Positions 1 to 64,000 of a DNA stretch of 64,000 nucleotides are shown here, piece after piece. The stretch's first letter is position 1, and each line of letters begins with the position of its first letter. Origin of the DNA: Flavobacteriales bacterium (GTDB lineage: Bacteria; Bacteroidota; Bacteroidia; Flavobacteriales_C; GCA-002722245); the NCBI GenBank assembly GCA_002717515.1, contig PBEC01000018.1, positions 19,818 through 83,817 of the forward strand, read 5' to 3'. The position numbers and the translations under genes were made by a program. Under the pieces are notes generated by a model. The model did not search any database. It had not been told where the DNA came from and saw only the letters and a program-made list of their open reading frames with translations.

Positions 1-849
1 GGAGGTTTTATTTACGTTAAACCAAATGTTCAGCTGGATAAACCTATACACATAATTAATCTTGTAGATGGAGATTTGGTTGCCTCTTACCCAAGAAATT
101 TAATTATTGCAGAAAAGTGTTCTGAAGTTCAAGTTATTGTTTCCTACGAAACAATTGATTCAAACTCTGCTTTAAGTAATGTTATTAATGAAGTTGTAGT
201 CGGGGAAGGAGCTAATGTGAAATTAGATAAAATCCAAAATGAAAATTTGAATACGTTTCATGTTGGTGCTGATTTTGCCAAACAGCAAAAAAATTCAGTT
301 TTTACTATTAACACCATTCCTGCGAATGCAAAATTGATTCGAAATAATTTAAATATTATTCTAGATGGGACAAACTCAGTTGCCAATTTATATGGTGCTG
401 TTTGTTTGAATGGAAACATTCATGTCGACAATCAAACTTATGTTGACCATGCAAAACCAAATTGTGAATCCAATGAGCTTTACAAAGCTGTTTTGAATGA
501 CTCTGCAACAAATGTTTTTAATGGTAAAATATATGTGAACAAAATAGCTCAAAAAACTAATGCTTTTCAGAGTAATGCGAATATTATACTAAGTGATAAT
601 GCAAGTTCAAATGCCAAGCCGCAACTGGAAATATATGCTGATGATGTTAAGTGTAGTCACGGTTGTACAATTGGTCAATTTGATGATGAAGCCTTATTTT
701 ATTTGAGGTCCAGAGGGATGAGAGAATCCACTGCTCAAAAGGTTTTGTTGGACGCCTTTATTGGTGAGGTGCTTGACAATATCAAGACAGAGCCTGTTCG
801 TGAATATGTTGATGAGTTAATTGCTGAAAATTTTAACAGTTTAAACTAA
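1..849 (+). CDS. sufD: Fe-S cluster assembly protein SufD (5' truncated by window edge)
   Basis: Frame is open from base 1 (GGFIYVKPNVQLDKPIHIIN...). Contains the SufBD beta-helix and the C-terminal PQLEIYADDVKCSHG...LFYLRSRG motif; sits directly upstream of sufS. Confidence 0.95.
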   Translation, partial: GGFIYVKPNVQLDKPIHIINLVDGDLVASYPRNLIIAEKCSEVQVIVSYETIDSNSALSNVINEVVVGEGANVKLDKIQNENLNTFHVGADFAKQQKNSVFTINTIPANAKLIRNNLNIILDGTNSVANLYGAVCLNGNIHVDNQTYVDHAKPNCESNELYKAVLNDSATNVFNGKIYVNKIAQKTNAFQSNANIILSDNASSNAKPQLEIYADDVKCSHGCTIGQFDDEALFYLRSRGMRESTAQKVLLDAFIGEVLDNIKTEPVREYVDELIAENFNSLN

Positions 850-872
850 TAAAGAGAATATACCTTTTGAAC

Positions 873-2099
873 ATGGTGGAAAAGAAAACGGTTTTCAATT
901 TAAGAGATGACTTTCCAACCTTGAAAAGAAAGGTAAACGGGAAACCTCTTATTTATTTTGATAACGGAGCAACTAGTCAAAAGCCAAGTTCTGTCATTGA
1001 GCGAATAAATTCTTTTTATCAAAAAGAAAATTCAAATATTCATAGAGGGGTTCACACTTTAAGTCAAGAAGCTACTTCAATGTATGAGGAAGCGCGAAAT
1101 AAAATTAAAAGTTACATCAACGCCGAAAGCGAGGAAGAAATAATTTTCACAAAAGGAACCACCGAAGGAATAAATCTTGTTGCTAGTGGCTTTAGTAGAA
1201 AAATATTAAAAAAAGGTGATGAGGTATTAATTTCTGCAATGGAACATCATAGCAATATTGTTCCATGGCAATTGGCTTGCGAATTTTCAGGAGCGAAGCT
1301 TAAGGTTTGTTCAATAAACGAAGAAGGTGAACTGGATATGTCTGAGTTTGAGTCATTGCTCTCTGAAAAAACAAAATTAGTTGCAGTCACTCATGTTTCA
1401 AACACTTTAGGCACGATTAATCCAGTTAAAAAAATTGTGGAGTTATCCCATAAATTAAGTATCCCTGTGTTATTTGACGGAGCACAAAGTGTTCCGCATA
1501 TGAAGGTAGATATGAAGGATTTGGATTGTGAGTTTTATGTTTTTGGAGGACATAAAATGTTTGGTCCTACAGGAATTGGTGTTTTATATGGTAAAAAAAA
1601 GTGGCTTGAAAAATTGCCGCCATATCAGGGGGGTGGAGATATGATAAAAACGGTTACTTTTGAAAAAACAACGTATAATGATTTGCCTTACAAATTTGAA
1701 GCAGGTACGCCAAATATTTCTGCTGGTATAGGCTTGGGAACCGCTGTTGATTATTTAAGTAAACTTGATTGGAATGCTGTTCATGATCATGAAAAAGAAC
1801 TTTTAAAATATGCTACGAGTGAAATTAGTCAAATAGAAGGAATTAAAATCATAGGAACTGCTGCTGAAAAGGTTGGTGTGTTGAGTTTTATTCATAAAGA
1901 TGCTCACCATTACGATATTGGAACGATATTAGATCAACTTGGAGTGGCAATTAGAACAGGACATCATTGTACAGAACCATTAATGAAAAGGTATGAAATT
2001 TCGGGTACAGCAAGGGTTTCATTCGCTTTTTATAACACAAAAGACGAGGTAGATGTATTTATATCTGCTTTAAAAAGAGCATTAAAAATGATTTTATAA
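873..2099 (+). CDS. sufS: Cysteine desulfurase SufS
   Basis: YFDNGATSQKP, MEHHSN, HK PLP lysine, FEAGTPN and RTGHHC catalytic Cys motifs. ATG at 873 preferred over TTG at 867. Confidence 0.97.
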   Translation: MVEKKTVFNLRDDFPTLKRKVNGKPLIYFDNGATSQKPSSVIERINSFYQKENSNIHRGVHTLSQEATSMYEEARNKIKSYINAESEEEIIFTKGTTEGINLVASGFSRKILKKGDEVLISAMEHHSNIVPWQLACEFSGAKLKVCSINEEGELDMSEFESLLSEKTKLVAVTHVSNTLGTINPVKKIVELSHKLSIPVLFDGAQSVPHMKVDMKDLDCEFYVFGGHKMFGPTGIGVLYGKKKWLEKLPPYQGGGDMIKTVTFEKTTYNDLPYKFEAGTPNISAGIGLGTAVDYLSKLDWNAVHDHEKELLKYATSEISQIEGIKIIGTAAEKVGVLSFIHKDAHHYDIGTILDQLGVAIRTGHHCTEPLMKRYEISGTARVSFAFYNTKDEVDVFISALKRALKMIL

Positions 2100-2104
2100 C
2101 TACT

Positions 2105-2521
2105 ATGGGGGTTAATGAACGAGCACAAGAACTAATAGACGACTTTAATCTTTTTGAAGATTGGTCCGACAAATACGAATATATCATTTCGCTTGGTAAA
2201 GACTTGCCTGAAATGAAAAAAGAAGATAAAAAAGAAGAAAACCTTGTTAAAGGGTGTCAAAGTCAAGTTTGGTTGATTGCTGAGCAAAATGGTGGGAGAG
2301 TTTATTTTGAAGCGGATAGTGATGCAATTATTAGTAAAGGTATATGTGCTTTGTTAGTTCGAGTATTTAATGGGCAGCTGGCACATGAGATTGTAGGGAA
2401 TGATTTGAGTTTCATTGATAAAATAGGATTAAAAGAGCATTTGTCGCCAAATCGAAGTAACGGTTTGGTTGCCATGATAAAAAAAATAAAAACGTATGCC
2501 TTAGTGTATAGCAATTCTTAA
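2105..2521 (+). CDS. sufE: SufE sulfur acceptor
   Basis: VKGCQSQVW Cys motif, FEADSDA and LSPNRSNGL; adjacent to sufS. Confidence 0.95.
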   Translation: MGVNERAQELIDDFNLFEDWSDKYEYIISLGKDLPEMKKEDKKEENLVKGCQSQVWLIAEQNGGRVYFEADSDAIISKGICALLVRVFNGQLAHEIVGNDLSFIDKIGLKEHLSPNRSNGLVAMIKKIKTYALVYSNS

Positions 2522-2531
2522 TAAAAGTAGA

Positions 2532-2852
2532 ATGGATCAATCGGAAAAAAAGAATCTGGAAGAGCACATTGTGTTGGTAATCAAAACGATATATGATCCT
2601 GAAATACCTGTTGACATCTATGAGTTGGGTTTAATTTATGAAATTAAAATTGACGATGAAGCAAATGTAGAGATTGAAATGACATTGACCTCTCCCAATT
2701 GTCCTGCTGCCGAAACACTTCCTGCTGAAGTTGAAACAAAAGTCAAAGGAATGGAGTTGGTTAAAAATTGTAAGGTTGAAATTGTTTTTGAGCCAACTTG
2801 GGATCGTCATATGATGAGTGAGGAAGCTCAAATTGAATTAGGAATGATATAA
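2532..2852 (+). CDS. DUF59/SufT Fe-S assembly protein
   Basis: DPEIPVDIYELGLIY, MTLTSPNCP and PTW..MMSEEA motifs; located in the SUF operon. Confidence 0.9.
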   Translation: MDQSEKKNLEEHIVLVIKTIYDPEIPVDIYELGLIYEIKIDDEANVEIEMTLTSPNCPAAETLPAEVETKVKGMELVKNCKVEIVFEPTWDRHMMSEEAQIELGMI

Positions 2853-2865
2853 TAATGAATACAAA

Positions 2866-3360
2866 GTGATTGAAAATAAAGTTGAAAAAAGTGGGTTAAT
2901 TACAATTGATCTTGTGGATTTAATTCCTTCAGGCTCTCAGTATTTAGTCGATTTAAAAGATTTTATGCACGAAGGCATAATTCTTCGTGAAAAGGATTTT
3001 CGAACACAACTTAAAAATAAAGATTGGTCTGAATATCAAGATGGATTTGTTGCAGTTACTAATTCCTCAGAAGGGATTGTTCCTCTTTGGGCATACATGC
3101 TAATATCCTCGGCTTTACAGCCCTTTGCTTCCTTAGTGATAAGGGGAAATATAGCTCATTTAAAGGGTGCTCTGCTTCGTCGTTCTATTGAAGCTCTAAA
3201 TTCTGCCGATTACCAAAATAAAAGAGTCATTATCAAAGGATGTGGAAAAGAAACAATTCCTGAAAGTGCATACATAACTATAACACAAAAACTACAGCCT
3301 GTAGTTAAGAGCTTGATGTTTGGGGAGGCGTGTTCAACAGTTCCAGTTTTTAAGGCATAA
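2866..3360 (+). CDS. DUF2480 family protein
   Basis: IENKV.KSGLITIDL, ILREKDFR, VIIKGC and SLMFGEACSTVP match the Bacteroidota DUF2480 family as I recall it. Confidence 0.8.
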   Translation: MIENKVEKSGLITIDLVDLIPSGSQYLVDLKDFMHEGIILREKDFRTQLKNKDWSEYQDGFVAVTNSSEGIVPLWAYMLISSALQPFASLVIRGNIAHLKGALLRRSIEALNSADYQNKRVIIKGCGKETIPESAYITITQKLQPVVKSLMFGEACSTVPVFKA

Positions 3361-3403
3361 TTACTAGAATTTTTTATTTTTATCTAATAAATAAAATTCT
3401 GTT

Positions 3404-4342
3404 ATGAGAGTGCTTTTTGTTTTTTTACTGATGCCTTTTTTAGTGTTTTCCCAAACTAAAAGTGAGGTTGTAGAGTATAATAATTCTATCATATCTCCTT
3501 TTAATGAAACATCAAATGCCGTATTAAACTTTAACACATCCTTGTTACAAGGTGCTTTACCTAGTGAATTAATTCAAAAACGTGATGCTGTTTTAGAAAG
3601 CATAAACTCATTGGAGGATATTCTGTCGAAAGTAAAACCTATGGCTAATGATTTTGGGTTGTATTATGCTACCAAAGGAGGAGCTGAAACTTATAAAAAG
3701 TATTTTCAGCAAAATTATACAGATGAAAAGCTTTCCCTCATTCCCGCCTCGTCAAGAGAGAATATTGCTAAAATAAAAGATGCTCAGATGGCATCGGAGA
3801 AAATGGATACCTGGAATAAAGATTTTTTTACAAGGCAAAAAAAATTATTGAAGAGCCATCAAATTGAACTAAATATTGATACCAATATGGTAAAAAGAAT
3901 AAATGAGCATAGAGCAGCAATGGATTACTATTATGAAGTAGCTTTAAATGAGCTTAACGTACAAGCTTTCGTTGATGACTTTGTGGAAGCATTTAATTCT
4001 GAAAATAAGGAAAAAATAAAGATTGCGCAGTCTAATTTGAAAGCCCAAATTCTCATTTCCGATAAATTCATGAATACGTTTAAGCCTTATAAAAAGGATA
4101 ATTCATTGTTAAAATCATCGAATAAATTAATTGAAATGTATAAAAACCTTTCCAATGGTTTAATTGAGGATGTAATAAAATTAAATTCTTTTTCAGAAGA
4201 AATCCCGAATGAAAGGGTTGATGAATATAACGGTCTTGTCGATAAAGTAAATATAGGGGTCAAATATTTAAATACGTTACAATTCCATTTGGATGAATCT
4301 CAAATTGTAATTAATAAGTTTTTTCAAACTCATTTGTATTGA
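3404..4342 (+). CDS. Hypothetical secreted, mostly helical protein
   Basis: 312-aa ORF with an N-terminal signal peptide (MRVLFVFLLMPFLVFS-Q); no family recognised. Confidence 0.75.
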   Translation: MRVLFVFLLMPFLVFSQTKSEVVEYNNSIISPFNETSNAVLNFNTSLLQGALPSELIQKRDAVLESINSLEDILSKVKPMANDFGLYYATKGGAETYKKYFQQNYTDEKLSLIPASSRENIAKIKDAQMASEKMDTWNKDFFTRQKKLLKSHQIELNIDTNMVKRINEHRAAMDYYYEVALNELNVQAFVDDFVEAFNSENKEKIKIAQSNLKAQILISDKFMNTFKPYKKDNSLLKSSNKLIEMYKNLSNGLIEDVIKLNSFSEEIPNERVDEYNGLVDKVNIGVKYLNTLQFHLDESQIVINKFFQTHLY

Positions 4343-4491
4343 TTGACATTTTACGAAGGATAAAAAACAGTAAAATTATCTTAAAAGTATGATCTCGGAT
4401 GAAAAATCTTAGAATAAATCGTAAATTTAAAAAATAGCCCGTAGGAGTTTTAATAATTGAGTTAATTTTTGAAAAAATAAATCCAAAAAAT

Positions 4492-5337
4492 ATGAAAGAC
4501 GTTTATAAAATTTTAGTGCCTACTGATTTTACTTCAGTAGCTAAAACTGCTCTCAATCATGCAATAAAAATAGCAGGCATCATGAATGGAGAAATTGTTC
4601 TACTTCATGTTGTTGATCGCGACACAAAAAGTGAGGAGGCAAGAGTTAAGCTGGACGCAATTGCCGAAGGTGTAAGTAAAGAGCAAAACATTCCAACCGT
4701 AGGAAAGGTCGTCACAGGAAATATTTTTGAGGATATCGATAAGGTTGCCGATTACGAAGGTGCAAGATTAATTATCATGGGTACTCACGGAAGAAAAGGT
4801 ATTCAGCATATTACCGGTTCTCATGCTATGAAGGTTATTACCAGCTCAACAATACCTTTTTTAGTAGTTCAGGATAAGATTATTCCAGAGGCATACAAAA
4901 ATATCGTCTTTCCAATTGATTTTAGAGCAGAAACAAAACAAAAAATTTCTCTTACTGCAAGTATGGCAACTAAATTAGGAGCTAAGGTTCATATTTTTGC
5001 TGAATACGATGACGATAAATTTGATAAGCAAAAAATAGATAATAATGTAGCTTATACGAAGAAATTTTTTGCAAAAAACGGCATTGATTTTGTGGTTGAG
5101 AAAGCTTTTGAAAAAGGAGATTTTGTGAAGCAAATCATTCGATATTCAGCAAGTATCAACGCTGATTTCATTACGGTATTGAACTTGAATTATCGTTCGA
5201 TAAATGCTTTTCTCAAAAACTTAGAAGAAGAGTTGATTACGAATGAGGCTCAAATACCTGTTTTGATGGTGAATCCATCTACTGATTTTATTAATAAATC
5301 GCCTCTGTTTGGACAGTATCAGACCTTGTCCATGTAA
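4492..5337 (+). CDS. Universal stress protein (tandem USP domains)
   Basis: KILVPTDFT, LIIMGTHGRKG and a second NIVFPIDF domain. Confidence 0.92.
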   Translation: MKDVYKILVPTDFTSVAKTALNHAIKIAGIMNGEIVLLHVVDRDTKSEEARVKLDAIAEGVSKEQNIPTVGKVVTGNIFEDIDKVADYEGARLIIMGTHGRKGIQHITGSHAMKVITSSTIPFLVVQDKIIPEAYKNIVFPIDFRAETKQKISLTASMATKLGAKVHIFAEYDDDKFDKQKIDNNVAYTKKFFAKNGIDFVVEKAFEKGDFVKQIIRYSASINADFITVLNLNYRSINAFLKNLEEELITNEAQIPVLMVNPSTDFINKSPLFGQYQTLSM

Positions 5338-5346
5338 TAAAATATA

Positions 5347-5378
5347 AAAAAGGGCTGTCGAACGACAGCCCTTTTTTT
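5347..5378. terminator. Intrinsic terminator (bidirectional form) after the USP gene
   Basis: A6-GGGCTGTCG-AA-CGACAGCCC-T run. Confidence 0.9.
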
Positions 5379-5482
5379 ATAAAAATGAATTAAAAATTTC
5401 CCTACTTATTTCATTCCTTTTTTAAAGGATAAAAGCACAAATTGTGCTTTAGAAATTAGAAGGTTATTATAAATCCTTTTTC

Positions 5483-5490
5483 TATTTTTG
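5483..5490 (+). promoter_or_regulatory. Bacteroidota -7 promoter element (TAnnTTTG)
   Basis: TATTTTTG about 20 nt upstream of ATG 5511. Confidence 0.65.
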
Positions 5491-5510
5491 TAAACCCATA
5501 ATGTTTGTTT

Positions 5511-6344
5511 ATGAAAAATATACTTTTCTTTCTAGGCTTTTCTGTTTTTTTGATTTCTTGTGGAGGAAATAGTCAAGGAAATATTCCTCAAGAAGAAATT
5601 AATAGAGTTCTTGCAGTTTCTGATTACTCCCCAATTATTCTTGAGAGAGGAGGAATAAAGCTAATAGAATTTACAGATTTCCCACCTTTTAAAGATGTTG
5701 AGACAAAAATTGCCACACAAAATCAAACCTTTAAAATGGGGGTAAATAAAATTGAGTTTAAAAATAAATTTTTCAACCTAGGTGAAAAAACAGCTGAAGA
5801 AAAAACACATGATGCACGCCTTTATGAAGGGGGACAGTATTTGGGTATTTTAAGTCCAAAAAGACCTTTAAAAAAGGTGATTCATGGTCATTTTGACACA
5901 GAGATAGAAAAAGGAGACAACTTATTTTTTTGTTATTTAACAAGGTCGTATGATTTAAGTGTTAAAAATAAAAATGCTTCTTTTTTGTTTAAGATTAATG
6001 CAGATCCCAGTGGCTGCTTTTCAGAAACTGAATTATCTGATACAGTAGTTGCTCTCTTGCAGCCCAGAGGGAATTTTTCGTCCAATCAGTCAGGAAAAAT
6101 ATTACTTGATTTTTATTTGAAAAACGTTTCTCTCGAAGACGGTAATTATATCAGTTTAATTATTGATAAGATAGAATTTAAGTTAACCAAGTGGAAGCCT
6201 TTTTGGATTCAAGGACTGAAAGCAGGAACTCACAAAATATCAATTGATTTAAAAACTAAAGACGGTAATAGTATTAAAGGGATTATGCCTGATCAGCTGT
6301 CGACAATCATCAGAGTAAACGAAATAAAATTGTTTTCGGAGTAA
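5511..6344 (+). CDS. Hypothetical lipoprotein (conserved Bacteroidota type)
   Basis: Lipobox LISC-GG; C-terminal LLDFYL.N..L..W.PF.I.GL..G.H pattern. Confidence 0.7.
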   Translation: MKNILFFLGFSVFLISCGGNSQGNIPQEEINRVLAVSDYSPIILERGGIKLIEFTDFPPFKDVETKIATQNQTFKMGVNKIEFKNKFFNLGEKTAEEKTHDARLYEGGQYLGILSPKRPLKKVIHGHFDTEIEKGDNLFFCYLTRSYDLSVKNKNASFLFKINADPSGCFSETELSDTVVALLQPRGNFSSNQSGKILLDFYLKNVSLEDGNYISLIIDKIEFKLTKWKPFWIQGLKAGTHKISIDLKTKDGNSIKGIMPDQLSTIIRVNEIKLFSE

Positions 6345-6433
6345 ACTTGATTTTCATTATAACGCCTTATTCAGTTCAATTATTAAAGGCTTTTACTTAT
6401 TTTTATAGGAGGTAAACCTTTTCAAGATAAGAT

Positions 6434-7783
6434 ATGGGATGTTCTGGATGCAGTACGGGAAGAGGTACCAATAATTTACCTGGAGGATGTAAAAACAATG
6501 GTGGCTGTGATAGCGGAGGGTGTAATAAACTCAACGTTTTTGACTGGCTTTCAAATATGAATAATCCAAGTATGGCAGATAAGCCTGATTGGGTTGAAGT
6601 CCGATTTAAGAATGGACGAAAAGCATACTTTGACAACATAGACAAATTAACCCTAAGCGTTGGTGATGTTGTCGCTGTTGAATCCTCTCCGGGGCATGAT
6701 ATTGGTACAGTCTCTTTAATTGGAGAACTTGTAAGAATTCAAGTTCAAAAGAAATCGGTTAAAACTAACGAAATATTAAAAATATATAGAAAAGCACGTC
6801 AAGGTGATATTGATAAGTGGCAAGATGCAATGCGAATGGAAAAATCAACAATGACTCAAGCTCGTAAACATGCAATTGAGTTAGGGTTAGATATGAAGAT
6901 TTGTGATGTAGAGTATCAAGGCGACAAAACAAAAGCTACTTTTTATTATACTGCTGAGCAAAGAGTAGATTTTAGAGAGCTGATCAAGATTTATGCATCT
7001 CAATTCAAGCTTAGAATTGAAATGCGTCAAATTGGAGCTCGACAAGAAGCTTCAAAATTAGGAGGAGTTGGATCTTGCGGAAGAGAATTGTGCTGTAGTT
7101 CATGGCTTACTGATTTTCGATCGGTTACTACCAGCGCCGCAAGGTATCAACAACTTTCTTTGAACCCACAAAAGCTTGCTGGTCAGTGTGGTAAATTAAA
7201 ATGTTGTCTTAATTACGAATTGGATAGTTATCTCGATGCTGTTAAAGATTTTCCTTCTTCTAATATAAATTTAAAAACAGAGGAGGAAGAGTTTTTCCAT
7301 TTTAAGACGGATATTTTCAAAGGGATTTATTGGTATATATGTAAGCAAGATCGTTTGAAGTTTGTTTCGGTTCCCGTTAAAAGAGTAAAAGAGGTCCAGG
7401 AGTTAAATGAAAAAGGTGAATTTCCAGAACATCTTATACAAGAGAAAGAAAATCCCAAAATAGAAAAGGAAATTGATTACTTAAATGTAGTTGGTCAAGA
7501 TGATTTAACTAGATTTGACAAGTTAAATAAAAAGAAGAAAAGGCCTAAAAACAAACGAAATTTAAAAAACAAACAACCATCAAATTTTAAAATTGATAGT
7601 CAAAAAAACACATCAAAAAAAACTACATCGAACAAAAACAATAGGTTAATTAATAATTCCAATCAAAAAGATCAAGGTGAAAAGCCGAGTCGTCAAAATC
7701 CAAAAAAGAAATTTAAGAGAACGAAAGGCAAAAACCAAAACACTGATATGAAAGCCAATAAATCATCAAAAGAAGGTCAATGA
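6434..7783 (+). CDS. ricT: PSP1-domain protein RicT/YaaT
   Basis: EVRFKNGRK, KATFYYTAEQRVDFRELIK, GSCGRELCC and KLAGQCGKLKCCL motifs; Cys-rich N-terminus and basic low-complexity tail. Confidence 0.92.
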   Translation: MGCSGCSTGRGTNNLPGGCKNNGGCDSGGCNKLNVFDWLSNMNNPSMADKPDWVEVRFKNGRKAYFDNIDKLTLSVGDVVAVESSPGHDIGTVSLIGELVRIQVQKKSVKTNEILKIYRKARQGDIDKWQDAMRMEKSTMTQARKHAIELGLDMKICDVEYQGDKTKATFYYTAEQRVDFRELIKIYASQFKLRIEMRQIGARQEASKLGGVGSCGRELCCSSWLTDFRSVTTSAARYQQLSLNPQKLAGQCGKLKCCLNYELDSYLDAVKDFPSSNINLKTEEEEFFHFKTDIFKGIYWYICKQDRLKFVSVPVKRVKEVQELNEKGEFPEHLIQEKENPKIEKEIDYLNVVGQDDLTRFDKLNKKKKRPKNKRNLKNKQPSNFKIDSQKNTSKKTTSNKNNRLINNSNQKDQGEKPSRQNPKKKFKRTKGKNQNTDMKANKSSKEGQ

Positions 7784-8256
7784 GAAGTTTTTTTTTAACG
7801 ATATTTTCTGTTTTACTTTTGTCAAGTTGTGATAATAACTATGTTTATGGAGAGGACAAGGATATTCCAATTGATGGTTGGCAAAAGGACTCTACCCTAA
7901 TTTTTGAAACAGATTCTCTTACTGAATTACCCTCTATAATAAAGATAGGAGTCAATATTAGAAACACTACTGATTATCTTTACAGAAATTTATACTTGTT
8001 TTTGGAAATCGAAATTCCAGGGCGAACAATTCCAATTAGAGATACAATAAATCATGATTTTATGACTCCTGATGGATATTGGAAGGATGGAGTTGAAGGA
8101 GCAACTATAAAAGAGTCAACCGTATATTATCCTTATGCAATTCAAAATCCAGAGAAAGGTATATATAAAATAAAGGTCCAACAGGCTATGCGTGATGAAT
8201 TATTACGGGATATTGTTTCTATTGGGGTAAGAATAGAAAAACTGGATAGAGAATGA
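7780..8256 (+). CDS. gldH: Gliding motility lipoprotein GldH
   Basis: Lipobox LSSC, GWQKD, IRNTTDY.YRNLYLF and QQAMR; ricT-gldH-PBP1A order typical of Bacteroidota. Confidence 0.9.
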   Translation: MRSFFLTIFSVLLLSSCDNNYVYGEDKDIPIDGWQKDSTLIFETDSLTELPSIIKIGVNIRNTTDYLYRNLYLFLEIEIPGRTIPIRDTINHDFMTPDGYWKDGVEGATIKESTVYYPYAIQNPEKGIYKIKVQQAMRDELLRDIVSIGVRIEKLDRE

Positions 8257-10891
8257 ATGAAGAACTTCAGGGTAAACCAACCCAAAACAAGCCTTCTTAC
8301 AAAATATATGTAATCGTTTTTTGGCTTATATTTTTTTTAGGAATTGGTTCGTGCTTTTATCTTTTTAATGGAATTGCAAATCATGAACTTTTGGGGAAAC
8401 TACCTTCTTTTCAGCAGCTAGAAAATCCAAAAACACTTCTTGCAACTCGTTTACTCTCTTCAGATGGAAAGGAGTTGGGAACTATTTTTAAAGAAAATAG
8501 GTCATTAGCTGAGTATGATGAGTTGTCTTCTTTTCTTGAAGATGCTTTGGTTTCAACCGAAGATGAAAGGTTTTACGGTCATAGTGGTATTGATGGAAGG
8601 TCTTTAGCTAGAGCCGTAATTAAAGGTGGAAGTTCAGGAGGAGGAAGTACGATATCTCAACAGCTGGCTAAGATGCTCTTTACTGAAAAAGTAGTTAAAA
8701 ACAAATGGGAAAGGGCTAAGCAAAAACTTAAGGAGTGGGTTGTTGCTGTTCAATTGGAAAAACAGTATACAAAAGAAGAAATTATCACAAAATACTTTAA
8801 TACATTGGATTTCGTAAATAATGCTGCGGGTATTAAATCTGCTTCTCAAGTTTATTTTAATACTACTCCAAAAGAATTGAAAATAGAAGAAGCTGCAATG
8901 TTTGTAGGGATGGCCAAAACCCAGCTCTTTTCAATCCTCTAAGAAGACCTGACACAACTTTATTCAGGAGAAATGTCGTGTTTGCTCAGATGTTGAAAAA
9001 TGAAAAAATAACAAAGTTCGAGTTTGATTCATTAAAAAAGTTGCCGCTTGGAATAAAGTTTAATTTGGCTTCTCATCATTCTGGGACAGCAACCTATTTT
9101 CGTCAGGAAGTAAAAAAGAAATTAAGGAAAATATTTAAAACGTTAAAAAAACCTGACGGTACTCCATATAATGTTTATCAAGATGGGCTAAAAATATATA
9201 CAAGTATAAATTATGATATGCAAAGATATGCTGAAAATGCAGTTAAAACTCATTTAGGGAAAGAGTTACAACCCGCATTTTTTAAGCATTGGAAATCAAA
9301 ATCAAAAAATATAAAAAAGTATGCTCCGTTTTATTTTGAAGATTATACTGAAGAGGAAAAATCTGATGCAGTTGAAAAATTAATTAAAAATGGGATTAGA
9401 ACATCTGGTCGTTACAGAAGGGCTTTGGATGCAAATAATCAAGTTAGAACAGTTACATATGCCTACAATAGAGCAACAACAAAAAATCAAAAATGGATAA
9501 ATAAAGTCCAATATTTCGACAGTAAACGTCACCTGGTTCAACAAGAGTTGAATCGACTAAACAGAGATACAACGAATGCATGGGTAATTAGAAAAGAAAA
9601 AAACAGAGTTCGAAAAGAAATTAAACTTTACCAAGACAGCATATCAAAGTATAAGAAAAAAAGTTCTGATTTTAAGGTTCAACTGGAACAAAAGAGGAAA
9701 GAGTATTTGAAGCTATGGAAACCTTTTGATCGAGATATGATGACTAAATTCGATGTAAAAATTCCTATGCGAATTTTCACTTGGGAAGGCGAAAAAGATA
9801 CTGTAATGAGTCCACGTGATTCAGTAATTCATCACAAGTGGTACCTTCGCTCCGGATTATTGTCTATCGACCCTCATACTGGATTCATAAAAGCCTGGGT
9901 AGGGGGGATAAACTACAAGTATTTTCAATACGATCACGTAAGAGCGACAAGGCAAGTTGGATCAACGTTTAAGCCGTTTGTTTACGCAACGGCAATTGAA
10001 AACGGAGTAAATCCATGTGAGGAATATTTAAATGAAGAAGTTACTTTTCCTGCAGGAACATTCGGTTTAGAAGAATCCTGGAAGCCCAAGAATGCTGGAG
10101 AGGAATCTCACCTTGACGGTCAATCCTTAACGTTAAAAATGGCACTAGCCAACTCCATAAATTCCATAACAGCTAGAATTATGAAAAATTTTGGTCCTGA
10201 AGCAGTAATTGACGTTGCTCGAAGGTGCGGAATCACGACACCAATTGAAGCGGTTCCATCTATATGCTTAGGAACACCGGATGTTTCTCTTTACGAGATG
10301 GTTTCTGCATATTCTGTTTTTGCAAATAAGGGAGTTCGTGTTGAACCTCAGTTCATAACAAAAATCGAGGATAAAAATGGTTCGGTAATATGGTCTCCCA
10401 GTCCTAAACGAATTGAGGTTATGACCGAGGAAAACGCATATAAAATGATTGAGTTGTTGAGTGGCGTCGCTGAATATGGTCCAAAAGTTGGCGGTAAGGC
10501 AACTTTTGGAACCGGAGTTCGATTAAGGTCTCCATCCAGGCCTTATGGAAAAATACCATATTCGGTTAAAATAGCCGGTAAAACAGGAACGACTCAAATG
10601 CAAAGTGACGGATGGTTTATGGGAATCACTCCGGATTTGGTTACAGGGGTTTGGACTGGGTGTGAGGACAGAGCAGCACATTTTTTATCTCTACAATTGG
10701 GTATGGGGACAAATATGGCGCTTCCTATTTGGGGATACTATATGAACGATGTTTACAAAAACTCTAAGTTAAAAGTTTCAAAAGGAGATTTTGAAGTTCC
10801 AGAATCTCTCGAAAATGAGGAATTTAATTGTGTAAAAAGAAGATTAAATTCTGTAGGTCCCTCCGATGCCATAGATTATGATGATTTTTAA
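8253..10891 (+). pseudogene. mrcA: Penicillin-binding protein 1A (transglycosylase + transpeptidase), split by a 1-nt frameshift at 8916-8919 (possibly a sequencing artefact)
   Basis: ORF 8253-8942 has the TM anchor and EDERFY/GGSTISQQLAK motifs; ORF 8978-10891 has STFK, SIN and KTG. Adding one A at 8916-8919 restores GMAKNPALFNPLRRPDTTLFRRNVVFAQM. Confidence 0.9.
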
Positions 10892-11054
10892 TGCCTTCTT
10901 AGTTGTTTACTTCCTCAGTAAAAAAAGGAAATTTTTCTTTTTTGGAAACCCTTTATTCAGGAGACAAGTTTATAAATAAGTTGAATAAAACTTAAATACT
11001 AAAAAATAGAGGGTGACTTTATTTGTTTAATAAAAACAATTCTATATCCATCAA

Positions 11055-12212
11055 ATGAGTAAGGGAGTAACGAAGTTTATATTATTATCAGTTTTACTTT
11101 TGAATGTAAAAAATTCATCGGCTACAAATCTATTTTTGATTAAAAAATCGCTTTGTGATAGTTGTGAAAATAATTTAAACTTTCGGTTTGAGAGCTCTTC
11201 TTTTTTAAAAAACAATGAGTACGCTGGTAATTTCGCCAATGGTTTTACAGGTATAGGAGTTATGTTAAAACCAACTTTAGAGTATTATTTTAACCAAAAG
11301 ACCAAGTTGAATTTGGGCGCTTTCGGATTAAAATATTCGGGATTAAATGGCTTTTCTCAATTAATTCCGATATATCAAATACACCACAAAGTAGTTAACG
11401 GTTTTGAATTAGTATTGGGGAATTTATATGGAAATTTAAATCATGATTTAGCGGAACCGTTATATCGTTTTGATTATTATTATTTAGACAATGTTGAGTA
11501 TGGTGTGCAATTGCTTCATGAATCTAAATATGTTAATTCAGATTTATGGTTGAATTGGGAAAAATTCATTTTTGAAGGAGATCCGTTTCAAGAAGAATTT
11601 ACTTTAGGGAATCATACTAATATTAAATTATTCAGTCGAAAGCACATCAAATTAAAGGGGGACTTTCAATATTTAGTATATCATAAAGGAGGAGAAATAG
11701 ACAGTTACATTGGCCCTGCTTTTTGTGTGTTTAATGGTTCATACGGCTTCGATATTCAGTTTAACTCAAAAAAAATCACTTGTTCACTTAAACCGAAGTT
11801 TTTAACCTACAAAAATCAGAGGGCGCCAGCTGATGCGGAATTTTATAAATACTCTAAAGACGGCAATGGAATACTATTCTCCGGCGATTTTGAACATCCT
11901 TTTTTATATGTAGAAACAGGTTATTGGAAGGGTGACAGGTTTGTTTCTCCGATGGGTGAATATTTATATATGAGTGCTTCTGAGTCTGATTCAAATTTAT
12001 ATCAAGAAAATCGACAGATTTTTTTTACGAAATTTCGTTTAAAAAGGCACATGAGTGATAACTTAAAATTGGAATTAAGAGCAAATCTTTATGTTGATTT
12101 GAAAAATAATGCTTTACCGGATTATTCTTATGGAATATATTTTATCGCCAATGAGTTGTTCTTTTTACAAAAAATCAAAAAAAGAAAAAGTTTGAAAGGT
12201 CCAATTCATTGA
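11055..12212 (+). CDS. Hypothetical outer-membrane (beta-barrel-like) protein
   Basis: Signal peptide, F.NNEY motif, DLWLNWEKFI...QEEF and alternating aromatic beta-strands. Confidence 0.7.
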   Translation: MSKGVTKFILLSVLLLNVKNSSATNLFLIKKSLCDSCENNLNFRFESSSFLKNNEYAGNFANGFTGIGVMLKPTLEYYFNQKTKLNLGAFGLKYSGLNGFSQLIPIYQIHHKVVNGFELVLGNLYGNLNHDLAEPLYRFDYYYLDNVEYGVQLLHESKYVNSDLWLNWEKFIFEGDPFQEEFTLGNHTNIKLFSRKHIKLKGDFQYLVYHKGGEIDSYIGPAFCVFNGSYGFDIQFNSKKITCSLKPKFLTYKNQRAPADAEFYKYSKDGNGILFSGDFEHPFLYVETGYWKGDRFVSPMGEYLYMSASESDSNLYQENRQIFFTKFRLKRHMSDNLKLELRANLYVDLKNNALPDYSYGIYFIANELFFLQKIKKRKSLKGPIH

Positions 12213-12318
12213 TTTACTTTCAGTTTAAATGCAGAATTTTTTTCTTTAAATAATAAAATTAATCATCTGGCAAACAGATTTTTATAGGTCACAATCTCCC
12301 CAACTCTTATGAATTTAT

Positions 12319-12326
12319 TATTTTTG
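12319..12326 (+). promoter_or_regulatory. -7 promoter element for ileS
   Basis: TATTTTTG(C) 38 nt upstream of ATG 12364. Confidence 0.65.
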
Positions 12327-12327
12327 C

Positions 12328-12352
12328 AACCCCTAATCTATTTAGGGGTTTT
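12328..12352 (+). other. Inverted repeat between the ileS promoter element and start codon
   Basis: AACCCCTAA-TCTAT-TTAGGGGTT followed by TT. Confidence 0.6.
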
Positions 12353-12363
12353 AAATCGATGCC

Positions 12364-15300
12364 ATGGGTAAAAAATATACAGAATACAAGGGATTAAATC
12401 TTCCAAAATTAGGAGAGGAAGTTGGAGAGTTTTGGAAAGAACACTCAATCTTTGATAAATCAATTTCATCTAGAGAGGAAAACAAGCCTTTTGTGTTTTT
12501 TGAGGGTCCACCTTCAGCGAACGGAATGCCCGGAATTCATCATGCTATGGCTCGATCTATTAAAGATATTTTTTGTCGCTACAAAACGCTAAAAGGATAT
12601 CGTGTGAATCGAAAAGCAGGGGGGGATACTCACGGCTTACCCGTTGAATTAGGTGTTGAGAAAGAAATGGGAATTACCAAAGAAGATATTGGTGTAAAAA
12701 TCTCAATTGACGAATACAATCAAGCGTGTCGTGAATCGGTAATGCGTTATACCGATAAGTGGAATGAGCTTACCGAAAAAATGGGGTATTGGGTAGACTT
12801 AGAAGATCCATACATTACCTATGAGAATAAATACATGGAAACAGTTTGGTGGCTTTTGAAACAAATACACCAAAAGGACTTGATGTATAAAGGGTATACG
12901 ATACAACCCTACTCTCCTGCTGCAGGTACAGGATTATCCTCTCACGAGGTTAACTTGCCGGGATGTTATAAAGATGTAAAAGACACTACAATTGTTGCCC
13001 AATTTAAAGTCTTAAGTAATGAATTCAATCAAAAATGGGGGATTAGTGGAGATGTGCACTTTTTAGCATGGACAACAACTCCCTGGACACTTCCTTCAAA
13101 CACAGCTTTATGCGTTGGTCCTAAAATTGAATATTCTTTAGTCAAATCATTCAATCAATATACTGGAGAACCTATTCAGGTTATTATCGGATCACCTTTA
13201 GTTGGTAAGCAGTTCTCAGGAAAATACTTCGCCGTATCAACAGAGGAAGAAGTCTTTTATAAGGAAGGTGATAAAAAGATTCCTTACTACGTAGTAAAAA
13301 CATTTAAAGGCATTGATTTGGTTGGAATAAAATATGAGCAACTAATAAAAAGCTGTTTACCGTATTACGATGCTGAAAAAGCGTTTCAAGTTATTCAGGG
13401 GGACTTTGTTACTACAGAGGACGGAACAGGTATTGTCCATATTGCACCTACTTTTGGTGCGGACGATGCGGCTGTGGCGAAAGAAGCGGGTGTACCACCA
13501 ATGCTTATCCTTGATAGCAATCAAAACCCTGTTCCATTGGTCGATTTGACCGGGCGTTTTGTTGAACAGATGGGTGGAGATCTTGGAGGGATGTTTGTGA
13601 AAAATGAATATTATAATGAGGCAGAACGACCTGAAAAAGGAGTAGATGTTTTAATCGCGATCGATTTAAAAACCAATAATAAAGCGTTTAAGGTAGAAAA
13701 ATACGAGCACACCTATCCACATTGTTGGAGAACTGATAAGCCTGTATTGTACTATCCGTTGGACAGTTGGTTCATTCGAGCAACCAGTGTAAAAGCAAGA
13801 ATGTCCGAATTGAATAAAACAATTAATTGGAAACCTGAATCTACGGGAACAGGTCGTTTTGGGAATTGGTTGGAAAATGCCAATGACTGGAATTTATCGC
13901 GTTCACGGTATTGGGGAATTCCAATTCCCATTTGGAGTAATGAAGATGGGGAAATAAAAGTAATTGGTTCAGCAGAAGAATTAAAAGAAGAATGTCAAAA
14001 AGCGGTTGAGGCCGGTTTAATGAAGATCAATCCCTTAGCCGATTTTGTCGTGGGTGACATGAGTAAGGAGAACTATAATACATTTGACTTACATAAGAAC
14101 TATGTTGATGCAATAACCTTGGTTTCTGACTCAGGAAAAGCATTAACAAGAGAGCCCGACCTCATTGATGTTTGGTTCGATTCTGGCGCTATGCCTTATG
14201 CACAATGGCATTATCCATTTGAAAACAAGGAGCTTATTGATAACAATAAAGCCTTCCCAGCTGATTTTATTGCAGAAGGAGTTGACCAAACTCGAGGATG
14301 GTTTTATACTTTGCATGCTATTGCAACAATGTGTTTCGATTCTGTTGCGTATAAAAATGTTGTATCCAATGGACTTGTGCTGGATAAGGAGGGTCAAAAA
14401 ATGAGTAAGCGTTTAGGGAATGCAATTGACCCTTTTGAAACACTTTCTAAATATGGTCCCGATGCTACGCGATGGTATATGATGAGTAATTCTCAACCTT
14501 GGGATAATCTGAAGTTTGACATAGACGGTATTGCTGAGGTACAGCGTAAATTTTTTGGAACGATGTACAACACCTATCAGTTTTTTGGATTGTATGCAAA
14601 TCTTGATGGATTTGATTATTCACAAGAAGAAATTGAATTAGGAAAACGACCTGAAATCGATCGATGGATTCTTTCAAAATTAAACAGTTTGATAAAAGTG
14701 GTTGATGATGCATATGCCGATTACGAACCAACGAAAGCTTGTAGAGCAATCCAAGACTTTGTATCTGAGCAACTTTCCAACTGGTATGTGCGATTATGTA
14801 GAAGGCGTTTTTGGAAAGGAGACTATTCAGAAGATAAGATTTCTGCATACCAGACACTTTACAGATGCCTAGAAACCGTAGCCCAATTATCGGCTCCTGT
14901 AGCTCCGTTTTTCATGGATAGATTGTTCAAGGATTTGGATACTATTACAGGAAGACATCAAGTGGAGTCTGTTCATCTTTCGAACTTTCCGGTAGTAAAT
15001 GAAGAAGAAATTGATATTGACCTGGAAGAAAGAATGGATATTGCTCAAAAGCATTCCTCACTGATACTTGGATTGAGAAAAAAGAACAAACTAAAAGTTC
15101 GTCAACCGTTGCAAAAAATTATGGTACCTATACTCAATGAAAAGTTTGAACGTCAAATAGAAGCCGTCAAGGATTTAATTTTATCGGAAGTAAACGTAAA
15201 AGAACTTGAGTATTTAAAAGAGGATTCGGGTGTTTTGGTAAAAAAAGTAAAAGCGAATTTTAAACTTCTTGGGAAAAAATATGGAAAACAAATGAAAGCA

Positions 15301-15759
15301 GTAGCAGCAGCAATTGCTCAATTTGACCAGGCCACTATTTCTACAATTGAAAGAGAAGGAAAAATAGCGTTAAACATTGAAGGGAATCCAGAAATATTGT
15401 TAGAAGAAGTTGAAATATCAACAGAAGATATCCCTGGTTTATTAGTTGCGAGCGAAGGAAAATATACTGTAGCACTTGATATTACACTAACAGAGGAACT
15501 GAAGCAAGAGGGAATTGCACGAGAATTGGTAAATCGAATTCAAAATTTAAGAAAAGAGAAAGATTTTGACTTAACGGATAATATTAATTTAATGATTAAA
15601 AGTGTATCGGGGATAGATGCTGTAATTTCAAATTATAAGGAATACATCTGTACGGAAGTACTTGCCAAAGAAGTACAAATCTTAGAGGTTGTTGATAATG
15701 CACTTGAAGTAGAAGTTGATGAGAACATGACTACTGAAATTGCAATTGAAAAGGTTTGA
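12364..15759 (+). CDS. ileS: Isoleucine--tRNA ligase (type 2, Bacteroidota)
   Basis: FEGPPSANGMPGIHH (HIGH-equivalent), WTTTPWTLPSN, DWNLSRSRYWG, AEGVDQTRGWF and KMSKR. Confidence 0.98.
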   Translation: MGKKYTEYKGLNLPKLGEEVGEFWKEHSIFDKSISSREENKPFVFFEGPPSANGMPGIHHAMARSIKDIFCRYKTLKGYRVNRKAGGDTHGLPVELGVEKEMGITKEDIGVKISIDEYNQACRESVMRYTDKWNELTEKMGYWVDLEDPYITYENKYMETVWWLLKQIHQKDLMYKGYTIQPYSPAAGTGLSSHEVNLPGCYKDVKDTTIVAQFKVLSNEFNQKWGISGDVHFLAWTTTPWTLPSNTALCVGPKIEYSLVKSFNQYTGEPIQVIIGSPLVGKQFSGKYFAVSTEEEVFYKEGDKKIPYYVVKTFKGIDLVGIKYEQLIKSCLPYYDAEKAFQVIQGDFVTTEDGTGIVHIAPTFGADDAAVAKEAGVPPMLILDSNQNPVPLVDLTGRFVEQMGGDLGGMFVKNEYYNEAERPEKGVDVLIAIDLKTNNKAFKVEKYEHTYPHCWRTDKPVLYYPLDSWFIRATSVKARMSELNKTINWKPESTGTGRFGNWLENANDWNLSRSRYWGIPIPIWSNEDGEIKVIGSAEELKEECQKAVEAGLMKINPLADFVVGDMSKENYNTFDLHKNYVDAITLVSDSGKALTREPDLIDVWFDSGAMPYAQWHYPFENKELIDNNKAFPADFIAEGVDQTRGWFYTLHAIATMCFDSVAYKNVVSNGLVLDKEGQKMSKRLGNAIDPFETLSKYGPDATRWYMMSNSQPWDNLKFDIDGIAEVQRKFFGTMYNTYQFFGLYANLDGFDYSQEEIELGKRPEIDRWILSKLNSLIKVVDDAYADYEPTKACRAIQDFVSEQLSNWYVRLCRRRFWKGDYSEDKISAYQTLYRCLETVAQLSAPVAPFFMDRLFKDLDTITGRHQVESVHLSNFPVVNEEEIDIDLEERMDIAQKHSSLILGLRKKNKLKVRQPLQKIMVPILNEKFERQIEAVKDLILSEVNVKELEYLKEDSGVLVKKVKANFKLLGKKYGKQMKAVAAAIAQFDQATISTIEREGKIALNIEGNPEILLEEVEISTEDIPGLLVASEGKYTVALDITLTEELKQEGIARELVNRIQNLRKEKDFDLTDNINLMIKSVSGIDAVISNYKEYICTEVLAKEVQILEVVDNALEVEVDENMTTEIAIEKV

Positions 15760-15914
15760 TTTTTTTTAAACTTTGGGTTTCTCAAATTTTTAAGTTGGGT
15801 TTCTTTTCGAAAAAAAATCAATTCAAATGAAACCTTAATGCAAAAAAAATAGTTTATAGAGCAAATTACTTTAGAAGTAAGGTTGTAAAATAGCCAATTT
15901 TAATAGAATGTATT

Positions 15915-16301
15915 ATGAGTGAAAATTTGAGATATTCGGATAAAGATTTATCCGTTTTCAGACAGCTGATCGAAGAGAAAATTTTGAATGCTGAGAAGGA
16001 TTTAAAGCATTTCCAAGGCCAAATTGATTATTCAGGAAATAACTCAGGAGACGAAACGGGTAAGAAACTGGGCTCAATGGAAGATGGTTCTGAGGCTTTA
16101 GGAAGAGAGAAAATAGCACAACTTGCGCATCGCCAAAGAAAATTTATTCAACAGTTGAGAGCAGCAATTGTTAGAATAGAAAATAAAACGTACGGAATAT
16201 GCAGACAAACCGGAAAACTAATTTCAAAAGAACGATTAAAAATAGTTCCTCATACCACCTTGTCTATAGAGGCTAAAAATGCTCAGCAACAAGAGAGTTA
16301 A
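15915..16301 (+). CDS. TraR/DksA family transcription factor
   Basis: Coiled coil followed by RIENKTYGIC..TGKLI.KERL..VPH.TLSIEAK. Confidence 0.9.
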   Translation: MSENLRYSDKDLSVFRQLIEEKILNAEKDLKHFQGQIDYSGNNSGDETGKKLGSMEDGSEALGREKIAQLAHRQRKFIQQLRAAIVRIENKTYGICRQTGKLISKERLKIVPHTTLSIEAKNAQQQES

Positions 16302-16326
16302 AAAATAAGGTTAAACAAAACAATTT

Positions 16327-16357
16327 AAAGCCACCTCAAAAAAGAGGTGGCTTTTTT
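16327..16357 (+). terminator. Intrinsic terminator after the dksA-like gene
   Basis: GCCACCTC-A6-GAGGTGGC-T6. Confidence 0.9.
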
Positions 16358-16368
16358 GTGTATGACAA

Positions 16369-16396
16369 AAAACTTTCATTTTTTTTTGAAAGTTTT
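16369..16396. promoter_or_regulatory. Putative GbsR-family operator, site 1
   Basis: Perfect inverted repeat AAAACTTTCA-N8-TGAAAGTTTT directly upstream of the regulator gene. Confidence 0.7.
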
Positions 16397-16419
16397 AAAA
16401 AAACATGTAATATTGTAAT

Positions 16420-16926
16420 ATGGAATTAAAGGAAGCACAAGAAAAATTCATTTCGGCGTGGGGAGCGATTGGAACACATTGGGGAATCAATAGAACCATG
16501 GCACAAATTCATGCACTCCTTCTAATCAGTAACAACGCTCTTTCGACTGAGGATATTATGAGTCAACTTAATATTTCAAGAGGTAATGTGAATATGAATG
16601 TTCGAGAATTAATGTCCTGGGGAATTGTTCATAAAGTATTAAAATTTGGTGAAAGAAAGGAGTTTTTTACTGCTGAAAAAGATATATATAAGACTGCAAT
16701 TCAAATATTAAAAGAAAGGAGAAAACGTGAGCTTATTCCCATTTTAAATCTTTTGGGGGAGTTACAATCAGAAAATATTCAAGAAAGTGGAGGTGAACAT
16801 TTTAAGAAAGTAGTTGGTGATATCCATCAATTTGGTGAAAGCACTAATAAAATGTTAGAAAAAATGGTTAAAGCTGATGAACACTGGTTTACAGGGTCAT
16901 TAATGAAGTTTTTAGTCAAAAAGTAA
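16420..16926 (+). CDS. GbsR/MarR family transcriptional regulator
   Basis: F...WG..G..WGINRTMAQIHALL, HTH ISRGNVNMNVRELMSWGIV and GERKEFF.AEKD. Confidence 0.92.
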   Translation: MELKEAQEKFISAWGAIGTHWGINRTMAQIHALLLISNNALSTEDIMSQLNISRGNVNMNVRELMSWGIVHKVLKFGERKEFFTAEKDIYKTAIQILKERRKRELIPILNLLGELQSENIQESGGEHFKKVVGDIHQFGESTNKMLEKMVKADEHWFTGSLMKFLVKK

Positions 16927-16940
16927 AAAAATTTACACCC

Positions 16941-16964
16941 AAACTTTCATTAAAAATTGAAAAT
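16941..16964. promoter_or_regulatory. Putative GbsR-family operator, site 2
   Basis: AAACTTTCA-N8-TGAAAAT: same half-sites and spacing as site 1, upstream of the methyltransferase gene. Confidence 0.65.
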
Positions 16965-16974
16965 ACTGAATATT

Positions 16975-17874
16975 ATGAACATAACCGCTAAAATTTTAAA
17001 CCCAAGAGTGAAAACAAATCATCGGACGGAAAGTAATAATTCACTTGTAGATTATTACACTGAAGCCGGTCCTGATTATGAGTTTTGGAGTAAAAACTTT
17101 AATATGCATTTTGGTTACGCTGAAAAAAGATGGGATTGCTTAAGCAGAGAAAAAATGCTGCAAAGAATGAATGAGGTCCTGTTAAAATCACTTGAGTTAA
17201 AGCCGGGTAATGATGTTGTTGATTTAGGTTGTGGTCTTGCGGCTACAATTCGTTATGGAGCAAGAAAATATCCTAAAACTTTTTTTAAGGGTATAACGAT
17301 TACCCCTTGGCAGGTTGAAAAATCTCAGGAATTAATTAATCGTTTAAATTTAAAAAATGCGTCAGTTGTATATGGTGATTATGCAAATTTAAATATACAG
17401 TCTGATACTATTGACGCTGCTTTTGGATTGGAAAGTATTTCTCATGCAGAGGGAACCAATAAAACAAAACCACTTAATGAGGCCTTCCGAATTTTAAAAC
17501 CAGGAGGTCGGTTCACTATGATTGACGGATTTATTAAAAAACCTGAGCGAGAACTTTCTAATGCTGTCAAAGGGATGTATCGATTAGTTTGTCAAAATTG
17601 GGCTTTACCCAGTTTTCCAAATATAAACGAGGTTGTTTATGAACTTAAAAGTATCGGGTTTAGAGAGATAGAAGTAGATGAAATAAGCTGGAAAATAGCT
17701 CCTTCTGCTGTTCATGCTCCATTTCTGTCGTTGTTTTTTTTAATAAAAAGTTTTTTTACAGGTAAAAAATTAAAGAGACAAAACTGGAACAACTTAAAGG
17801 CATGTTTCACTATATTCTTTTTGGGGATTTTCAGAAAATCCATTGGATATTATAAAATAAGTGCAAAGAAATAG
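16975..17874 (+). CDS. Class I SAM-dependent methyltransferase (sterol/tocopherol-MT-like)
   Basis: DYY....NMHFGY N-terminal motif, VVDLGCG motif I, ESISHA and RILKPGGRF. Confidence 0.85.
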   Translation: MNITAKILNPRVKTNHRTESNNSLVDYYTEAGPDYEFWSKNFNMHFGYAEKRWDCLSREKMLQRMNEVLLKSLELKPGNDVVDLGCGLAATIRYGARKYPKTFFKGITITPWQVEKSQELINRLNLKNASVVYGDYANLNIQSDTIDAAFGLESISHAEGTNKTKPLNEAFRILKPGGRFTMIDGFIKKPERELSNAVKGMYRLVCQNWALPSFPNINEVVYELKSIGFREIEVDEISWKIAPSAVHAPFLSLFFLIKSFFTGKKLKRQNWNNLKACFTIFFLGIFRKSIGYYKISAKK

Positions 17875-17905
17875 TTTTTTATTAGATGAATTTGTTTGAA
17901 ATAAA

Positions 17906-18724
17906 ATGAAAAAATACAGTATTGTTTTTGATAATAAATGTGCCGTTTGTAACACCAGTGTTAAAACGTTTCAGAAGTTAGGTTTTCTTGAATCGATTCA
18001 AGCTATTGAACTTGATAAATTTCGAGAAAATAATTTAGCGTGTAATGTTAATCCCGTCAGAGCGTGTAATGAAATGGCCGTAATAAATAATGAATCATTG
18101 GAGGTGAGTTATGGTTATGATGGTTATGTAAACCTCTTAGGAGTTAGATTCAAGCGATTATCAAAATTCATGTCTGTGAAAACAATCAGGGCGTTACTAA
18201 ATCCATTTTATCATTTTATTGCAAGCAATAGAAGGGTTATTGCGCCAATAAAAGGATCTGAATCTACATGTATTCCTACTCTAAGAAAAGGATATCGATT
18301 CCTTTTTTTACTAATGGTTAGTTTTTATTCAATCGCGATTACGTATTTAAAGGGAGAGCTTCTTAGTGAGTACAACGGACTGAATTTTTTGTCTGGAGAA
18401 AGACTCATATTAACAACGGGTTTAGGTTGGATATTTGTGGGGCTTTTTTATAAAAAAGCAAATAAGTGGGAGTATTGGGGCCATTTGGCCATGATAGCAT
18501 GTTTTGGAGTTTTAATTCAAAGTTTTACCCTTTTAGGGTTTTACTTCTTTCAAAACTTCCTCTGGATTTTTGTAGGTATTGCATTGAGTGATTTGTTTAT
18601 GCTGTGGATGCACTATAATCGAATGAAAATCATACAAGAGAATCAAATTCAAACTCTTATCTGGTGGGTTTCACTTCATTTTATAGCGGGAGTTCAGATT
18701 GTTTTTTATTCAAATACTATTTAA
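17906..18724 (+). CDS. DCC/DUF393 thiol-disulfide oxidoreductase-like domain fused to a multi-TM domain
   Basis: FDNKCAVC (DxxCxxC) at the N-terminus; about 4-5 hydrophobic helices in the C-terminal half. Confidence 0.8.
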   Translation: MKKYSIVFDNKCAVCNTSVKTFQKLGFLESIQAIELDKFRENNLACNVNPVRACNEMAVINNESLEVSYGYDGYVNLLGVRFKRLSKFMSVKTIRALLNPFYHFIASNRRVIAPIKGSESTCIPTLRKGYRFLFLLMVSFYSIAITYLKGELLSEYNGLNFLSGERLILTTGLGWIFVGLFYKKANKWEYWGHLAMIACFGVLIQSFTLLGFYFFQNFLWIFVGIALSDLFMLWMHYNRMKIIQENQIQTLIWWVSLHFIAGVQIVFYSNTI

Positions 18725-18727
18725 GTT

Positions 18728-19231
18728 ATGAAAAAGTCGTTTAAAAGAGATTGGATTTTGTACAACTCAATTGCTTCAATTGTTAGCTTGGTTACTTATT
18801 TTTTATACCCTTTTTTTATTACGGTTTCTGTTGTAGTAATTCAGGTAATTATCTTAAGGAGATATTTGAAATGGCGTGCTTTGCTTTGGATTTTAAACCC
18901 CTTTTTGGTGTCTTTTGGAATATTCATTGCTTCTGAAAATTTAATTTATGGAGTTCTGCTAACATCATTCATACTCGAGTTCATATTTTTTATCACGATT
19001 GGGAAATTTAGTAAAATGATATGGTCGCTGATAATAGGAATATTTACAACTTTAGGGATTTTTTTGATTGATAACTTTCGTGGAATGAACAGTGTTTTAG
19101 TTGTAATTCAGCTGGTTTTACTAACAGTGCTTTTATGGGTTATTGAGGCTCATTACCTGAACAAAATTCTTAAAACAATTCCTGTCAAAATAGAAAAGAG
19201 CTTAAGTTCTGAAATTTTAGATGCACCATGA
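18728..19231 (+). CDS. Hypothetical integral membrane protein
   Basis: Highly hydrophobic 167-aa ORF; overlaps the next start (ATGA). Confidence 0.7.
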   Translation: MKKSFKRDWILYNSIASIVSLVTYFLYPFFITVSVVVIQVIILRRYLKWRALLWILNPFLVSFGIFIASENLIYGVLLTSFILEFIFFITIGKFSKMIWSLIIGIFTTLGIFLIDNFRGMNSVLVVIQLVLLTVLLWVIEAHYLNKILKTIPVKIEKSLSSEILDAP

Positions 19232-19953
19232 AAACATTTTTGAAGGCACATTGGAAGAATCTTATTATGATCAATTTTGAAGTCCCTAAGGAATTGTTAC
19301 AACCTTATGTCCCTCAAGGAACTGAAATTGATCTTTGGAAAGGAAAAGCGTATTTAAGTTTGGTTGCGTTTCTTTTTGACAAAACTTATGTTCTTGGTAT
19401 TCCTGCATTGTGGAATCAAAAATTTGAAGAACTAAACATCCGATTTTATATAAAAAGAGTCGAGGATAAAGAAGAAAAAAGAGGCGTTGCGTTTATCCGA
19501 GAAATTGTTCCAAAACCACTAGTGACTAGTTTAGCAAACTTGTGTTTCTCAGAGCACTACGAAACTTTGAAAATGGGGCACAAAACGATTTATTTTGATT
19601 CAACAAAAAAGGAGATTAAAAATTTGGAATATACAGTTGAAAAAAATGGTTTTCACAGAGTTTCAGCAAGGTTGACTTCAAATTTAATTGACTTACCCAA
19701 AGAGAGTTTTGAGGAATTTATAGCTGAGCACTATTGGGGGTATTCTAAAGTGAATTGCAAAAAAACCATTGAGTATGAAGTTCAACATCCTAAATGGAGA
19801 ATTTTTAATGGTGCAAAAGTCAGTTTTAATTGTGATTTTAGAGCACTTTACGGGGAAGAGTGGGCGTTTTTGAATAGACAAAATCCTGTGTCTATGTTTG
19901 TTGCTGAGGGTTCTGAAATCAAAGTTGGTTTTCCAAAAACTATTAGTTGGTGA
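19228..19953 (+). CDS. YqjF/DUF2071 family protein
   Basis: FL.AHW.NL.MINFEV, LSLVAFLF, FEELNIRFY, RGVAFIREIVP and FIAEHYWGY. Confidence 0.88.
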   Translation: MKTFLKAHWKNLIMINFEVPKELLQPYVPQGTEIDLWKGKAYLSLVAFLFDKTYVLGIPALWNQKFEELNIRFYIKRVEDKEEKRGVAFIREIVPKPLVTSLANLCFSEHYETLKMGHKTIYFDSTKKEIKNLEYTVEKNGFHRVSARLTSNLIDLPKESFEEFIAEHYWGYSKVNCKKTIEYEVQHPKWRIFNGAKVSFNCDFRALYGEEWAFLNRQNPVSMFVAEGSEIKVGFPKTISW

Positions 19954-19982
19954 TGATTTTGAATAGTTATAAATAATAAGAT

Positions 19983-20654
19983 ATGAGATTTCATGGAGAG
20001 TTGCACGATATTAAATTGATTAATTTTTCTGTAAAAATTGAAGAGGTTATTGCCTCCGTTCCAAAAGCATTTCGTGTTCTACAAGAAAATGGCTCAGCAA
20101 TAATATCAATGGTTGATGTCAATCTGAAAAATATGAGTTCTTCTATTTTTCCATTTTTTAAATTTGACACCAGATATGTTGCTTTTCGTCTTTTGCTTGA
20201 TGACACAAATATTTCAGGGATTAGTAATCCAAAAGGAGTATACTTTTTGAAAAATTTTTCGAACCGTCCTTTTTTAAATTTTTTTGGTAATTTAATGAAT
20301 CATCGTAAATCAGTTTATGCGAATATAATGGAATACTTTGATGCCTTTAGTTTGAAAAAGGGTTCTAAATATTTAGAGTATGCTTTAGATCCATACTCTA
20401 AATGTAAAGGAGAACCTTTTTTACATCAGAAAATTCATCGAATCGACCGAGTTTATGAAACCAGTGATGAGGGGGTATTGGTGTCGAAAATATTCAAAGA
20501 AAATTATTGGCCCATTGAACCGATTAAATGTTATCATTTTGCAACTAATTTTTTTGAAACAGCTCGGTTTTTAGGTGCCTTTAAAGTAAAAAACAATTTA
20601 AATTATACTTGGAATTCTCCTGTTTTGGTTTCAGGAAAAAAACGTTTAAAGTAA
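19983..20654 (+). CDS. Divergent DUF2071-like paralogue
   Basis: LINFSV..EEV, AIISMV, RYVAFRLL and KGVYFL repeat the motif order of the upstream DUF2071 protein. Confidence 0.7.
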   Translation: MRFHGELHDIKLINFSVKIEEVIASVPKAFRVLQENGSAIISMVDVNLKNMSSSIFPFFKFDTRYVAFRLLLDDTNISGISNPKGVYFLKNFSNRPFLNFFGNLMNHRKSVYANIMEYFDAFSLKKGSKYLEYALDPYSKCKGEPFLHQKIHRIDRVYETSDEGVLVSKIFKENYWPIEPIKCYHFATNFFETARFLGAFKVKNNLNYTWNSPVLVSGKKRLK

Positions 20655-20655
20655 A

Positions 20656-21519
20656 ATGAGAATAGCAATTTTTGGAGGAACGGGACAAGTGGGCTCAGTA
20701 ATAACGAAAAGGGTGATTGAGAATTTCCCAAATGCTGAAATATTGAGCTGCTCAAGGACAGGAAAAGGTCCTTGTGGACTTTCCTTTAATGTGTTTCAAG
20801 AAGATTGGACTGCTTTAGGCAAATTAGATGTAATCATAAATTCTGTTGGAATAATTGAAGAAAAAGGAGAAAATACATACGATAAAATCCATATAGGTGT
20901 TGTTAAAAAGATTATTTCTGAAAGAAAAAATCTAGGGAATCCAAAAATCATTCACGTCTCTGTTTTGGGAGCGGATTCTCAATCTAATTCCCGTTACGCA
21001 TCTTCAAAAGGCATTGCCGATCAAATACTACAAGAACAAGAAGACTGGAACATCATTCGGCCGAGCTTTGTGTGTACTCCAGGAACAGCAATAATTAATA
21101 AAATAATGATGCTCAAAAATATTGCAAAATGGAATTTTTGGTTTTTACCTTGTCCTGCTCATTTTTTGAGTGCAAAGTTCCAACCAGTAATGGGCGATGA
21201 TTTAGCTTTTGTAGCTATTGAATGTATCAAACAAAATCTTTCCAATCAAATGATTTATGCAACAGGGCCTAATATTTTCACCCTAGAAGATTGGATTAAA
21301 ATTGCAGGTAAGGGGAAAATAAAAATTATTAAAATCCCAAAACGAATTGTTGATTTTCCTTTCAGAATGATAATTAAAATATTTCCTCAAATAATGAGCA
21401 CTGACCAGTATTTATTATTAGGGGAGGATAATGTACATGAGCATTCGTTGCTGGAAAAAATATTACAAAGAAAACCCAGAACTACTTTGGACTTCTGGAA
21501 AGATGAATTGAGCGAATGA
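20656..21519 (+). CDS. Atypical SDR / NAD(P)H-binding protein (NDUFA9-like)
   Basis: GGTGQVG Rossmann motif, DVIINSVGII, HVSVLGA, YASSK and IIRPS. Confidence 0.85.
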   Translation: MRIAIFGGTGQVGSVITKRVIENFPNAEILSCSRTGKGPCGLSFNVFQEDWTALGKLDVIINSVGIIEEKGENTYDKIHIGVVKKIISERKNLGNPKIIHVSVLGADSQSNSRYASSKGIADQILQEQEDWNIIRPSFVCTPGTAIINKIMMLKNIAKWNFWFLPCPAHFLSAKFQPVMGDDLAFVAIECIKQNLSNQMIYATGPNIFTLEDWIKIAGKGKIKIIKIPKRIVDFPFRMIIKIFPQIMSTDQYLLLGEDNVHEHSLLEKILQRKPRTTLDFWKDELSE

Positions 21520-21527
21520 AGAGGTGT

Positions 21528-22562
21528 TTAATTTGCTTCAATGGATAAGCATATTGCTTCCAATTCTTTTACAAATCTTCGTTTATTAAAATTTGGTCCA
21601 AACACGAAAGCGTCGGCTACGATTACACGGTTTCTAAGTTCATCAACATGAGCAACACTAACAAATGGACCTCCCATGGTTCCGTTTTTCAGGTCCCACC
21701 ATCCTTTTACTTCATATCCATATTTCCCATTAATATTCACTTCTTCTGTTGATACAGGAAGTTCTTTAAAAACCTTCATGTAAGCTTTTATTGTATCGTT
21801 TTGAGAGGATCCTTCAATGTACAGTTTTGTGATGGAATCTCGCATTTCAATAAATTTGTTTGGCGTGAATATATCCTTAGAAGAATAATCAAAGAAATAA
21901 GTGAAAATACCCGTTTGTAAATAACAGTTTCTTTGATTGAATTTTTCACATTTAATTTTTGCTTTCTTTGTGACGTAAAAAAAGTTAGTTGAATCTATAG
22001 CTAAAGCATAGCTTTTTGGTATTGTAAGTTTTATTCCATGATTGTTTGATAAAGTTGTTTCGAGAGATTCATTGTTTTTAACCCTGGCCAGCTCTTGAAT
22101 AATTTTAGTTCTATGGTTGTCAATTAGAGAGAAAATTTCCCTTTTTTTATTCATAAAAACTTCTATTGTTTCTTTGTGAGATTTACCCATAACCTGAACG
22201 ATAATTTGTCCATTTGCATAAACATCTTTTTTGACTGCTATTCCACTACTGTTGACTTTTCCTGAGGATACAAACATTAAAATATTTCGTTGTCTCTGAA
22301 ATAATCGATTGAATGCTTTTGAACGAATTTTCTGAAGGTCGAATTCAGGTTCTTTGTTTAATAACCCTTCAATTTCTTTTGTAAAAACAGGCTCTATAAA
22401 GTTTTGTAAACCATAATCCCACAAGTTTTGATCTGCAATTATATTTATTGTACTGTAGCCACCAACGGCATCTGGTAAATAAGAAAAATTTGATTTTTCG
22501 TCTTCTTGGCTGTTACATGCCGTCAGAATTAAAACGGTTAAAAAAAAAGTAATATAACGCAT
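21528..22562 (-). CDS. DUF4837 family lipoprotein
   Basis: Lipobox LTAC, EP.FDL, GWW....TMGGPF.S and FVFGP..NKR..VKELEAI; downstream of mltD. Confidence 0.8.
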   Translation of the reverse strand: MRYITFFLTVLILTACNSQEDEKSNFSYLPDAVGGYSTINIIADQNLWDYGLQNFIEPVFTKEIEGLLNKEPEFDLQKIRSKAFNRLFQRQRNILMFVSSGKVNSSGIAVKKDVYANGQIIVQVMGKSHKETIEVFMNKKREIFSLIDNHRTKIIQELARVKNNESLETTLSNNHGIKLTIPKSYALAIDSTNFFYVTKKAKIKCEKFNQRNCYLQTGIFTYFFDYSSKDIFTPNKFIEMRDSITKLYIEGSSQNDTIKAYMKVFKELPVSTEEVNINGKYGYEVKGWWDLKNGTMGGPFVSVAHVDELRNRVIVADAFVFGPNFNKRRFVKELEAICLSIEAN

Positions 22563-22564
22563 AG

Positions 22565-24055
22565 TTAAGTGGACTTTATTTTTATTTTCATTCCAGGCTT
22601 CAATATTTTTCTTGCTGACATACGATTCAGCTTCATAATATCGTTTGCAGAAACTCCTTCATATTTTTTTGCTATATCCCATAACGTATCACCACTTCGA
22701 ATAGTATAATATAAGTATCCGTTATAGGTTTGCTCTTCTTTTATTGTATATCCATGTGTCGAAGAATTCTTTTTAGCAAATATTACAAGTTTCTGCCCGG
22801 GATATATATATTTTTTATTTGATAAATTATTCCATTCTCTTATTTCTGAAATTCGAACATTATATCTTTGAGCGATTAAACCTACGCTTTCTCCATTTCT
22901 AACTCTATGTACAACCTCTCTTCTATTCGCATAAATATCAACGGGTGTTGTTTTAAGATCTTTACTTTTGTAATTGTAAATGGTTTCTTCATTGGTTAGA
23001 AAATCTCCAATTAGTGAAACGGGTAGTGTGATAAAATATTTGCAGGAATCATTTTCTCTTATTGGAATGTAAGCTCTTTTATATTGAGGGTTTAAGAAGG
23101 CTAAGTCTTTATTGGAAATGCATAAAACTTCAGCTATTTGGTTGAAATGCAGAGGCTGTTTAATAACGACTGTGTCGATGTTCCGGATTTCAAATTTGGG
23201 TTTAACGGGATATAAGTTGTGATCAGCTGCGTGATTGAGTAAATAGGCTACAGCCATAAAAGATGGAATGTAGTTTCTTGTTTCAAGAGGTAAGCCGTAT
23301 TGAATTTCCCAAAAGTTCTTTTTTCCTCCGGATCTTCTGATTGCTTTGTTCACATTTCCTGGACCAGCATTGTATGCCGCTAGGGCAAGAAGCCAGTCGT
23401 CATAAATTTCATATAGATAAGACAAATATTTTACGGCGGCTTGAGTCGATTTAATGGGGTCTCTTCTTTCATCTATATAAGAATTGATTTCCAAGCCCAA
23501 ATATTTACCTGTCCGATACATAAACTGCCACATGCCTACGGCTCCAGCTCTCGATCTTACGGTATTGTTTAAAGCCGATTCAACTATTGGAAGATATTTT
23601 AATTCTAAAGGTAAATCATTTTTTTCAAGCTCTTCTTCGAAAAGAGGAAAGTATAATTCTGCCATTCCCATCACTTTTGAGAGCATATGTCTTCTGTTTT
23701 TTCCATATACATTTATACACCTTTTAACCTTGCCGTTGAAAGTGAATTCAATGGGTGAGAAGGCATTCATATCTTGCATTCTCAGTTGTAATATAGAGTC
23801 GGGATATTCAGGGATGGAGTCAAGAGGGAAATTATGGATGTTTAGGATGCTTATATCGTAGCTTATTGGGTTTTTATTAAAGATTCTTGCCTCATGTAAA
23901 CTGTCCAACATTTCCAGGAAAGGATCATCATCTAAAATATGGGAGATGGTAGTAGAATCTTTGAATAAAGAGTCGGATGGTGAATTCACTGCATCGGATT
24001 GTGCAGCAACAAATTTTGCTATAACGATAAATAAAATTTTTATCCAGTTTTTCAT
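22565..24055 (-). CDS. mltD: Membrane-bound lytic transglycosylase D (SLT domain + 2 LysM)
   Basis: LKYLPIVESAL catalytic Glu, GAVGMWQFM, LAAYNAGPG and two LysM repeats. Start 24055 preferred over 24130. Confidence 0.92.
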   Translation of the reverse strand: MKNWIKILFIVIAKFVAAQSDAVNSPSDSLFKDSTTISHILDDDPFLEMLDSLHEARIFNKNPISYDISILNIHNFPLDSIPEYPDSILQLRMQDMNAFSPIEFTFNGKVKRCINVYGKNRRHMLSKVMGMAELYFPLFEEELEKNDLPLELKYLPIVESALNNTVRSRAGAVGMWQFMYRTGKYLGLEINSYIDERRDPIKSTQAAVKYLSYLYEIYDDWLLALAAYNAGPGNVNKAIRRSGGKKNFWEIQYGLPLETRNYIPSFMAVAYLLNHAADHNLYPVKPKFEIRNIDTVVIKQPLHFNQIAEVLCISNKDLAFLNPQYKRAYIPIRENDSCKYFITLPVSLIGDFLTNEETIYNYKSKDLKTTPVDIYANRREVVHRVRNGESVGLIAQRYNVRISEIREWNNLSNKKYIYPGQKLVIFAKKNSSTHGYTIKEEQTYNGYLYYTIRSGDTLWDIAKKYEGVSANDIMKLNRMSARKILKPGMKIKIKST

Positions 24056-24128
24056 CCAATGATAACTTTTTTTAAAAATAGAAAATCTGACCCGTGCTGT
24101 AAAGGTCTTCTTTATTCTTGAAGGAAAC

Positions 24129-24160
24129 AAAAAAAGCCTCGCATTTTGCGAGGCTTTTTT
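24129..24160. terminator. Intrinsic terminator after the T9SS cargo gene
   Basis: A7-GCCTCGCA-TTT-TGCGAGGC-T6. Confidence 0.9.
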
Positions 24161-24174
24161 ATACTTATTGTTTT

Positions 24175-25077
24175 TTATTTTACTACAATTCTAGATGTTG
24201 ATATAATACCGTTTGCTCTAGCTTTTACAAAGTAAATTCCTGAATTCAATGTTGATGAATTGACGGTGATAGAGTTTCCTGATGCTGTTTCGCTTAATAC
24301 TAAGTTTCCAATTGCATCAAATACTTCAATGTTTTCTAAACCAAAAGACTGTACTGTAAAGTTTTCTGTAGAAGGGTTTGGAAAAACAGTAAGCGTATTT
24401 TTTGTGATGTTTTCCTCGGTAGAGGTAATGATGCTGAAGTTATTTTGAACCATCATCGAAAGCTTACCGTCTTTAAGAATGGCTATTCTACCATATTCTT
24501 TGGTTTCCCAAAAGTAAAAGGTTTCTGAATACAAACTTGGGACTTCGAAAGTTTCTTCTACCAAAACAGCATCAAAATTACCATATGATGTAGTTACTGT
24601 TCCTTCGGCGATTACCGAGCCACTTATAGAAGCAGGAACATTACCCATAAAGGAAGGGATTGATGTGTTGCTGACCCATACTGATGAGGAGTTGTGAGCA
24701 AATCCTGAGGATGCAGCTGAATTGAATGCATAGTCGGTATTATTCGCTTTTATGGCTGTCATAAGAATATCAGAGCCTGTTACTTGATAGTTAGTTTCTA
24801 AAATGTTATCGGATACAACACTAACTGTTGATCCTGTTCCTGCCGAAGGAGATTTTACTCGAACTGTGTCATTTAATGATGAGGTTTCATACGAAGTCAA
24901 ATCCCAGGTAACATCTGTTCCTGTTTTTGTGAAATCATCAATTGTAATACTTCCTGTAACTTTCATGTACCATTCGTTTCCTATGACTAATTTCATATCG
25001 GATGCTGTAACCTCAGTTCCTGTTGCGTACAGTCCAATTGAACAAAAAATAAGGGTAGAGAGTAATAAGTTTTTCAT
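24175..25077 (-). CDS. Small secreted protein with a T9SS type A sorting domain
   Basis: Signal peptide; C-terminal LTVFPNPST...LNSGIYFVK...SRIVVK. Confidence 0.9.
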   Translation of the reverse strand: MKNLLLSTLIFCSIGLYATGTEVTASDMKLVIGNEWYMKVTGSITIDDFTKTGTDVTWDLTSYETSSLNDTVRVKSPSAGTGSTVSVVSDNILETNYQVTGSDILMTAIKANNTDYAFNSAASSGFAHNSSSVWVSNTSIPSFMGNVPASISGSVIAEGTVTTSYGNFDAVLVEETFEVPSLYSETFYFWETKEYGRIAILKDGKLSMMVQNNFSIITSTEENITKNTLTVFPNPSTENFTVQSFGLENIEVFDAIGNLVLSETASGNSITVNSSTLNSGIYFVKARANGIISTSRIVVK

Positions 25078-25201
25078 ATAAATCTGTTTTTAATTTGATT
25101 GCTAATTTAAAGCATCTTTCATAAATTCCCAATTTCAAAACGACAGTACAACTTGATAATGGATTCATTCGTAGAAAAAAGTTTATGTTACAGAACTTAT
25201 A

Positions 25202-26005
25202 ATGATAAAAACTACCGACTACAAAGGAGCTAGGATTAAGTACTCCATTAAGGGAAAATCTAAAAGAACAGTAGTTCTCATTCATGGTTTTTTAGAGAAT
25301 CATAAGGTGTGGGATGATTATACCAAGGTTCTTGCGAAAAAGAATACAGTTTACGCGATTGACTTGCCCGGCCACGGAGATAGTGATTGTATTGGTTACA
25401 TCCACTCAATGGAGGAAATGGCTGGAGGAATAAAAAAAATATTGGATGACAACAATAAGCGAAAAGCAATTCTCGTAGGACACTCTTTAGGAGGTTATGT
25501 TGCTTTGGCTTTTGGAGATAAATATCCTGATGCCTTGAAAGGGTTATGTTTGTTTAATTCTACAGCTAAACCGGATACTGAGGAAAAGATAAAGTATCGA
25601 AATAGAGCAATCCAAGTCGTAAAGCGAAATCATGAAATTTTCATAAAAGAAGCCATACCGAATTTATTTGTCAATATGAATACTCCCGTTTTAAGAGGAG
25701 CGGTTAAAAGAGTTTTAAATATGGCTTTAAAAACCCCTAAACAAGGAATGTTGGCAGCATTGGAAGGAATGAAGAGTCGTCCAGATAGACAGGTTATTCT
25801 TCGGTTTGCACCTTATCCAGTTTTATTTGTAGCTGGAAAAAAAGATTCGGTTATTCGCTGGCGAGATTTAAAAATCCAAAGTGAACTTTGCGCAAAAGGA
25901 ATATTTCATTTATCTGAAAAAGGAGGACACATGTGTTTTTATGAGGACAAATATCCTTGCTTGAAGGTATTGGAAAAATTTATCATCAGTTGCTATTCAT
26001 CCTAA
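25202..26005 (+). CDS. Alpha/beta fold hydrolase
   Basis: LIHGFLE, IDLPGHG, GHSLG nucleophile elbow and GHM His motif. Confidence 0.92.
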   Translation: MIKTTDYKGARIKYSIKGKSKRTVVLIHGFLENHKVWDDYTKVLAKKNTVYAIDLPGHGDSDCIGYIHSMEEMAGGIKKILDDNNKRKAILVGHSLGGYVALAFGDKYPDALKGLCLFNSTAKPDTEEKIKYRNRAIQVVKRNHEIFIKEAIPNLFVNMNTPVLRGAVKRVLNMALKTPKQGMLAALEGMKSRPDRQVILRFAPYPVLFVAGKKDSVIRWRDLKIQSELCAKGIFHLSEKGGHMCFYEDKYPCLKVLEKFIISCYSS

Positions 26006-26026
26006 AAAAAGCGACTAGCAAAAGCT

Positions 26027-27364
26027 TTATTGCAGTAATTTTTTTACAGCAATATTAATTTTAACCGCTTCAATTTTTGAAAAGTTTTTTTCCATTTTTT
26101 TGTTAATTTCAGCCGAACATAAATTGCCAAGAGATCCTTCGTGTGTGTGATGGATTTCTTTATTTGGTTTGAACTTTCCTTTTTCTATTTCTTGTCCTAC
26201 TTGTTTATAAGCCTCACGAAAAGGAATACCTTCCAGTACTCTTCGGTTTACTTCTTCCACACTAAAAAGGTAGTCGTAAATGTTGTTGTTTAAAATTCCA
26301 GGTTTAATTGAAATGTTTGGCACCATTAACAATGCAATTTCTAAGCACGATTTTATTTCTTTAAAAGCGTATATGTATTTTTCTTTAAGGAGTTGTAAAT
26401 CTCTGAAGTATCCCGAAGTTAAATTCCCCATGATTGCAGCCAGTTCACCAGGAATAGCCTGAAGTTTATTACATTTTCCTCTCATTAATTCAAAAACATC
26501 CGGGTTCTTTTTATGGGGCATTATGCTCGATCCTGTTGTGAATTCTTCTGGTAATTCAATGAAGTTGAAATTTTGACTCATGAATAAACAGCAATCGGCA
26601 GCAAACTTCATTAATGTTGTAGCCAAAGCACTGATTGAGTATGCAACAGTTCGTTCTGTTTTTCCTCTTGTCATTTGTGCGTATACCACGTTGTAATGTA
26701 GGTCCTCAAAACCTAATAGGTCTGTTGTTCTCGTTCGATTAATTGGAAAAGATGAACCATATCCTGCAGCTGATCCCAACGGGTTTTGATTTGTAAATCG
26801 GAAAGCTGTGGCCAATAAATCCATGTCGTCTGCAAGAGATTCTGCGTACGCTCCAAACCAAAGTCCAAATGAGGAAGGCATAGCAACTTGCAGGTGAGTA
26901 TATCCTGGGAGTAAAACATTTTTACAGGCTTCACTTTGCTCTTGAAAAACATCAAAAAGCTTTTTCACCAGATTCGAAATTTCTAATAATTCGTTTCTAC
27001 CGTATAGTTTTAAATCGACTAAAACCTGGTCGTTCCTTGATCGTGCACTGTGGATTTTTTTTCCTACATCACCAAGCTTTTTTGTCAAAATTGATTCTAC
27101 CTGAGAGTGCACATCCTCCATATCTTTTTCAATTTCAAAAGTGCCATCTTGAGTTGTTTTATAGATTTTAATCAACTCTGATTTTAAAGCAGGAAGTTCA
27201 GATTTATCTAATAAACCTACCTCTGTAAGCATTGTAACGTGTGCAATATTGCCTAATACATCAAAAGGTGCAAGGTGTAAATCCAGTTCTGTGTCGTTTC
27301 CGATTGTGAACTTTTCAATTGCTTCATCAACGTTAAATCCTTTGTCCCAGAGTTTCATGCTCAT
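26027..27364 (-). CDS. argH: Argininosuccinate lyase
   Basis: MKLWDKG, HSARSRNDQ, PGYTHLQ and GSSIMPHKKNPD. Start at 27364 or 27358; the longer ORF start at 27469 is rejected. Confidence 0.96.
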   Translation of the reverse strand: MSMKLWDKGFNVDEAIEKFTIGNDTELDLHLAPFDVLGNIAHVTMLTEVGLLDKSELPALKSELIKIYKTTQDGTFEIEKDMEDVHSQVESILTKKLGDVGKKIHSARSRNDQVLVDLKLYGRNELLEISNLVKKLFDVFQEQSEACKNVLLPGYTHLQVAMPSSFGLWFGAYAESLADDMDLLATAFRFTNQNPLGSAAGYGSSFPINRTRTTDLLGFEDLHYNVVYAQMTRGKTERTVAYSISALATTLMKFAADCCLFMSQNFNFIELPEEFTTGSSIMPHKKNPDVFELMRGKCNKLQAIPGELAAIMGNLTSGYFRDLQLLKEKYIYAFKEIKSCLEIALLMVPNISIKPGILNNNIYDYLFSVEEVNRRVLEGIPFREAYKQVGQEIEKGKFKPNKEIHHTHEGSLGNLCSAEINKKMEKNFSKIEAVKINIAVKKLLQ

Positions 27365-27429
27365 TAATTTATTTGTAAAAATACACGATAAACCCAAACG
27401 TTCCACATTTTGAGTTTGTAATTCAAAAA

Positions 27430-28620
27430 TTATTTGATTCTTCTTATTGGAATTAGAGATGCTAAGCATCCAATTCCATTAATTACCAATAAAATTATCA
27501 CAACATCTAAAAAATGTGGTTCAACGGGAAAACAGTCAAAACCGTTGCTTGTTCCATAGCCAAAAAGGCAAAAGTGAAGTTGTAGAAAAATCAACAAAAT
27601 TCCAATAAGTAGTCCTATCAAAGATCCAAATACGGAAATAAGGAAACCTTCAAGCCAAAAAATGAGTTTTATTTGATTTTGATTAGCGCCCATGCTTTTT
27701 AGCACAAAAACATCCTTCTTTTTGTCAATTACAAGCATCGTTAATGAACCCATAACATTAAAAATTGCTAAAACAATTACGAGAGAAAGGATTAACAGAG
27801 TTATCCATTTTTCAGCATTAATGGACTTAAAAAGAAATTCGTTTTGTTCGAATCTTGTTTTGACACTGTATTTGCTTCCGATCAAATCCTGAATGGTCGA
27901 TTTTACCTTCTCAGGGTGAGAAACGGAATCTAAACCAACTTCAATCGAGTTAATAACATCGGGTATTCCAATTAAATTTCGAGCCTGATCGATTGAAACA
28001 ATAATGTATTTGCTGTTAAAGTCAGAATTTATATCAAAAATTCCCCGTGGATAACTGGTTGTTGATTTAAACAAATCAGCAGGTCCACTTGAGTTTCCAT
28101 TAATATTGGGTATGTACATTCTTAAAGGAATGTTGCTGTCCGTGTTTACACCGAGTTTATATGCGATATTTATACCAAGAACACTCTCGTTTGGACCATC
28201 TACAAAAGGGCCGTAATGACCTTCGATAATAGCATTTTCAATGTTTGTGATTTTTGAAAAATAATTGGTAACTCCTTTTACGGTTGCTACCTCTTGGTTG
28301 TCACCATATTTTAATAGGGCCGTTTCTTCTAAGGCGTAGGATATGCCTTTAACACCTTTCACTAGCTCTAGTTTTTTTATTGGGAGACTGTCTGGATTAA
28401 ACCGAATACCCTTTTGAGTTTCAATCTTAATTTCAGGATCGAAGTTGGAGTATAAGTTTCTAACCGAGGACGATAAGCCATTCATTGCTGACAAAATAAT
28501 GATTAATGCTCCGGCCACAATTGCAACTACGGAAACAGAAATCCATGTAATCCAGTTGATTACATTATTTTTTTTCTTTGAAAAAAGATATCGGAACGCT
28601 ATGGAAAAAGAAAAGTTCAA
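27430..28620 (-). CDS. LolE/FtsX-like ABC transporter permease
   Basis: AFRYLFSKK, ILSAMNG, MacB-like periplasmic domain and LKSMGA in the FtsX domain. Confidence 0.88.
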   Translation of the reverse strand: MNFSFSIAFRYLFSKKKNNVINWITWISVSVVAIVAGALIIILSAMNGLSSSVRNLYSNFDPEIKIETQKGIRFNPDSLPIKKLELVKGVKGISYALEETALLKYGDNQEVATVKGVTNYFSKITNIENAIIEGHYGPFVDGPNESVLGINIAYKLGVNTDSNIPLRMYIPNINGNSSGPADLFKSTTSYPRGIFDINSDFNSKYIIVSIDQARNLIGIPDVINSIEVGLDSVSHPEKVKSTIQDLIGSKYSVKTRFEQNEFLFKSINAEKWITLLILSLVIVLAIFNVMGSLTMLVIDKKKDVFVLKSMGANQNQIKLIFWLEGFLISVFGSLIGLLIGILLIFLQLHFCLFGYGTSNGFDCFPVEPHFLDVVIILLVINGIGCLASLIPIRRIK

Positions 28621-28621
28621 A

Positions 28622-28957
28622 TTACTTTTTTAATAATTCGTCAATTTGCTCATAGTAATCAAGTGAATCATCAATGTAAAATTGAAAGTTTGGAACTTTT
28701 CTCATTTGATGCCGAACTTGTTTTGCAATAATCGTTCTTATTTCGACTGATTTTGTTTTCACAGTTTCTAAAATATTTTCATCATTTTTTCCCATAATAC
28801 TGAGGTGAACTTTTGCGTACGATAGGTCTGCGGTAACTCTTACGGAAGTCACGGTTATAAAAGCACCGTTAAACATGGTTCGAGATTCTCTTTGAAACAA
28901 AACGGCAAGGTCCTGTTTCAATACTTTAGCTATTTTTTGTTGTCGTCGATTTTCCAT
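28622..28957 (-). CDS. rbfA: Ribosome-binding factor A
   Basis: RQQKI, VTSVRVTADLSYAKVHLS and RKVPNFQFYIDDSLDY. Confidence 0.95.
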   Translation of the reverse strand: MENRRQQKIAKVLKQDLAVLFQRESRTMFNGAFITVTSVRVTADLSYAKVHLSIMGKNDENILETVKTKSVEIRTIIAKQVRHQMRKVPNFQFYIDDSLDYYEQIDELLKK

Positions 28958-29132
28958 AATAATCAAAGGGAAATATTAAGTTAACCTAAAATTAACATCG
29001 AAACATTAACTTCGCGGCATATTCTTTTTTCAGCAATTCTTTTTGCTGTCAAGAATTGACAACAAAATTAAATTTTTAATTCGGTAGCTGAAATTTTAGC
29101 AGCACCAAATAATTAAGCAACTAAATAACACC

Positions 29133-29957
29133 ATGAAAAAACTAGTTTCAAATTTAATGCTCTCTTTAACGCTGTTTTTAGCGACTTTCAGTACAAATGC
29201 TTTTGCAGAACAAGAGGAAAATAACAATCAAGTAGAAAATATAGAAGCGGTTGAAGAAATCAATTCTCAAGAAGAAGAGTTGAAAGAAACTGCAACAGAT
29301 GTTGAGGTGAGGGACGAACCTACATTCACTCAGGAAGTAAAGAAACGATTTTTAGAAGGTGGGGTAACATGGATGATTCCTGTTTTGGCTTGCTTAATAC
29401 TAGGAATTGCAACTGCTATTGAGCGTATTATTTATTTGAGTTTATCCAACGTAAATACTAAAAAAGTATTACAGCAAGTTGAAGAAGCTTTAAATACAGA
29501 AGGTGTTGAAGGGGCAAAAGAAGTATGTAGAAATACAAGAGGTCCTGTAGGAGCAATTTTTTACGACGGACTAGTAAGGTCAGATGAAGGAATAGAACAA
29601 GTTGAAAAGTCTGTCATTGCAGGCGGGTCTGTTCAAATGGGACTAATGGAGAAAGGAGTTTCCTGGATATCGTTATATATTGCTTTAGCTCCGATGTTGG
29701 GTTTTTTGGGAACTGTAATAGGTATGATTGACGCTTTTGATTCAATTCAAGCGGCTGGAAGCATTGAACCTTCAGCTATGGCAGGTGGTATAAAAACAGC
29801 TTTGATTACTACGGTTGCCGGTTTGATTGTTGCGATTATTTTACAGGTTTTTTACAACATTGTAGTCGCGAAAATTGATAATCTTGTCAATCAAATGGAA
29901 GACGCATCAAATTCATTTGTTAAAATTGTTCAAAATAAAATTGAACCTGTAGCATAA
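29133..29957 (+). CDS. MotA/TolQ/ExbB proton channel protein
   Basis: FLEGG, APMLGFLGTVIGMI and GIKTALITTVAGL. Confidence 0.93.
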   Translation: MKKLVSNLMLSLTLFLATFSTNAFAEQEENNNQVENIEAVEEINSQEEELKETATDVEVRDEPTFTQEVKKRFLEGGVTWMIPVLACLILGIATAIERIIYLSLSNVNTKKVLQQVEEALNTEGVEGAKEVCRNTRGPVGAIFYDGLVRSDEGIEQVEKSVIAGGSVQMGLMEKGVSWISLYIALAPMLGFLGTVIGMIDAFDSIQAAGSIEPSAMAGGIKTALITTVAGLIVAIILQVFYNIVVAKIDNLVNQMEDASNSFVKIVQNKIEPVA

Positions 29958-29974
29958 CTTTAAATTTTCGAGAA

Positions 29975-30373
29975 ATGAAATTAGATTTAGGTTTAATTAT
30001 TGGAAAATGGGTGTTAATTTCAATTATTTGGATATTGATTCTACTCACCTTCAATGAGGGTATTGACTCAATGACTTTAATTCTATTTTCTTTTGGTTTG
30101 TTGTATACTATAATTACTGTAACGGTTGGGTTTACTGTCTTTAATTTTGTAGAGAACCCAAGGGCGGGCATGAAATTCATTATCAGCGCTTTGTCTCTTG
30201 GTTTAATTTTCTTAGTCGGATATAATTTTTCAACAGATTCTATTGACCAGGAAGGGAATTTGATTGAAGGAAGTAAGTTTTCAGAGGGAGGTATTTATAC
30301 TTGGTATGCTGTAACAATAATAGCAGTTCTTTTAATAGTAGCAACTGAAATTAAAAGAGCTTTAAAATTATAA
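29975..30373 (+). CDS. Hypothetical membrane protein of the ExbB/ExbD cluster
   Basis: About 4 TM segments; lies between exbB and exbD, as is usual in Bacteroidota. Confidence 0.75.
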   Translation: MKLDLGLIIGKWVLISIIWILILLTFNEGIDSMTLILFSFGLLYTIITVTVGFTVFNFVENPRAGMKFIISALSLGLIFLVGYNFSTDSIDQEGNLIEGSKFSEGGIYTWYAVTIIAVLLIVATEIKRALKL

Positions 30374-30374
30374 T

Positions 30375-31055
30375 ATGCCAAAAAGACAATCGCCAGAAGT
30401 AAATGCAGGATCGATGGCTGATATAGCCTTTCTTTTGCTTATCTTTTTTCTAGTTACATCTGAAATGACTCAAGAATCCGGAATGTTTCAGTTGCTTCCT
30501 GAAAAGGTTGCTGATACGTCTCCACCACCACCTGTTAATAAACGAAATGTAATTGAAGTTTTGGTAAACAACAACAATTTGATTTTATTTGAAGGAAAAC
30601 TCGTTAAAATTGAAGAGATACCCACTTTGGTAAAGGAGATGATTTTGAATTCTTCCAATAGAACAGATTGGCCAGTGAGTAGGGCTGTAACTGAAGAAGA
30701 ACTTCAGGTCCGAATTGATAAAAATAAAAAAGTATTAGAGAAGGCTAACGAAGCTGCTCAGGCCTCTGCTGAAAGAAAATTAAAAAAATCAGAATTGAGA
30801 TTAAAGGCTTTACAGGTTTTTGGGGAAGATTTCAGAAAATCAGAGCACGTAGTTAATATGCAGGCTACTCAGGGAGCTGAATATGAAACTTACATCCTTC
30901 TAAAGGATCATTTGAAGCAAGCTTATAAGTCCTTAAGAAATGATTTAGCAATAAAGGTTTTAGGTAGAGGTTGGAGTGACTTAACCTTACAAGAAAAAGA
31001 AATGTTGAAAATGGTTTACAAAGAAAATATTTCAGAGGCTCCGGTAATTCAATAA
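30375..31055 (+). CDS. ExbD/TolR biopolymer transport protein 1
   Basis: PEVNAGSMADIAFLLLIFFLVT. Confidence 0.92.
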   Translation: MPKRQSPEVNAGSMADIAFLLLIFFLVTSEMTQESGMFQLLPEKVADTSPPPPVNKRNVIEVLVNNNNLILFEGKLVKIEEIPTLVKEMILNSSNRTDWPVSRAVTEEELQVRIDKNKKVLEKANEAAQASAERKLKKSELRLKALQVFGEDFRKSEHVVNMQATQGAEYETYILLKDHLKQAYKSLRNDLAIKVLGRGWSDLTLQEKEMLKMVYKENISEAPVIQ

Positions 31056-31069
31056 AAAAGAAAACAGTT

Positions 31070-31564
31070 ATGTCTAAATTCAATGACGGCAAAAAGCAAA
31101 GAATAGAGCCTGGTATTTCAACCGCCTCCTTGCCGGATATAGTATTTATGCTTTTGTTCTTTTTTATGGTGGCAACAAAAACAAGAGAGAATACTTCAAG
31201 TTTAATAGTGACTTTGCCCAGTGCAACAGAAACTGGTAAATTGGAGGATAAAACACCTACGGCATATATACAGTTGGGCGTTCCTACAAAAAAACTTCAG
31301 AAGGTATACGGTGATAAAACATCAATTCAGCTCAATGATGCCATAAAAAGTAAAAAAGACATTAGAATGTTTCTGGACGATAAAAGGGCCAGTATAAAGG
31401 CAAGTTATCCTGATGCACAGATAGGTGCGTCCAAAGCAAAAAAAATGGTGGTGTGCTTAAAGGTCGATAAAAAAACTAAACTTGGGGTTGTGAGTGAGGT
31501 TAAAGAGGAGTTGAGAGACGCCTCGGCTTTAAAAGTGAATTATATTGTAAATGAGGGAAAGTAA
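31070..31564 (+). CDS. ExbD/TolR biopolymer transport protein 2
   Basis: ISTASLPDIVFMLLFFFMV and LKVDK..KLG.VS.VK.ELR. Confidence 0.92.
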   Translation: MSKFNDGKKQRIEPGISTASLPDIVFMLLFFFMVATKTRENTSSLIVTLPSATETGKLEDKTPTAYIQLGVPTKKLQKVYGDKTSIQLNDAIKSKKDIRMFLDDKRASIKASYPDAQIGASKAKKMVVCLKVDKKTKLGVVSEVKEELRDASALKVNYIVNEGK

Positions 31565-31808
31565 ATTTCTGTTTTTTCCAAGTAAATTGTCTTCTAAAAA
31601 TTTCCCTAAAGAGAATCTCTAAGGATTCAAGTTTTGTTACACATTGGTAGTTTTGTATACATGTTTGGTTGTGTTTTGATCTACTCCATCCGGTAAGTTT
31701 TTGAGATGTATGATTAACGTTGTTAACTGTAAAAAGTGAATATTCACTTGATAGTAGCATACTAAGAGATGGTTTAATAAGTTAAATTTAAATACCAACC
31801 TTAATTTT

Positions 31809-32534
31809 ATGAGCAATTTTTTAGAAATTATTAAGCAATTGAAATCAAATCAGGAAGCTTTTGAGGACAAGCTTACAAAGATTGAAAGCTTGGGAGGAAA
31901 TGTGAATAAAGTTTTGTTGAGGGAATTAATTCAGGATGCAAGAGAATTACATGAAGGAGCGGTCATTTTGTCTTATGTTTTGTTTGATGAACAATCTCAA
32001 AGAACTCATCAATTAGAAATGAATCTTTCACAGGAAAATCAAGAAGTTCCTGAACGTTTTGATAAAATAACCAAAGAGTCTGTGGACAATCTTCAAAAGA
32101 AGTCTTTGGATGTGGAGCAAACGAATCAAAATCATGGAGTTGATTTTCTTGAGAATCAAAATGATGTTCCATCGGAAGAGTCAATCGTAGAGCATTTGGA
32201 GAACGAAATTTCCTCGATTATATCGGAAAACACATCTGGTGTTGTTTTTCAACATCAAGAAGAGGAGGATAACTCTTTAGCGGCCAAGTTGGCCAGAAAA
32301 AAAATTGATAATTTAAGCAGTGCAATTGGAATAAATGAAAAGTTTTTGTTTACAAACGAACTTTTTGATGGCAATACAGAACAATTTTTGAAAACAATTG
32401 ATGAGTTGAACAGTTGTTTATCTTTGAAAGATGCAAATGAAAAGTTAACGGAATTTGCTCAAAAAAGAGATTGGATGATAGAGGAAGAGCCTTATCAAAA
32501 ATTACAATCTTTGTTGACGAGAAAATATCAATAA
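31809..32534 (+). CDS. Conserved hypothetical protein
   Basis: Acidic linker and a C-terminal IGINEKFLF.NELFDGN helical motif seen in Bacteroidota. Confidence 0.7.
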   Translation: MSNFLEIIKQLKSNQEAFEDKLTKIESLGGNVNKVLLRELIQDARELHEGAVILSYVLFDEQSQRTHQLEMNLSQENQEVPERFDKITKESVDNLQKKSLDVEQTNQNHGVDFLENQNDVPSEESIVEHLENEISSIISENTSGVVFQHQEEEDNSLAAKLARKKIDNLSSAIGINEKFLFTNELFDGNTEQFLKTIDELNSCLSLKDANEKLTEFAQKRDWMIEEEPYQKLQSLLTRKYQ

Positions 32535-32574
32535 AAATTCTTTTAGTTGTTAATGACCTTAATGAATTAATTTT

Positions 32575-33600
32575 ATGAATGATGCATTAGATCCATCGGG
32601 AGAAAATCTTACTAATCCAGAGGTGGAGTTTGAGAGAGTGCTTCGTCCAAAAACATTTGATGATTTTACGGGTCAAAAAAATGTATTGGATAATCTTTCT
32701 GTATTTGTTCAGGCAGCATTAAAAAGAGAGGAAGCTTTAGATCATGTTCTTTTGCATGGCCCTCCCGGCTTAGGGAAAACAACTTTAGCGAATATAATTT
32801 CCAACGAATTAGGAAGTAATATTAAACTGGTTTCAGGTCCAATGCTTGATAAGCCGGGCGACTTGGCAGGATTATTAACCAACTTAGCTGAAGGTGACGT
32901 CCTGTTTATTGATGAGATTCATCGTTTGAGTCCTGTTGTTGAGGAATATTTATATTCCGCAATGGAAGATTATAAAATCGATATCATGATTGATTCTGGA
33001 CCTAATGCTAGATCGGTGCAAATAGGATTGGAACCTTTTACTTTGATTGGTGCAACAACGCGTTCAGGGTTATTGACGTCTCCTTTGAGAGCTCGATTTG
33101 GAATAAATTGTCGTTTGGAATATTATGATGCTGAATTGTTGCACTTAATTATTTTAAGGTCTGCTCATTTATTGAATGTTCCCATTAATGAGGACGCCGC
33201 TTTTGAAATTGCCAGAAGGAGTAGAGGTACTCCAAGAATTGCAAATGCGATATTGAGAAGGTTGCGTGATTTTGCAGAAATAAAAGGAGACGGAACCATT
33301 ACGATCAAGGTAACAAATGATGCCTTAAAAGCTTTGAATGTTGATGAAAACGGACTGGATGAGATGGATGTAAAAATATTAACTACTATTGTTGATAAAT
33401 TTAAAGGAGGTCCTGTTGGTATTAATACCATTGCAACAGCAGTTGGTGAAGATGCAGGTACTATTGAGGAGGTTTACGAACCTTTCTTAATTAAAGAGGG
33501 CTTCATAAATAGGACTCAAAGAGGCCGGGAGGCAACAGAACAAGCGTATAAACATTTAGGGGTTAACTTCAGAAGAGGCTCTCAAGGTAATTTGTTTTAA
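32575..33600 (+). CDS. ruvB: Holliday junction branch migration helicase RuvB
   Basis: [24 protein letters not shown] and SRGTPRIAN. Confidence 0.98.
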
Positions 33601-33620
33601 TTTTAAGAGGCGTAAAGGAC

Positions 33621-36600
33621 TTATCTCATCAAAGTTACTGTTCCTGTTTTCTCGTAATGCTTATCAGAGTGGACTTTTTTGTATACTATTTTATATACAT
33701 ATACATCAATTTGTTGAGGTTCTCCATCAATTGTTCCATCCCAACCTGAATTGATATCATTGGATTTAAAAACCACTTCTCCCCAGCGATTAAAAATATA
33801 CATCGTAAATTCAGAAACTGCATGGCTTTCTGCTTTGAATACCTCGTTTTTAAAATCTCGATTAGGGGTAAAGGAGTTAGGAATCCATAATGGAAAAATT
33901 ACATTAACAACAACGGAGTCTTTAATCAAGCAGCCTTTTGAATCCATGTACTCAAAAGTATACGTCATGTCCTCTTGTGCTTCCAATGAAACATCGGAAC
34001 ATGTGTTGCAGGACATATAATTACCGGGGTTCCAACTGTAAGCGTATCCAGGAAGTAAGTTCAAATTTAGGCTTTCACCAAAATCAATGGTGTAGGACGG
34101 GTTAATGGGTTGTTCTTCAGTGCTGAAAACATCAATGTTAATGGTGTCATTTTTAATACAGATATTATTATCCAATTGAACGATATAAGACTCACTTTCC
34201 GTTGGATAAATTACCTGCTGATTGGCAGTAGGGTCAGGAAAACCTCCATTTTGCCAAACGAAATCTTCATTTGAAATAACGCTTAAAGGGACTCTTTCTC
34301 CCATACAAACAGTAGTATCAGGGGAAGTTACAGATTCAAGAATTATCGCATCAATATCAAATGTATCAACTGCAGTTCCGCATGGAGAACTGGTTTCAAA
34401 ATAAATGGATTCGTCACTTAAAGTTGGAAATATAAGTGTATCATTGATTAATGAATAGGGTTCGCCGTTTATGGTTTTATATGTACTGTTTTCATTGGTT
34501 TCAAAATAGAATTTGAGGGAGTCTCCGTAACAAGAAGTGCCGTTTGCAAAACCTCCTGTGGGGGGAGCAAATAATTCAATTTCTATTTGATCTTTAACGG
34601 TACCACATCCTGCTTCATATTCTACATAAAAAAGAGTGTTGGTGTCTGTGGAAAGAGAGATGGAGTTTGTGTTACCAGGAATAACCCCATTTGCGTCACT
34701 CCAAACATAATCATTTGTATTTGGACCCTCTACGGATAAAGAAAGGTCTCCCGTCGAACAGTCGTAAGAATCAAGTTGTAAATCCAGATTAACCCCTTCT
34801 GCAACATCAACTAGTACTTCAGTTGTGTCGGAGAACGGACATTTATTTGGATCGGTTGCGACGAGTTGAACAATGAATTGTCCTGCTTCTAAAAACTCGA
34901 ATTGACCGTCCCTACTTTGAACTACGGACTCGTCAGGATATATCCATTTAAAATCCTGACCACCTGTACTAATGTTTGTGAAATTCACAATGTTGTTGGA
35001 GCAATAAATTGAATCTTGTTGGAATTGTATGTTAGCAGTTAATGTCGAAGCGTCCATTTTGATTAAGGCTAAATTACATGAGGAGTTGTTTTCCTCCGAA
35101 TAGGCGTCTGGAGTGACAGGGAAAGTGGAAGCGCTACCGCATGCACACACAGATTGATATATAGTTCCGTTTCTGTCGAATCTACTGGTTCCTCCGTCAA
35201 CATGCTCGGATGCGTTCAAATTACCAATGAAGCTTCCGTAGTTGATTTGTTGGAAGTCTTCGGCTAGAACCAATATATAAAAATCTGAACCGTCGGTTTG
35301 AGATTGTATCGCATCGGAAGTGATTGGAAAGTTTTCTATTCCATTGAAAGACGAATAATCATTAAAACTTCCTCCCCATCCAGAAACATAAACCTCTTTA
35401 CAGTCGCTAACCATAAGCGCAGTAGGAACCAGTTCCGTTTGACTTGTTCCATTCCCAAATACTGTCCCTTTTTCTAAAACGGTTAGTTCTTTATTGTATT
35501 TTTGAAGGAATTGTTTACTTCCCGGGTTGCTGTAAACTCCGTTGGATACCGTCATATTTCCGGCCGATTGTCCAAAGCAATAAACACTTTCATCTTTGTC
35601 AACGTCTACCAAATAGTTTTGGTCGTAGCTGCTGCCTCCTATGTACGTAGTTTTTATTAGCGTCCCTCCATTTTCATGAACTCTGGCCAAAAATCCATCA
35701 ATTGAACCGCTGTAACTTGAGCTGTAACTTCCTGAAGTTTGCTGAAGATTTGTACTGGTGGTACCTCCTGATATATAAATATCTCCAGAGCTGTTTTGTT
35801 TGATTGAGTAACAAGCATCGTTTCCGGATCCTCCAAAATAACTTCCAAAAATTAAACTGCTTAAGTTAGGGTTAAATTTAGCAACACATCCATCCTGAGA
35901 CCCGCCGCCGTATGAGGTTTGAAATCCTCCGTTTGTTGGTAGGTCGTTTGAAACGGTTACCGATGAAATTAAAACATTATCGTTTTTATCTACAATGATT
36001 TCTCCTCTGTTTCCATCTCCATAGTTTCTGAATAAACCTAAAGTTTCTGAACCATCGTTAATACCGTCATTGTTACTTCCGCCGTAGTATGTACTCGAAA
36101 GGAGTGTAGTGAAGTCGTTACTGAGTTTAGCAAGAACAATATCTGTACCGTTTGAAAACGATAAGTAGCCTGCTTGTGTATAGTTTCCACCGTTGAAGGT
36201 TTTATCATACGAATTGGCAACAGTAGGGAAATCAGAAGAGCTTGAAGCTCCATATACTAGAAGTTCGCCCTTACTGTTTACAATCATACTGTGAGGTGCT
36301 TCTATCCCGTTTCCTCCTAAATAAGTGGAGGCTACTAGTTGGGTTCCGTCTGGACTGAATTTAGAAATTGACATATCAACAGATCCTCCACCTAAAAATG
36401 AGCTATACGCACCTGTTGTAGTCGGATATGATGAACCAAATGTAACCCCCCCGCCGTAGCCGTAACCCAAATTGTCGTATGTAGCCGAGAACCCCCAATT
36501 ATCGGAGGAAGAACCACTGAAGGTTATAAAGTTTAATTGTGGATCAATGGTTAGGGTTTTTGATTTATCGTAATCTCCTAATTCAATTCCGTAAGTGCTT

Positions 36601-37268
36601 TCTGTAATTTTTTTGTATTCTGTTGGTATAGAGTTGTTGGGTTGATCAGAGGTAAATGAGTATGGAGCAGATTCTTCTATGTTTCCAACACTGGTAACCA
36701 GTATTAATTTGTTTTTAAGATGACGTATGTTTTCCAGTCCTTCGTATTCAATATTAATATCGTTTGGATTTGCGCCCGGTTTTACTATAAAGTCGTATTT
36801 AATGACATTATTTTTAAATGAGAGTTTAAGGTCTATTCCTTCGTATAAGTTAGAAAGCGTTGTTTCTTTTATGGGGGTTAAACCACCAACCCATTTCGAA
36901 GAGTCATTACCGATGAATGAACTGACTTTGAATGATAAGTTTGAATAGTCAAGGCCATAGTTTAAAGGATTTGAGCCTTTGAATTTTATGGTAAATACAT
37001 GGCCTCTTACGTCTTTATTAATGTGAGAATGTCCTTTTTCATAGTGATGGTGATGCTCACCGTGTCCAATAGCATGGTCAAGTTCTTTTGGGTCAAGAAC
37101 TAATATTTTGAACCCATCTTTTTCAACATAAAACCCTCCATAGTTTAATCTTGCATGATATAAAACGTGGTCAGGAAGCTGTCCTTCATTTCTCAAAAAG
37201 TAACCTTCGTTTCCAAACGACCAAAAATGGATTAGGCAAGTGAAAAATAAAAGTAGCTTTTTAAGCAT
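33621..37268 (-). CDS. Large secreted protein: conserved N-terminal beta domain, SBBP-like repeats, PKD/Ig-like domains, T9SS type B sorting domain
   Basis: FLRNEGQ, IKYDFIVKPGANP..I, repeated STY.GG motifs; C-terminal IPNSFTPN.D..NE.F...IFNRWGEVVF...WDG...GTVTLMR. Confidence 0.9.
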   Translation of the reverse strand: MLKKLLLFFTCLIHFWSFGNEGYFLRNEGQLPDHVLYHARLNYGGFYVEKDGFKILVLDPKELDHAIGHGEHHHHYEKGHSHINKDVRGHVFTIKFKGSNPLNYGLDYSNLSFKVSSFIGNDSSKWVGGLTPIKETTLSNLYEGIDLKLSFKNNVIKYDFIVKPGANPNDINIEYEGLENIRHLKNKLILVTSVGNIEESAPYSFTSDQPNNSIPTEYKKITESTYGIELGDYDKSKTLTIDPQLNFITFSGSSSDNWGFSATYDNLGYGYGGGVTFGSSYPTTTGAYSSFLGGGSVDMSISKFSPDGTQLVASTYLGGNGIEAPHSMIVNSKGELLVYGASSSSDFPTVANSYDKTFNGGNYTQAGYLSFSNGTDIVLAKLSNDFTTLLSSTYYGGSNNDGINDGSETLGLFRNYGDGNRGEIIVDKNDNVLISSVTVSNDLPTNGGFQTSYGGGSQDGCVAKFNPNLSSLIFGSYFGGSGNDACYSIKQNSSGDIYISGGTTSTNLQQTSGSYSSSYSGSIDGFLARVHENGGTLIKTTYIGGSSYDQNYLVDVDKDESVYCFGQSAGNMTVSNGVYSNPGSKQFLQKYNKELTVLEKGTVFGNGTSQTELVPTALMVSDCKEVYVSGWGGSFNDYSSFNGIENFPITSDAIQSQTDGSDFYILVLAEDFQQINYGSFIGNLNASEHVDGGTSRFDRNGTIYQSVCACGSASTFPVTPDAYSEENNSSCNLALIKMDASTLTANIQFQQDSIYCSNNIVNFTNISTGGQDFKWIYPDESVVQSRDGQFEFLEAGQFIVQLVATDPNKCPFSDTTEVLVDVAEGVNLDLQLDSYDCSTGDLSLSVEGPNTNDYVWSDANGVIPGNTNSISLSTDTNTLFYVEYEAGCGTVKDQIEIELFAPPTGGFANGTSCYGDSLKFYFETNENSTYKTINGEPYSLINDTLIFPTLSDESIYFETSSPCGTAVDTFDIDAIILESVTSPDTTVCMGERVPLSVISNEDFVWQNGGFPDPTANQQVIYPTESESYIVQLDNNICIKNDTINIDVFSTEEQPINPSYTIDFGESLNLNLLPGYAYSWNPGNYMSCNTCSDVSLEAQEDMTYTFEYMDSKGCLIKDSVVVNVIFPLWIPNSFTPNRDFKNEVFKAESHAVSEFTMYIFNRWGEVVFKSNDINSGWDGTIDGEPQQIDVYVYKIVYKKVHSDKHYEKTGTVTLMR

Positions 37269-37417
37269 TTTTGTATATAATTTAGAGTAAAAAACGAAAT
37301 GAGTTTCGTCTTCAGCGTGCGAATATAAAGTATCCGTGAATTACTGTCAATTTTTTAATGTCAATAAATTGAAAAATAAACGTAATCTGGTTAAAAAACA
37401 CATTTAATTGGAAAAAT

Positions 37418-37445
37418 AAAAAGGTCAGGATATCCTGACCTTTTT
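37418..37445. terminator. Intrinsic terminator after the DAHP synthase/chorismate mutase gene
   Basis: A5-GGTCAGGA-TA-TCCTGACC-T5. Confidence 0.88.
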
Positions 37446-37466
37446 AATAAGTTAATTTTTTACCAA

Positions 37467-38573
37467 CTATTTTCCTGCGAGTTCAGCTTGAACTTCGTTC
37501 ATGATTACATTTTGACGACGTATGGATTCTTTATGAATTAATTTTAAATAATTTTTCACAAAACCATCATCCAATCCCATTGCAACACCCAATGCTATTC
37601 TTTTATTTACAATCTCTTCCCACCTTCCTACTTGAAGTATGGTTACACTGTTTTCTCTTTTATATTCACCTATTTGATCTGCAACTTTCATTCTTGAAGC
37701 TATTTTTTGAAAGATGTCATCATCTATTTCATCAATTTCTCTTCTTAGTGCTTCAAGTTGATTAGAGTCAGCAGCGTCTACGTTTTCATGTCTGAAAGTT
37801 AAACCGTCCAAAAGTTCTGATAAGCCAGATGGAGTGACTTGTTGCGCAGCATCTGACCATGCAACAGATGGAGTTACATGCGATTCAATCATTAATCCTT
37901 CCATGTTTAAATCAAGTGCTTTTTGGCATACGTAAGGTAGTAATTCTCTATTTCCAGCAATGTGAGAAGGGTCATTAACAATGTCTAACTGAGGAAATTT
38001 TCTCATCATCTCAATAGCCATATCCCATTTCGGTAAGTTTCTAAAAGGAGTTTTTTCGTATGTTGAAAACCCTCTATGAATGGCCCCTAGCCGAGTAATT
38101 CCTGCAGATGCAATACGTTCTAAACCTCCCTGCCATAATGCAATATCTGGATTGATTGGATTTTTCACCAAAACGGGAATGTCAACGCCTTTAAGAGCAT
38201 CTGCAACTTCTTGAACAGAGAAAGGATTAACAGTAGTTCTTGCGCCAACCCATAAGATATCAATTCCGGCTTTTAAACAAGCTTCAACGTGAGCGGCATT
38301 TGCTACCTCAGTTGCCGTCAATAGACCAGTCTCCGCTTTTGCTTTGTTTAACCATTCTAGTCCAACTTCACCAATTCCTTCAAAAGAGCCTGGTCGGGTT
38401 CTTGGTTTCCAAATTCCCGCTCTAAGGACATTTACTCTATTATCTCTCGCAATTTCTTTTGCAGTAGTTAAAACCTGTTCTTCAGTTTCTGCACTACAAG
38501 GTCCAGAAATTACCATATGACCATTGATTCCTAATCCCCAGTCTTGTATTCTTTTGATATTGTTTAAACTCAT
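37467..38573 (-). CDS. Bifunctional DAHP synthase (class I beta) / chorismate mutase
   Basis: ISGPCSAE, RAGIWKPRTRP, WVGARTT, VKNP, DPSHIAG and ESH; C-terminal LRREIDEID chorismate mutase domain. Confidence 0.93.
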   Translation of the reverse strand: MSLNNIKRIQDWGLGINGHMVISGPCSAETEEQVLTTAKEIARDNRVNVLRAGIWKPRTRPGSFEGIGEVGLEWLNKAKAETGLLTATEVANAAHVEACLKAGIDILWVGARTTVNPFSVQEVADALKGVDIPVLVKNPINPDIALWQGGLERIASAGITRLGAIHRGFSTYEKTPFRNLPKWDMAIEMMRKFPQLDIVNDPSHIAGNRELLPYVCQKALDLNMEGLMIESHVTPSVAWSDAAQQVTPSGLSELLDGLTFRHENVDAADSNQLEALRREIDEIDDDIFQKIASRMKVADQIGEYKRENSVTILQVGRWEEIVNKRIALGVAMGLDDGFVKNYLKLIHKESIRRQNVIMNEVQAELAGK

Positions 38574-38612
38574 TTTACTTTATTTATACCGCAATTGCAC
38601 GAATTGGGACAA

Positions 38613-38620
38613 CAAAGATA
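38613..38620 (-). promoter_or_regulatory. -7 promoter element for the DAHP synthase gene
   Basis: TATCTTTG on the minus strand, about 40 nt upstream of the start. Confidence 0.65.
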
Positions 38621-38928
38621 GGATAGAAGTGAGATTGTTCCAAATAAAATTTGCTTATTCACAAATTAAGTAAATATTAACAAAATATAATTTTGATTAA
38701 GTGTTTTTTAGACTGTGTAAATTCAGAATAATTTACTTTTTCAAATGATTATTTGCCAAATGTAATTAAATCGGAATAAGATTTTTTTAAGAATTTAAAA
38801 AGTTTAGGTATAAATGAGGTGCTTCTATTGTAAAACCCGCTAAAAAATAATTTTAAAGGCTGTTTTCACAAAATTGATTTCTTATTGTTAGCCGTGGTTT
38901 GTCTATTCAGAAAAAGGTATTGATAAGA

Positions 38929-40014
38929 TTAATCTTCAGCTAACCAAGCATTAGCATTGTGAGATAATTTTGCTTTTGCTAATGCTTTTAAGGCTGTGAT
39001 TTTTTTGTAATAGGATCCATAAGAAACTCGTAAAAGACCTGATTTTGATTTACCAGCTATTTGTGCTTCTTCAAAACCTTCTTTCTTTAAATTTTTTACC
39101 ATTTTTGTTGCATTGGATTCAACACCGAAACATCCAGCAATGACATGAAATTTAGGGAGCGAAGAGGGTTTTCTGTTTTCAATGGCAATGCTTTCTTCTA
39201 CTGCTTTGAATTTGGCATCAATGGTTGCTTTTTTCTTTTGTATTTCCTTGATTCGTTCAATGTTTTCTGGTTCATTTAGAAGGCCTAAGTCCTCAAAACA
39301 CTGGATTTCTTCCTTGTTTAAAACAGGTAATGATTTATTAGTGTCTTCTTTTTTATCGTTTGAGACTTCGTTTGAATTCTTTTGTGTAGAAGTGTTTTTA
39401 TTGGAAAGAACTACTGAGTCAAAACCAAGATTTAAGTGTTGATTTGAGTAGTTTTTTTCCAGTTTATATCCTGCAAAAAGCAATAGAAGAATGGAGGCAG
39501 CAATACTTGTAGCTTTAATTAGTCGATGAGGGTTGGCGGACCCTTTTTTATCATCTAAGCCTCTTTCTATTCGCTGAGCAAGTCCAACTCTTATAATTGG
39601 AGAAGCGTGAACATTTGTTAATCCAAAGGATGAATTCGCAAAGTTGGTTTCATTAAATTGTTCGAAAACTAAATTTCCTTCATTGTTTAGAAGAAAAGAA
39701 CCTAAACCTTCCAGCTCAAGGTAATTGGTTCTTTTAAGTTCTTGATTCCAGTAAGATACTTTTGACTGAATGGCTTTCAAGGCATTGTTGTAACTTTCTC
39801 CTGTTTTGAGAGAAACATATTGAGCGAGCAGCCCGTCGTTACGATTAAGTTTTACGTTAAAAGAAACTCCTTTTCCCGGAGGAAGAATGATGTTTTTATT
39901 TGTTTCAAAAACAGCAGGACGATAGTGCGTAATAAAACCACCAAAATCGGGAATAATTACACAGTCTTCGTTAATGAGTAACTCTTTAGCTATTTTTTCA
40001 AGTCGTATATTCAT
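38929..40014 (-). CDS. HU-like (HU-CCDC81-type) domain + TM + SPOR domain protein
   Basis: ELL...DCVIIPDFGGF, FN..L..NDGLL, LEGLGSF; one TM helix; C-terminal FHVIAGCF....NA SPOR domain. Confidence 0.85.
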   Translation of the reverse strand: MNIRLEKIAKELLINEDCVIIPDFGGFITHYRPAVFETNKNIILPPGKGVSFNVKLNRNDGLLAQYVSLKTGESYNNALKAIQSKVSYWNQELKRTNYLELEGLGSFLLNNEGNLVFEQFNETNFANSSFGLTNVHASPIIRVGLAQRIERGLDDKKGSANPHRLIKATSIAASILLLLFAGYKLEKNYSNQHLNLGFDSVVLSNKNTSTQKNSNEVSNDKKEDTNKSLPVLNKEEIQCFEDLGLLNEPENIERIKEIQKKKATIDAKFKAVEESIAIENRKPSSLPKFHVIAGCFGVESNATKMVKNLKKEGFEEAQIAGKSKSGLLRVSYGSYYKKITALKALAKAKLSHNANAWLAED

Positions 40015-40091
40015 GACGTCAAAATCGAAATAAAGATATGTATTTTTTGGACTTTAACTGAAAAGAATATACAAAGAAAAAGTAATCTTTT

Positions 40092-40126
40092 TCAACTTGT
40101 TAATTAACAAGTTATTAACAAGTTGA
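40092..40126. repeat. Nested palindrome / direct repeat in a divergent promoter region
   Basis: TCAACTTGTTAATTAACAAGTTATTAACAAGTTGA: 20-bp perfect palindrome at 40094-40113, 13-bp outer arms, and TTAACAAGTT repeated with an 11-bp period. Confidence 0.85.
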
Positions 40127-40192
40127 GTTTGAATTTAAAGGGGTATAAGAATAGAAATTCTATCCGTTAAAAATTACTTTTAATAGTATTGC

Positions 40193-40200
40193 TAACTTTG
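40193..40200 (+). promoter_or_regulatory. -7 promoter element for the SLC13 permease gene
   Basis: TAACTTTG 10 nt upstream of ATG 40211. Confidence 0.65.
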
Positions 40201-40210
40201 TCGGTGATTT

Positions 40211-42004
40211 ATGTTTCAATTGAGTGAGTACATCAGCGAAGAAGGAGTCCAGGTTTATGTGATTGGAGTTATTCTTTTAACGATTATATTTCTTTACAAA
40301 GAGATATACAATACTGCTATCACTTTTCTCGGTGCAGTAGGACTTTTATTGCTTCCAGGTGTTGTGACGTCTAATGATGTTCTGTCTTCATTTGCTAATG
40401 AGCAGGTGGCAATCATTGTAATGCTATTAGTAATTGGACAGTTTTTAAAAAGGAGTCCTGTAATTGAGAATGTTTTCCAGCGTTTATTTTTGAAAACTAA
40501 GGGGTATTTAAAGTTTACATTTAAGATGACTGCTTGTGTTTCATTGTTTTCTGGATTTATGAACAATACCCCATTGGTTGCTTTATTGTTGCCATACGTG
40601 GTTGATTGGGGTAAAAAGAATAAGATTTCTCCGTCCAAACTATTAATTCCACTTTCTTTTGCTGCTATTATGGGGGGCGGATTAACTCTAATAGGAACAT
40701 CTACCAATTTAATTGCCGATAGCATCATAGTAGGGAAAATGGGTCCTTCAGCGGGATTAAGTATGTTTTCATTTTTTGTTATAGGAGCACCCCTTGTTGT
40801 AATTGGAATTGTTTATATACTTTTTTTTGGTAAAAGAATTCTTCCTAAGAATACAGGGATGATTTCCAATTTCCATAAAAACAAAAGAGAGTATTTGGTT
40901 GATTTATTGGTTACTGAGAAATCTCCATTGGTTGGAAAAACAATTGGTGAGTCTAACTTGAGAAGTTTAAAAGGATTATATTTGGTAGAGATTGTTCGAC
41001 CCGATAAAGTCAGAACTGCTCCAGGTCCGAAAGAAATTATGAGAGCAGGAGATTACATAATATTTGCTGGAGAAACTGATAATATTGCTGATATTGTTAA
41101 TTTGGATTTAGGCTTAGAGATGCCGAATGATTTAGAGAAGCTACAGCGAAAAAAAGAGGTTGTCGAAGTAATTGTTCCTTATAACTCTTCGTTGTCAAAA
41201 AAGAAGATTAAAGATACAGATTTTAGAGCGCGATTTGATGCTGCTATTATTGCTGTAAGACGAGATGGTGAAAAATTATATGGTAAAATAGGCGAAATGA
41301 CTTTGCAAAAGGGAGACATGATGTTATGTGTTGCTGGACATGATTTTTACAAGAGAATTGATCAAGCAAAAGAAGTGACATTGATATCAAATGTTCGTCA
41401 GTTACAAGATATTGATGGAAAAAAATCCACGTCATTAATAATTTCTACTGTTATTTCTATTTTACTACCCGCTTTAGGTTGGATAAGTTTGTTTCAGTCA
41501 CTTTTGCTTTTATTTGTTTTTTTATTGTTAACAAGGGTTGTTTTATTTGGAGAAGTAAAAAGAGCAATAAATATTAATTTAATAGCCATAATGGGCGGAG
41601 CTCTCTCTATTGGAGTAGCTATGGATAAAAGCGGGGCTGCTCAACTTATCGCCACAGAGGGATTAATTATTCTGGAGCCTTTAGGAACTATGGGGATTCT
41701 ATCTGGGGTATATTTAATAACTACTCTTTTGGCTGCATATATGACAAATATTGCAGCTGTTTCAATTATACTTCCAATTGCTTTAAGTTTTGCGGAGCTA
41801 AATGGTTACGATTATGAACCTTTCCTTTTTTGTGTTGCTTTTGCGGGTTCTAAAACTTTTTTAACCCCAATTGGGTATCAAACCAATTTAATGGTGTATG
41901 GTCCGGGTGGATATAAGTTTAAAGACTACTTTAAATTTGGATTTCCTTTGACCGTCTTGTTTATGGTGTCGACACTTATCATATTAAAGCTGATTTATTT
42001 CTAA
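40211..42004 (+). CDS. SLC13/CitMHS-type permease with tandem TrkA-C domains
   Basis: SGFMNNTP, LTLIGTSTNL, two TrkA-C domains and FLTPIGYQTNLMVYGPGGY.F.DY. Confidence 0.92.
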   Translation: MFQLSEYISEEGVQVYVIGVILLTIIFLYKEIYNTAITFLGAVGLLLLPGVVTSNDVLSSFANEQVAIIVMLLVIGQFLKRSPVIENVFQRLFLKTKGYLKFTFKMTACVSLFSGFMNNTPLVALLLPYVVDWGKKNKISPSKLLIPLSFAAIMGGGLTLIGTSTNLIADSIIVGKMGPSAGLSMFSFFVIGAPLVVIGIVYILFFGKRILPKNTGMISNFHKNKREYLVDLLVTEKSPLVGKTIGESNLRSLKGLYLVEIVRPDKVRTAPGPKEIMRAGDYIIFAGETDNIADIVNLDLGLEMPNDLEKLQRKKEVVEVIVPYNSSLSKKKIKDTDFRARFDAAIIAVRRDGEKLYGKIGEMTLQKGDMMLCVAGHDFYKRIDQAKEVTLISNVRQLQDIDGKKSTSLIISTVISILLPALGWISLFQSLLLLFVFLLLTRVVLFGEVKRAININLIAIMGGALSIGVAMDKSGAAQLIATEGLIILEPLGTMGILSGVYLITTLLAAYMTNIAAVSIILPIALSFAELNGYDYEPFLFCVAFAGSKTFLTPIGYQTNLMVYGPGGYKFKDYFKFGFPLTVLFMVSTLIILKLIYF

Positions 42005-42081
42005 ATCTTCTCTTTCTCATAAATATGATGTTTTTTGTGGCTTCTTTTAACTGTTAGCTTTAGCTGTGTTAAATTTTATTT

Positions 42082-42576
42082 TCAAGCAGCATCAAGTATG
42101 TCTATGTTTTTATATTTTTTCTTAAACTTATTGGCCGCACGCATTCCTTTAAAGAGATAATAGATAACAATTATTTTAATAATGAGACCATTAATAATAC
42201 TTTCTGGATCTGCAACTGCTGAAAGGCCTGTTAACAGTATATACAAAATTATCCCCGACAGCAAAGCGGCATATGGAACCCTTGTGGCCAACAAACCTAG
42301 ACCTAAGAACATTCCAGCAATAGTACCTTCAATAATTGCTGACAAATTATCTCCATGAGAAAGATAAATGAATAGTGGTATTACATTGAGACCGCCAACT
42401 ATCAGCAATGTGTTCCTTCCAGACTTAATAAATTCTTTTTTTTCTCTTTCCAAGGATTTTTCTTTTCGCTTTTTTACTACACTGGAAAATTTCTCTTTAG
42501 ACACTAATAAGGCTTTACAATACGGACATCTTATAGCTTTTGGGTTGATTTTTTTTGAGCAAGAAGGACAATTCAT
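42082..42576 (-). CDS. Hypothetical zinc-ribbon membrane protein
   Basis: CPSC...CPYC at the N-terminus followed by about 4 TM helices. Confidence 0.75.
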   Translation of the reverse strand: MNCPSCSKKINPKAIRCPYCKALLVSKEKFSSVVKKRKEKSLEREKKEFIKSGRNTLLIVGGLNVIPLFIYLSHGDNLSAIIEGTIAGMFLGLGLLATRVPYAALLSGIILYILLTGLSAVADPESIINGLIIKIIVIYYLFKGMRAANKFKKKYKNIDILDAA

Positions 42577-42612
42577 CTTTGTTTAATTATGATAAATGTT
42601 GTTGGTATATTT

Positions 42613-43452
42613 TTATTCAAAATTAATTACTTCTGTCGGGCTCAGAGGAGAGCCTTTAAACCATATTTCAAAATGTAAATGAGGTCCGGTTGTAAATTCA
42701 CCACTATTTCCTACAATAGCAATTACCTCTCCTGCTTTAACAATTGCTCCTTCTTTTTTTAACAAAACAGAATTGTGCTTGTAGATACTGATTAAGTCAT
42801 TACTGTGCTGTATTGCAATAACATGTCCTGTTTCTGCCGTCCATGAAGAAAAAATAACCTTACCGTTTAAAGTGCTTTTTACTCCAGCATTTTTTTCTGC
42901 TACAACATCAATACCATGATGGCCTTCATTTACTTTTAATTCTTTGGATACAATTCCTTCAATTGGTTTAAAAAAGTGAAAATTGGCTAATGATTTTGTT
43001 TCCTCTGCAATAGAAAGATTTATGAATTTATCCGGTAATAAATTACTTTTTCTGTTTTCCAAATTAATTTTTTCAAATGCCATGTTATTTATGGAGTCAA
43101 CAGGAATTCCAAAGTCTTTAAATGTTGAATCTAGTTTTAAGCCGTATTCAATTTTTCCTTGAATTTGCTTTTGAAGTTCAAATAATCTTTTGTTGTTTTC
43201 GATTAAATGTGCCTGAACTGATTCGGATTCATAACCAGGAATTATAAATGATTTTATAGGTGTAAAAGCAATGATGAGATATGTAAATAACACAACAGAG
43301 AAAGTACTTGCAAGAATTAAAAGGATGAGTCTTCCTAATGAAATGTTTCTACTGTAGACTTCTAAAAGCAAATTTTTATTTACTATCGATAAATGATAAC
43401 GAACTTTTAACCGTTGCCAAAAACTTCTTTTTGAGTTTTGATTATTTTTCAT
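42613..43452 (-). CDS. M23 family peptidase
   Basis: HHGID, YKHN and GPHLHFE Zn motifs; TM segment and coiled coil upstream. Confidence 0.92.
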   Translation of the reverse strand: MKNNQNSKRSFWQRLKVRYHLSIVNKNLLLEVYSRNISLGRLILLILASTFSVVLFTYLIIAFTPIKSFIIPGYESESVQAHLIENNKRLFELQKQIQGKIEYGLKLDSTFKDFGIPVDSINNMAFEKINLENRKSNLLPDKFINLSIAEETKSLANFHFFKPIEGIVSKELKVNEGHHGIDVVAEKNAGVKSTLNGKVIFSSWTAETGHVIAIQHSNDLISIYKHNSVLLKKEGAIVKAGEVIAIVGNSGEFTTGPHLHFEIWFKGSPLSPTEVINFE

Positions 43453-43470
43453 TTCTTAATTCGATTCAGC

Positions 43471-43980
43471 TTATTGAAATAGGGATTTTAATTCAACAGC
43501 ATCTTTTGGCGATAGTTTCCCCGCCATTATTAAGTTTAATTGTCGTCTTCTTAGTGCTCCTTCAAAACGTTCTTGTTCTTGTTCAGATTCGGGCACCAAC
43601 TCTGGAACCTCAATAGGTCGACCAATTTGATCAACAGCCACAAAAGTATATATTGCCTCGTTGTGTCTTTTTTTCTTACCAGTGATGTGGTCTTCAACCC
43701 AAACATCCATTACAACCTCCATGCTCGAGGTGAATGCTCGAGAAACTTTGGCTTCTATGGTAACAATATCTCCAAGTTTTATTGGTTTTTGAAATGCAAC
43801 CTTGCCAACGGATGCTGTTACAACAACTCTACGACAGTGCCTGTGAGCACTTATGGCACCAATAACATCCAGCCAATTTAAAAGTTGACCTCCCATTAAA
43901 TTTCCGAGTGTATTTGTATTGTTGGGTAAAACAATATGTGTTGCTGAGGCAAATGTGCTTTTTGCATTAACTGATTTCAT
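43471..43980 (-). CDS. Acyl-CoA thioesterase (hotdog fold, YciA-like)
   Basis: VLPNNTN.LGNL.GG.LL.WLD and VVTASV..V.F..PI..GD. Confidence 0.93.
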   Translation of the reverse strand: MKSVNAKSTFASATHIVLPNNTNTLGNLMGGQLLNWLDVIGAISAHRHCRRVVVTASVGKVAFQKPIKLGDIVTIEAKVSRAFTSSMEVVMDVWVEDHITGKKKRHNEAIYTFVAVDQIGRPIEVPELVPESEQEQERFEGALRRRQLNLIMAGKLSPKDAVELKSLFQ

Positions 43981-44038
43981 GCTTCTAAATTAAGTAATTA
44001 TTCAACGATTCGAATAGAACATTCGCCATTCTCCTATT

Positions 44039-44779
44039 TTAACGCATTCCTTCAAATCGAGTTGATCTATTTATTTTTTTCTTTTTTTTAGGTATTTTTT
44101 TCTTTTTTGGTTTAGAATTATAATTATCGTGCCTCCTAAACGGATTCCATATATTTCGGGATTTCTTTTTGTTTCCGGAATAGTCCTTTTTTTTCGAAGA
44201 ATATGAGTCTTTAAATGTGGAGTTTGATTTTCTCGAATTTGAAGAGCTGTAGGAGTCTTTAAATCTCAGGTTTTGTCTTTTTGAATCCCTGGAGCTGTAG
44301 GAGTCATTGAATCCAAACTTACTTTTTTTTCTTTTTCTTTTACTTCCGTATGAGTCTCGAAAGCCATGTTGTCTTTTTCTTCCACTTTCTCCTCCATACG
44401 AATCTTTGAATCCATGTTGTCTTTTTCTCCCACTTTCTCCTCCATAGGAATCTTTGAATCCATGTTGTCTTTTTCTCCCACCACTACTTCCGCTGTATGA
44501 ATCTCTAAATCTAAATTGATTTCTTCTCCCACCCGATTTTCCGCTGTATGAGTCTCTAAATCCACGTTGGTTTTTTCTTCCGGCAGTGCGTCCGCTATAT
44601 GAATCTCTATATCCTATTTGATTTCTTCTTCCCGGACTTCCTCCGCTGTATGAATCGTTTAATCTCACTTTATATTTTCTACCTCCTGTTTTTCCGCTGT
44701 AGCTATCATGGAACTTGGGTGAGCATCCAAGAAAAAATATAGAATGAACAAAAATAAATATCAAAATTAATTTCTGCAT
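44039..44779 (-). CDS. Basic low-complexity lipoprotein with 11 FxDSY[SG][SG] repeats
   Basis: Signal peptide II ending FLG-C19; 16-17-aa repeats; Lys-rich tail. Confidence 0.8.
   Translation of the reverse strand: MQKLILIFIFVHSIFFLGCSPKFHDSYSGKTGGRKYKVRLNDSYSGGSPGRRNQIGYRDSYSGRTAGRKNQRGFRDSYSGKSGGRRNQFRFRDSYSGSSGGRKRQHGFKDSYGGESGRKRQHGFKDSYGGESGRKRQHGFRDSYGSKRKRKKSKFGFNDSYSSRDSKRQNLRFKDSYSSSNSRKSNSTFKDSYSSKKKDYSGNKKKSRNIWNPFRRHDNYNSKPKKKKIPKKKKKINRSTRFEGMR
44195..44713 (-). repeat. Intragenic tandem repeat (48/51-bp units)
   Basis: CCATGTTGTCTTTTTC recurs at 44364, 44412 and 44460 (48-bp period); flanking units are degenerate. Confidence 0.9.
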
Positions 44780-44833
44780 GTTGGTGAAGTAAATATCTAA
44801 TTTACGATTTCCTTTTAATTTGGTTTTTCTTTG

Positions 44834-44841
44834 TATCTTTG
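44834..44841 (+). promoter_or_regulatory. -7 promoter element upstream of the thr leader peptide
   Basis: TATCTTTG 8 nt upstream of ATG 44850. Confidence 0.7.
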
Positions 44842-44849
44842 TAATTCAA

Positions 44850-44936
44850 ATGAAAAAGGGCAGTATAACATCAACTCAAAAATCAACGATAATTACAATT
44901 ATCGCTACTGCTATTATCACCCCTTTTGGGGCGTAA
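44850..44936 (+). CDS. thrL: Putative thr operon leader peptide, MKKGSITSTQKSTIITIIATAIITPFGA
   Basis: 28 codons, 6 Thr and 7 Ile, ending 117 nt before thrA; missed by the ORF track. Confidence 0.8.
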   Translation: MKKGSITSTQKSTIITIIATAIITPFGA

Positions 44937-45010
44937 ATTTCATATATATAATATCACTCAAATTATTTCTGGTTAAATCGTTATTTAGTCACGACATAAT
45001 TCAATATTTT

Positions 45011-45025
45011 TGCGCCTTCGGCGCA
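45011..45025 (+). other. GC-rich hairpin in the thrA leader
   Basis: TGCGCC-TTC-GGCGCA; its left arm is complementary to the 3' end of the leader ORF (GGGGCGTAAA). Confidence 0.6.
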
Positions 45026-45053
45026 CAGTTCGAAACATTATAAATAAAAAGAA

Positions 45054-47486
45054 ATGAAAGTTTTAAAATTTGGAGGAACATCTGTTGGCACAGCAAATTC
45101 TATCAAAAGAGTTCAAGAAATTATTGCTCATGAAGCAAAAGAAGATAGAGTCATAGTGGTTGTTTCGGCAATGACGCAAGTCACCAATAAACTTTTAGCT
45201 GCCAGTGAATTGGCTGCCAATGGAGACGAATCTTATAAGGAAATTACTAAAGAAATTGAAAATAAGCATTTTGATGCAATTCGTGAATTGGTAGCAATTG
45301 ATCAACAAAGTGGAGTTATAGCGAATATTAAGGTTTTGTTGAATCAGTTGGAGGATATTTTAAATGGTGTCTTTTTAGTTCGTGAATTGTCGCCAAAAAC
45401 CTCGGATTATGTGGTTAGTTTTGGAGAGTCTCTTTCTTCAATTATACTTAGTAAATCTATAGGAGCTGAATTAGTGGACTCAAAATCTTTGATTCGAACA
45501 AATACTCAGCATGGAGGTGCAGCGGTACTTCACGAAACTACCTATGAAAATATAAAAGACTTTTTTCAAAGTAATGATGCAAACGTTTTTGTTGCACCTG
45601 GTTTTGTTGCTTCGACTGAGGAAGGAATTACCTCTACCCTGGGAAGAGGAGGTTCCGATTTTTCTGCAGCACTTTACGCAGCCGGTTCGGATGCTGCTGA
45701 ACTACAGATATGGACGGATGTTAGTGGAATGTATACTGCTGACCCAAGAAAGGTTAAATCTGCATTTCCTGTTAAGTATGCTTCGTATAAAGAAGCAATG
45801 GAACTCTCTCATTTTGGGGCGAAAGTTATTTATCCACCAACCATATTGCCTGTATACAAAAAAGGGATTCCTTTAAAAATAAAAAATACTTTTGCTCCCG
45901 AAGATCAGGGGACTTTAATTACGGCTAGTGCTGATGAAGGAATGCCAATTAAAGGAATTAGTTCGATTGATAAAATTGCTTTAGCCAGTTTAAGTGGTTC
46001 AGGTATGATTGGAATTCCTGGAATATCAGCTCGATTATTTGGGGCTCTTTCAAGAGCAAAAGTTAATGTAATACTAATTACTCAAGCATCATCTGAGCAT
46101 TCCATCTCCTTTGCGATTAGTCCTGAAGATATTAATCTTGCTGTTGAGGCAGTAAAGGAGGAGTTTGTTTTTGAGATTCAAACGGGTAAAATAAACAGTC
46201 CAAGAGTAGAAACGGGATTATCGGTTATAGCATTAGTTGGGGAAAAGATGAGTGGACAGGTTAATGTTAGTGGAAAAATGTTTAATACGCTTGGAAGCAA
46301 TGGAGTAAATATGAGGGCCATTGCTCAAGGATCATCAGAAAGAAATATTTCAGCAGTGATAGAAGAAAAAGATGTAAAAAAAGCACTAAATGTGCTTCAC
46401 GAAAATCATTTCGAAGGATCGAATAAAGTTTTGAATTTATTTGTAGTTGGTGTGGGGAATGTAGGTGGTACTTTGGTTGATCAAATTAAACAACAACAAA
46501 AAGTATTGCAGAAAAATTCAAACATTGTAGTTCGTGTCACTGGATTAGCGAATTCGAAAAAAATGTTGTTGAATTCAGAGGGAATTGATCTTAACGGATG
46601 GCAAGATCAAGTAGAGTCTTCATCAGTGATTTTTCATAAAGACGAGTTAATTGAGCAAATAGCTGAATTAAATTTGAGAAATTCTGTTTTTGTTGATTGT
46701 ACCGCAAATTATGAAATTGCATCGGTATATAAAAAGGCGTTGGAAAATAATATTAATGTTGTCACAGCGAATAAAATTGCATGTTCTTCTGATTACGAAT
46801 TGTATCAAGAACTTAAAGCAATATGCTTAAAAAATAACGTTAAGTTTTTATACGAGACTAATGTTGGCGCAGGTCTTCCTGTAATTGGTACCATTAATGA
46901 CTTGGTTCACTCTGGAGATAGAATTCAAAAGATTGAAGCTACGGTATCGGGGTCTTTAAATTTTATTTTTAATACATACGATGGAAACAATACTTTTCAT
47001 GATGTTGTATCGCAAGCAAAAAGTGAAGGTTATACAGAACCAGATCCACGAATAGATTTGTCGGGAGTAGATGTTAAACGAAAAATATTAATTCTGATAC
47101 GTGAGGCTGGAATTAAAATGGAATTTGATGATATAGAAGTTAAAGATATTCTTCCTAAGGCTTGTTTTGAGGTAGATAGCGTAGAAGACTTCTTTAATTT
47201 GTTAAAGAATGATGAACCAACTTTCCAAGAAATGGTTGGAAATGCGCAGTCTGAAGGTAGAAAATTAAGGGTTATTGCCAAGTACGAGGATGGAAAGGCA
47301 ACTGTTGAACTTCAAGCTGTTGATTCAACTCATCCATTTTACAACTTGCAGGGAACAGATAATACAGTAGCTCTTTATACGGATAGGTATGTTTCTCAAC
47401 CTATGGTAATTCAAGGAGCGGGAGCAGGAGCAGGAGTTACAGCAGCAGGAGTTTTTGCGGACATTGTAAGAATTGCTAATTATTAA
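45054..47486 (+). CDS. thrA: Bifunctional aspartokinase / homoserine dehydrogenase I
   Basis: KFGGTSV, TLGRGGSD, WTDV, two ACT domains, G.G.VG, ETNVGAGLP and GYTEPDPR.DLSG. Confidence 0.97.
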   Translation: MKVLKFGGTSVGTANSIKRVQEIIAHEAKEDRVIVVVSAMTQVTNKLLAASELAANGDESYKEITKEIENKHFDAIRELVAIDQQSGVIANIKVLLNQLEDILNGVFLVRELSPKTSDYVVSFGESLSSIILSKSIGAELVDSKSLIRTNTQHGGAAVLHETTYENIKDFFQSNDANVFVAPGFVASTEEGITSTLGRGGSDFSAALYAAGSDAAELQIWTDVSGMYTADPRKVKSAFPVKYASYKEAMELSHFGAKVIYPPTILPVYKKGIPLKIKNTFAPEDQGTLITASADEGMPIKGISSIDKIALASLSGSGMIGIPGISARLFGALSRAKVNVILITQASSEHSISFAISPEDINLAVEAVKEEFVFEIQTGKINSPRVETGLSVIALVGEKMSGQVNVSGKMFNTLGSNGVNMRAIAQGSSERNISAVIEEKDVKKALNVLHENHFEGSNKVLNLFVVGVGNVGGTLVDQIKQQQKVLQKNSNIVVRVTGLANSKKMLLNSEGIDLNGWQDQVESSSVIFHKDELIEQIAELNLRNSVFVDCTANYEIASVYKKALENNINVVTANKIACSSDYELYQELKAICLKNNVKFLYETNVGAGLPVIGTINDLVHSGDRIQKIEATVSGSLNFIFNTYDGNNTFHDVVSQAKSEGYTEPDPRIDLSGVDVKRKILILIREAGIKMEFDDIEVKDILPKACFEVDSVEDFFNLLKNDEPTFQEMVGNAQSEGRKLRVIAKYEDGKATVELQAVDSTHPFYNLQGTDNTVALYTDRYVSQPMVIQGAGAGAGVTAAGVFADIVRIANY

Positions 47487-47489
47487 AAA

Positions 47490-48416
47490 ATGAATCAGGT
47501 AAAAGTATTTGCCCCAGCAACCGTTGCTAATGTAGCGTGTGGTTTTGATGTTTTAGGTTTAGCGTTAGATTATCCAGGTGATGAGGTTTTGGTTACAAAA
47601 ACTGATCAAGAAGATATCGTAATCACTGCGTGCCATAATGCTGAAAATTTGCCTTTAGCTGCAGATAAGAATGTTGCCGGAGTAGCGGTAAGAGCTCTTT
47701 TAGATAAACTGGGGTCTAACCAAGGCTTTGAAATTGAATTGACTAAGGGCGTAAAGCCAGGGAGTGGAATAGGCAGTTCTGCTGCTAGTTCTGCCGCTGC
47801 TGTCGTAGCTGTAAATGAACTGTTGGGAAACCCTTTTACAAAAAAAGAGTTAGTTGAGTTTGCGATGGAAGGAGAGCGATGTGCAACAGGTGTTGCGCAT
47901 GCAGATAATGTAGCACCATCGATATGTGGTGGGTTTACTTTGGTGAGATCCTACGAACCGTTAGATATTATTAAAATAGATTCTCCAAAAGAGCTTTGGA
48001 CAACCGTTATTCATCCCCAATTAGAAGTTAAAACAAGAGATGCTCGTCGAGTTCTAAAGGGTGGTATAGATCTTTCTAAAGCAATTACTCAATGGGGTAA
48101 TGTTGGAGGGTTAGTTGCTGGATTATACTCTGAAGATTATGATTTAATAGGAAGGTCATTAGTAGATGTTGTTATTGAGCCAATTCGCTCAATACTAATA
48201 CCGGGTTATGAAAAGGTTAAAAAAGCAACCTTGGAAGCTGGAGCTTTAGGGTGTTCGATTTCAGGCTCAGGCCCCTCTATTTTTGGTTTAACCAAAGGAG
48301 AAGAAGCAGCAAATAAAGTTAAGGAGGCGATGGCTGATGTCTACACTCAATATGGAGTTGATTTTGAAATTCATGTTAGTCAAGTGAACTCAGAAGGAGC
48401 AAAAATCATAGGATAA
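47490..48416 (+). CDS. thrB: Homoserine kinase
   Basis: APATVANV..GFD, PGSGIGSSAAS GHMP motif, HADNVAP and ISGSGPS. Confidence 0.97.
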   Translation: MNQVKVFAPATVANVACGFDVLGLALDYPGDEVLVTKTDQEDIVITACHNAENLPLAADKNVAGVAVRALLDKLGSNQGFEIELTKGVKPGSGIGSSAASSAAAVVAVNELLGNPFTKKELVEFAMEGERCATGVAHADNVAPSICGGFTLVRSYEPLDIIKIDSPKELWTTVIHPQLEVKTRDARRVLKGGIDLSKAITQWGNVGGLVAGLYSEDYDLIGRSLVDVVIEPIRSILIPGYEKVKKATLEAGALGCSISGSGPSIFGLTKGEEAANKVKEAMADVYTQYGVDFEIHVSQVNSEGAKIIG

Positions 48417-49708
48417 TGAAATATTATAGCACAAGAAAAAACTCTGAAGAGGTATCGTTTAAAGATGCTGTAATAAGAGGACTAGCTCCGGATGGAGGAT
48501 TATATTTCCCTGAGAGAATAGATAAGTTACCAGAGGGTTTAATTGGATCTGGAGCATCCATTGAAGAATTAGGGTATGAAGTTGCTAAGCGTTTTGTTGA
48601 TGGTGAAATTCCAGACGGCGATTTGCAACGCATAGTCGAAGAAACGGTTAATTTCCCTTTACCTATTGTTGAGGTCGAAAAAGATGTATACTCCTTGGAG
48701 TTGTGGCATGGACCAACTTGTGCATTTAAAGATGTTGGTGGTCGTTTTCTAGGAAGATGTTTATCGCATTTTGTTAAAGAGAGCGGTGATAAAGTTACGA
48801 TATTGGTTGCTACTTCAGGTGATACAGGTTCGGCTGTTGCTTCTGGTTTTTTAGGTGTAGAAGGGATTGATGTGGTAATTCTTTATCCTAAGGGGTTGGT
48901 GTCCAAAATTCAAGAGCAACAACTCACCACTATGGGACAGAATATTTCCACCTTGGAAGTAGAGGGTTCTTTTGATGATTGTCAGGCAATGGTGAAGCAG
49001 GCTTTTAATGATCCTGAATTAAGAGCTGCTATGAAATTGTCCTCTGCTAATTCAATTAATGTAGCACGATTTTTGCCCCAGTCTTTTTATTATTTTGGTT
49101 CGTATGAGCAGTTGGAGGATAAGGACAAGCCTGTTGTTTATTCTTGTCCCTCGGGTAATTTTGGAAATTTGACTGCTGGTATGTTTGCTAAAGAAATGGG
49201 ACTTCCTATTGCTCGATTTATCGGAGCAACAAATGCTAATGATGTTGTTCCCGAATATTTAAGAACGGGCGTATATAAAGCTCGTCCATCTATTCCAACC
49301 ATTTCAAACGCAATGGACATAGGTGATCCTTCAAATTTTGTGAGAATATTGGAATTACACGGAGGTAATTGGGAAAAAGTAAAAGAATCAATGGTTGGAT
49401 ATGCGTTTAGTGACGAGGAAACAAAGGAAGGTATGCTAGATGTAATATCCAGAACGGGTTATCTAATGGAGCCTCATGGTGTTATAGGGTATATGGCAGT
49501 CAAGGAATATCAAAAAAATAATGATGTTCAGGGAGTTGTATTGGAAACCGCACATCCTGCCAAGTTTGGAGACGTAGTTGAGCCTGTAATTGGTCAAAAG
49601 GTTGAGGTGCCGGAAAGATTACAAGAATATATGAGAAGGCAAAAAGTAGCTACGCTAATCCAGCCAGATTTTGATGAGTTTAAACAGTATTTGTTGCAAA
49701 GAGGATAA
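48416..49708 (+). CDS. thrC: Threonine synthase
   Basis: GLAPDGGLY, ELWHGPT.AFKD PLP lysine, ATSGDTG and PSGNFGN. Confidence 0.97.
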   Translation: MKYYSTRKNSEEVSFKDAVIRGLAPDGGLYFPERIDKLPEGLIGSGASIEELGYEVAKRFVDGEIPDGDLQRIVEETVNFPLPIVEVEKDVYSLELWHGPTCAFKDVGGRFLGRCLSHFVKESGDKVTILVATSGDTGSAVASGFLGVEGIDVVILYPKGLVSKIQEQQLTTMGQNISTLEVEGSFDDCQAMVKQAFNDPELRAAMKLSSANSINVARFLPQSFYYFGSYEQLEDKDKPVVYSCPSGNFGNLTAGMFAKEMGLPIARFIGATNANDVVPEYLRTGVYKARPSIPTISNAMDIGDPSNFVRILELHGGNWEKVKESMVGYAFSDEETKEGMLDVISRTGYLMEPHGVIGYMAVKEYQKNNDVQGVVLETAHPAKFGDVVEPVIGQKVEVPERLQEYMRRQKVATLIQPDFDEFKQYLLQRG

Positions 49709-49786
49709 AATTAGAATTTGATATTCAGATTATTTTTCTTTTGCTTACCATGATTTTTCAACTGTATAAGAAACACCAAATGGGGT

Positions 49787-50479
49787 ATGAAAAATAGATT
49801 TATCACAATAATATTTCTAATTATCTCACCTATTTGTTTTTGCCAAGAAGAAGATATACTTCCGTTTCCTTATGTTTGGTACGAAGCAGATTTTATTATT
49901 AAGGGACAAATCATTAAATCTGATCCTAACAATAAACTAATTAAAATAAAATGTAATAAAAATTATAAGAATTACTTGGAAAATGATAGTTTATTTGTGA
50001 ATTATGATATCGATTCAAAACTGTCAAAAACAATTAGTTATAGTAGGTTTTGTAATTTTTTTAATGGAGACTCAGTTATAGTTTTTCTCAAGAAAAATAA
50101 AAGAGATACAATTTATAGACCTGTAAATTCTTGTTGGTGGATCAAAAGTCAAAGTGATATTAATTTATTTTTTTTGGATAGTATGTTAAATATATTTTCA
50201 ATTATTGATTCAAAAAAAAAGCATAAGAGTAAACGAGAACGTATAGATGAAATAGCAGGTTGGTTAGTTCATCTAGCTGCTGATTCGACAACCTATCATG
50301 ATGCTATATTTGGTTTGTCAGAATTGAGATATTGTTTTGGAAGGAGCATGTCTTGTGTTATAAGGTTATCTACTCAAAGTAAGCAAAAACTAAGAAGTAT
50401 AATTATGAATAGAGAAATCTCATTTTTTGAGGAAACAAATATTTTAAATATTATAAAAAAAAAAATGATTCTATACTGA
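49787..50479 (+). CDS. AT-rich hypothetical secreted protein (possible N-terminal part of a split gene)
   Basis: Signal peptide; ends just after an A11 tract (50455-50465). Confidence 0.7.
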   Translation: MKNRFITIIFLIISPICFCQEEDILPFPYVWYEADFIIKGQIIKSDPNNKLIKIKCNKNYKNYLENDSLFVNYDIDSKLSKTISYSRFCNFFNGDSVIVFLKKNKRDTIYRPVNSCWWIKSQSDINLFFLDSMLNIFSIIDSKKKHKSKRERIDEIAGWLVHLAADSTTYHDAIFGLSELRYCFGRSMSCVIRLSTQSKQKLRSIIMNREISFFEETNILNIIKKKMILY

Positions 50480-50691
50480 TGACCTATTTAAAAATCCAAT
50501 TCGAAAATTTCGTAGATGGAAGAGAGGATATTATGGTGAGACTTATGAGGAGTATAGCTTGGTATTCAAATAACTCAGAATTATTAAGAGTCAAAAATGA
50601 ATATTTAAATGCTAGGTCTAAAGGAAATGAAGATATACAAAGATGGAAAAAGAAAGAGTTCCTTAGTATATTATCTACAATAAAACTTTAA
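50479..50691 (+). CDS. Small ORF, possibly the C-terminal part of the upstream gene
   Basis: Its frame is open upstream through the A11 tract (KKKNDSILMTYLK...). Confidence 0.5.
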   Translation: MTYLKIQFENFVDGREDIMVRLMRSIAWYSNNSELLRVKNEYLNARSKGNEDIQRWKKKEFLSILSTIKL

Positions 50692-50741
50692 TGATTCTTT
50701 AAGTAGTAATAGATTTGTTTTTTTGTGAGTGAATTTAAAGA

Positions 50742-51506
50742 TTATAATAAATTGAACTTTTCTAAAAGTTCGTCTTTATAAGACCCTCCAATTGGAATTG
50801 ATTTCTCTAATCCTTCCAGTTGTAATCTTCCATTAACGTGTTCGATGGACAGGATTTTGTCAAGATTAACGATAAAAGAGCGGTGAACTCGAGCGAAAAA
50901 TTTATTTGGTAATTTCGACTCCACGTCTTTCATTGTACTGTGAATGGTATATTTTCCATGACGTGAATGAAAATTCACATAATCTTTCAAAGCTTCAACA
51001 TAAAATAAATCTTCAACACTGATTTTAATCAATTTACTTTTGTTTTTTACGAAAATGTAGTCTTTTCCGTTTTCGGATTCACTTACTAGTGTTGAATAAA
51101 CATCAAGCTCTTTTTTCATTTCAGCTGTTTTTTGATGTTTATACAGTGCCATTTCAATTGTAGTATGCAAATCAATTTCCTTGAAAGGTTTTAATATGTA
51201 GCCATATGGCTCTGTTATTTTCGCTTTCGATAGTGTGTTTTCATCGGCGTATGCTGTTAAAAAAATAACCGGTAAGTTGTAATTTTCTTTAACATATTCA
51301 GCGACCTCAATTCCATCCATACTTCCTTTAATCATGATATCCATAAGGAAAATTTCGGGCTTTAAACCGCTTTCCAAAAGTTCCTTAACTTTTTCTCCTG
51401 AGGAGGCCGTTCCAATAACTTCATACCCTAATTTCTTGAGACTTTGTTCAATATCTTTTGCAACAATATTTTCGTCCTCTAAAATGAATACTTTGGTATT
51501 TGCCAT
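50742..51506 (-). CDS. Response regulator, REC + LytTR
   Basis: ILEDE, LMDIM phospho-Asp, FLTAY and YILKP; EALKDYV and F.RVHRSFIVN LytTR motifs. Confidence 0.93.
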   Translation of the reverse strand: MANTKVFILEDENIVAKDIEQSLKKLGYEVIGTASSGEKVKELLESGLKPEIFLMDIMIKGSMDGIEVAEYVKENYNLPVIFLTAYADENTLSKAKITEPYGYILKPFKEIDLHTTIEMALYKHQKTAEMKKELDVYSTLVSESENGKDYIFVKNKSKLIKISVEDLFYVEALKDYVNFHSRHGKYTIHSTMKDVESKLPNKFFARVHRSFIVNLDKILSIEHVNGRLQLEGLEKSIPIGGSYKDELLEKFNLL

Positions 51507-51514
51507 ATCAATGA

Positions 51515-54433
51515 TTAATCTCTTTTAAAGTTAACAATGAATTTACTTCCTGAAGCATATTCATATTTTATTTCACCGTCAATTTGGTCAACTAGAGTCC
51601 AAACCAATTGAAGACCTAATGAATCGTTTGTTTTAATGTCTAAGTTTTTAGGTAAGCCTTGACCAGAATCGTGAACAATAAGACATTTGTTGTTGTTCTT
51701 ATTCTTGGTCAATGTAACTCTAATACTTCCTTCTTTCAATTTTGTAAAGGCATACTTAAAACAGTTGGAAACCAGTTCATTAACTATCAATCCGCATGGA
51801 ATAGCCGAATCTAAAGATAGGGATATATCCTCAATATCAAAATCCAATTTAACATTTCTGTTTGGTGTCATATAGGAGTATGAAATATTGTTGCATAAGT
51901 TCCTCAAATACTCTGCGAAATTTACAGCTGCAAAATCTTCTTTTTGGTATAAACTTTCGTGAATAAAAGCCATTGATTTTATCCTGTCCTGACACTCTCG
52001 AATAACACCCAATGTGTCTTCATCATTAATATAACTTGTCTGAAGATTTAATATAGAGCTAATTACTTGTAAATTATTTTTAACACGATGGTGTACTTCT
52101 TTAAGCAAAATTTCTTTTTGATGAATATTGTTTTTAAGTTCCTCTTCTGCTTTTTTAAGTTCAGTAATATCTCTTAAAACTCCCATTGTACCCATCGCTT
52201 TCTTTTCTGGTCCGGATAAAATAGAGGCAGATAGATAACCTATGAAGGTAGAATTATCAGCTCTTCGGCAAAGAACTTCTCCACTCCATTTTCCAATTTT
52301 TAAAACACTCTTGAGAATCTCTTCTCGATTGATGTCTTTGGCGAAAAGAGGATCAACAGGTTTGTCAACGATACTCAATGAGCTATAACCGAATCCATCC
52401 GTGGCGGCTTGATTAAATTCGGTTATCTTTCCATTTATATCGGTTGCAATTATCATATCGGTTGAGGAGTCAATTATATATTGATTTAATTCTTTTGCAG
52501 ATTTTAACTCTTCTTCAGCCGCAATTCTTTCATCAATTTCTTTTTGTAGGCTTATTGTAGTTTTTTCTGCAAATTCAGCTCTTAGTTTATCTTTTTCTGC
52601 TTCTTTTGCTATTTCTGCTGATTTTATCTCTTTTGTTATGTCTTCAATTGTCCCAACTCTACCAATTATATCGTTACTTGTGTCCCTTAGTAAGTTCACT
52701 TGAACTTTTACCCATCTTTCGTTTCCTTTTTTAGGTATTACTTTATATTCATATTGTTGATGGTTGTCTTTTTGTGTTAGGTTTATATGAGATTTTATTC
52801 TTTCTTGATCTTCAGGATGAATCTTGGATAGCCAATTTTCCATAAATCCGTCTACACTGGGGTAGTGAGCGATTTCTTTTAATTTATCGTTGATATAAAT
52901 TGCATTTCCCTGTTTATCGGTTAAGAATATACCAATTGGAGCATGTGAGGCGAGAGTTCTAAAGCGAGATTCACTTTCCTTTAGAATAGTTTCATACTCT
53001 AATCTCTCGCTTATGTTTCTTCCGCTTGCAATAATTACTTCTTTTCCAAAATAAGTTCCCGGATGAAGAATCATTTCAAGAGGAACATGAATGTCATTAC
53101 TTGTTTTACAGTGCCATTCAAATTTTTGAGGTTCCCCTGCCCAAGCTTTTCCAATTTTAACAAAATCATCCTCACTTATAATTTTTAATTCCCCCAATTG
53201 TTCAAAGGAACCTCCAACAATTGAATGTTTTGGAGCTTCATATGTGTTTAAAACGGTTTGGTTAACATCAATAACCTTACCTTGACTATCGACAATAAAA
53301 ATTAGATCCGAGCTTGAATTAAAAATTTCAAAATAACTTTTTATGGATTGATTTTTTTGCTCTTCAGCAATTTTTCTTTGAGTAATGTCTCTTACAATAA
53401 CCTGAATGTAGGAGTCCGATTCTACGGAAAAACTATTTATGCTCACTTCACAATCAAATTGTTCTCCAGTTATTTTTGAATGACGCCAGTAAAAAAACTG
53501 TGATTTACCTGCCAAGGCATTTTGCATATGATAATGGTAGGTTAAAATGGAGTCTTCACCACTGGGTTGCTTCTCAGGCATTAATTCGTAAAGTTTTTTA
53601 CCTGCTATCTCTAAAAATCCGGGAGCATTAAACATTGATAATGTTTTCTCATTACAGTCAACCATTTCGATGTCGCTGAAAATCATAATGGCATCGTTGG
53701 CTTCACTGAAGAGTAGCCTGTGTTTGAGTTCACTTTGCCGGAGCAGTTGATCTGCTTCGATATCTTTTGAAATGTCTCGAATTACACCAAAATTGGCAAA
53801 ATGATCATTTTTTTGAGAGATTTGTGGGTATATTGAAAGTTCAACCCAGGTGTTGAATTTTTTTTGTTGGTTTTGAATTCTAAATTGACATTTTTCCGGC
53901 TTTTTGTTTTTATTTACCTTTCTTATGATTTTGTTCACGTGAGCTCTGTCTGTTTTAAGTGCAAACTCGAAAGGCAATTTGCTTTGAAGAATCATATCCT
54001 CAGCTGATAATCCAGTTATTTTTTCGATTCCTTTACTTATAAAACCAATATTTTCTCGTTTATTCTTTACTATTTTTTCTGTGTAAACAATTTCGTCAAT
54101 ATTATTTAGGAAAAAGGATAAACGTCGTTCAACGGAGTCTTTATCTGATGTTTTTATTCTAAATAAAAAATAGTTTGATTGTGCAATTGAAAATCTTTTT
54201 TTTGTAGAAAGGATAAGGTGGTCGAGCTCATAAAGATTGTAACTAATTTCTTGATCAAGAATACAATTTAAGTCTATAAATGCGCTAAAATCTTTTTTTG
54301 TTGGGGCTTTTGGAATGTTTGGGAATATTTCCAATATAATGGAGTTGTGATATAAGATTGACGTTTGTTCATCAGTTATTATGATGCCTTCGCTTGACCC
54401 TTCAAAAAGTTCATTAAAATTGTGTTGTTTCAT
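51515..54433 (-). CDS. Multi-PAS sensor histidine kinase (HisKA_2 type)
   Basis: About six PAS/PAC-like repeats, EVHHRVKNNLQ H-box, ELVSNCFKYAF and DSGQG. Start 54433 preferred over 54517. Confidence 0.92.
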   Translation of the reverse strand: MKQHNFNELFEGSSEGIIITDEQTSILYHNSIILEIFPNIPKAPTKKDFSAFIDLNCILDQEISYNLYELDHLILSTKKRFSIAQSNYFLFRIKTSDKDSVERRLSFFLNNIDEIVYTEKIVKNKRENIGFISKGIEKITGLSAEDMILQSKLPFEFALKTDRAHVNKIIRKVNKNKKPEKCQFRIQNQQKKFNTWVELSIYPQISQKNDHFANFGVIRDISKDIEADQLLRQSELKHRLLFSEANDAIMIFSDIEMVDCNEKTLSMFNAPGFLEIAGKKLYELMPEKQPSGEDSILTYHYHMQNALAGKSQFFYWRHSKITGEQFDCEVSINSFSVESDSYIQVIVRDITQRKIAEEQKNQSIKSYFEIFNSSSDLIFIVDSQGKVIDVNQTVLNTYEAPKHSIVGGSFEQLGELKIISEDDFVKIGKAWAGEPQKFEWHCKTSNDIHVPLEMILHPGTYFGKEVIIASGRNISERLEYETILKESESRFRTLASHAPIGIFLTDKQGNAIYINDKLKEIAHYPSVDGFMENWLSKIHPEDQERIKSHINLTQKDNHQQYEYKVIPKKGNERWVKVQVNLLRDTSNDIIGRVGTIEDITKEIKSAEIAKEAEKDKLRAEFAEKTTISLQKEIDERIAAEEELKSAKELNQYIIDSSTDMIIATDINGKITEFNQAATDGFGYSSLSIVDKPVDPLFAKDINREEILKSVLKIGKWSGEVLCRRADNSTFIGYLSASILSGPEKKAMGTMGVLRDITELKKAEEELKNNIHQKEILLKEVHHRVKNNLQVISSILNLQTSYINDEDTLGVIRECQDRIKSMAFIHESLYQKEDFAAVNFAEYLRNLCNNISYSYMTPNRNVKLDFDIEDISLSLDSAIPCGLIVNELVSNCFKYAFTKLKEGSIRVTLTKNKNNNKCLIVHDSGQGLPKNLDIKTNDSLGLQLVWTLVDQIDGEIKYEYASGSKFIVNFKRD

Positions 54434-54591
54434 CAGAAGAATATTACTTGTTAAAGAAACAAATAAAAAAGATAATTTGAAGGATGTAAATTTGGCAAAG
54501 TAATTGTTTTTTAGCAACTTTTGAGATGAATTATATAACGAACACTAAAATTGCCGAAAAGGCGACAGGTTTTAGTCTTAAAATTATGCCA

Positions 54592-55134
54592 ATGAAAAAG
54601 CTTTTTATGTTTATTTTTCTTTTAGCGAGTATACTAATTAGGGCGCAAAAATATGAACAAACTACTTCAAAAATTAGTTTTTTATCGGATGCTCCTCTTG
54701 AGGATATTTATGCAGAAAGTAAGAAGTCTAGATGTGTTTTTAATGCAACCAATAAGAAGATTGTGGTTTTGATGAAGCCCAACACTTTTGTTTTTAAAAA
54801 TCCGATGATGCAGGAGCATTTTAATGAGAGTTATATGGAATCGGATAAATATCCTAAAGCAATCTTAAGTGGTGAAGTAATAGGTGACTTTGACGTTAAA
54901 AAAGACGGAGTCTATGAGGTTACTGTAAAAGGAAAATTAACGATTCATGGAGTTGAAAAAAATCGTGAAATTAAAGGTAAAATTATCGTTAAAGAGGGAA
55001 AGGTTAGCATTGATGCAAAATTTGCTATTAAAGTTGCTGATCATGGAATAAAAATACCTTCAATGAAAATAAAGAATATTGCAGAAGTAGTTGAGGTTAC
55101 TGTAGCAATTGACTTAATGGAGAAAAAGGCTTAA
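54592..55134 (+). CDS. YceI family protein
   Basis: Signal peptide, ISF.S.APLEDI.A, MQEHFNE.YMESDKYP and GKLTIHGV. Confidence 0.9.
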   Translation: MKKLFMFIFLLASILIRAQKYEQTTSKISFLSDAPLEDIYAESKKSRCVFNATNKKIVVLMKPNTFVFKNPMMQEHFNESYMESDKYPKAILSGEVIGDFDVKKDGVYEVTVKGKLTIHGVEKNREIKGKIIVKEGKVSIDAKFAIKVADHGIKIPSMKIKNIAEVVEVTVAIDLMEKKA

Positions 55135-56030
55135 TGATTAGGTTTTATTTCATACCTCTGATTTTGCTTTGTTCAATAACTTCTTTTTGTCAAGACGATA
55201 TGCTGGCTGATTTGGAAGAAGAGGCGGATAAAGAAGTTTCATATGTGCGTGCAACCTGGAAATCTCCGGTCCTTATAAATGCATATACCACAGAAACGGA
55301 AAGAAAAGGAGTTCTTGATTTTCAAATATCTCATAGATTTGGAGATATAGGAGGACAAGCGGGTGGTGGTCATACCTTGTTTGGATTGGATAGAGCATCA
55401 AATATCAGGTTTTCATTTGATTATGGTGTTACTGATGATTTTCAGATAGGAATAGGTAGAAGCAAAACGAATGAACACATTGACTTTATATTAAAGTATA
55501 AGTTTTTAAAACAAAAGAAAAAATCTGTTCCAATTACCGCTGTAATATTGTCCAATGCAGCATTTACTCCAAAAAAGAATATCGATAACTTAATCTTTAA
55601 AACAGCCCATAGATTTTCTTATGTCAATCAGCTTATCATAGGGAGCAAACTGAATAGAAAACTTTCAATGTTATTAAGTGCATCTCATTTCCATAAGAAT
55701 TTAGTGGTTCGTATGTCTGAATTTAATGGTCCTTTCGATCAAAATGAGCTATTTAGTTTTGGCGTTGCTTCTCGTTATAAGATGACGAAAAAACTTTCCC
55801 TAGTAGGAGAATATAACTATACTTTGGGAAAATTGAGAAGTTTGGAAAACAATTATTACCATCCATTGTCCTTTGGGATTGAATTGGAGACTGGAGGACA
55901 TATTTTTCATATTAATCTTTCCAATTCATCAGGCTTGATTTTTCAGGATTTATTGGATGAGGGTCCTGATTCTTGGACAGAAGGAGAAATTAAATTAGGA
56001 TTTAGAATATCTAGATTTTTTACTTTTTAA
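55134..56030 (+). CDS. DUF5777 family beta-barrel protein
   Basis: LDF.ISHRFG, FGLD.AS.IR, IELETGGHIFHI.LSNS and C-terminal GF.ISR.F.F. Confidence 0.85.
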   Translation: MIRFYFIPLILLCSITSFCQDDMLADLEEEADKEVSYVRATWKSPVLINAYTTETERKGVLDFQISHRFGDIGGQAGGGHTLFGLDRASNIRFSFDYGVTDDFQIGIGRSKTNEHIDFILKYKFLKQKKKSVPITAVILSNAAFTPKKNIDNLIFKTAHRFSYVNQLIIGSKLNRKLSMLLSASHFHKNLVVRMSEFNGPFDQNELFSFGVASRYKMTKKLSLVGEYNYTLGKLRSLENNYYHPLSFGIELETGGHIFHINLSNSSGLIFQDLLDEGPDSWTEGEIKLGFRISRFFTF

Positions 56031-56735
56031 ATGAATGAAAATTTTCAATTAAAAGAATCTTTTTACAGAGAAGATTTTGTTGATCCAATAGTTGGAATTA
56101 GCTTCTTATTGGTGTTTTTATTTCTTGTATTTACTTTATACAATTTTAGAGAGTATGTTAAAACAATACTTTTATCCAACATAAGTATTAAAAGTTTCAC
56201 TGAAGTAAAATCGGTTGAATCCAATAAAAATAAGAAGGCAAGTTTGTGGCTAAATTTGTTTTTTTTGATGGTGTTAAGTATGATGGGTTACAGTTTTATT
56301 ATTTCTGAAACAGATTATACGAGTTCTTTAAATCATTTTGAAAAATTATTTACATCTATTTGTGTAGTGGGTTTTTTATTTGTTTTCAAATACATTTTTA
56401 AAAAAGCTTTGGGTATAGTTTTTAGAAAAGAATATTTGACATCAATTTCGTATACTCATTTGAGCATCAAGGACAAAGTATTCGGTTTAATAGTTTTTCC
56501 TTTCCTGGTGATCTATAATTTCAGCCTTCCTTTGAAGGAAATTTCACTTATAATTATTGTTTTGATTTCTTGTTTTTATCTTTTTTTGAGGTGGATAAAT
56601 ACCTTTTTAGTTGGAATAAAGGACGGAAATGTTCCCTATTTTTACTCATTTTTGTATATTTGCACCCTCGAAATTATACCTGTTATTATTGCATTAAAGG
56701 TTTTTTCGAAGCCAATATTAAGCATTTTAGCTTAG
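56031..56735 (+). CDS. DUF4271 membrane protein
   Basis: Multi-TM protein ending in Y.FLYICTLEI.P; upstream of hemD as usual in Bacteroidota. Confidence 0.8.
   Translation: MNENFQLKESFYREDFVDPIVGISFLLVFLFLVFTLYNFREYVKTILLSNISIKSFTEVKSVESNKNKKASLWLNLFFLMVLSMMGYSFIISETDYTSSLNHFEKLFTSICVVGFLFVFKYIFKKALGIVFRKEYLTSISYTHLSIKDKVFGLIVFPFLVIYNFSLPLKEISLIIIVLISCFYLFLRWINTFLVGIKDGNVPYFYSFLYICTLEIIPVIIALKVFSKPILSILA
56655..56662 (+). promoter_or_regulatory. Internal -7 promoter element (probably for hemD) inside the DUF4271 gene
   Basis: TATATTTG(CACC), identical to the TAT-ATT-TGC (YIC) codons; about 90 nt upstream of hemD. Confidence 0.55.
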
Positions 56736-56750
56736 TAAAAAATAAAATTA

Positions 56751-57497
56751 ATGGGGAAAGCAATTAAATCTATTTTGGTTTCACAACCAAAACCTGAAAA
56801 TAAAAAGTCGCCTTTTTTTGGGTTAAGTGATAAGCATGATGTTAAAGTTGATTTTAGATCTTTTATACACGTAGAAGGTGTTGATGTTAAGGAGTTTCGC
56901 GAGCAAAAGATAAACTTTGCCGATTTTACGGCTGTTATTTTGACATCCAGAAAAGCTGTTGATAATTTTTTTAGAATTTGTGAAAAAACAAGATATTCTG
57001 TTCCAGATTCGATGAAATACTTTTGTGTGTCCGAGGCTGTTGCATTGTATTTACAAAAGCACGTAGTCTATAGGAAAAGAAAGATTTTTCACGGTCGTCA
57101 AAGATTTATAGAGTTAATGGAATTGATTAAAAAGCATAAATCTGAAAAGTTTTTGTTGCCTTCATCCGATATATTGAAGGATGTGATACCAAAACAATTA
57201 GAAGCTGCAGAAATCAATTATAAAAGGGCTATTTTATATAAAACAGTAGTTAGTGATTTAAGCGATTTAGAAAATGTGTTTTACGATTGTTTAGTATTTT
57301 ATAGTCCAGCGGGAATAGAGTCTTTATTTAAGAATTTCCCTGAATTTCAACAAAATGACACCAGGATTGCAGTTTTTGGAGAGACCACAAAAAATGCGGC
57401 AGTTAATGCTGGATTAGAAATTAATATCGCTGCTCCAGCTCCGAATGCTCCATCCATGACAGGTGCTATTGAGGCATACATAAAGGAATTTAATTAA
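56751..57497 (+). CDS. hemD: Uroporphyrinogen-III synthase
   Basis: IKSILVSQPKP, AVILTSR.AVD.FF and VFYSPAGI; Bacteroidota HemD type. Confidence 0.88.
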   Translation: MGKAIKSILVSQPKPENKKSPFFGLSDKHDVKVDFRSFIHVEGVDVKEFREQKINFADFTAVILTSRKAVDNFFRICEKTRYSVPDSMKYFCVSEAVALYLQKHVVYRKRKIFHGRQRFIELMELIKKHKSEKFLLPSSDILKDVIPKQLEAAEINYKRAILYKTVVSDLSDLENVFYDCLVFYSPAGIESLFKNFPEFQQNDTRIAVFGETTKNAAVNAGLEINIAAPAPNAPSMTGAIEAYIKEFN

Positions 57498-57517
57498 TAA
57501 ATTATAGAATTTGTTTT

Positions 57518-57545
57518 AAGGCACCTTAATGGGTGCCTTCTTTTG
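57518..57545 (+). terminator. Terminator after hemD, overlapping the stop of the convergent glycosyltransferase
   Basis: AAGGCACC-TTAATG-GGTGCCTT-CTTTT. Confidence 0.75.
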
Positions 57546-58578
57546 TTTTTCTATTAATTATATCTATTAGTTTTTGTGCTATTATATCTTGATTAAATTC
57601 CTTTTCAGCTAGATTTCTAGCGTTAATACCCAGGTTTTTTCTTTTTTTAGGATCATTGATTAAAGCCAGAATTTTTTCTGAAATTGCTTTTCCCGTATTT
57701 TTAACCAGTTCGATATTTTTATTTGGTGAAAAAATCTCTCGTACGGCGGGAGAGTCCATAGTTATAATTGGTTTTCCCATAGCTGCATAATGATAAATCT
57801 TATTAGGGATTACTAAGCTGGCTTTTGGGGTATCTCCAAAAATACCCAGACAAATATCAAATTTTGATATTTTTAAAGGTAGATTATCGTAATCAACCCA
57901 ACCGTCAAAATGGATGTTTTTAAGGTCATAATCGGAAACCAATTTTTGTATTTTTTCATATTCATAACCTGAACCTATTAAATTAAAAATGAGAGAACGG
58001 TTGTCTTTTAAAAGATTGGCAGCTTCGATAATAAACTTCACACCTTGTAATGGAATGAAGCCACCGTAGAACCCAACGATTAATGGATGATTGATCTCAT
58101 TTGTGGTGGGTTTAAATAAGGAGGTGTTTGCTCCAACAGGAAGGATATCAATTTTTTCCAAAGGAATATTAAATGTTTTGTGGTAATATTTTTTATGTTC
58201 TAATGTGTCAGCCAGAAGAATGTCTGTTGCATCGAAGGGCAATTTGTCTTTTAGGTAGTTTCTTAACGCTCTGGGTGATCTTCTTTTTACATTTTGATAA
58301 TCAAAAACTTTTGTTAAATAGTAGGAAATCAGGGGGTCAAATACGACGGGTTTTGTAGTGTGTTTTTTTATTAATCGAACAAACTTATGCGAAAAAGAAG
58401 GACAGTATATCACGTCTGATTGTTCACTAAGATTTTGGAATTTTTTTCGATTGAAGTTTCTTCTTTTTTCGAATTTATATTCAATTAATGTAATATCATT
58501 TTGATTTCTTAACCCTTCAATGAGGATTTTGTCTCTATTGTATTCTCCTGTGTATTTTCCCGCAAATAAAATAATCAT
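57526..58578 (-). CDS. Glycosyltransferase family 4
   Basis: FYG.F.PLQG...I, DICLGIF...K...VIPNK.Y.Y.AMGKP.IT. Confidence 0.9.
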   Translation of the reverse strand: MIILFAGKYTGEYNRDKILIEGLRNQNDITLIEYKFEKRRNFNRKKFQNLSEQSDVIYCPSFSHKFVRLIKKHTTKPVVFDPLISYYLTKVFDYQNVKRRSPRALRNYLKDKLPFDATDILLADTLEHKKYYHKTFNIPLEKIDILPVGANTSLFKPTTNEINHPLIVGFYGGFIPLQGVKFIIEAANLLKDNRSLIFNLIGSGYEYEKIQKLVSDYDLKNIHFDGWVDYDNLPLKISKFDICLGIFGDTPKASLVIPNKIYHYAAMGKPIITMDSPAVREIFSPNKNIELVKNTGKAISEKILALINDPKKRKNLGINARNLAEKEFNQDIIAQKLIDIINRKTKEGTH

Positions 58579-58637
58579 ATTTATTGTGAATACTGCGAGG
58601 ATTAATAATTTGACAACTGCTCTTTAAATATCATTTC

Positions 58638-59771
58638 TTAGGGTTTTGCTCTCAGTAAATTACAAATGTTTAAACTCAGATTCATAAAGGCAATCTTTCC
58701 GTTCGCATTTCTCCAAATAGCCGTATGTGTACTTTCGAAAATATCGATTATTTCTAAGATGTTACCCCCATGAATGAATCGAGAAAAATTATCATTGAAC
58801 ACTTGTTCTTTTTCATTTAATCTATTCATTTCGGGACTAACATAATTGTGAAGAATACATTCTCGAAATATTCTCAATCCGTACTCTAAAAAATCTTTTT
58901 GTGCGATCCTTCCAAGTTTATCGATTTCATTAACCCACTTTTCAAGTTTAAGAAAGTCCGCAGTATAACAAAGTCGCATCCACTTTTGAAATAATCCTAC
59001 GAAGTTCTCTTCGTTTTCAGATTCATTTGATAAAGTAAGTGCTTTTGAGAAATTACCATCGGCTAAAACTGAAATTGATTGAGCTAAACTTTCAGGAAGT
59101 CCTTCTTTTTGGATTAAACCCTGTATAATATCTTCATCTTTCAAAGTCCCAGTCTTATTGATTTGAACACGTGAAATAATTGTAGGTAAGAGCTGTTCCG
59201 TATTATGACCAACAAGCAAAAATATTGAGTTGGGACTTGGCTCTTCAAGTACTTTTAATATTTTATTGGAACATTCAATATTCATGTTCTCAGGACACCA
59301 AATAATAATAATTTTAAATTTTGACTCATAGTTTTTTAATGAAACGGCTTTTACAATGTCATGACTATCTAGAATATTTATTTTCGATAGTTTTTCTTTT
59401 GCTCCAATATGAGTCATCCAATCATTAAGAGTGAAATATTCGTTTCGAGTTAGAAACTCAATCCACATCTTGATTAGTTTTTTACTAGATGGTTTTTCCT
59501 TTACCTCACTACAAACTGCCGAAGGATAAAAAAAATGTAAATCAGGATGTTGTTTATTTAAAAATTTACGGCAACTGGAACATTTTCCGCAGGAATCAGA
59601 AACACCTTGATTTTCGCAATTTATGTATTGAGCATAGGCAAGTGACAATTGAAAATTCCCACCTCCTTCCGTTCCTAAAAAAAGTTGTGCATGACTTATT
59701 CTTCCTTGTTTAACACTATTAATTAGTTGTTTTTTTATCTCTTTATGTCCAATTACATCCTTGAATAACAT
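58638..59771 (-). CDS. holB: DNA polymerase III subunit delta-prime
   Basis: F.DVIGH, HAQLF.G.EG.G, C.KC..C, HPDLHF.YP, NKILK.LEEP and LLPTIISR. Confidence 0.92.
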   Translation of the reverse strand: MLFKDVIGHKEIKKQLINSVKQGRISHAQLFLGTEGGGNFQLSLAYAQYINCENQGVSDSCGKCSSCRKFLNKQHPDLHFFYPSAVCSEVKEKPSSKKLIKMWIEFLTRNEYFTLNDWMTHIGAKEKLSKINILDSHDIVKAVSLKNYESKFKIIIIWCPENMNIECSNKILKVLEEPSPNSIFLLVGHNTEQLLPTIISRVQINKTGTLKDEDIIQGLIQKEGLPESLAQSISVLADGNFSKALTLSNESENEENFVGLFQKWMRLCYTADFLKLEKWVNEIDKLGRIAQKDFLEYGLRIFRECILHNYVSPEMNRLNEKEQVFNDNFSRFIHGGNILEIIDIFESTHTAIWRNANGKIAFMNLSLNICNLLRAKP

Positions 59772-59778
59772 CGAGTAT

Positions 59779-59786
59779 CAAAGATA
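59779..59786 (-). promoter_or_regulatory. -7 promoter element for holB
   Basis: TATCTTTG on the minus strand, 7 nt upstream of the ATG. Confidence 0.65.
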
Positions 59787-59969
59787 AAGTTTCCAACCAA
59801 TTAATCATCAGTCTTTATTGTATATCTATATTAATACTTTAAAGAAACTAAAGGAAATTCTATTTTCATTTAAGTTAAGCTCGTAATCTCGGGGAATTAC
59901 CAAACAGATTTGTTAAATTTGATAAGTAACATGTAGGAATTTATTAAAAGAAGAAAACATTTGACTAAT

Positions 59970-61160
59970 ATGAGTAATGTAAAAGAATATGATTTTTCAG
60001 GAAAAAAAGCAATTGTAAGAGTTGATTTTAATGTTCCTTTAAATGAGAATTTTAATGTTAGTGACGACACAAGAATTAGAGCTGCCGTTCCCACGATAAA
60101 AACCATTTTAGATAAAGGAGGAAGTGCAATATTAATGTCTCATTTGGGAAGACCAAAAAACGGTCCTGAAGATAAGTTTTCTTTAAAGCATATTGTTTCT
60201 AAAGTTTCTGATAACCTAGGTGTTCAAGTTAAATTCATATCGGATTGTATTGGTCCCGATGTTGAAAGTGCTGCTTCGAATTTAAAGCCAGGAGAAGTTC
60301 TTTTGCTTGAAAACTTAAGGTTTTATAAGGAGGAGGTCGCTGGTGATGAACAATTTTCGGAGCAACTGGCAAAGTTAGCGGATTGTTATGTTAATGATGC
60401 TTTTGGAACTGCACATAGGGCGCACGCATCAACAACTATAATTGCAAAATTCTTTCCGAAAGACAAGATGTTTGGTTTATTGTTAGCTGGGGAACTAGAA
60501 AGTATAGATAAGGCGATTAAAACAGGAAAAGGTCCTTTAACCGCGATAATGGGGGGGTCGAAAGTTTCTTCAAAAATTCAAATTATTACCCAGATGCTCG
60601 GAAAAGTAGACAATTTAATTATTGGAGGAGGAATGGGATATACTTTCTCGAAAGCTACTGGAGGAAAAATAGGAAATTCAATTGTGGAAGATGACTTCTT
60701 ACAAACTGCATTGGATGTTCTAAAACAAGCAGAGGAAAAAGGAGTAAATATTTACTTGCCTGTTGATTCTATAGTAGCGGATGATTTTTCAAATGACGCT
60801 AACACTCAAGTTGCAACGGCCGGACAAATTCCGGATGGATGGGAAGGTTTGGATTGTGGTCCAGAGTCAAGAAAGATTTTTGGTGATGTTATTGAAAGAT
60901 CAGGAACAGTGCTTTGGAATGGACCTGTAGGTGTATTTGAATTGGATGCTTTTGGCGAAGGAACAAAAGCAATTGCAAATTCTGTTGCTCAAGCAACTAA
61001 GAATGGTGCTTTTACATTAATAGGAGGAGGTGATTCTGTAGCAGCCATTAATAAATACGGGTTGGCAGATCAAGTGTCATATATTTCAACCGGTGGAGGA
61101 GCTCTGTTGGAGCTTCTAGAGGGTAAAGTTTTACCTGGGGTTGATGCAATCTTGAATTGA
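59970..61160 (+). CDS. pgk: Phosphoglycerate kinase
   Basis: [51 protein letters not shown] and STGGGA.LE.LEGK. Confidence 0.98.
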
Positions 61161-61182
61161 TTATTGATATAAAATTGGATTT

Positions 61183-61208
61183 AAAGCTCTGAATTTTCAG
61201 GGCTTTTT
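61183..61208. terminator. Intrinsic terminator after pgk
   Basis: AAAGCTCTGAA-TT-TTCAGGGCTTT-TT. Confidence 0.8.
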
Positions 61209-61235
61209 CTTATTTTCATGAACAATCAGAAAGTG

Positions 61236-61487
61236 TTAAATGAACTCTTTGTAGGGGACTAAATTTGCAGCAAGTCTTGATATTGTAGCCATTTTTGAAA
61301 ATCTATTTTCGTTGACAGCCGATTTTAAATATTTGACTCTCAAGGAATAAAAATTTTTAATCGCTTTTTGTTCGCTAAAGCTGATTGGTTCATCATACAT
61401 TTCTTTAATAACAATATCATTTATAGAAGTGAAATGAAGATTACACTTTTTCCGATATTTTTTTACTAAGCCCTCTAAATTTTTCAT
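61236..61487 (-). CDS. Small basic hypothetical protein
   Basis: 83-aa ORF (KKYRKKCNLHFTSIND...) that tiles the gap and is co-oriented with the upstream genes. Confidence 0.65.
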   Translation of the reverse strand: MKNLEGLVKKYRKKCNLHFTSINDIVIKEMYDEPISFSEQKAIKNFYSLRVKYLKSAVNENRFSKMATISRLAANLVPYKEFI

Positions 61488-61574
61488 TCAGTGCTGAAAA
61501 AACTTAAACTAAAGTTTAAAAGTATAAAAATGTTACGGTAAAACACGTATTCAAGATACGTTTAATAAGGTATT

Positions 61575-62039
61575 TTAAAGACCAATGTATTCTGTGGTCA
61601 AAACTTTAATTCTTCTGGAAAGTCCAAGAGCTGAAGCATGTACATAACCTTCTAGTTCTAATTTTAGTTTTCCACCTTTTGAAGCCATAGAAATAATAGA
61701 TAAGAGACTACTTCCAAGCAGGTTTTTAATTTTAGCTTCAACTCCAATTTCAAGAACGCCATCGCTTTTCTTTGGTATTTTAACCGGTTTGGTTATTTTA
61801 AATTTACCGAGATTAATTCCGTTTGCTTTTACATTTATTTCTCCTCCTTTGGCCTTAATAGCAAACCAATTTGGATTTTCAAGACGGACTCCTAAGTTTA
61901 ATTTTATTCCATTTTTTAATGAGATTTCTTCAACTTTATGATTGGAAATTCCTTTAAACTCAAGGTCTCTGAATGCAATACAACTCTCCAAAGAACAAAT
62001 AACTAACAAAAAAGAAAAGTATCTAAAAAAAGTGGTCAT
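61575..62039 (-). CDS. LEA type 2 (WHy-like) lipoprotein
   Basis: Lipobox LESC; VRLENPN.F.I and beta-sandwich pattern. Confidence 0.8.
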   Translation of the reverse strand: MTTFFRYFSFLLVICSLESCIAFRDLEFKGISNHKVEEISLKNGIKLNLGVRLENPNWFAIKAKGGEINVKANGINLGKFKITKPVKIPKKSDGVLEIGVEAKIKNLLGSSLLSIISMASKGGKLKLELEGYVHASALGLSRRIKVLTTEYIGL

Positions 62040-62064
62040 AACTGAAAAACGCTAAAAGAGTCTA

Positions 62065-62472
62065 TTATTGTTGATTGAGTATTGATTTGATATCAGGTTT
62101 GAAATAATTAGGTCCTTTTAGAACTTTTCCGTCTTCTCTGTAAATAGGCTTACCATCTTCTCCTAATTTACTCATGTTACTTTTCTGAATTTCTTCAAAA
62201 ACTTCAACAATTTTGTGCTGCATTCCATGTTTCATTATAGTCCCGAAAAGAATGTACATTAAATCACCAAGAGCATCAGCGACTTCAACCATGTCGCCAT
62301 TTTTTGCTGCGTTGATGTATTCTTCATTTTCTTCTTTGAGTAAATCGAAACGAAGTTGGATGTCTTTTTCGGAAAGTTGAGTAGTGGGCTTGTAGTTGTT
62401 TTTAATTCCAAAAGAATCATGAAATTGTTCTACACAATTAATTAATTCGTGAATATCTTTTTTTGTTTCCAT
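62065..62472 (-). CDS. MazG-like NTP pyrophosphohydrolase (PRA-PH-like family)
   Basis: LL.EEN.EY, EVADALGD, SNMSKL and REDGKVLKGPNYF.P. Confidence 0.92.
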   Translation of the reverse strand: METKKDIHELINCVEQFHDSFGIKNNYKPTTQLSEKDIQLRFDLLKEENEEYINAAKNGDMVEVADALGDLMYILFGTIMKHGMQHKIVEVFEEIQKSNMSKLGEDGKPIYREDGKVLKGPNYFKPDIKSILNQQ

Positions 62473-62478
62473 AGTGTT

Positions 62479-62856
62479 TTAGTTACCAAATTTCATTTCT
62501 TTTAAACCCTCTGGAAGGTTTTTCCAGCTGTAAAAAACGCCAATATCTTCTCCTTCTTTCCAAAGTGGTAAATCAGGATGGAGAGCAAATTCAAAAATTC
62601 GATCCGTATTTTCGATATCATAAATCTCTTCTTCTTTAATTAAAGCAGCTTCAATTACGACTAAAAATGATTCATCATCACCAATTAATTCAATAATTCG
62701 GCAGTTTTTCATGGTTACGGATTCTGTCTCGTTATCGTCCTTATCGTAAAGTGGTAAATTAAAATCGCCTGTTTTATCTTTAATAGTAACAATGTCAAAG
62801 GGCAATTCCTCCTGAAATTCCCATTCTGATGCATGAATATTAAAATTTACGGTCAT
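62479..62856 (-). CDS. Acidic hypothetical protein
   Basis: 125-aa ORF with its own TATATTTG element upstream; no family recognised. Confidence 0.7.
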   Translation of the reverse strand: MTVNFNIHASEWEFQEELPFDIVTIKDKTGDFNLPLYDKDDNETESVTMKNCRIIELIGDDESFLVVIEAALIKEEEIYDIENTDRIFEFALHPDLPLWKEGEDIGVFYSWKNLPEGLKEMKFGN

Positions 62857-62869
62857 ACTATTTTTTTAA

Positions 62870-62877
62870 CAAATATA
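62870..62877 (-). promoter_or_regulatory. -7 promoter element
   Basis: TATATTTG on the minus strand, 13 nt upstream of ATG 62856. Confidence 0.65.
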
Positions 62878-62957
62878 ACAACTACTAAAATCCAAAACTT
62901 AATTGTGGATATATTGTGAAAAGAATCCTTACAAATCTTGTTTTGAGTTTGTTTGGT

Positions 62958-64000
62958 TTAACTCTTTTCTTTTGTTATTGCAAGATATTCTAAAAGCGTT
63001 TTATGGGCTGTTACTGATTTTGTGAATTTTTGTAACGTTTTTTGTTGCTCATTGATGATTTTATCTAAATCAATACTTCCATTTAATATTCTTTCTATTT
63101 GATTGGCCAATTCGTTTGCGTCTTTTATATCGGCAAGTAGTCCGTTTTTTTCATGTTGAACAATTTCAGGAATACCTCCTGCTCGAGTTGCTACAACAGG
63201 TAATTGACATGCAAAAGCATCAATAATAGAGGTTCCTAATCCTTCTGTTTCACTAGTCATTAAAAAGATATCAAGTTCTGGCAAAATTTCTTGAATGTCT
63301 GTTCGGAAACCCGTGAAAATAATATGATTAGAAAGTTTTTTTTGAATACAATATTGTTTTATTTTTTCTTCTAAAGGTCCTGTCCCAATGATGAAAAACT
63401 TCACATTTAAGTTTCTTTTAACAATTTCTTCGGCTGTATTTATAAATGTATAATAATCCTTGTGGGGTGCAATTGCAGCAACATTTCCTATAATTTTTAC
63501 ATTACTTGGTATTTGATATTCTTTTCGGAGTTTTTGATTGTTATTTTGGTTAAATGAGAATTTATTTAAGTCTATGCCTGAATGTACAGTAGTTAAAATA
63601 GATTTGTCTCCAATATCTGGATAGAGAACTTCTTTTATTGCGTTGGAAACACAAATAATTTTCTTAATTTTTTTATGGTTGTACTTTTTAATGGATGAAC
63701 GATTAATTTTAAAATCAACTCTTCGACTTACAACTATGGGCGTTACGTTTCCAAATAGTGAAGCCGCAATTAGCGCGAATGAATGTGCATGAGAGTCATG
63801 GGCGTGTATGAGATCAATTTTTTTTTTCTTTGCATATTGATTTAATTCTTTTGGCGAATAAAGGGTCAATTGCAGATGTTTTTCGGCACTCAAAAATATT
63901 CCAACCTTTTTTTTTGCCTTTTATCGCCATTTCTCCATTTTTTCTGCAAAGGATATATTGGCATACGCCTTTCTTATGAAGTTCTTCGTATAGATAGGCC
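62958..64000 (-). pseudogene. Glycosyltransferase family 4, 5' end outside the window, frameshifted at an A10 tract (63818-63827)
   Basis: Upstream frame AYLYEELHKKG...IKSICKEKK hits a stop; removing one A joins it to IDLIHAHDSHAH...SRRVDF...EGLGTSIIDAF. Confidence 0.88.

What the first reader, a model, noticed from the sequence alone, without database searches (positions are those of the whole stretch)
44039..44779. Highly cationic, probably disordered lipoprotein built from 11 FxDSY[S/G][S/G] repeats
After the lipobox Cys19 come repeats such as FRDSYSGKSGGRRNQ and FKDSYGGESGRKRQHG (twice), ending in KPKKKKIPKKKKK. My count is 68 K+R versus 17 D+E. Regularly spaced Tyr/Phe with Gly/Ser/Arg spacers resemble sticker-spacer condensate or functional-amyloid proteins. 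The basic GRK/GRR/KR spacers could instead be processing sites that release near-identical cationic peptides. Exporting such a polyanion-binding protein (eDNA, LPS, polyphosphate, silica) is unusual. Near-identical 48-bp units indicate recent expansion. All functional ideas are inference; I recognise no family.
Basis: partly seen in the sequence, partly recalled or inferred. Interest (0 to 1): 0.75.

Follow-up and report, generated by a model that had tools for sequence, protein, structure and literature searches.

The report
Polycationic disordered tandem-repeat lipoprotein, new family
This is a real gene from an uncultured marine Flavobacteriales bacterium that encodes a small, very basic, unstructured lipoprotein built from 11-12 F-K/R-D-S-Y repeats; it belongs to a rare, unnamed family whose function can only be inferred.

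Summary
Window 44039-44779 (minus strand) encodes a 246-aa protein. It has a lipoprotein-type signal ending at Cys19, 11 DSY motifs spaced 16-17 residues apart plus a degenerate twelfth, K+R 69 against D+E 17, and a polybasic tail.

It is a real gene. dN/dS is 0.12-0.15 against orthologues. About 25 relatives exist, almost all from uncultured marine Flavobacteriales. All keep the Cys, the [KR]-D-S-[YF] units (5-13 copies) and, in the core family, the tail IPKKKKKxxR[ST]T[KR]FEG.

AlphaFold gives no structure beyond the signal helix. Pfam, NCBIfam, PADLOC and PDB give no match, and every source name is "hypothetical protein".

Most units are old positional orthologues. Only one 48-bp pair is a recent duplication. 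Gene neighbourhood differs between clades, so context gives no function.

My best inference is an outer-membrane lipoprotein facing the periplasm (no surface-export signal) that binds anionic envelope material through many weak charge and aromatic contacts. Rivals are an O-glycosylated mucin-like protein (weakened, because Tyr is not a documented third residue of the Bacteroidota sequon), a surface polyanion binder, a cytoplasmic tail and a peptide precursor.

It is new as a family and moderately interesting. Function is untested.

The parts
44039..44779 (-). Complete CDS, 246 aa plus stop, of the DSY-repeat lipoprotein
   Evidence: ORF list. Translation and composition. dN/dS 0.12-0.15 against orthologues in L007 and L008.
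44723..44779 (-). Type II (lipoprotein) signal peptide, aa 1-19: n-region MQK, uncharged 15-residue h-region, lipobox F-L-G-C with Cys19 (codon 44723-44725)
   Evidence: Cys is invariant in alignments A1 and A3. A PROSITE-like lipoprotein rule is met in 14 of 16 members. It is the only helix in the AF2 model, residues 2-17, with pLDDT 80-91.
44168..44713 (-). Array of 11 units of 16-17 aa (aa 23-204). Consensus: F-[KR]-D-S-Y-[GS]-[GS]-x2-3-G-R-[KR]-x-Q-x-G
   Evidence: Unit table. Motif statistics over 139 units in 16 proteins. TRF periods of 48, 51 and 102 bp. pLDDT about 41 and no secondary structure.
44363..44458 (-). Units 6 and 7 (aa 108-139): two identical FKDSYGGESGRKRQHG peptides, the only recent duplication
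   Evidence: 94% DNA identity between the two units. TRF array 44364-44481 at 97%. Both units match the single unit 7 of L007 at 94%.
44114..44134 (-). Degenerate twelfth unit, RHDNYNS (aa 216-222)
   Evidence: Aligns with KRDSYNS of L007 and L008.
44042..44107 (-). Conserved polybasic C-terminal tail, KKKKIPKKKKKINRSTRFEGMR (aa 225-246)
   Evidence: I229-P-K5, R238, T240 and F242-E-G are invariant in alignment A2. pLDDT is 75-79 here, the only confident stretch outside the signal peptide.

Best explanation
What it is (well supported). This is a genuine protein-coding gene for a small lipoprotein restricted to a few lineages of uncultured marine Flavobacteriales. After a type II signal peptide and the lipid-accepting Cys19, the whole mature chain of 227 residues is intrinsically disordered. 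It is a strong polycation: net charge about +51, 30% K+R. It holds 11-12 diverged units of 16-17 aa. Each unit carries an aromatic/basic/acidic 'sticker', F-[KR]-D-S-Y, followed by a Gly/Ser spacer that ends in a G-R-[KR] cluster. The chain finishes with a polybasic tail, IPKKKKK-x2-R-S-T-[KR]-F-E-G, that is conserved across the family.

How it most likely works (inferred, not shown). The protein is lipidated and, because it lacks the acidic Bacteroidota lipoprotein export signal, stays on the periplasmic face of the outer membrane. There the flexible polycationic chain would bind anionic envelope material, such as peptidoglycan, anionic lipids, polyphosphate or acidic glycans. Binding would rest on many weak charge contacts and Tyr/Phe contacts. 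The repeat number (5-13 in the family) would set valency and reach. The conserved C-terminal tail would be the most specific contact point. In effect it would act as an envelope tether or 'glue', and could form a complex coacervate with its polyanion.
For: Real gene: dN/dS is 0.12-0.15 against L007 and L008, and L007 vs L008 has an unsaturated dS of 0.46.

Family: 16 proteins came from word-indexed searches. The exhaustive HMM search gave 28 hits at E<=1e-3, 12 of them at E<=1e-10, among 1.84 billion cluster representatives. Four species genomes matched, all Flavobacteriales MAGs, plus 2 metagenome contigs.

Lipoprotein signal: Cys is invariant. A K/R n-region, a 12-17-residue uncharged h-region and a small residue at -1 are present.

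Disorder: two AF2 runs gave mean pLDDT of 51 and 49, with 35-45 over the repeats and no secondary structure beyond the signal helix.

Selected sticker: over 139 units D is kept in 137, S in 117, Y or F in 138, K/R at -1 in 121 and an aromatic at -2 in 105.

Polyelectrolyte parameters: f+ 0.30, f- 0.075, NCPR +0.22, kappa about 0.27.

No export signal: residues +2..+6 are SPKFH, QPQFK, ASGRK and similar, with no acidic pair. The published signals are C-X-K-(D/E)2, SDDDD and SDDFE (PMC5080379).

Tail: invariant in A2 and relatively confident in AF2.

Repeat number varies among close relatives: 10, 12, 12 and 13.
Against: No experiment or expression data were available. Lipidation, location and ligand are all inferred.

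The early mature region is net positive, +1 to +4 in the first 18 residues. In E. coli this hampers Sec export (my own knowledge of Kajava et al. 2000, not checked here).

Pure charge binding does not explain why one Asp and one Ser are kept in nearly every unit.

Gene context is not conserved. It is thrABC/4HBT/M23 in one clade and M28/aldehyde dehydrogenase in another, while distant relatives sit next to ferritin. No partner or pathway is therefore indicated.

The export-signal rule was established in Capnocytophaga, Bacteroides and Flavobacterium, not in these lineages.
Confidence: 0.35

Rival explanations
1. Mucin-like O-glycosylated lipoprotein. Each D-S-[Y/F] would be a sequon of the phylum-wide Bacteroidota protein O-glycosylation system, so the mature protein would carry 5-13 glycans on a basic disordered stalk.
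For: The published motif is D-(S/T)-(A/I/L/V/M/T), extended to S/C/G/F, on extracytoplasmic proteins, many of them lipoproteins (PMC8550257; PMC8729774; PMC12871550). In this family D is almost never replaced by E (137 D vs 2 E). S exchanges with T (117 S, 6 T), as expected for a sequon. DS[+338]F is directly localised in T. forsythia.
Against: The third residue is Tyr in 115 of 139 units. Tyr is not among the residues reported after glycosylated Ser/Thr: L/I/V/T/A/S make up about 90%, M/F/C/G about 2% each, and N/E/Q/P/D under 1%. In the T. forsythia tables DSY and DTY occur only in peptides that also carry a canonical sequon. None of the 16 proteins has a single canonical D[ST][AILVMT], and the third position never drifts to an aliphatic residue. 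So the aromatic itself is under selection. Ala replaces Ser in 5 units.
Confidence: 0.15
2. Surface-exposed or vesicle-borne polyanion binder or adhesin. The same chain would be displayed outside the cell. There it would capture dissolved DNA or acidic and sulfated algal polysaccharides, or stick to particles through Lys/Arg and Tyr as mussel foot proteins do.
For: The composition (K/R, G, S, Y) resembles adhesive and nucleic-acid-binding low-complexity proteins. The hosts are pelagic marine Flavobacteriales. Repeat number varies between relatives, as in surface repeat proteins.
Against: No lipoprotein export signal follows the Cys (PMC5080379). There is no T9SS C-terminal domain. There is no link to polysaccharide-utilisation or nuclease genes in any context.
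Confidence: 0.15
3. Signal-anchor protein with a cytoplasmic basic tail. The hydrophobic N-terminus would insert N-out/C-in, following the positive-inside rule, and the polycation would bind nucleic acid, ribosomes or polyphosphate inside the cell.
For: There are 68 K+R after the hydrophobic segment against one K before it. The first 18 mature residues carry a net positive charge in all 16 members. The composition resembles RGG/RS-like RNA-binding tails.
Against: The hydrophobic run is only 12-17 residues, which is signal-peptide length. It is always closed by a small residue followed by an invariant Cys, the sole Cys of the protein. A plain membrane anchor would not explain that.
Confidence: 0.1
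4. Polyprotein precursor. Basic GRK/GRR/KR sites would be cut to release near-identical cationic peptides.
For: A conserved short 'core' alternates with basic clusters. The gene overlaps an M28 peptidase gene in one clade and lies two genes upstream of an M23 peptidase in the other.
Against: No maturase or dedicated protease is conserved across clades. The 4HBT-M23 pair exists without this gene in a lineage whose thioesterase is 86% identical. Units are not near-identical: DNA identity is 31-77%, and each unit is conserved as a positional orthologue. The lipid anchor and the conserved C-terminal tail point to a function for the intact chain. PADLOC, Pfam and NCBIfam give nothing.
Confidence: 0.04
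5. Not a gene: a chance ORF across a DNA tandem repeat.
For: Repeats keep several frames open. There is a 99-aa ORF in another frame and short ORFs on the opposite strand.
Against: dN/dS is 0.12-0.15 in this frame with synonymous sites near saturation. The signal peptide and tail lie outside the repeats and are conserved. The gene keeps the same slot in at least 9 loci.
Confidence: 0.01

Closest known systems
Tandem-repeat lipoproteins (Neisseria Lip/H.8 antigen built of AAEAP pentapeptides; Mycoplasma Vlp/Vsa size-variable lipoproteins)
   Same: A lipoprotein signal is followed by a mature part made almost wholly of short tandem repeats. Repeat number differs between relatives. (H.8: PMC2188499 and PMC5542605. 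Vlp/Vsa: my own knowledge.)
   Different: There is no sequence similarity. H.8 is Ala/Pro-rich and not basic. The units here are old and diverged, not near-identical slippage-prone copies. No surface-export signal is present.
Bacteroidota general O-glycosylation sequon D-(S/T)-(A/I/L/V/M/T; rarely S/C/G/F)
   Same: D-S is kept in nearly every unit, E does not replace D, and T sometimes replaces S. The protein is predicted to be extracytoplasmic in a Bacteroidota host.
   Different: The third residue is Tyr in 83% of units and is never aliphatic. Tyr is not a documented third residue.
Sticker-and-spacer low-complexity regions of eukaryotic RNA-binding proteins (RGG/SY-rich tails), diatom silaffins and mussel foot proteins
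   Same: Regularly spaced Tyr/Phe in Gly/Ser/Arg/Lys-rich disordered sequence, with a strong positive charge. The expected behaviour is multivalent binding of polyanions. (Resemblance recalled from memory and by composition only.)
   Different: This is a bacterial, lipid-anchored and exported protein. There is no homology; the only Pfam hit is a chance-level E=0.18. Net charge +51 makes self-association without a polyanion unlikely.
Envelope-spanning lipoproteins that act through flexible or extended regions (Lpp, LpoA/LpoB of Proteobacteria)
   Same: An outer-membrane lipid anchor sits at one end, the functional contact at the other, and the length of the linker matters (my own knowledge).
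   Different: Lpp is a helical coiled coil cross-linked to peptidoglycan through its C-terminal Lys. Here the chain is disordered and the last residue is not conserved as Lys (R in the window, L in another clade). No folded domain like that of LpoB is present.

Membership tests
Bacterial lipoprotein (Lgt/LspA substrate) | Basic n-region followed by a short uncharged h-region | tested here: met
   K/R lies within the first 7 residues in 14 of 16 members; the other two have a likely internal start. The h-region is 12-17 residues.
Bacterial lipoprotein (Lgt/LspA substrate) | Lipobox with a small residue at -1 and Cys at +1, at position 15-35 | tested here: met
   Cys is invariant in A1 and A3. 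A PROSITE PS51257-like rule, written from memory, matches the window protein and 14 of 16 members.
Bacterial lipoprotein (Lgt/LspA substrate) | Acylation and signal peptidase II cleavage actually occur | not testable with these tools
   Needs globomycin or palmitate labelling. The net positive early mature region (+1 to +4) is a caveat.
Bacteroidota surface-exposed lipoprotein | Lipoprotein export signal: a polar or basic residue followed by two or more acidic residues at +2..+6 (C-X-K-(D/E)2, SDDDD, SDDFE; PMC5080379) | tested here: not met
   Residues +2..+6 are SPKFH, QPQFK, NPSFK, SSALK, ASGRK and similar. The first acidic residue is a single Asp at +6 or +7.
Bacteroidota O-glycoprotein (general O-glycosylation system) | Asp immediately before the modified Ser/Thr | tested here: met
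   D in 137 of 139 units; S or T in 123 of 139.
Bacteroidota O-glycoprotein (general O-glycosylation system) | Third residue A/I/L/V/M/T (extended list: S/C/G/F) | tested here: not met
   Tyr in 115 of 139 units; Phe, which is on the extended list, in 23 of 139. No member has any D[ST][AILVMT]. Tyr is not listed in the reanalysis of five glycoproteomes.
Bacteroidota O-glycoprotein (general O-glycosylation system) | Glycan attached in vivo | not testable with these tools
   Needs glycoproteomics with a non-tryptic protease.
Size-variable tandem-repeat lipoproteins (Neisseria Lip/H.8, Mycoplasma Vlp/Vsa) | Lipoprotein signal plus a mature region made of short tandem repeats | tested here: met
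Size-variable tandem-repeat lipoproteins (Neisseria Lip/H.8, Mycoplasma Vlp/Vsa) | Sequence relationship to those proteins, or near-identical repeats that give frequent size switching | tested here: not met
   No Pfam, NCBIfam or PDB match. Units are 31-77% identical at DNA level apart from one pair at 94%.
Multi-core ribosomal peptide precursor | Conserved neighbouring maturase or protease genes | tested here: not met
   Three unrelated contexts. The 4HBT-M23 pair occurs without the gene.
Intrinsically disordered sticker-spacer polyelectrolyte (a functional analogy, not a homology family) | No stable fold; regularly spaced aromatic residues; high net charge | tested here: met
   AF2 pLDDT is 35-45 over the repeats in two runs. 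Aromatic residues sit at -2 and +2 of each unit. NCPR is +0.22.
Intrinsically disordered sticker-spacer polyelectrolyte (a functional analogy, not a homology family) | Phase separation or complex coacervation with a polyanion | not testable with these tools
   Needs purified protein.

The most novel reading that the evidence does not exclude
The family is a new class of exported, lipid-anchored polycationic sticker-spacer proteins. They would form a complex coacervate or gel with an anionic envelope polymer, giving a membrane-tethered condensate in the periplasm or on the surface of marine Flavobacteriales. F-[KR]-D-S-Y would be the sticker, and repeat number would tune the material properties.
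Probability: 0.12. Interest if true: 0.75.

Novelty: new variant of a known kind. Interest (0 to 1): 0.4.

Why it matters
If the inferred mechanism is right, this would be one of very few examples of a fully disordered, strongly cationic protein that a Gram-negative bacterium deliberately exports and anchors in its envelope. It would be a tractable case for asking how such a chain crosses the Sec system and what charge-driven, unstructured proteins do in the periplasm. It also bears on the limits of the Bacteroidota O-glycosylation sequon: is D-S-Tyr modified or not? In practical terms, it defines an unannotated family (signal + Cys, [KR]-D-S-[YF] units, IPKKKKK..TKFEG tail) that could be given a profile model. 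As it stands it is a well-defined "hypothetical protein" family of narrow distribution, with no functional evidence.

Tried and rejected
- **Profile libraries.** Pfam, NCBIfam, PADLOC and PDB profile searches on the protein and on the 17-member alignment gave nothing. The only hits were at chance level: ZCCHC3 at E=0.18 and a hemolysin at E=0.36.
- **Genome scan with A1.** It failed for lack of a conserved stretch. The narrower alignment A2 worked.
- **Metagenome scan.** It added only 2 loci.
- **Gene-context inference.** Three thioesterase lineages were examined. The 4HBT-M23(-UPF0093) cluster is independent of the lipoprotein, so the M23 link was dropped.
- **Paralogues in the window.** None found.
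- **Rfam and terminator/promoter scans around the gene.** No RNA family, no terminator, and promoter-like sites at the chance level.
- **Second AF2 run.** It used a homologue carrying the extra KKWW module, to look for a folded element. The model was still disordered.
- **F. johnsoniae O-glycoproteome paper (PMC10294664).** Not held in the library.
- **Contingency-locus or phase-variation reading.** Rejected because the units are diverged positional orthologues.
- **Amyloid reading.** Rejected on charge and the absence of any predicted strand.

Full report
**1. Observation**

The ORF at window 44039..44779 lies on the minus strand and encodes 246 residues. It starts with MQKLILIFIFVHSIFFLGC.

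DSY occurs 11 times, at residues 25, 42, 59, 76, 93, 110, 126, 142, 159, 175 and 191. The spacings are 16-17 residues. In 100000 shuffles of the mature sequence the largest DSY count was 3.

K+R is 69 (68 in the mature part) and D+E is 17. The mature chain has f+ 0.30, f- 0.075, net charge per residue +0.22, kappa about 0.27 and mean hydropathy -1.9.

Tandem Repeats Finder reports a 48-bp unit (2.5 copies, 97% matches, 44364-44481) and looser 51-bp and 102-bp periodicities.

- Only 9 of 11 units start with F.
- There is a degenerate twelfth unit, RHDNYNS.
- The Lys-rich stretch is followed by INRSTRFEGMR.

**2. It is a real gene**

Codon alignments with orthologues give dN/dS of 0.149 (vs L007), 0.128 (vs L008) and 0.121 (L007 vs L008, with dS 0.46, not saturated). 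The other open frames across the repeat are therefore by-products. Gene G+C (35%) matches the window (33.7%).

**3. Relatives**

- A single-sequence search of 5.8 billion proteins found 10 relatives. The profile search found 16.
- An exhaustive HMMER search of 1.84 billion cluster representatives found only 28 at E<=1e-3 and 12 at E<=1e-10.
- A scan of one genome per species found four loci, all Flavobacteriales MAGs from sea water: SP2976, LRMED-117, FRAM18_bin212 and one more. The closest is 67% identical.
- A metagenome scan added two more loci.
- All names given by sources are "hypothetical protein", and the window's exact protein is not in the collection.
- The word-indexed searches miss members. 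The L007, L008 and L013 orthologues were reached only through DNA or neighbour look-ups. The family is therefore rare, but somewhat larger than the counts suggest.

**4. Family anatomy**

*Signal.* Every member has a K/R-containing n-region, an uncharged run of 12-17 residues and a small residue followed by Cys. Cys is an invariant column. A PROSITE-like lipoprotein rule, recalled from memory, is met by 14 of 16 members.

*Repeat units.* Counts over 139 units in 16 proteins:

| Position | Residues |
|---|---|
| -2 | aromatic in 105 (F 89) |
| -1 | K/R in 121 |
| 0 | D in 137, E in 2 |
| +1 | S 117, T 6, A 5 |
| +2 | Y 115, F 23 |
| +3, +4 | G or S |

Unit number ranges from 5 to 13.

*Tail.* The core family ends in IPKKKKK[VI]xR[ST]T[KR]FEG[AM][KR], which is invariant in A2. 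More distant small lipoproteins with DSYS units end in other polybasic tails, such as KRKPPQGIKAS, KKRKPQLGLFHS and KKKKKSALFR.

*Extra module.* Most core members carry RGYKDPxKKWW...GKxxRQG before the tail. The window's clade (window, L007, L008, L011, L013) lacks it.

**5. Repeat history**

Window units are colinear with those of L007. The best match is usually the unit at the same rank, at 50-94% identity. Within the window, units are 31-77% identical at DNA level.

The exception is units 6 and 7, which are 94% identical to each other. Both match the single L007 unit 7. That is one recent duplication on an old array.

Close relatives differ by whole units (10, 12, 12, 13). Two near-identical sequences, L008 and L013, differ by a 4-residue in-frame indel.

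**6. Structure**

AF2 with the 17-sequence alignment gave mean pLDDT 51 and pTM 0.15. The only helix is residues 2-17. The repeats score 40-45 and the tail 75-79, without secondary structure. A second run on P0001, which has the KKWW module, gave pLDDT 49 and only a 4-residue helical turn. I read this as intrinsic disorder.

**7. Context**

- In the window the gene is divergent from thrABC. It is followed on its own strand by a YciA-like 4HBT thioesterase (58 bp downstream), an M23 peptidase and a zinc-ribbon membrane protein. No terminator-like site was found in 43400-45200, the stretch that covers the gene, the thioesterase gene and the start of the M23 gene.
- The same slot is used in L001, L004-L006, L007-L009, L013 and L014.
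- A second clade (P0009, P0010) has the gene overlapping the end of an M28 peptidase gene and convergent with an aldehyde dehydrogenase.
- Distant DSYS lipoproteins follow a ferritin-family gene in four contigs.
- A lineage whose thioesterase is 86% identical keeps 4HBT-M23-UPF0093 but has arginine-biosynthesis genes and DUF2196 upstream instead of the lipoprotein.

Context therefore gives no consistent functional partner.

**8. Mechanism**

*Shown:* coding, family, signal architecture, disorder and charge.

*Inferred, location.* The published Bacteroidota lipoprotein export signal needs acidic residues at +3..+6: C-X-K-(D/E)2, SDDDD or SDDFE (PMC5080379). This family has SPKFH, ASGRK and similar. 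The default location is therefore the periplasmic face of the outer membrane.

*Inferred, action.* A chain with net charge +51 should be an expanded polyelectrolyte that does not self-associate but binds polyanions (my own knowledge of polyampholyte behaviour). Regularly spaced aromatic residues add short-range contacts. The conserved tail is the best candidate for a specific contact. From this follows the tether or "glue" model, at confidence 0.35.

*Unexplained.* The model does not account for the strict Asp-Ser.

**9. O-glycosylation rival**

D-(S/T)-x is the Bacteroidota sequon. The D/E and S/T patterns fit it. However, Tyr is not among the reported third residues. In T. forsythia tables, DSY and DTY occur only beside a canonical sequon, whereas DS[+338]F is localised directly. 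The third position in this family never becomes aliphatic: there are no D[ST][AILVMT] motifs in 16 proteins. I give this rival 0.15.

**10. Other rivals**

- **Surface polyanion binder or adhesin (0.15).** Same chemistry, but it lacks the export signal.
- **Cytoplasmic tail on a signal anchor (0.10).** The positive-inside rule and the +1..+4 early mature charge favour it. The short h-region and the invariant lipobox Cys argue against it.
- **Peptide precursor (0.04).** No conserved maturase, diverged units, and conserved termini.
- **Artefact (0.01).** Refuted.

**11. Comparison with known systems**

As a kind it is closest to tandem-repeat lipoproteins: Neisseria H.8/Lip and Mycoplasma Vlp/Vsa (my own knowledge). 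It shares no sequence similarity with them and has very different chemistry.

It resembles RGG/SY-rich low-complexity tails, silaffins and mussel foot proteins only in composition. It is not a member of any described family.

I rate it a new variant of a known kind, with interest 0.4. It is a clean, unannotated and physically unusual family, but narrow in distribution and without functional data.

**12. Seen in passing**

The 274-bp region between this gene and thrA holds a 28-codon plus-strand ORF at 44850-44936, MKKGSITSTQKSTIITIIATAIITPFGA. Thr/Ile-rich counterparts ending in AIITPFG[AV] occur in all eight related loci checked. It looks like a thr-operon leader peptide and has no Rfam match.

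Noticed in passing
window 44850-44936 (+), between the lipoprotein gene and thrA (45054): A 28-codon ORF, MKKGSITSTQKSTIITIIATAIITPFGA (7 Thr, 8 Ile). Conserved counterparts ending in AIITPFG[AV] occur upstream of thrA in L001, L004, L007-L011 and L013. It is probably a thr-operon leader peptide for attenuation. It explains why the intergenic DNA is more conserved than synonymous sites of the neighbouring gene. There is no Rfam match.
   Followed up: partly
window 44919-44932 and 45010-45025 (+): A CCCCUUUUGGGG hairpin overlaps the last codons of the leader ORF. A G+C-rich hairpin, UGCGCCUUCGGCGCA, lies 30 nt before the thrA start. The 209-nt leader folds with z = -2.5. No U-run follows the second hairpin, so the attenuator or terminator assignment is open.
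   Followed up: partly
window 44834-44841 (+): TATCTTTG matches the Bacteroidota -7 promoter box TAnnTTTG (recalled from memory), only about 9 nt before the leader ORF start. The two divergent start codons are just 70 bp apart, so the lipoprotein promoter must overlap the thr leader region.
   Followed up: no
L019 4422-5324, L020 3054-3956, L021 106-1011, L022 19-846: Distant small DSYS-repeat lipoproteins (P0014, P0015; 107-117 aa) sit 30-57 bp downstream of a ferritin-family (PF00210) gene in four contigs with otherwise different neighbours. This is a possible iron or Dps link for that subgroup only.
   Followed up: no
L002 7054-8624 and L003 7073-8678: In the P0009/P0010 clade the lipoprotein gene overlaps the 3' end of an M28 peptidase gene by 4 and 26 nt, which suggests translational coupling.
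   Followed up: no
L015 and L016, 3696-5901: A lineage whose thioesterase is 86% identical to the window's keeps 4HBT-M23-UPF0093 but has argG/argC/aminotransferase and DUF2196 upstream, with no DSY lipoprotein at that position.
   Followed up: partly
L014 452-2885 (contig JBJKXR010000029.1): thrA is called as two genes (253 aa and 547 aa) in this MAG but as one 810-aa gene in the near-identical L013. This is a likely frameshift or assembly error.
   Followed up: no
L008 vs L013, repeat unit 5: Two nearly identical orthologues differ by an in-frame 4-residue deletion inside one unit: YKDTYSGRTGGRRNQMR vs YKDTYSGRRNQMR. This is small-scale length polymorphism within a population.
   Followed up: no
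window 42082-42576 (-): A 164-aa protein with an N-terminal zinc ribbon (CPSC..CPYC) and C-terminal membrane segments lies between the M23 peptidase and the CitMHS transporter. L001 and L004 have a UPF0093 (HemJ-like) gene directly after M23, followed by a 166-169-aa gene with no Pfam hit. L013 has nothing there.
   Followed up: no

Follow-up and report, generated by a model that had tools for sequence, protein, structure and literature searches.

A putative threonine/isoleucine leader peptide and attenuator-like RNA upstream of thrABC in Bacteroidota

Introduction

Leader-peptide attenuation is a textbook mechanism from Proteobacteria, in which RNA polymerase and the first ribosome have to be closely timed. 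In the Escherichia coli thr leader, thrA-thrB-thrC are directly preceded by a short ORF with many Thr and Ile codons, and a ribosome terminating there covers a segment that could otherwise pair with the last hairpin's 5' arm. Bacteroidota ignore Shine-Dalgarno sequences, have different promoters and a divergent Rho, so that coupling in these bacteria is largely unexplored. An earlier note on a 64,000-nt stretch of DNA from a marine Flavobacteriales bacterium (the window, in the following) had claimed an unannotated Thr/Ile leader peptide and an attenuator-like switch upstream of thrABC. Here we ask if this locus carries such a leader, how far it is conserved, and which output it may have.

Results

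A Thr/Ile-rich ORF precedes thrABC

The putatively regulated operon spans 45054..49708 on the plus strand, and the identities of its three genes were backed by NCBIfam equivalogs:

45054-47486, +, thrA (NCBIfam NF006959, 1018 bits)
47490-48416, +, thrB (NCBIfam NF002288)
48416-49708, +, thrC (NCBIfam TIGR00260)

The leader is found on the same strand, with 117 nt and no gene between its stop codon and the thrA ATG. The gene upstream of it is divergent. Two features were recognized here:

44850-44936, +, leader ORF (thr leader peptide) of 28 codons plus stop, MKKGSITSTQKSTIITIIATAIITPFGA (translation, Thr/Ile density rank, conservation)
44886-44921, +, Thr/Ile codon run T I I T I I A T A I I T, putatively regulatory, codons 13-24 (alignment)

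A recount of MKKGSITSTQKSTIITIIATAIITPFGA gave 6 Thr and 7 Ile, the 13 of 28 residues reported earlier. Among the 407 ATG-started ORFs of 15-60 aa in the six frames of the window, the leader ORF ranked first in Thr+Ile density, and its best 12-residue stretch had 10 Thr+Ile, compared with 8 in the runner-up. The N-terminus of the peptide is basic and its 15-residue tail hydrophobic. Its stop codon is at 44934. The codon run terminates on the 5' arm of a CCCC/GGGG mini-hairpin (see below), and the final A-I-I-T-P codons were almost invariant across the clade, with one synonymous site varying. The leading edge of a ribosome is usually 12-15 nt. With this geometry, a ribosome stalled at codons ~21-24 would cover the CCCC, because the run ends on that arm.

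The window peptide, its TTG-extended form and three orthologous peptides had no exact match in a collection of 15 billion proteins, and four leader peptides had no match in Pfam or NCBIfam, even at E <= 10. Rfam at the gathering threshold gave nothing relevant in the whole window or in 20 orthologous loci, and at E <= 10 on 44700-45200 the matches did not include Thr_leader. The data are consistent with an ORF that none of Rfam, Pfam and NCBIfam contains and that is uncalled as a gene, in keeping with the description "unannotated". The coordinates and sequences given earlier were also exact, with TATCTTTG, the ORF, GGGGCGTAAA, TTTGCGCCTT, the hairpin and TATTTTTG all re-located at their positions.

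The leader recurs in close and distant relatives

The earlier note had proposed a search for Thr/Ile-rich uORFs before thrA orthologues. They were present in 22 of 24 distinct close-relative leaders, as ORFs of 25-28 codons with 39-50% Thr+Ile, without indels and with many residue swaps. ThrA divergence went down to 84-86% across the leaders that retained the ORF, its bias, the A-I-I-T-P codons, the mini-hairpin and the GC stem. At least 16 more loci, from Cyclobacteriaceae/Roseivirgaceae, Pedobacter, Flavobacterium, Chitinophagaceae and Balneolaceae, had a Thr/Ile-rich uORF before thrA. The leader peptides of these other families were 14-34 aa long and not membrane-like (e.g., TFTTTTTTTP, then a stop), and always lay upstream of thrA. 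The ORF, its Thr/Ile composition and three hairpins recur in 24 distinct orthologous leaders (loci numbered with L) and in other Bacteroidota classes.

Parts of the leader were lost several times. The Thr/Ile bias was gone in L042/L057, the GC hairpin in L040, and the bias plus both GC-rich hairpins in L065, which kept hairpin A. The operon was intact in all of them, indicating that the device is dispensable. The relatives L066-L070 had no uORF at all. Judged by sequence comparison, a Thr/Ile leader peptide acting as a putative sensor upstream of thrABC is well supported, by the 22 close leaders and by the other Bacteroidota families.

Three conserved hairpins

The RNAalifold consensus of the leaders returned exactly three hairpins. 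Together with a spacer they make up the region between the codon run and thrA:

44920-44931, +, mini-hairpin CCCC-UUUU-GGGG ("1:2", ~-7.5 kcal/mol) with U-rich 3' flank (pair counts, RNAalifold)
44937-44967, +, G-depleted A/U-rich spacer with a conserved UUUUCACAUAUAAU-like block (base counts across relatives)
44961-45001, +, hairpin A, core UGGUUAAAU-CGUU-AUUUAGUCA at 44970-44991, A/U extension 44961-44969 : 44993-45001 (RNAalifold, pair counts)
45011-45025, +, GC hairpin UGCGCC-UUC-GGCGCA ("3:4", -9.2 kcal/mol), then CAGUUCGAAAC (pair counts, RNAalifold)

The mini-hairpin, overlooked in the earlier note, is the most conserved RNA element and the sole one kept phylum-wide. Its C:G pairs were intact in 24-25 of the 25 sequences, and within the close-relative clade the stem had 4-6 bp and -6.4 to -8.1 kcal/mol. 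A C-run/G-run hairpin after the Thr/Ile run was also found in Cyclobacteriaceae, Flavobacterium, L023, L010, L011 and L052, and an equivalent one in the sORF_00195 of Bacteroides thetaiotaomicron. The stop codon was inside or adjoining the mini-hairpin in all lineages. In L035/L036, L010, L011 and L071 it was within the loop, which argues that the RNA is conserved here and not the peptide tail. The mini-hairpin sequesters the GGGG of the "segment 2" proposed earlier. We propose that it serves both as a pause hairpin and to sequester this GGGG.

The spacer had a median of 5 C and 1 G per 35 nt, while the intergenic background had 13% C and 15% G; it was A/U-rich rather than C-rich. A block resembling the one in the spacer, CAUUUUACAUAUAAU, came after the mini-hairpin in Flavobacterium sp. 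L071. The G depletion of these 35 nt, the one hint of this kind, could as a suggestion only mark a Rho-loading site.

In hairpin A 86% of the cells were paired, G.U variants occurred, and the pair 161-176 covaried (CG 15, UA 7, UG 1). Register shifts restored its pairing in L032, L003, L039 and L037, favouring an RNA structure over a protein operator. Hairpin A is also an inverted repeat over the -33 region of the second promoter box, P2. A transcription-factor operator was considered for this repeat and judged less likely, as the half-sites were not kept and the pairing was restored via register shifts and G.U pairs.

In the GC hairpin 93% of the cells were paired. Its loop varied (UUC, UUA, UCC, UUU, UGC, UCU) and its stem was kept, which points to selection on pairing; the stem changes were one-sided or wobble only. 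The hairpin co-occurred with the Thr/Ile uORF, was decayed in L065 and was absent from the uORF-less relatives. Its end lies 28 nt before the thrA AUG. L005/L050 had a 44-nt insertion in between and retained the hairpin.

The DNA after TGCGCC-TTC-GGCGCA reads CAGTTCGAAAC, without a U tract, and in RNA the hairpin is followed by CAGUUCGAAAC, in agreement with the earlier claim of a missing U tail. At 45011-45025 we found no intrinsic terminator in the sense of a GC hairpin plus U tract, and a terminator scan of 44000-46000 gave 0 sites. Canonical terminators with A-run, hairpin and U-run occur elsewhere in the window, which makes termination at the GC hairpin mechanistically awkward. The caution that the output might be non-canonical was well placed.

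A possible alternative pairing with the stop region

The earlier note had proposed that the stop-codon region pairs with the left arm of the GC hairpin:

44928-44937, +, segment 2, GGGGCGUAAA, the last two codons plus stop, complementary to 45009-45018 (duplex energy)

The complementarity is there. GGGGCGTAAA (44928-44937) and TTTGCGCCTT (45009-45018) can form 10 pairs, of which 4 are G-C/C-G, 3 A-U and 3 G.U, and segment 2 would lie under a ribosome at the stop. In the window the 2:3 duplex (-13.2 kcal/mol) was more stable than the GC hairpin (-9.2). The energy of the duplex was -13 to -15 kcal/mol in the window's subclade, but -5 to -6 in the sister subclade, and one 2:3 pair was broken in 15 of the 25 sequences, with neither a compensatory change nor covariation. 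The pairing is therefore strong in the window's subclade only.

With a ribosome mask on the CCCC and the 3' arm unmade, the window's subclade had P(2:3) = 1.0. Once the 3' arm was included, the equilibrium favoured the GC hairpin in most sequences, P(2:3) being 0.34 in the window, 0.94 in L034 and <=0.08 in the other examined sequences. Plain MFE folding with ribosome masks did not reproduce the proposed switch at equilibrium. Several other pairings were dropped: UUUUGGGG with the thrA start or with CAGUUCGAAA, seen in MFE folds, as weak and unconserved G.U helices; and the long-range helices UUUCUG:CAG..AAA, AAUUC:GAAU and AUAUAAU:AUUAU, picked by eye, as they had no conservation or complementarity. 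The co-variation of GCG/GUU with AC/UU between the stop region and 44994-95 reflected subclade phylogeny, not base pairing.

Two candidate promoter boxes

Two Bacteroidota-type -7 boxes were recognized:

44834-44841, +, P1, -7 box TATCTTTG (conservation in 24 close-relative leaders)
45005-45012, +, P2, second -7 box TATTTTTG within the invariant block ATTCAATATTTTTG, TAATTCAATATTTTTGCGCC in most (alignment, uORF-less relatives)

The motif TAnnTTTG was found 99 times in the window, with 99 expected. Since this is the chance rate, conservation alone gives the two boxes meaning. The TAT-N-TTT of P1 was retained in 24 of 24 close-relative leaders; the last G was changed to A or C in L037, L041, L042/57 and L040. 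The spacing from the P1 box to the leader ATG was fixed at 8-9 nt across relatives and is 8 nt in the window, where the ATG is at 44850. A gap of 4-5 nt between -7 box and TSS is known from F. johnsoniae (PMC6847099) and from the TSS tables of F. psychrophilum. The predicted P1 TSS would then be at ~44846-44847, leaving the leader uORF a 5' UTR of 3-4 nt, i.e., near-leaderless.

The second TAnnTTTG noted earlier as overlapping the hairpin stood at 45005-45012, on the 5' arm of the GC hairpin, and its block ATTCAATATTTTTG was invariant in 25 of 25 sequences. It was orthologous to a thrA-proximal box in the uORF-less L066-L070, where a matching AATTCAATAAATTTGC or AATTGTTTATTTTCGC lay 13-33 nt before thrA. 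The predicted P2 TSS (~45017-45018) falls inside the GC-hairpin loop. On this comparative evidence P2 is very likely a genuine promoter. Scanning for sigma-70 promoters and terminators had no informative value in this phylum.

Counterparts in other Bacteroidota and known systems

In Pedobacter (L021, L025, L055) the uORF came with G-rich segments near its stop codon that complement the 5' arm of a terminator, a GC hairpin with U9. The Cyclobacteriaceae had a 1:2 / 2:5 / 4:5 arrangement, with UGGGGUU : AACUCCA at -7 to -11 kcal/mol. The "classical logic" invoked in the earlier note, by which a ribosome at the stop frees the hairpin and a stalled one allows the alternative pairing, fits the geometry of the window, but can be demonstrated only in the Pedobacter orthologues with their U9 terminator, not for the window's hairpin.

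A transcribed counterpart was found in B. thetaiotaomicron. Its sORF_00195 has its own mapped TSS with a coverage of 570 (Ryan et al. 2020, PMC7366714, Supplementary Data 3) and is catalogued as an anonymous predicted sORF only, without a thr-leader interpretation. The peptide, MKYYPHTVTSMCTMTLWG and a stop, is encoded 132 nt upstream of thrA (BT_2403) and ends in ACCCUUUGGGGU. Like the window leader it closes on a stop-proximal mini-hairpin, with ...TMTLWG before the stop and the ACCCUUUGGGGU mini-hairpin. It differs in its modest Thr content (4 of 18, no Ile), its 5' UTR of 35 nt and its last hairpin CAAUCACCCU...AGGGGAUUG, which has a partly U-rich tail. Only ~20 nt separate the end of this hairpin from the thrA AUG. 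Just past it, 10 nt before thrA, a second 5' end is mapped, which was TEX-enriched (PMC7366714 supplements). We consider sORF_00195 very probably the orthologous element of the window leader.

With the enterobacterial thrL (Rfam RF00506, Pfam Leader_Thr) the window leader shares the Thr/Ile ORF before thrABC, the placement of the stop codon and, on the model proposed below, the regulatory logic. There was no sequence or structure homology, with Rfam, Pfam and NCBIfam giving no match at E = 10. The window peptide is Ile-dominated (7 Ile, 6 Thr), its ORF has no Shine-Dalgarno sequence and a predicted 5' UTR of ~3-4 nt, and the last hairpin lacks a U tract and overlaps a second promoter box.

The Bacteroid-trp leader (Rfam RF01692) is a leader-peptide element of Bacteroidota (Weinberg et al. 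2010, PMC2864571). It had no match in the window or in 20 orthologous loci, and its operon and codons differ too. For F. psychrophilum, SI D9 and Table S7 of PMC9723704 contain predicted leader-peptide attenuators for the ilvE, hisG and aromatic operons; in these entries the ilvE leader is followed by a canonical hairpin and U tract, and the hisG leader ends in a GC-rich hairpin. These elements belong to the same phylum and order. They show that Bacteroidota lacking Shine-Dalgarno sequences make use of ribosome-mediated attenuation, although for other operons and other amino acids. A thr leader is not listed in PMC2864571, PMC9723704 or Rfam 15, and the F. johnsoniae supplements had nothing on thrA. 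No paper describing a Bacteroidota thr leader was found by full-text literature search. Earlier priority is possible, as Vitreschak and colleagues, in FEMS Microbiol Lett in 2004, reportedly mentioned candidate amino-acid attenuators in Bacteroidetes/Chlorobi.

Discussion

A proposed mechanism

We propose a ribosome-sensed Thr/Ile leader, i.e., an attenuator, for thrABC in a two-promoter arrangement, and would give this reading an even chance. Transcripts from P1 would start 3-4 nt before the leader AUG, so that a ribosome could load at once. Past the Thr/Ile run, the CCCC/GGGG mini-hairpin with its U-rich flank would form and act as pause and "1:2" element. With Thr and Ile plentiful, the ribosome would reach the stop at 44934 and cover GGGGCG; upon release the mini-hairpin would re-form, and the GC hairpin at 45011-45025 would fold. 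Under a shortage of charged tRNA-Ile or tRNA-Thr, stalling would take place on the last A-I-I-T codons, with the ribosome covering the CCCC and leaving GGGG(CG) free to pair with the emerging 5' arm (U)GCGCC(UU), which would block the GC hairpin.

The output is the most conjectural part. Our best guess is that the GC hairpin would stop or pause P1-derived polymerases via a factor such as NusA/NusG, or Rho loading on the G-poor spacer. In this scheme the contribution of P1 to thrABC expression would be confined to starvation, with P2 (45005-45012) providing basal expression. It counts against the attenuator model that a promoter lying downstream of the sensor could circumvent the latter. In E. 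coli tnaC-tnaAB and Salmonella mgtL-mgtA a leader ORF sets read-through without an intrinsic terminator, and the ribosome position decides on factor access. Such Rho-dependent attenuators could by analogy be the output model here, the window's hints being limited to the G-depleted spacer and the missing U tract.

More specifically, the locus may represent an attenuation design for Shine-Dalgarno-less bacteria. It would combine a near-leaderless Thr/Ile ORF, a phylum-wide 4-bp CCCC/GGGG sensor hairpin and a U-less hairpin built on the -7 box and start of the second thrA promoter, with stalling selecting between read-through and a factor- or pause-dependent stop atop P2. In this full form we regard the design as doubtful.

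Alternative explanations

The leader could be a decaying relic, with thrABC driven essentially by P2, P1 and the leader minor or constitutive, and the GC hairpin a former terminator that lost its U tract and its function. Genomes (MAGs) of marine Flavobacteriales are streamlined, which counts for such decay, as do the invariant P2 box (in uORF-less relatives the proximal promoter-like box), the U-less GC hairpin and the repeated independent decay of leader parts (L040, L042/57, L065). We nevertheless consider it unlikely. With ThrA divergence down to 84-86%, 22 of 24 leaders retained the ORF, the Thr/Ile bias, A-I-I-T-P, the mini-hairpin and the GC stem, and the GC-hairpin loop varied while the stem stayed, pointing to selection on pairing. 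A real switch could also act after transcription, if folds of the P1 mRNA alter thrA translation initiation or mRNA processing or stability. Translation initiation in Bacteroidota uses no Shine-Dalgarno sequence and depends on an unstructured, A-rich leader. The missing terminator tail fits such an output, and in several sequences the predicted stalled folds pair the freed UUUUGGGG with the thrA start (AAGUUUUAAAA) or with CAGUUCGAAA; in B. thetaiotaomicron, where the last hairpin stops ~20 nt short of the thrA AUG, the 5' end just past it may reflect processing. These long-range pairs are weak and unconserved G.U/A-U helices, however, and the GC hairpin is 28 nt from the AUG and stays where the 44-nt insertion of L005/L050 widens this gap. 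The translation start region is moreover common to P2 transcripts. We thus see little chance that the output is of this kind.

That the mini-hairpin with its U-rich flank is itself the terminator, with a stalled ribosome covering the CCCC and with hairpin A and the GC hairpin serving P2 or other roles, appears very improbable to us. It is the mini-hairpin alone that is conserved phylum-wide, and a U-rich stretch usually follows it, e.g., GGGGUUUAAUUUU, GGGGUUUUAAUUAUUUU and GGGGUUUUCGCUUUGUU. But the flank in the window is CGUAAAUUUC, the stem has just 4-6 bp and -6.4 to -8.1 kcal/mol in the close-relative clade, and the GC hairpin co-occurs with the Thr/Ile uORF. Further, a hairpin inside the ORF would also be melted by a non-stalled ribosome, so that starvation and plenty would not be discriminated without extra timing. 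We give only the slimmest credence to the locus having no regulatory leader. Either the ORF would then code for a small peptide, hydrophobic or of the membrane, that has a function of its own, or the conserved blocks would be promoter/operator sites at the DNA level and the Thr/Ile richness incidental. The basic N-terminus and 15-residue hydrophobic tail would suit such a peptide, and the inverted repeat of hairpin A over the P2 -33 region such an operator. Yet composition was conserved rather than sequence, the orthologues of other families (14-34 aa) are not membrane-like and always lie before thrA, and the peptide C-terminus is dispensable, given the stop codon in the loop in L035/36. The G.U variants and register shifts of hairpin A favour RNA pairing.

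Significance

The thr leader is now defined across several Bacteroidota classes, and it is missing from Rfam, Pfam, NCBIfam and gene calls. If the proposed design is true, attenuation in these bacteria would be coupled with promoter interference or occupancy, not with intrinsic termination. The relatives form a natural series, from a canonical terminator in Pedobacter over weak U tails in Cyclobacteriaceae and Bacteroides to no U tail and an embedded promoter in the window's clade, which is a ready-made experiment on what terminators need in Bacteroidota. B. thetaiotaomicron, a model gut species, has a transcribed counterpart, which makes the proposal directly testable, and annotators gain a simple signature for an overlooked regulatory gene before thrA.

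Probable Thr/Ile-rich leader ORF upstream of thrABC

Upstream of thrA (810 aa; NF006959, 1018 bits), thrB and thrC, the window encodes a 28-codon ORF, whose ATG at 44850 lies 8 nt past a candidate -7 promoter box (P1). The gene 5' of it, at 44039-44779, is divergent. ThrA was 86-93% identical to proteins from uncultured marine Flavobacteriales MAGs, confirming the Bacteroidota assignment. The earlier note had proposed here an unannotated Thr/Ile leader peptide with an attenuator-like switch, and on re-reading the window all its sequences and coordinates at 44834-45053 were exact.

Features of the probable thr leader in the window
44834-44841, + strand: P1 box, TATCTTTG, read from the sequence
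44850-44936, + strand: leader ORF, translated as MKKGSITSTQKSTIITIIATAIITPFGA and a stop; 6 Thr, 7 Ile
44920-44931, + strand: mini-hairpin CCCC-UUUU-GGGG; C:G pairs in 24-25 of 25 sequences
44928-44937, + strand: stop-codon region, GGGGCGTAAA, complementary to 45009-45018
44970-44991, + strand: hairpin A core; one covarying pair (CG 15, UA 7, UG 1) plus G.U variants
45005-45012, + strand: second -7 box (P2), TATTTTTG, read from the sequence
45009-45018, + strand: TTTGCGCCTT, partner of GGGGCGTAAA
45011-45025, + strand: GC hairpin TGCGCC-TTC-GGCGCA, then CAGTTCGAAAC; 93% of cells paired, loop variable, stem changes one-sided only

Among 407 small ORFs (ATG start, 15-60 aa, six frames of the 64-kb window), the leader ORF had the highest Thr/Ile density, and its best 12-residue stretch held 10 Thr/Ile, against 8 in the runner-up. 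The second-densest ORF, with 28 codons at 62833 (+; MNIKIYGHTIFLTNITTTKIQNLIVDIL), probably owes its composition to chance. The TAnnTTTG motif occurred 99 times in the window, with 99 expected, and is by itself uninformative; the case for the P1 and P2 boxes therefore rests on conservation.

The divergent gene (44039-44779, -) encodes a lipoprotein-like protein of 246 aa, without Pfam or NCBIfam match. Its signal peptide ends in ..FFLGCS and is followed by ~14 tandem repeats [FY][RK]DSYSG..GGR[KR]NQ and a Lys-rich tail. Shortly 3' of the thr operon (50742-54517, -) there are a LytTR-type response regulator (50742-51506) and an adjoining multi-PAS, HisKA_2 histidine kinase of 1000 aa (51515-54517).

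Conservation of the leader

From thrA loci gathered in GTDB genomes and JGI metagenomes, we aligned 24 distinct close-relative leaders plus the more distant locus L065 (alignment A2). All 24 had an ATG 8-9 nt beyond the P1 box and an indel-free ORF, with a median of two stop codons in the remaining two frames. In 22/24, 39-50% Thr+Ile was retained, although T, I, A and S readily replaced one another, and the terminal codons A-I-I-T-P were almost invariant. Such conservation of composition, not of sequence, is what marks a leader peptide. The window's peptide, its TTG-extended form and three orthologous peptides had no entry in a 15-billion-protein collection, four leader peptides had no Pfam or NCBIfam match, and no Rfam family matched the window or 20 orthologous loci, in line with the leader being unannotated.

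Several lineages show independent decay of the leader. Loci L042/L057 lost only the codon bias, keeping an ORF (MLKKINYNFLIYKINSAYLSSFITPFGA). In L065 (80% identity) the ORF became MEKKYYFNFNNYNCSGCFYHPF, its bias decayed, and both GC-rich hairpins were broken; L040 lost the GC hairpin and carried a mutation at the G of its P1 box. All four retained hairpin A and the P2 box. Taken alone, a Thr/Ile-sensing leader peptide is well supported, and we regard it as highly likely.

A transcribed counterpart exists in Bacteroides thetaiotaomicron. Its dRNA-seq lists sORF_00195 (3001616-3001672, minus strand) with its own TSS at 3001707 (coverage 570), and a second 5' end 10 nt before thrA, TEX-enriched in mid-log phase (PMC7366714). 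The sORF was treated there only as one among 409 anonymous candidates, with the general remark that some are "reminiscent of leader peptides" (PMC7366714). Its sequence, ATGAAGTACTATCCACATACAGTCACATCCATGTGTACCATGACCCTTTGGGGTTAA, encodes MKYYPHTVTSMCTMTLWG and a stop, 132 nt upstream of thrA (BT_2403). The second 5' end lies directly 3' of a hairpin, CAAUC(A)CCCU...AGGGGAUUG, then UAUUUAAAUA. The element is thus transcribed in at least one relative, hitherto uninterpreted.

RNA hairpins

RNAalifold predicted exactly three hairpins on A2: the mini-hairpin, which the earlier note had overlooked, hairpin A and the GC hairpin. A C-run/loop/G-run hairpin directly follows the Thr/Ile run in all non-Pedobacter lineages, including B. 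thetaiotaomicron, with flanking pairs varying by lineage (UACCCC..GGGGUA, AACCCC..GGGGUU, CAACCC..GGGUUG). In L035/L036, L010, L011 and L071 the stop codon falls within its loop, so it is the RNA that is conserved, not the "..PFGA" peptide tail. A U-rich stretch usually follows, and the two together look like a hairpin-dependent pause, which would keep RNA polymerase in step with the leading ribosome. A block like UUUU(C)ACAUAUAAU after the mini-hairpin is common to the window's clade (window 44938-44953) and L071 (708-722), a Flavobacterium species with ThrA just 54% identical.

In hairpin A, pairing was re-established in a shifted register in L032, L003, L037 and L039; these shifts, the covariation and the G.U variants point to an RNA structure rather than an operator bound by protein. 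Both the mini-hairpin and the GC hairpin co-occur with the Thr/Ile uORF. L005 and L050 carry a 44-nt insertion (GTGACACAATTGTTTCATGGATCTTGAACATTTAAACGAAATACAC) between GC hairpin/P2 and the thrA start codon, so this distance is not critical.

Probable promoters and proposed output

The GC hairpin had been described as lacking a U tail, and indeed a U tract was found neither in the window nor in any of 24 relatives (0/24); it is therefore not a standard intrinsic terminator. Canonical A-run/hairpin/U-run terminators occur in the window at 5346-5377, 16327-16354, 24130-24160, 37417-37446 and 57518-57539. These are often bidirectional, with GC hairpins of 8-14 bp, and model the normal terminators of this genome.

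The second box, correctly noted before as overlapping the hairpin, lies inside an invariant block, ATTCAATATTTTTG, which the 5' arm of the hairpin overlaps. Relatives without the uORF (58-66% ThrA identity, short intergenic region) have the box as AAATTCAATAAATTTGCCGC, GAATTGTTTATTTTCGC or TATTTTCGCA 13-33 nt before thrA, so it is very likely the thrA promoter. The -7 box lies 4-5 nt from the TSS in F. johnsoniae (PMC6847099). With this spacing, P2 transcripts are predicted to start in the GC hairpin loop, and P1 transcripts 3-4 nt ahead of the leader AUG. TAnnTTTG boxes also lie 7-10 nt before other start codons, at 40193-40211 (+) and 59771-59786 (-), preceding 40211-42004 (CitMHS/TrkA-C transporter) and 58638-59771; near-leaderless mRNAs, as suggested for the leader ORF, may be fairly common in this genome.

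Since the GC and mini-hairpins accompany the Thr/Ile uORF, while P2 persists where the leader decays, we infer a two-promoter design. P2 would give basal expression, P1 transcripts would be gated by the leader, and stopping at the GC hairpin would depend on a factor or a pause. The sole hint of Rho is a G-depleted spacer (35 nt 3' of the leader stop, median 5 C vs 1 G; intergenic background 13% C, 15% G). For the full mechanism as stated, we see the chances as evenly balanced.

Proposed alternative pairing

The proposed pairing of GGGGCGTAAA with TTTGCGCCTT (2:3) allows ten pairs, three of them G.U. Across A2 (columns 116-125 with 197-206) it was 82% paired; among 25 sequences no compensatory change was seen and one pair was broken in 15. 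The 2:3 duplex reached -11 to -15.4 kcal/mol in the window's "GGGGCG" subclade (window -13.2) and -5 to -6.4 kcal/mol in the "GGGGUU" sister subclade; the mini-hairpin had -6.4 to -8.1 kcal/mol and the GC hairpin -9.2 kcal/mol, weaker in some (L040 -1.5). When a ribosome masked CCCC and the 3' arm had yet to be made, the probability of 2:3 was 0.94-1.0 in the window's subclade and 0.1-0.9 in the sister subclade. Equilibrium folding that included the 3' arm gave 0.34 for the window, 0.94 for L034 and ≤0.08 for the other examined sequences. A ribosome on the stop codon would cover GGGGCG; one halted with codons ~21-24 in its A site would cover CCCC and leave GGGG uncovered, a geometry that appears consistent with classical attenuator logic. 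The modelled switch is thus plausible for this genome and reasonable in its kinetics, but comparative data do not prove it.

Distribution across the phylum

Thr/Ile-rich uORFs 5' of thrA were found in five further lineages, from Cyclobacteriaceae/Roseivirgaceae to Balneolaceae.

Leader peptides in other lineages
Cyclobacteriaceae/Roseivirgaceae: MSIITTTGMTPLGF, MQGIIMSIITTTGITPWGL
Pedobacter: MNINSTITSIIITTTGYSGRQVS, MNFNSTIITIIINTTGINQRG
Flavobacterium sp.: ...TSTFTTTTTTTP, stop
Chitinophagaceae genome: ...SIIITTITTR, stop
Balneolaceae MAG: ...MTITITP, stop

Pedobacter is by its sequence a textbook attenuator case: a long GC hairpin precedes U9, and CGGGGC or GGGAGG near the stop is complementary to the hairpin's 5' arm. 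In Cyclobacteriaceae, UGGGGUU pairs best with a distal AACUCCA (-7 to -11 kcal/mol), which otherwise folds into a GGAGUU...AACUCC hairpin whose tail is moderately U-rich. The uORF was absent before thrA in many lineages, including Saprospiraceae, several Flavobacteriales (58-66% ThrA identity) and Acidobacteriota. A JGI metagenome contig (L072:735-800, ThrA 65% identical) has a different thrA leader, without Thr/Ile uORF or Rfam match: a TAAATTTG box, then, within the 5' UTR, a terminator-like hairpin CCUUA...UAAGG and U5. It may be an attenuator or riboswitch of another kind.

In function the window leader comes closest to the enterobacterial thr leader, to which it is not homologous: searches of Rfam, Pfam and NCBIfam gave no match. 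Leader-peptide attenuation is not new in the phylum, as the Bacteroid-trp leader (RF01692) and the ilvE, hisG and aromatic-operon leaders of F. psychrophilum are known or predicted; that of ilvE has a canonical hairpin and U tract. Full-text literature searches turned up no account of a thr leader in Bacteroidota; candidates may be named in an older comparative paper. Since an intrinsic terminator, the defining feature, was looked for here and not found, the window leader would be a variant, not a plain member, of the leader-peptide attenuators. It would represent a classic mechanism in an understudied phylum, as an uncatalogued element conserved phylum-wide, in an unusual form without terminator and with an embedded promoter, testable through B. 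thetaiotaomicron or F. johnsoniae.
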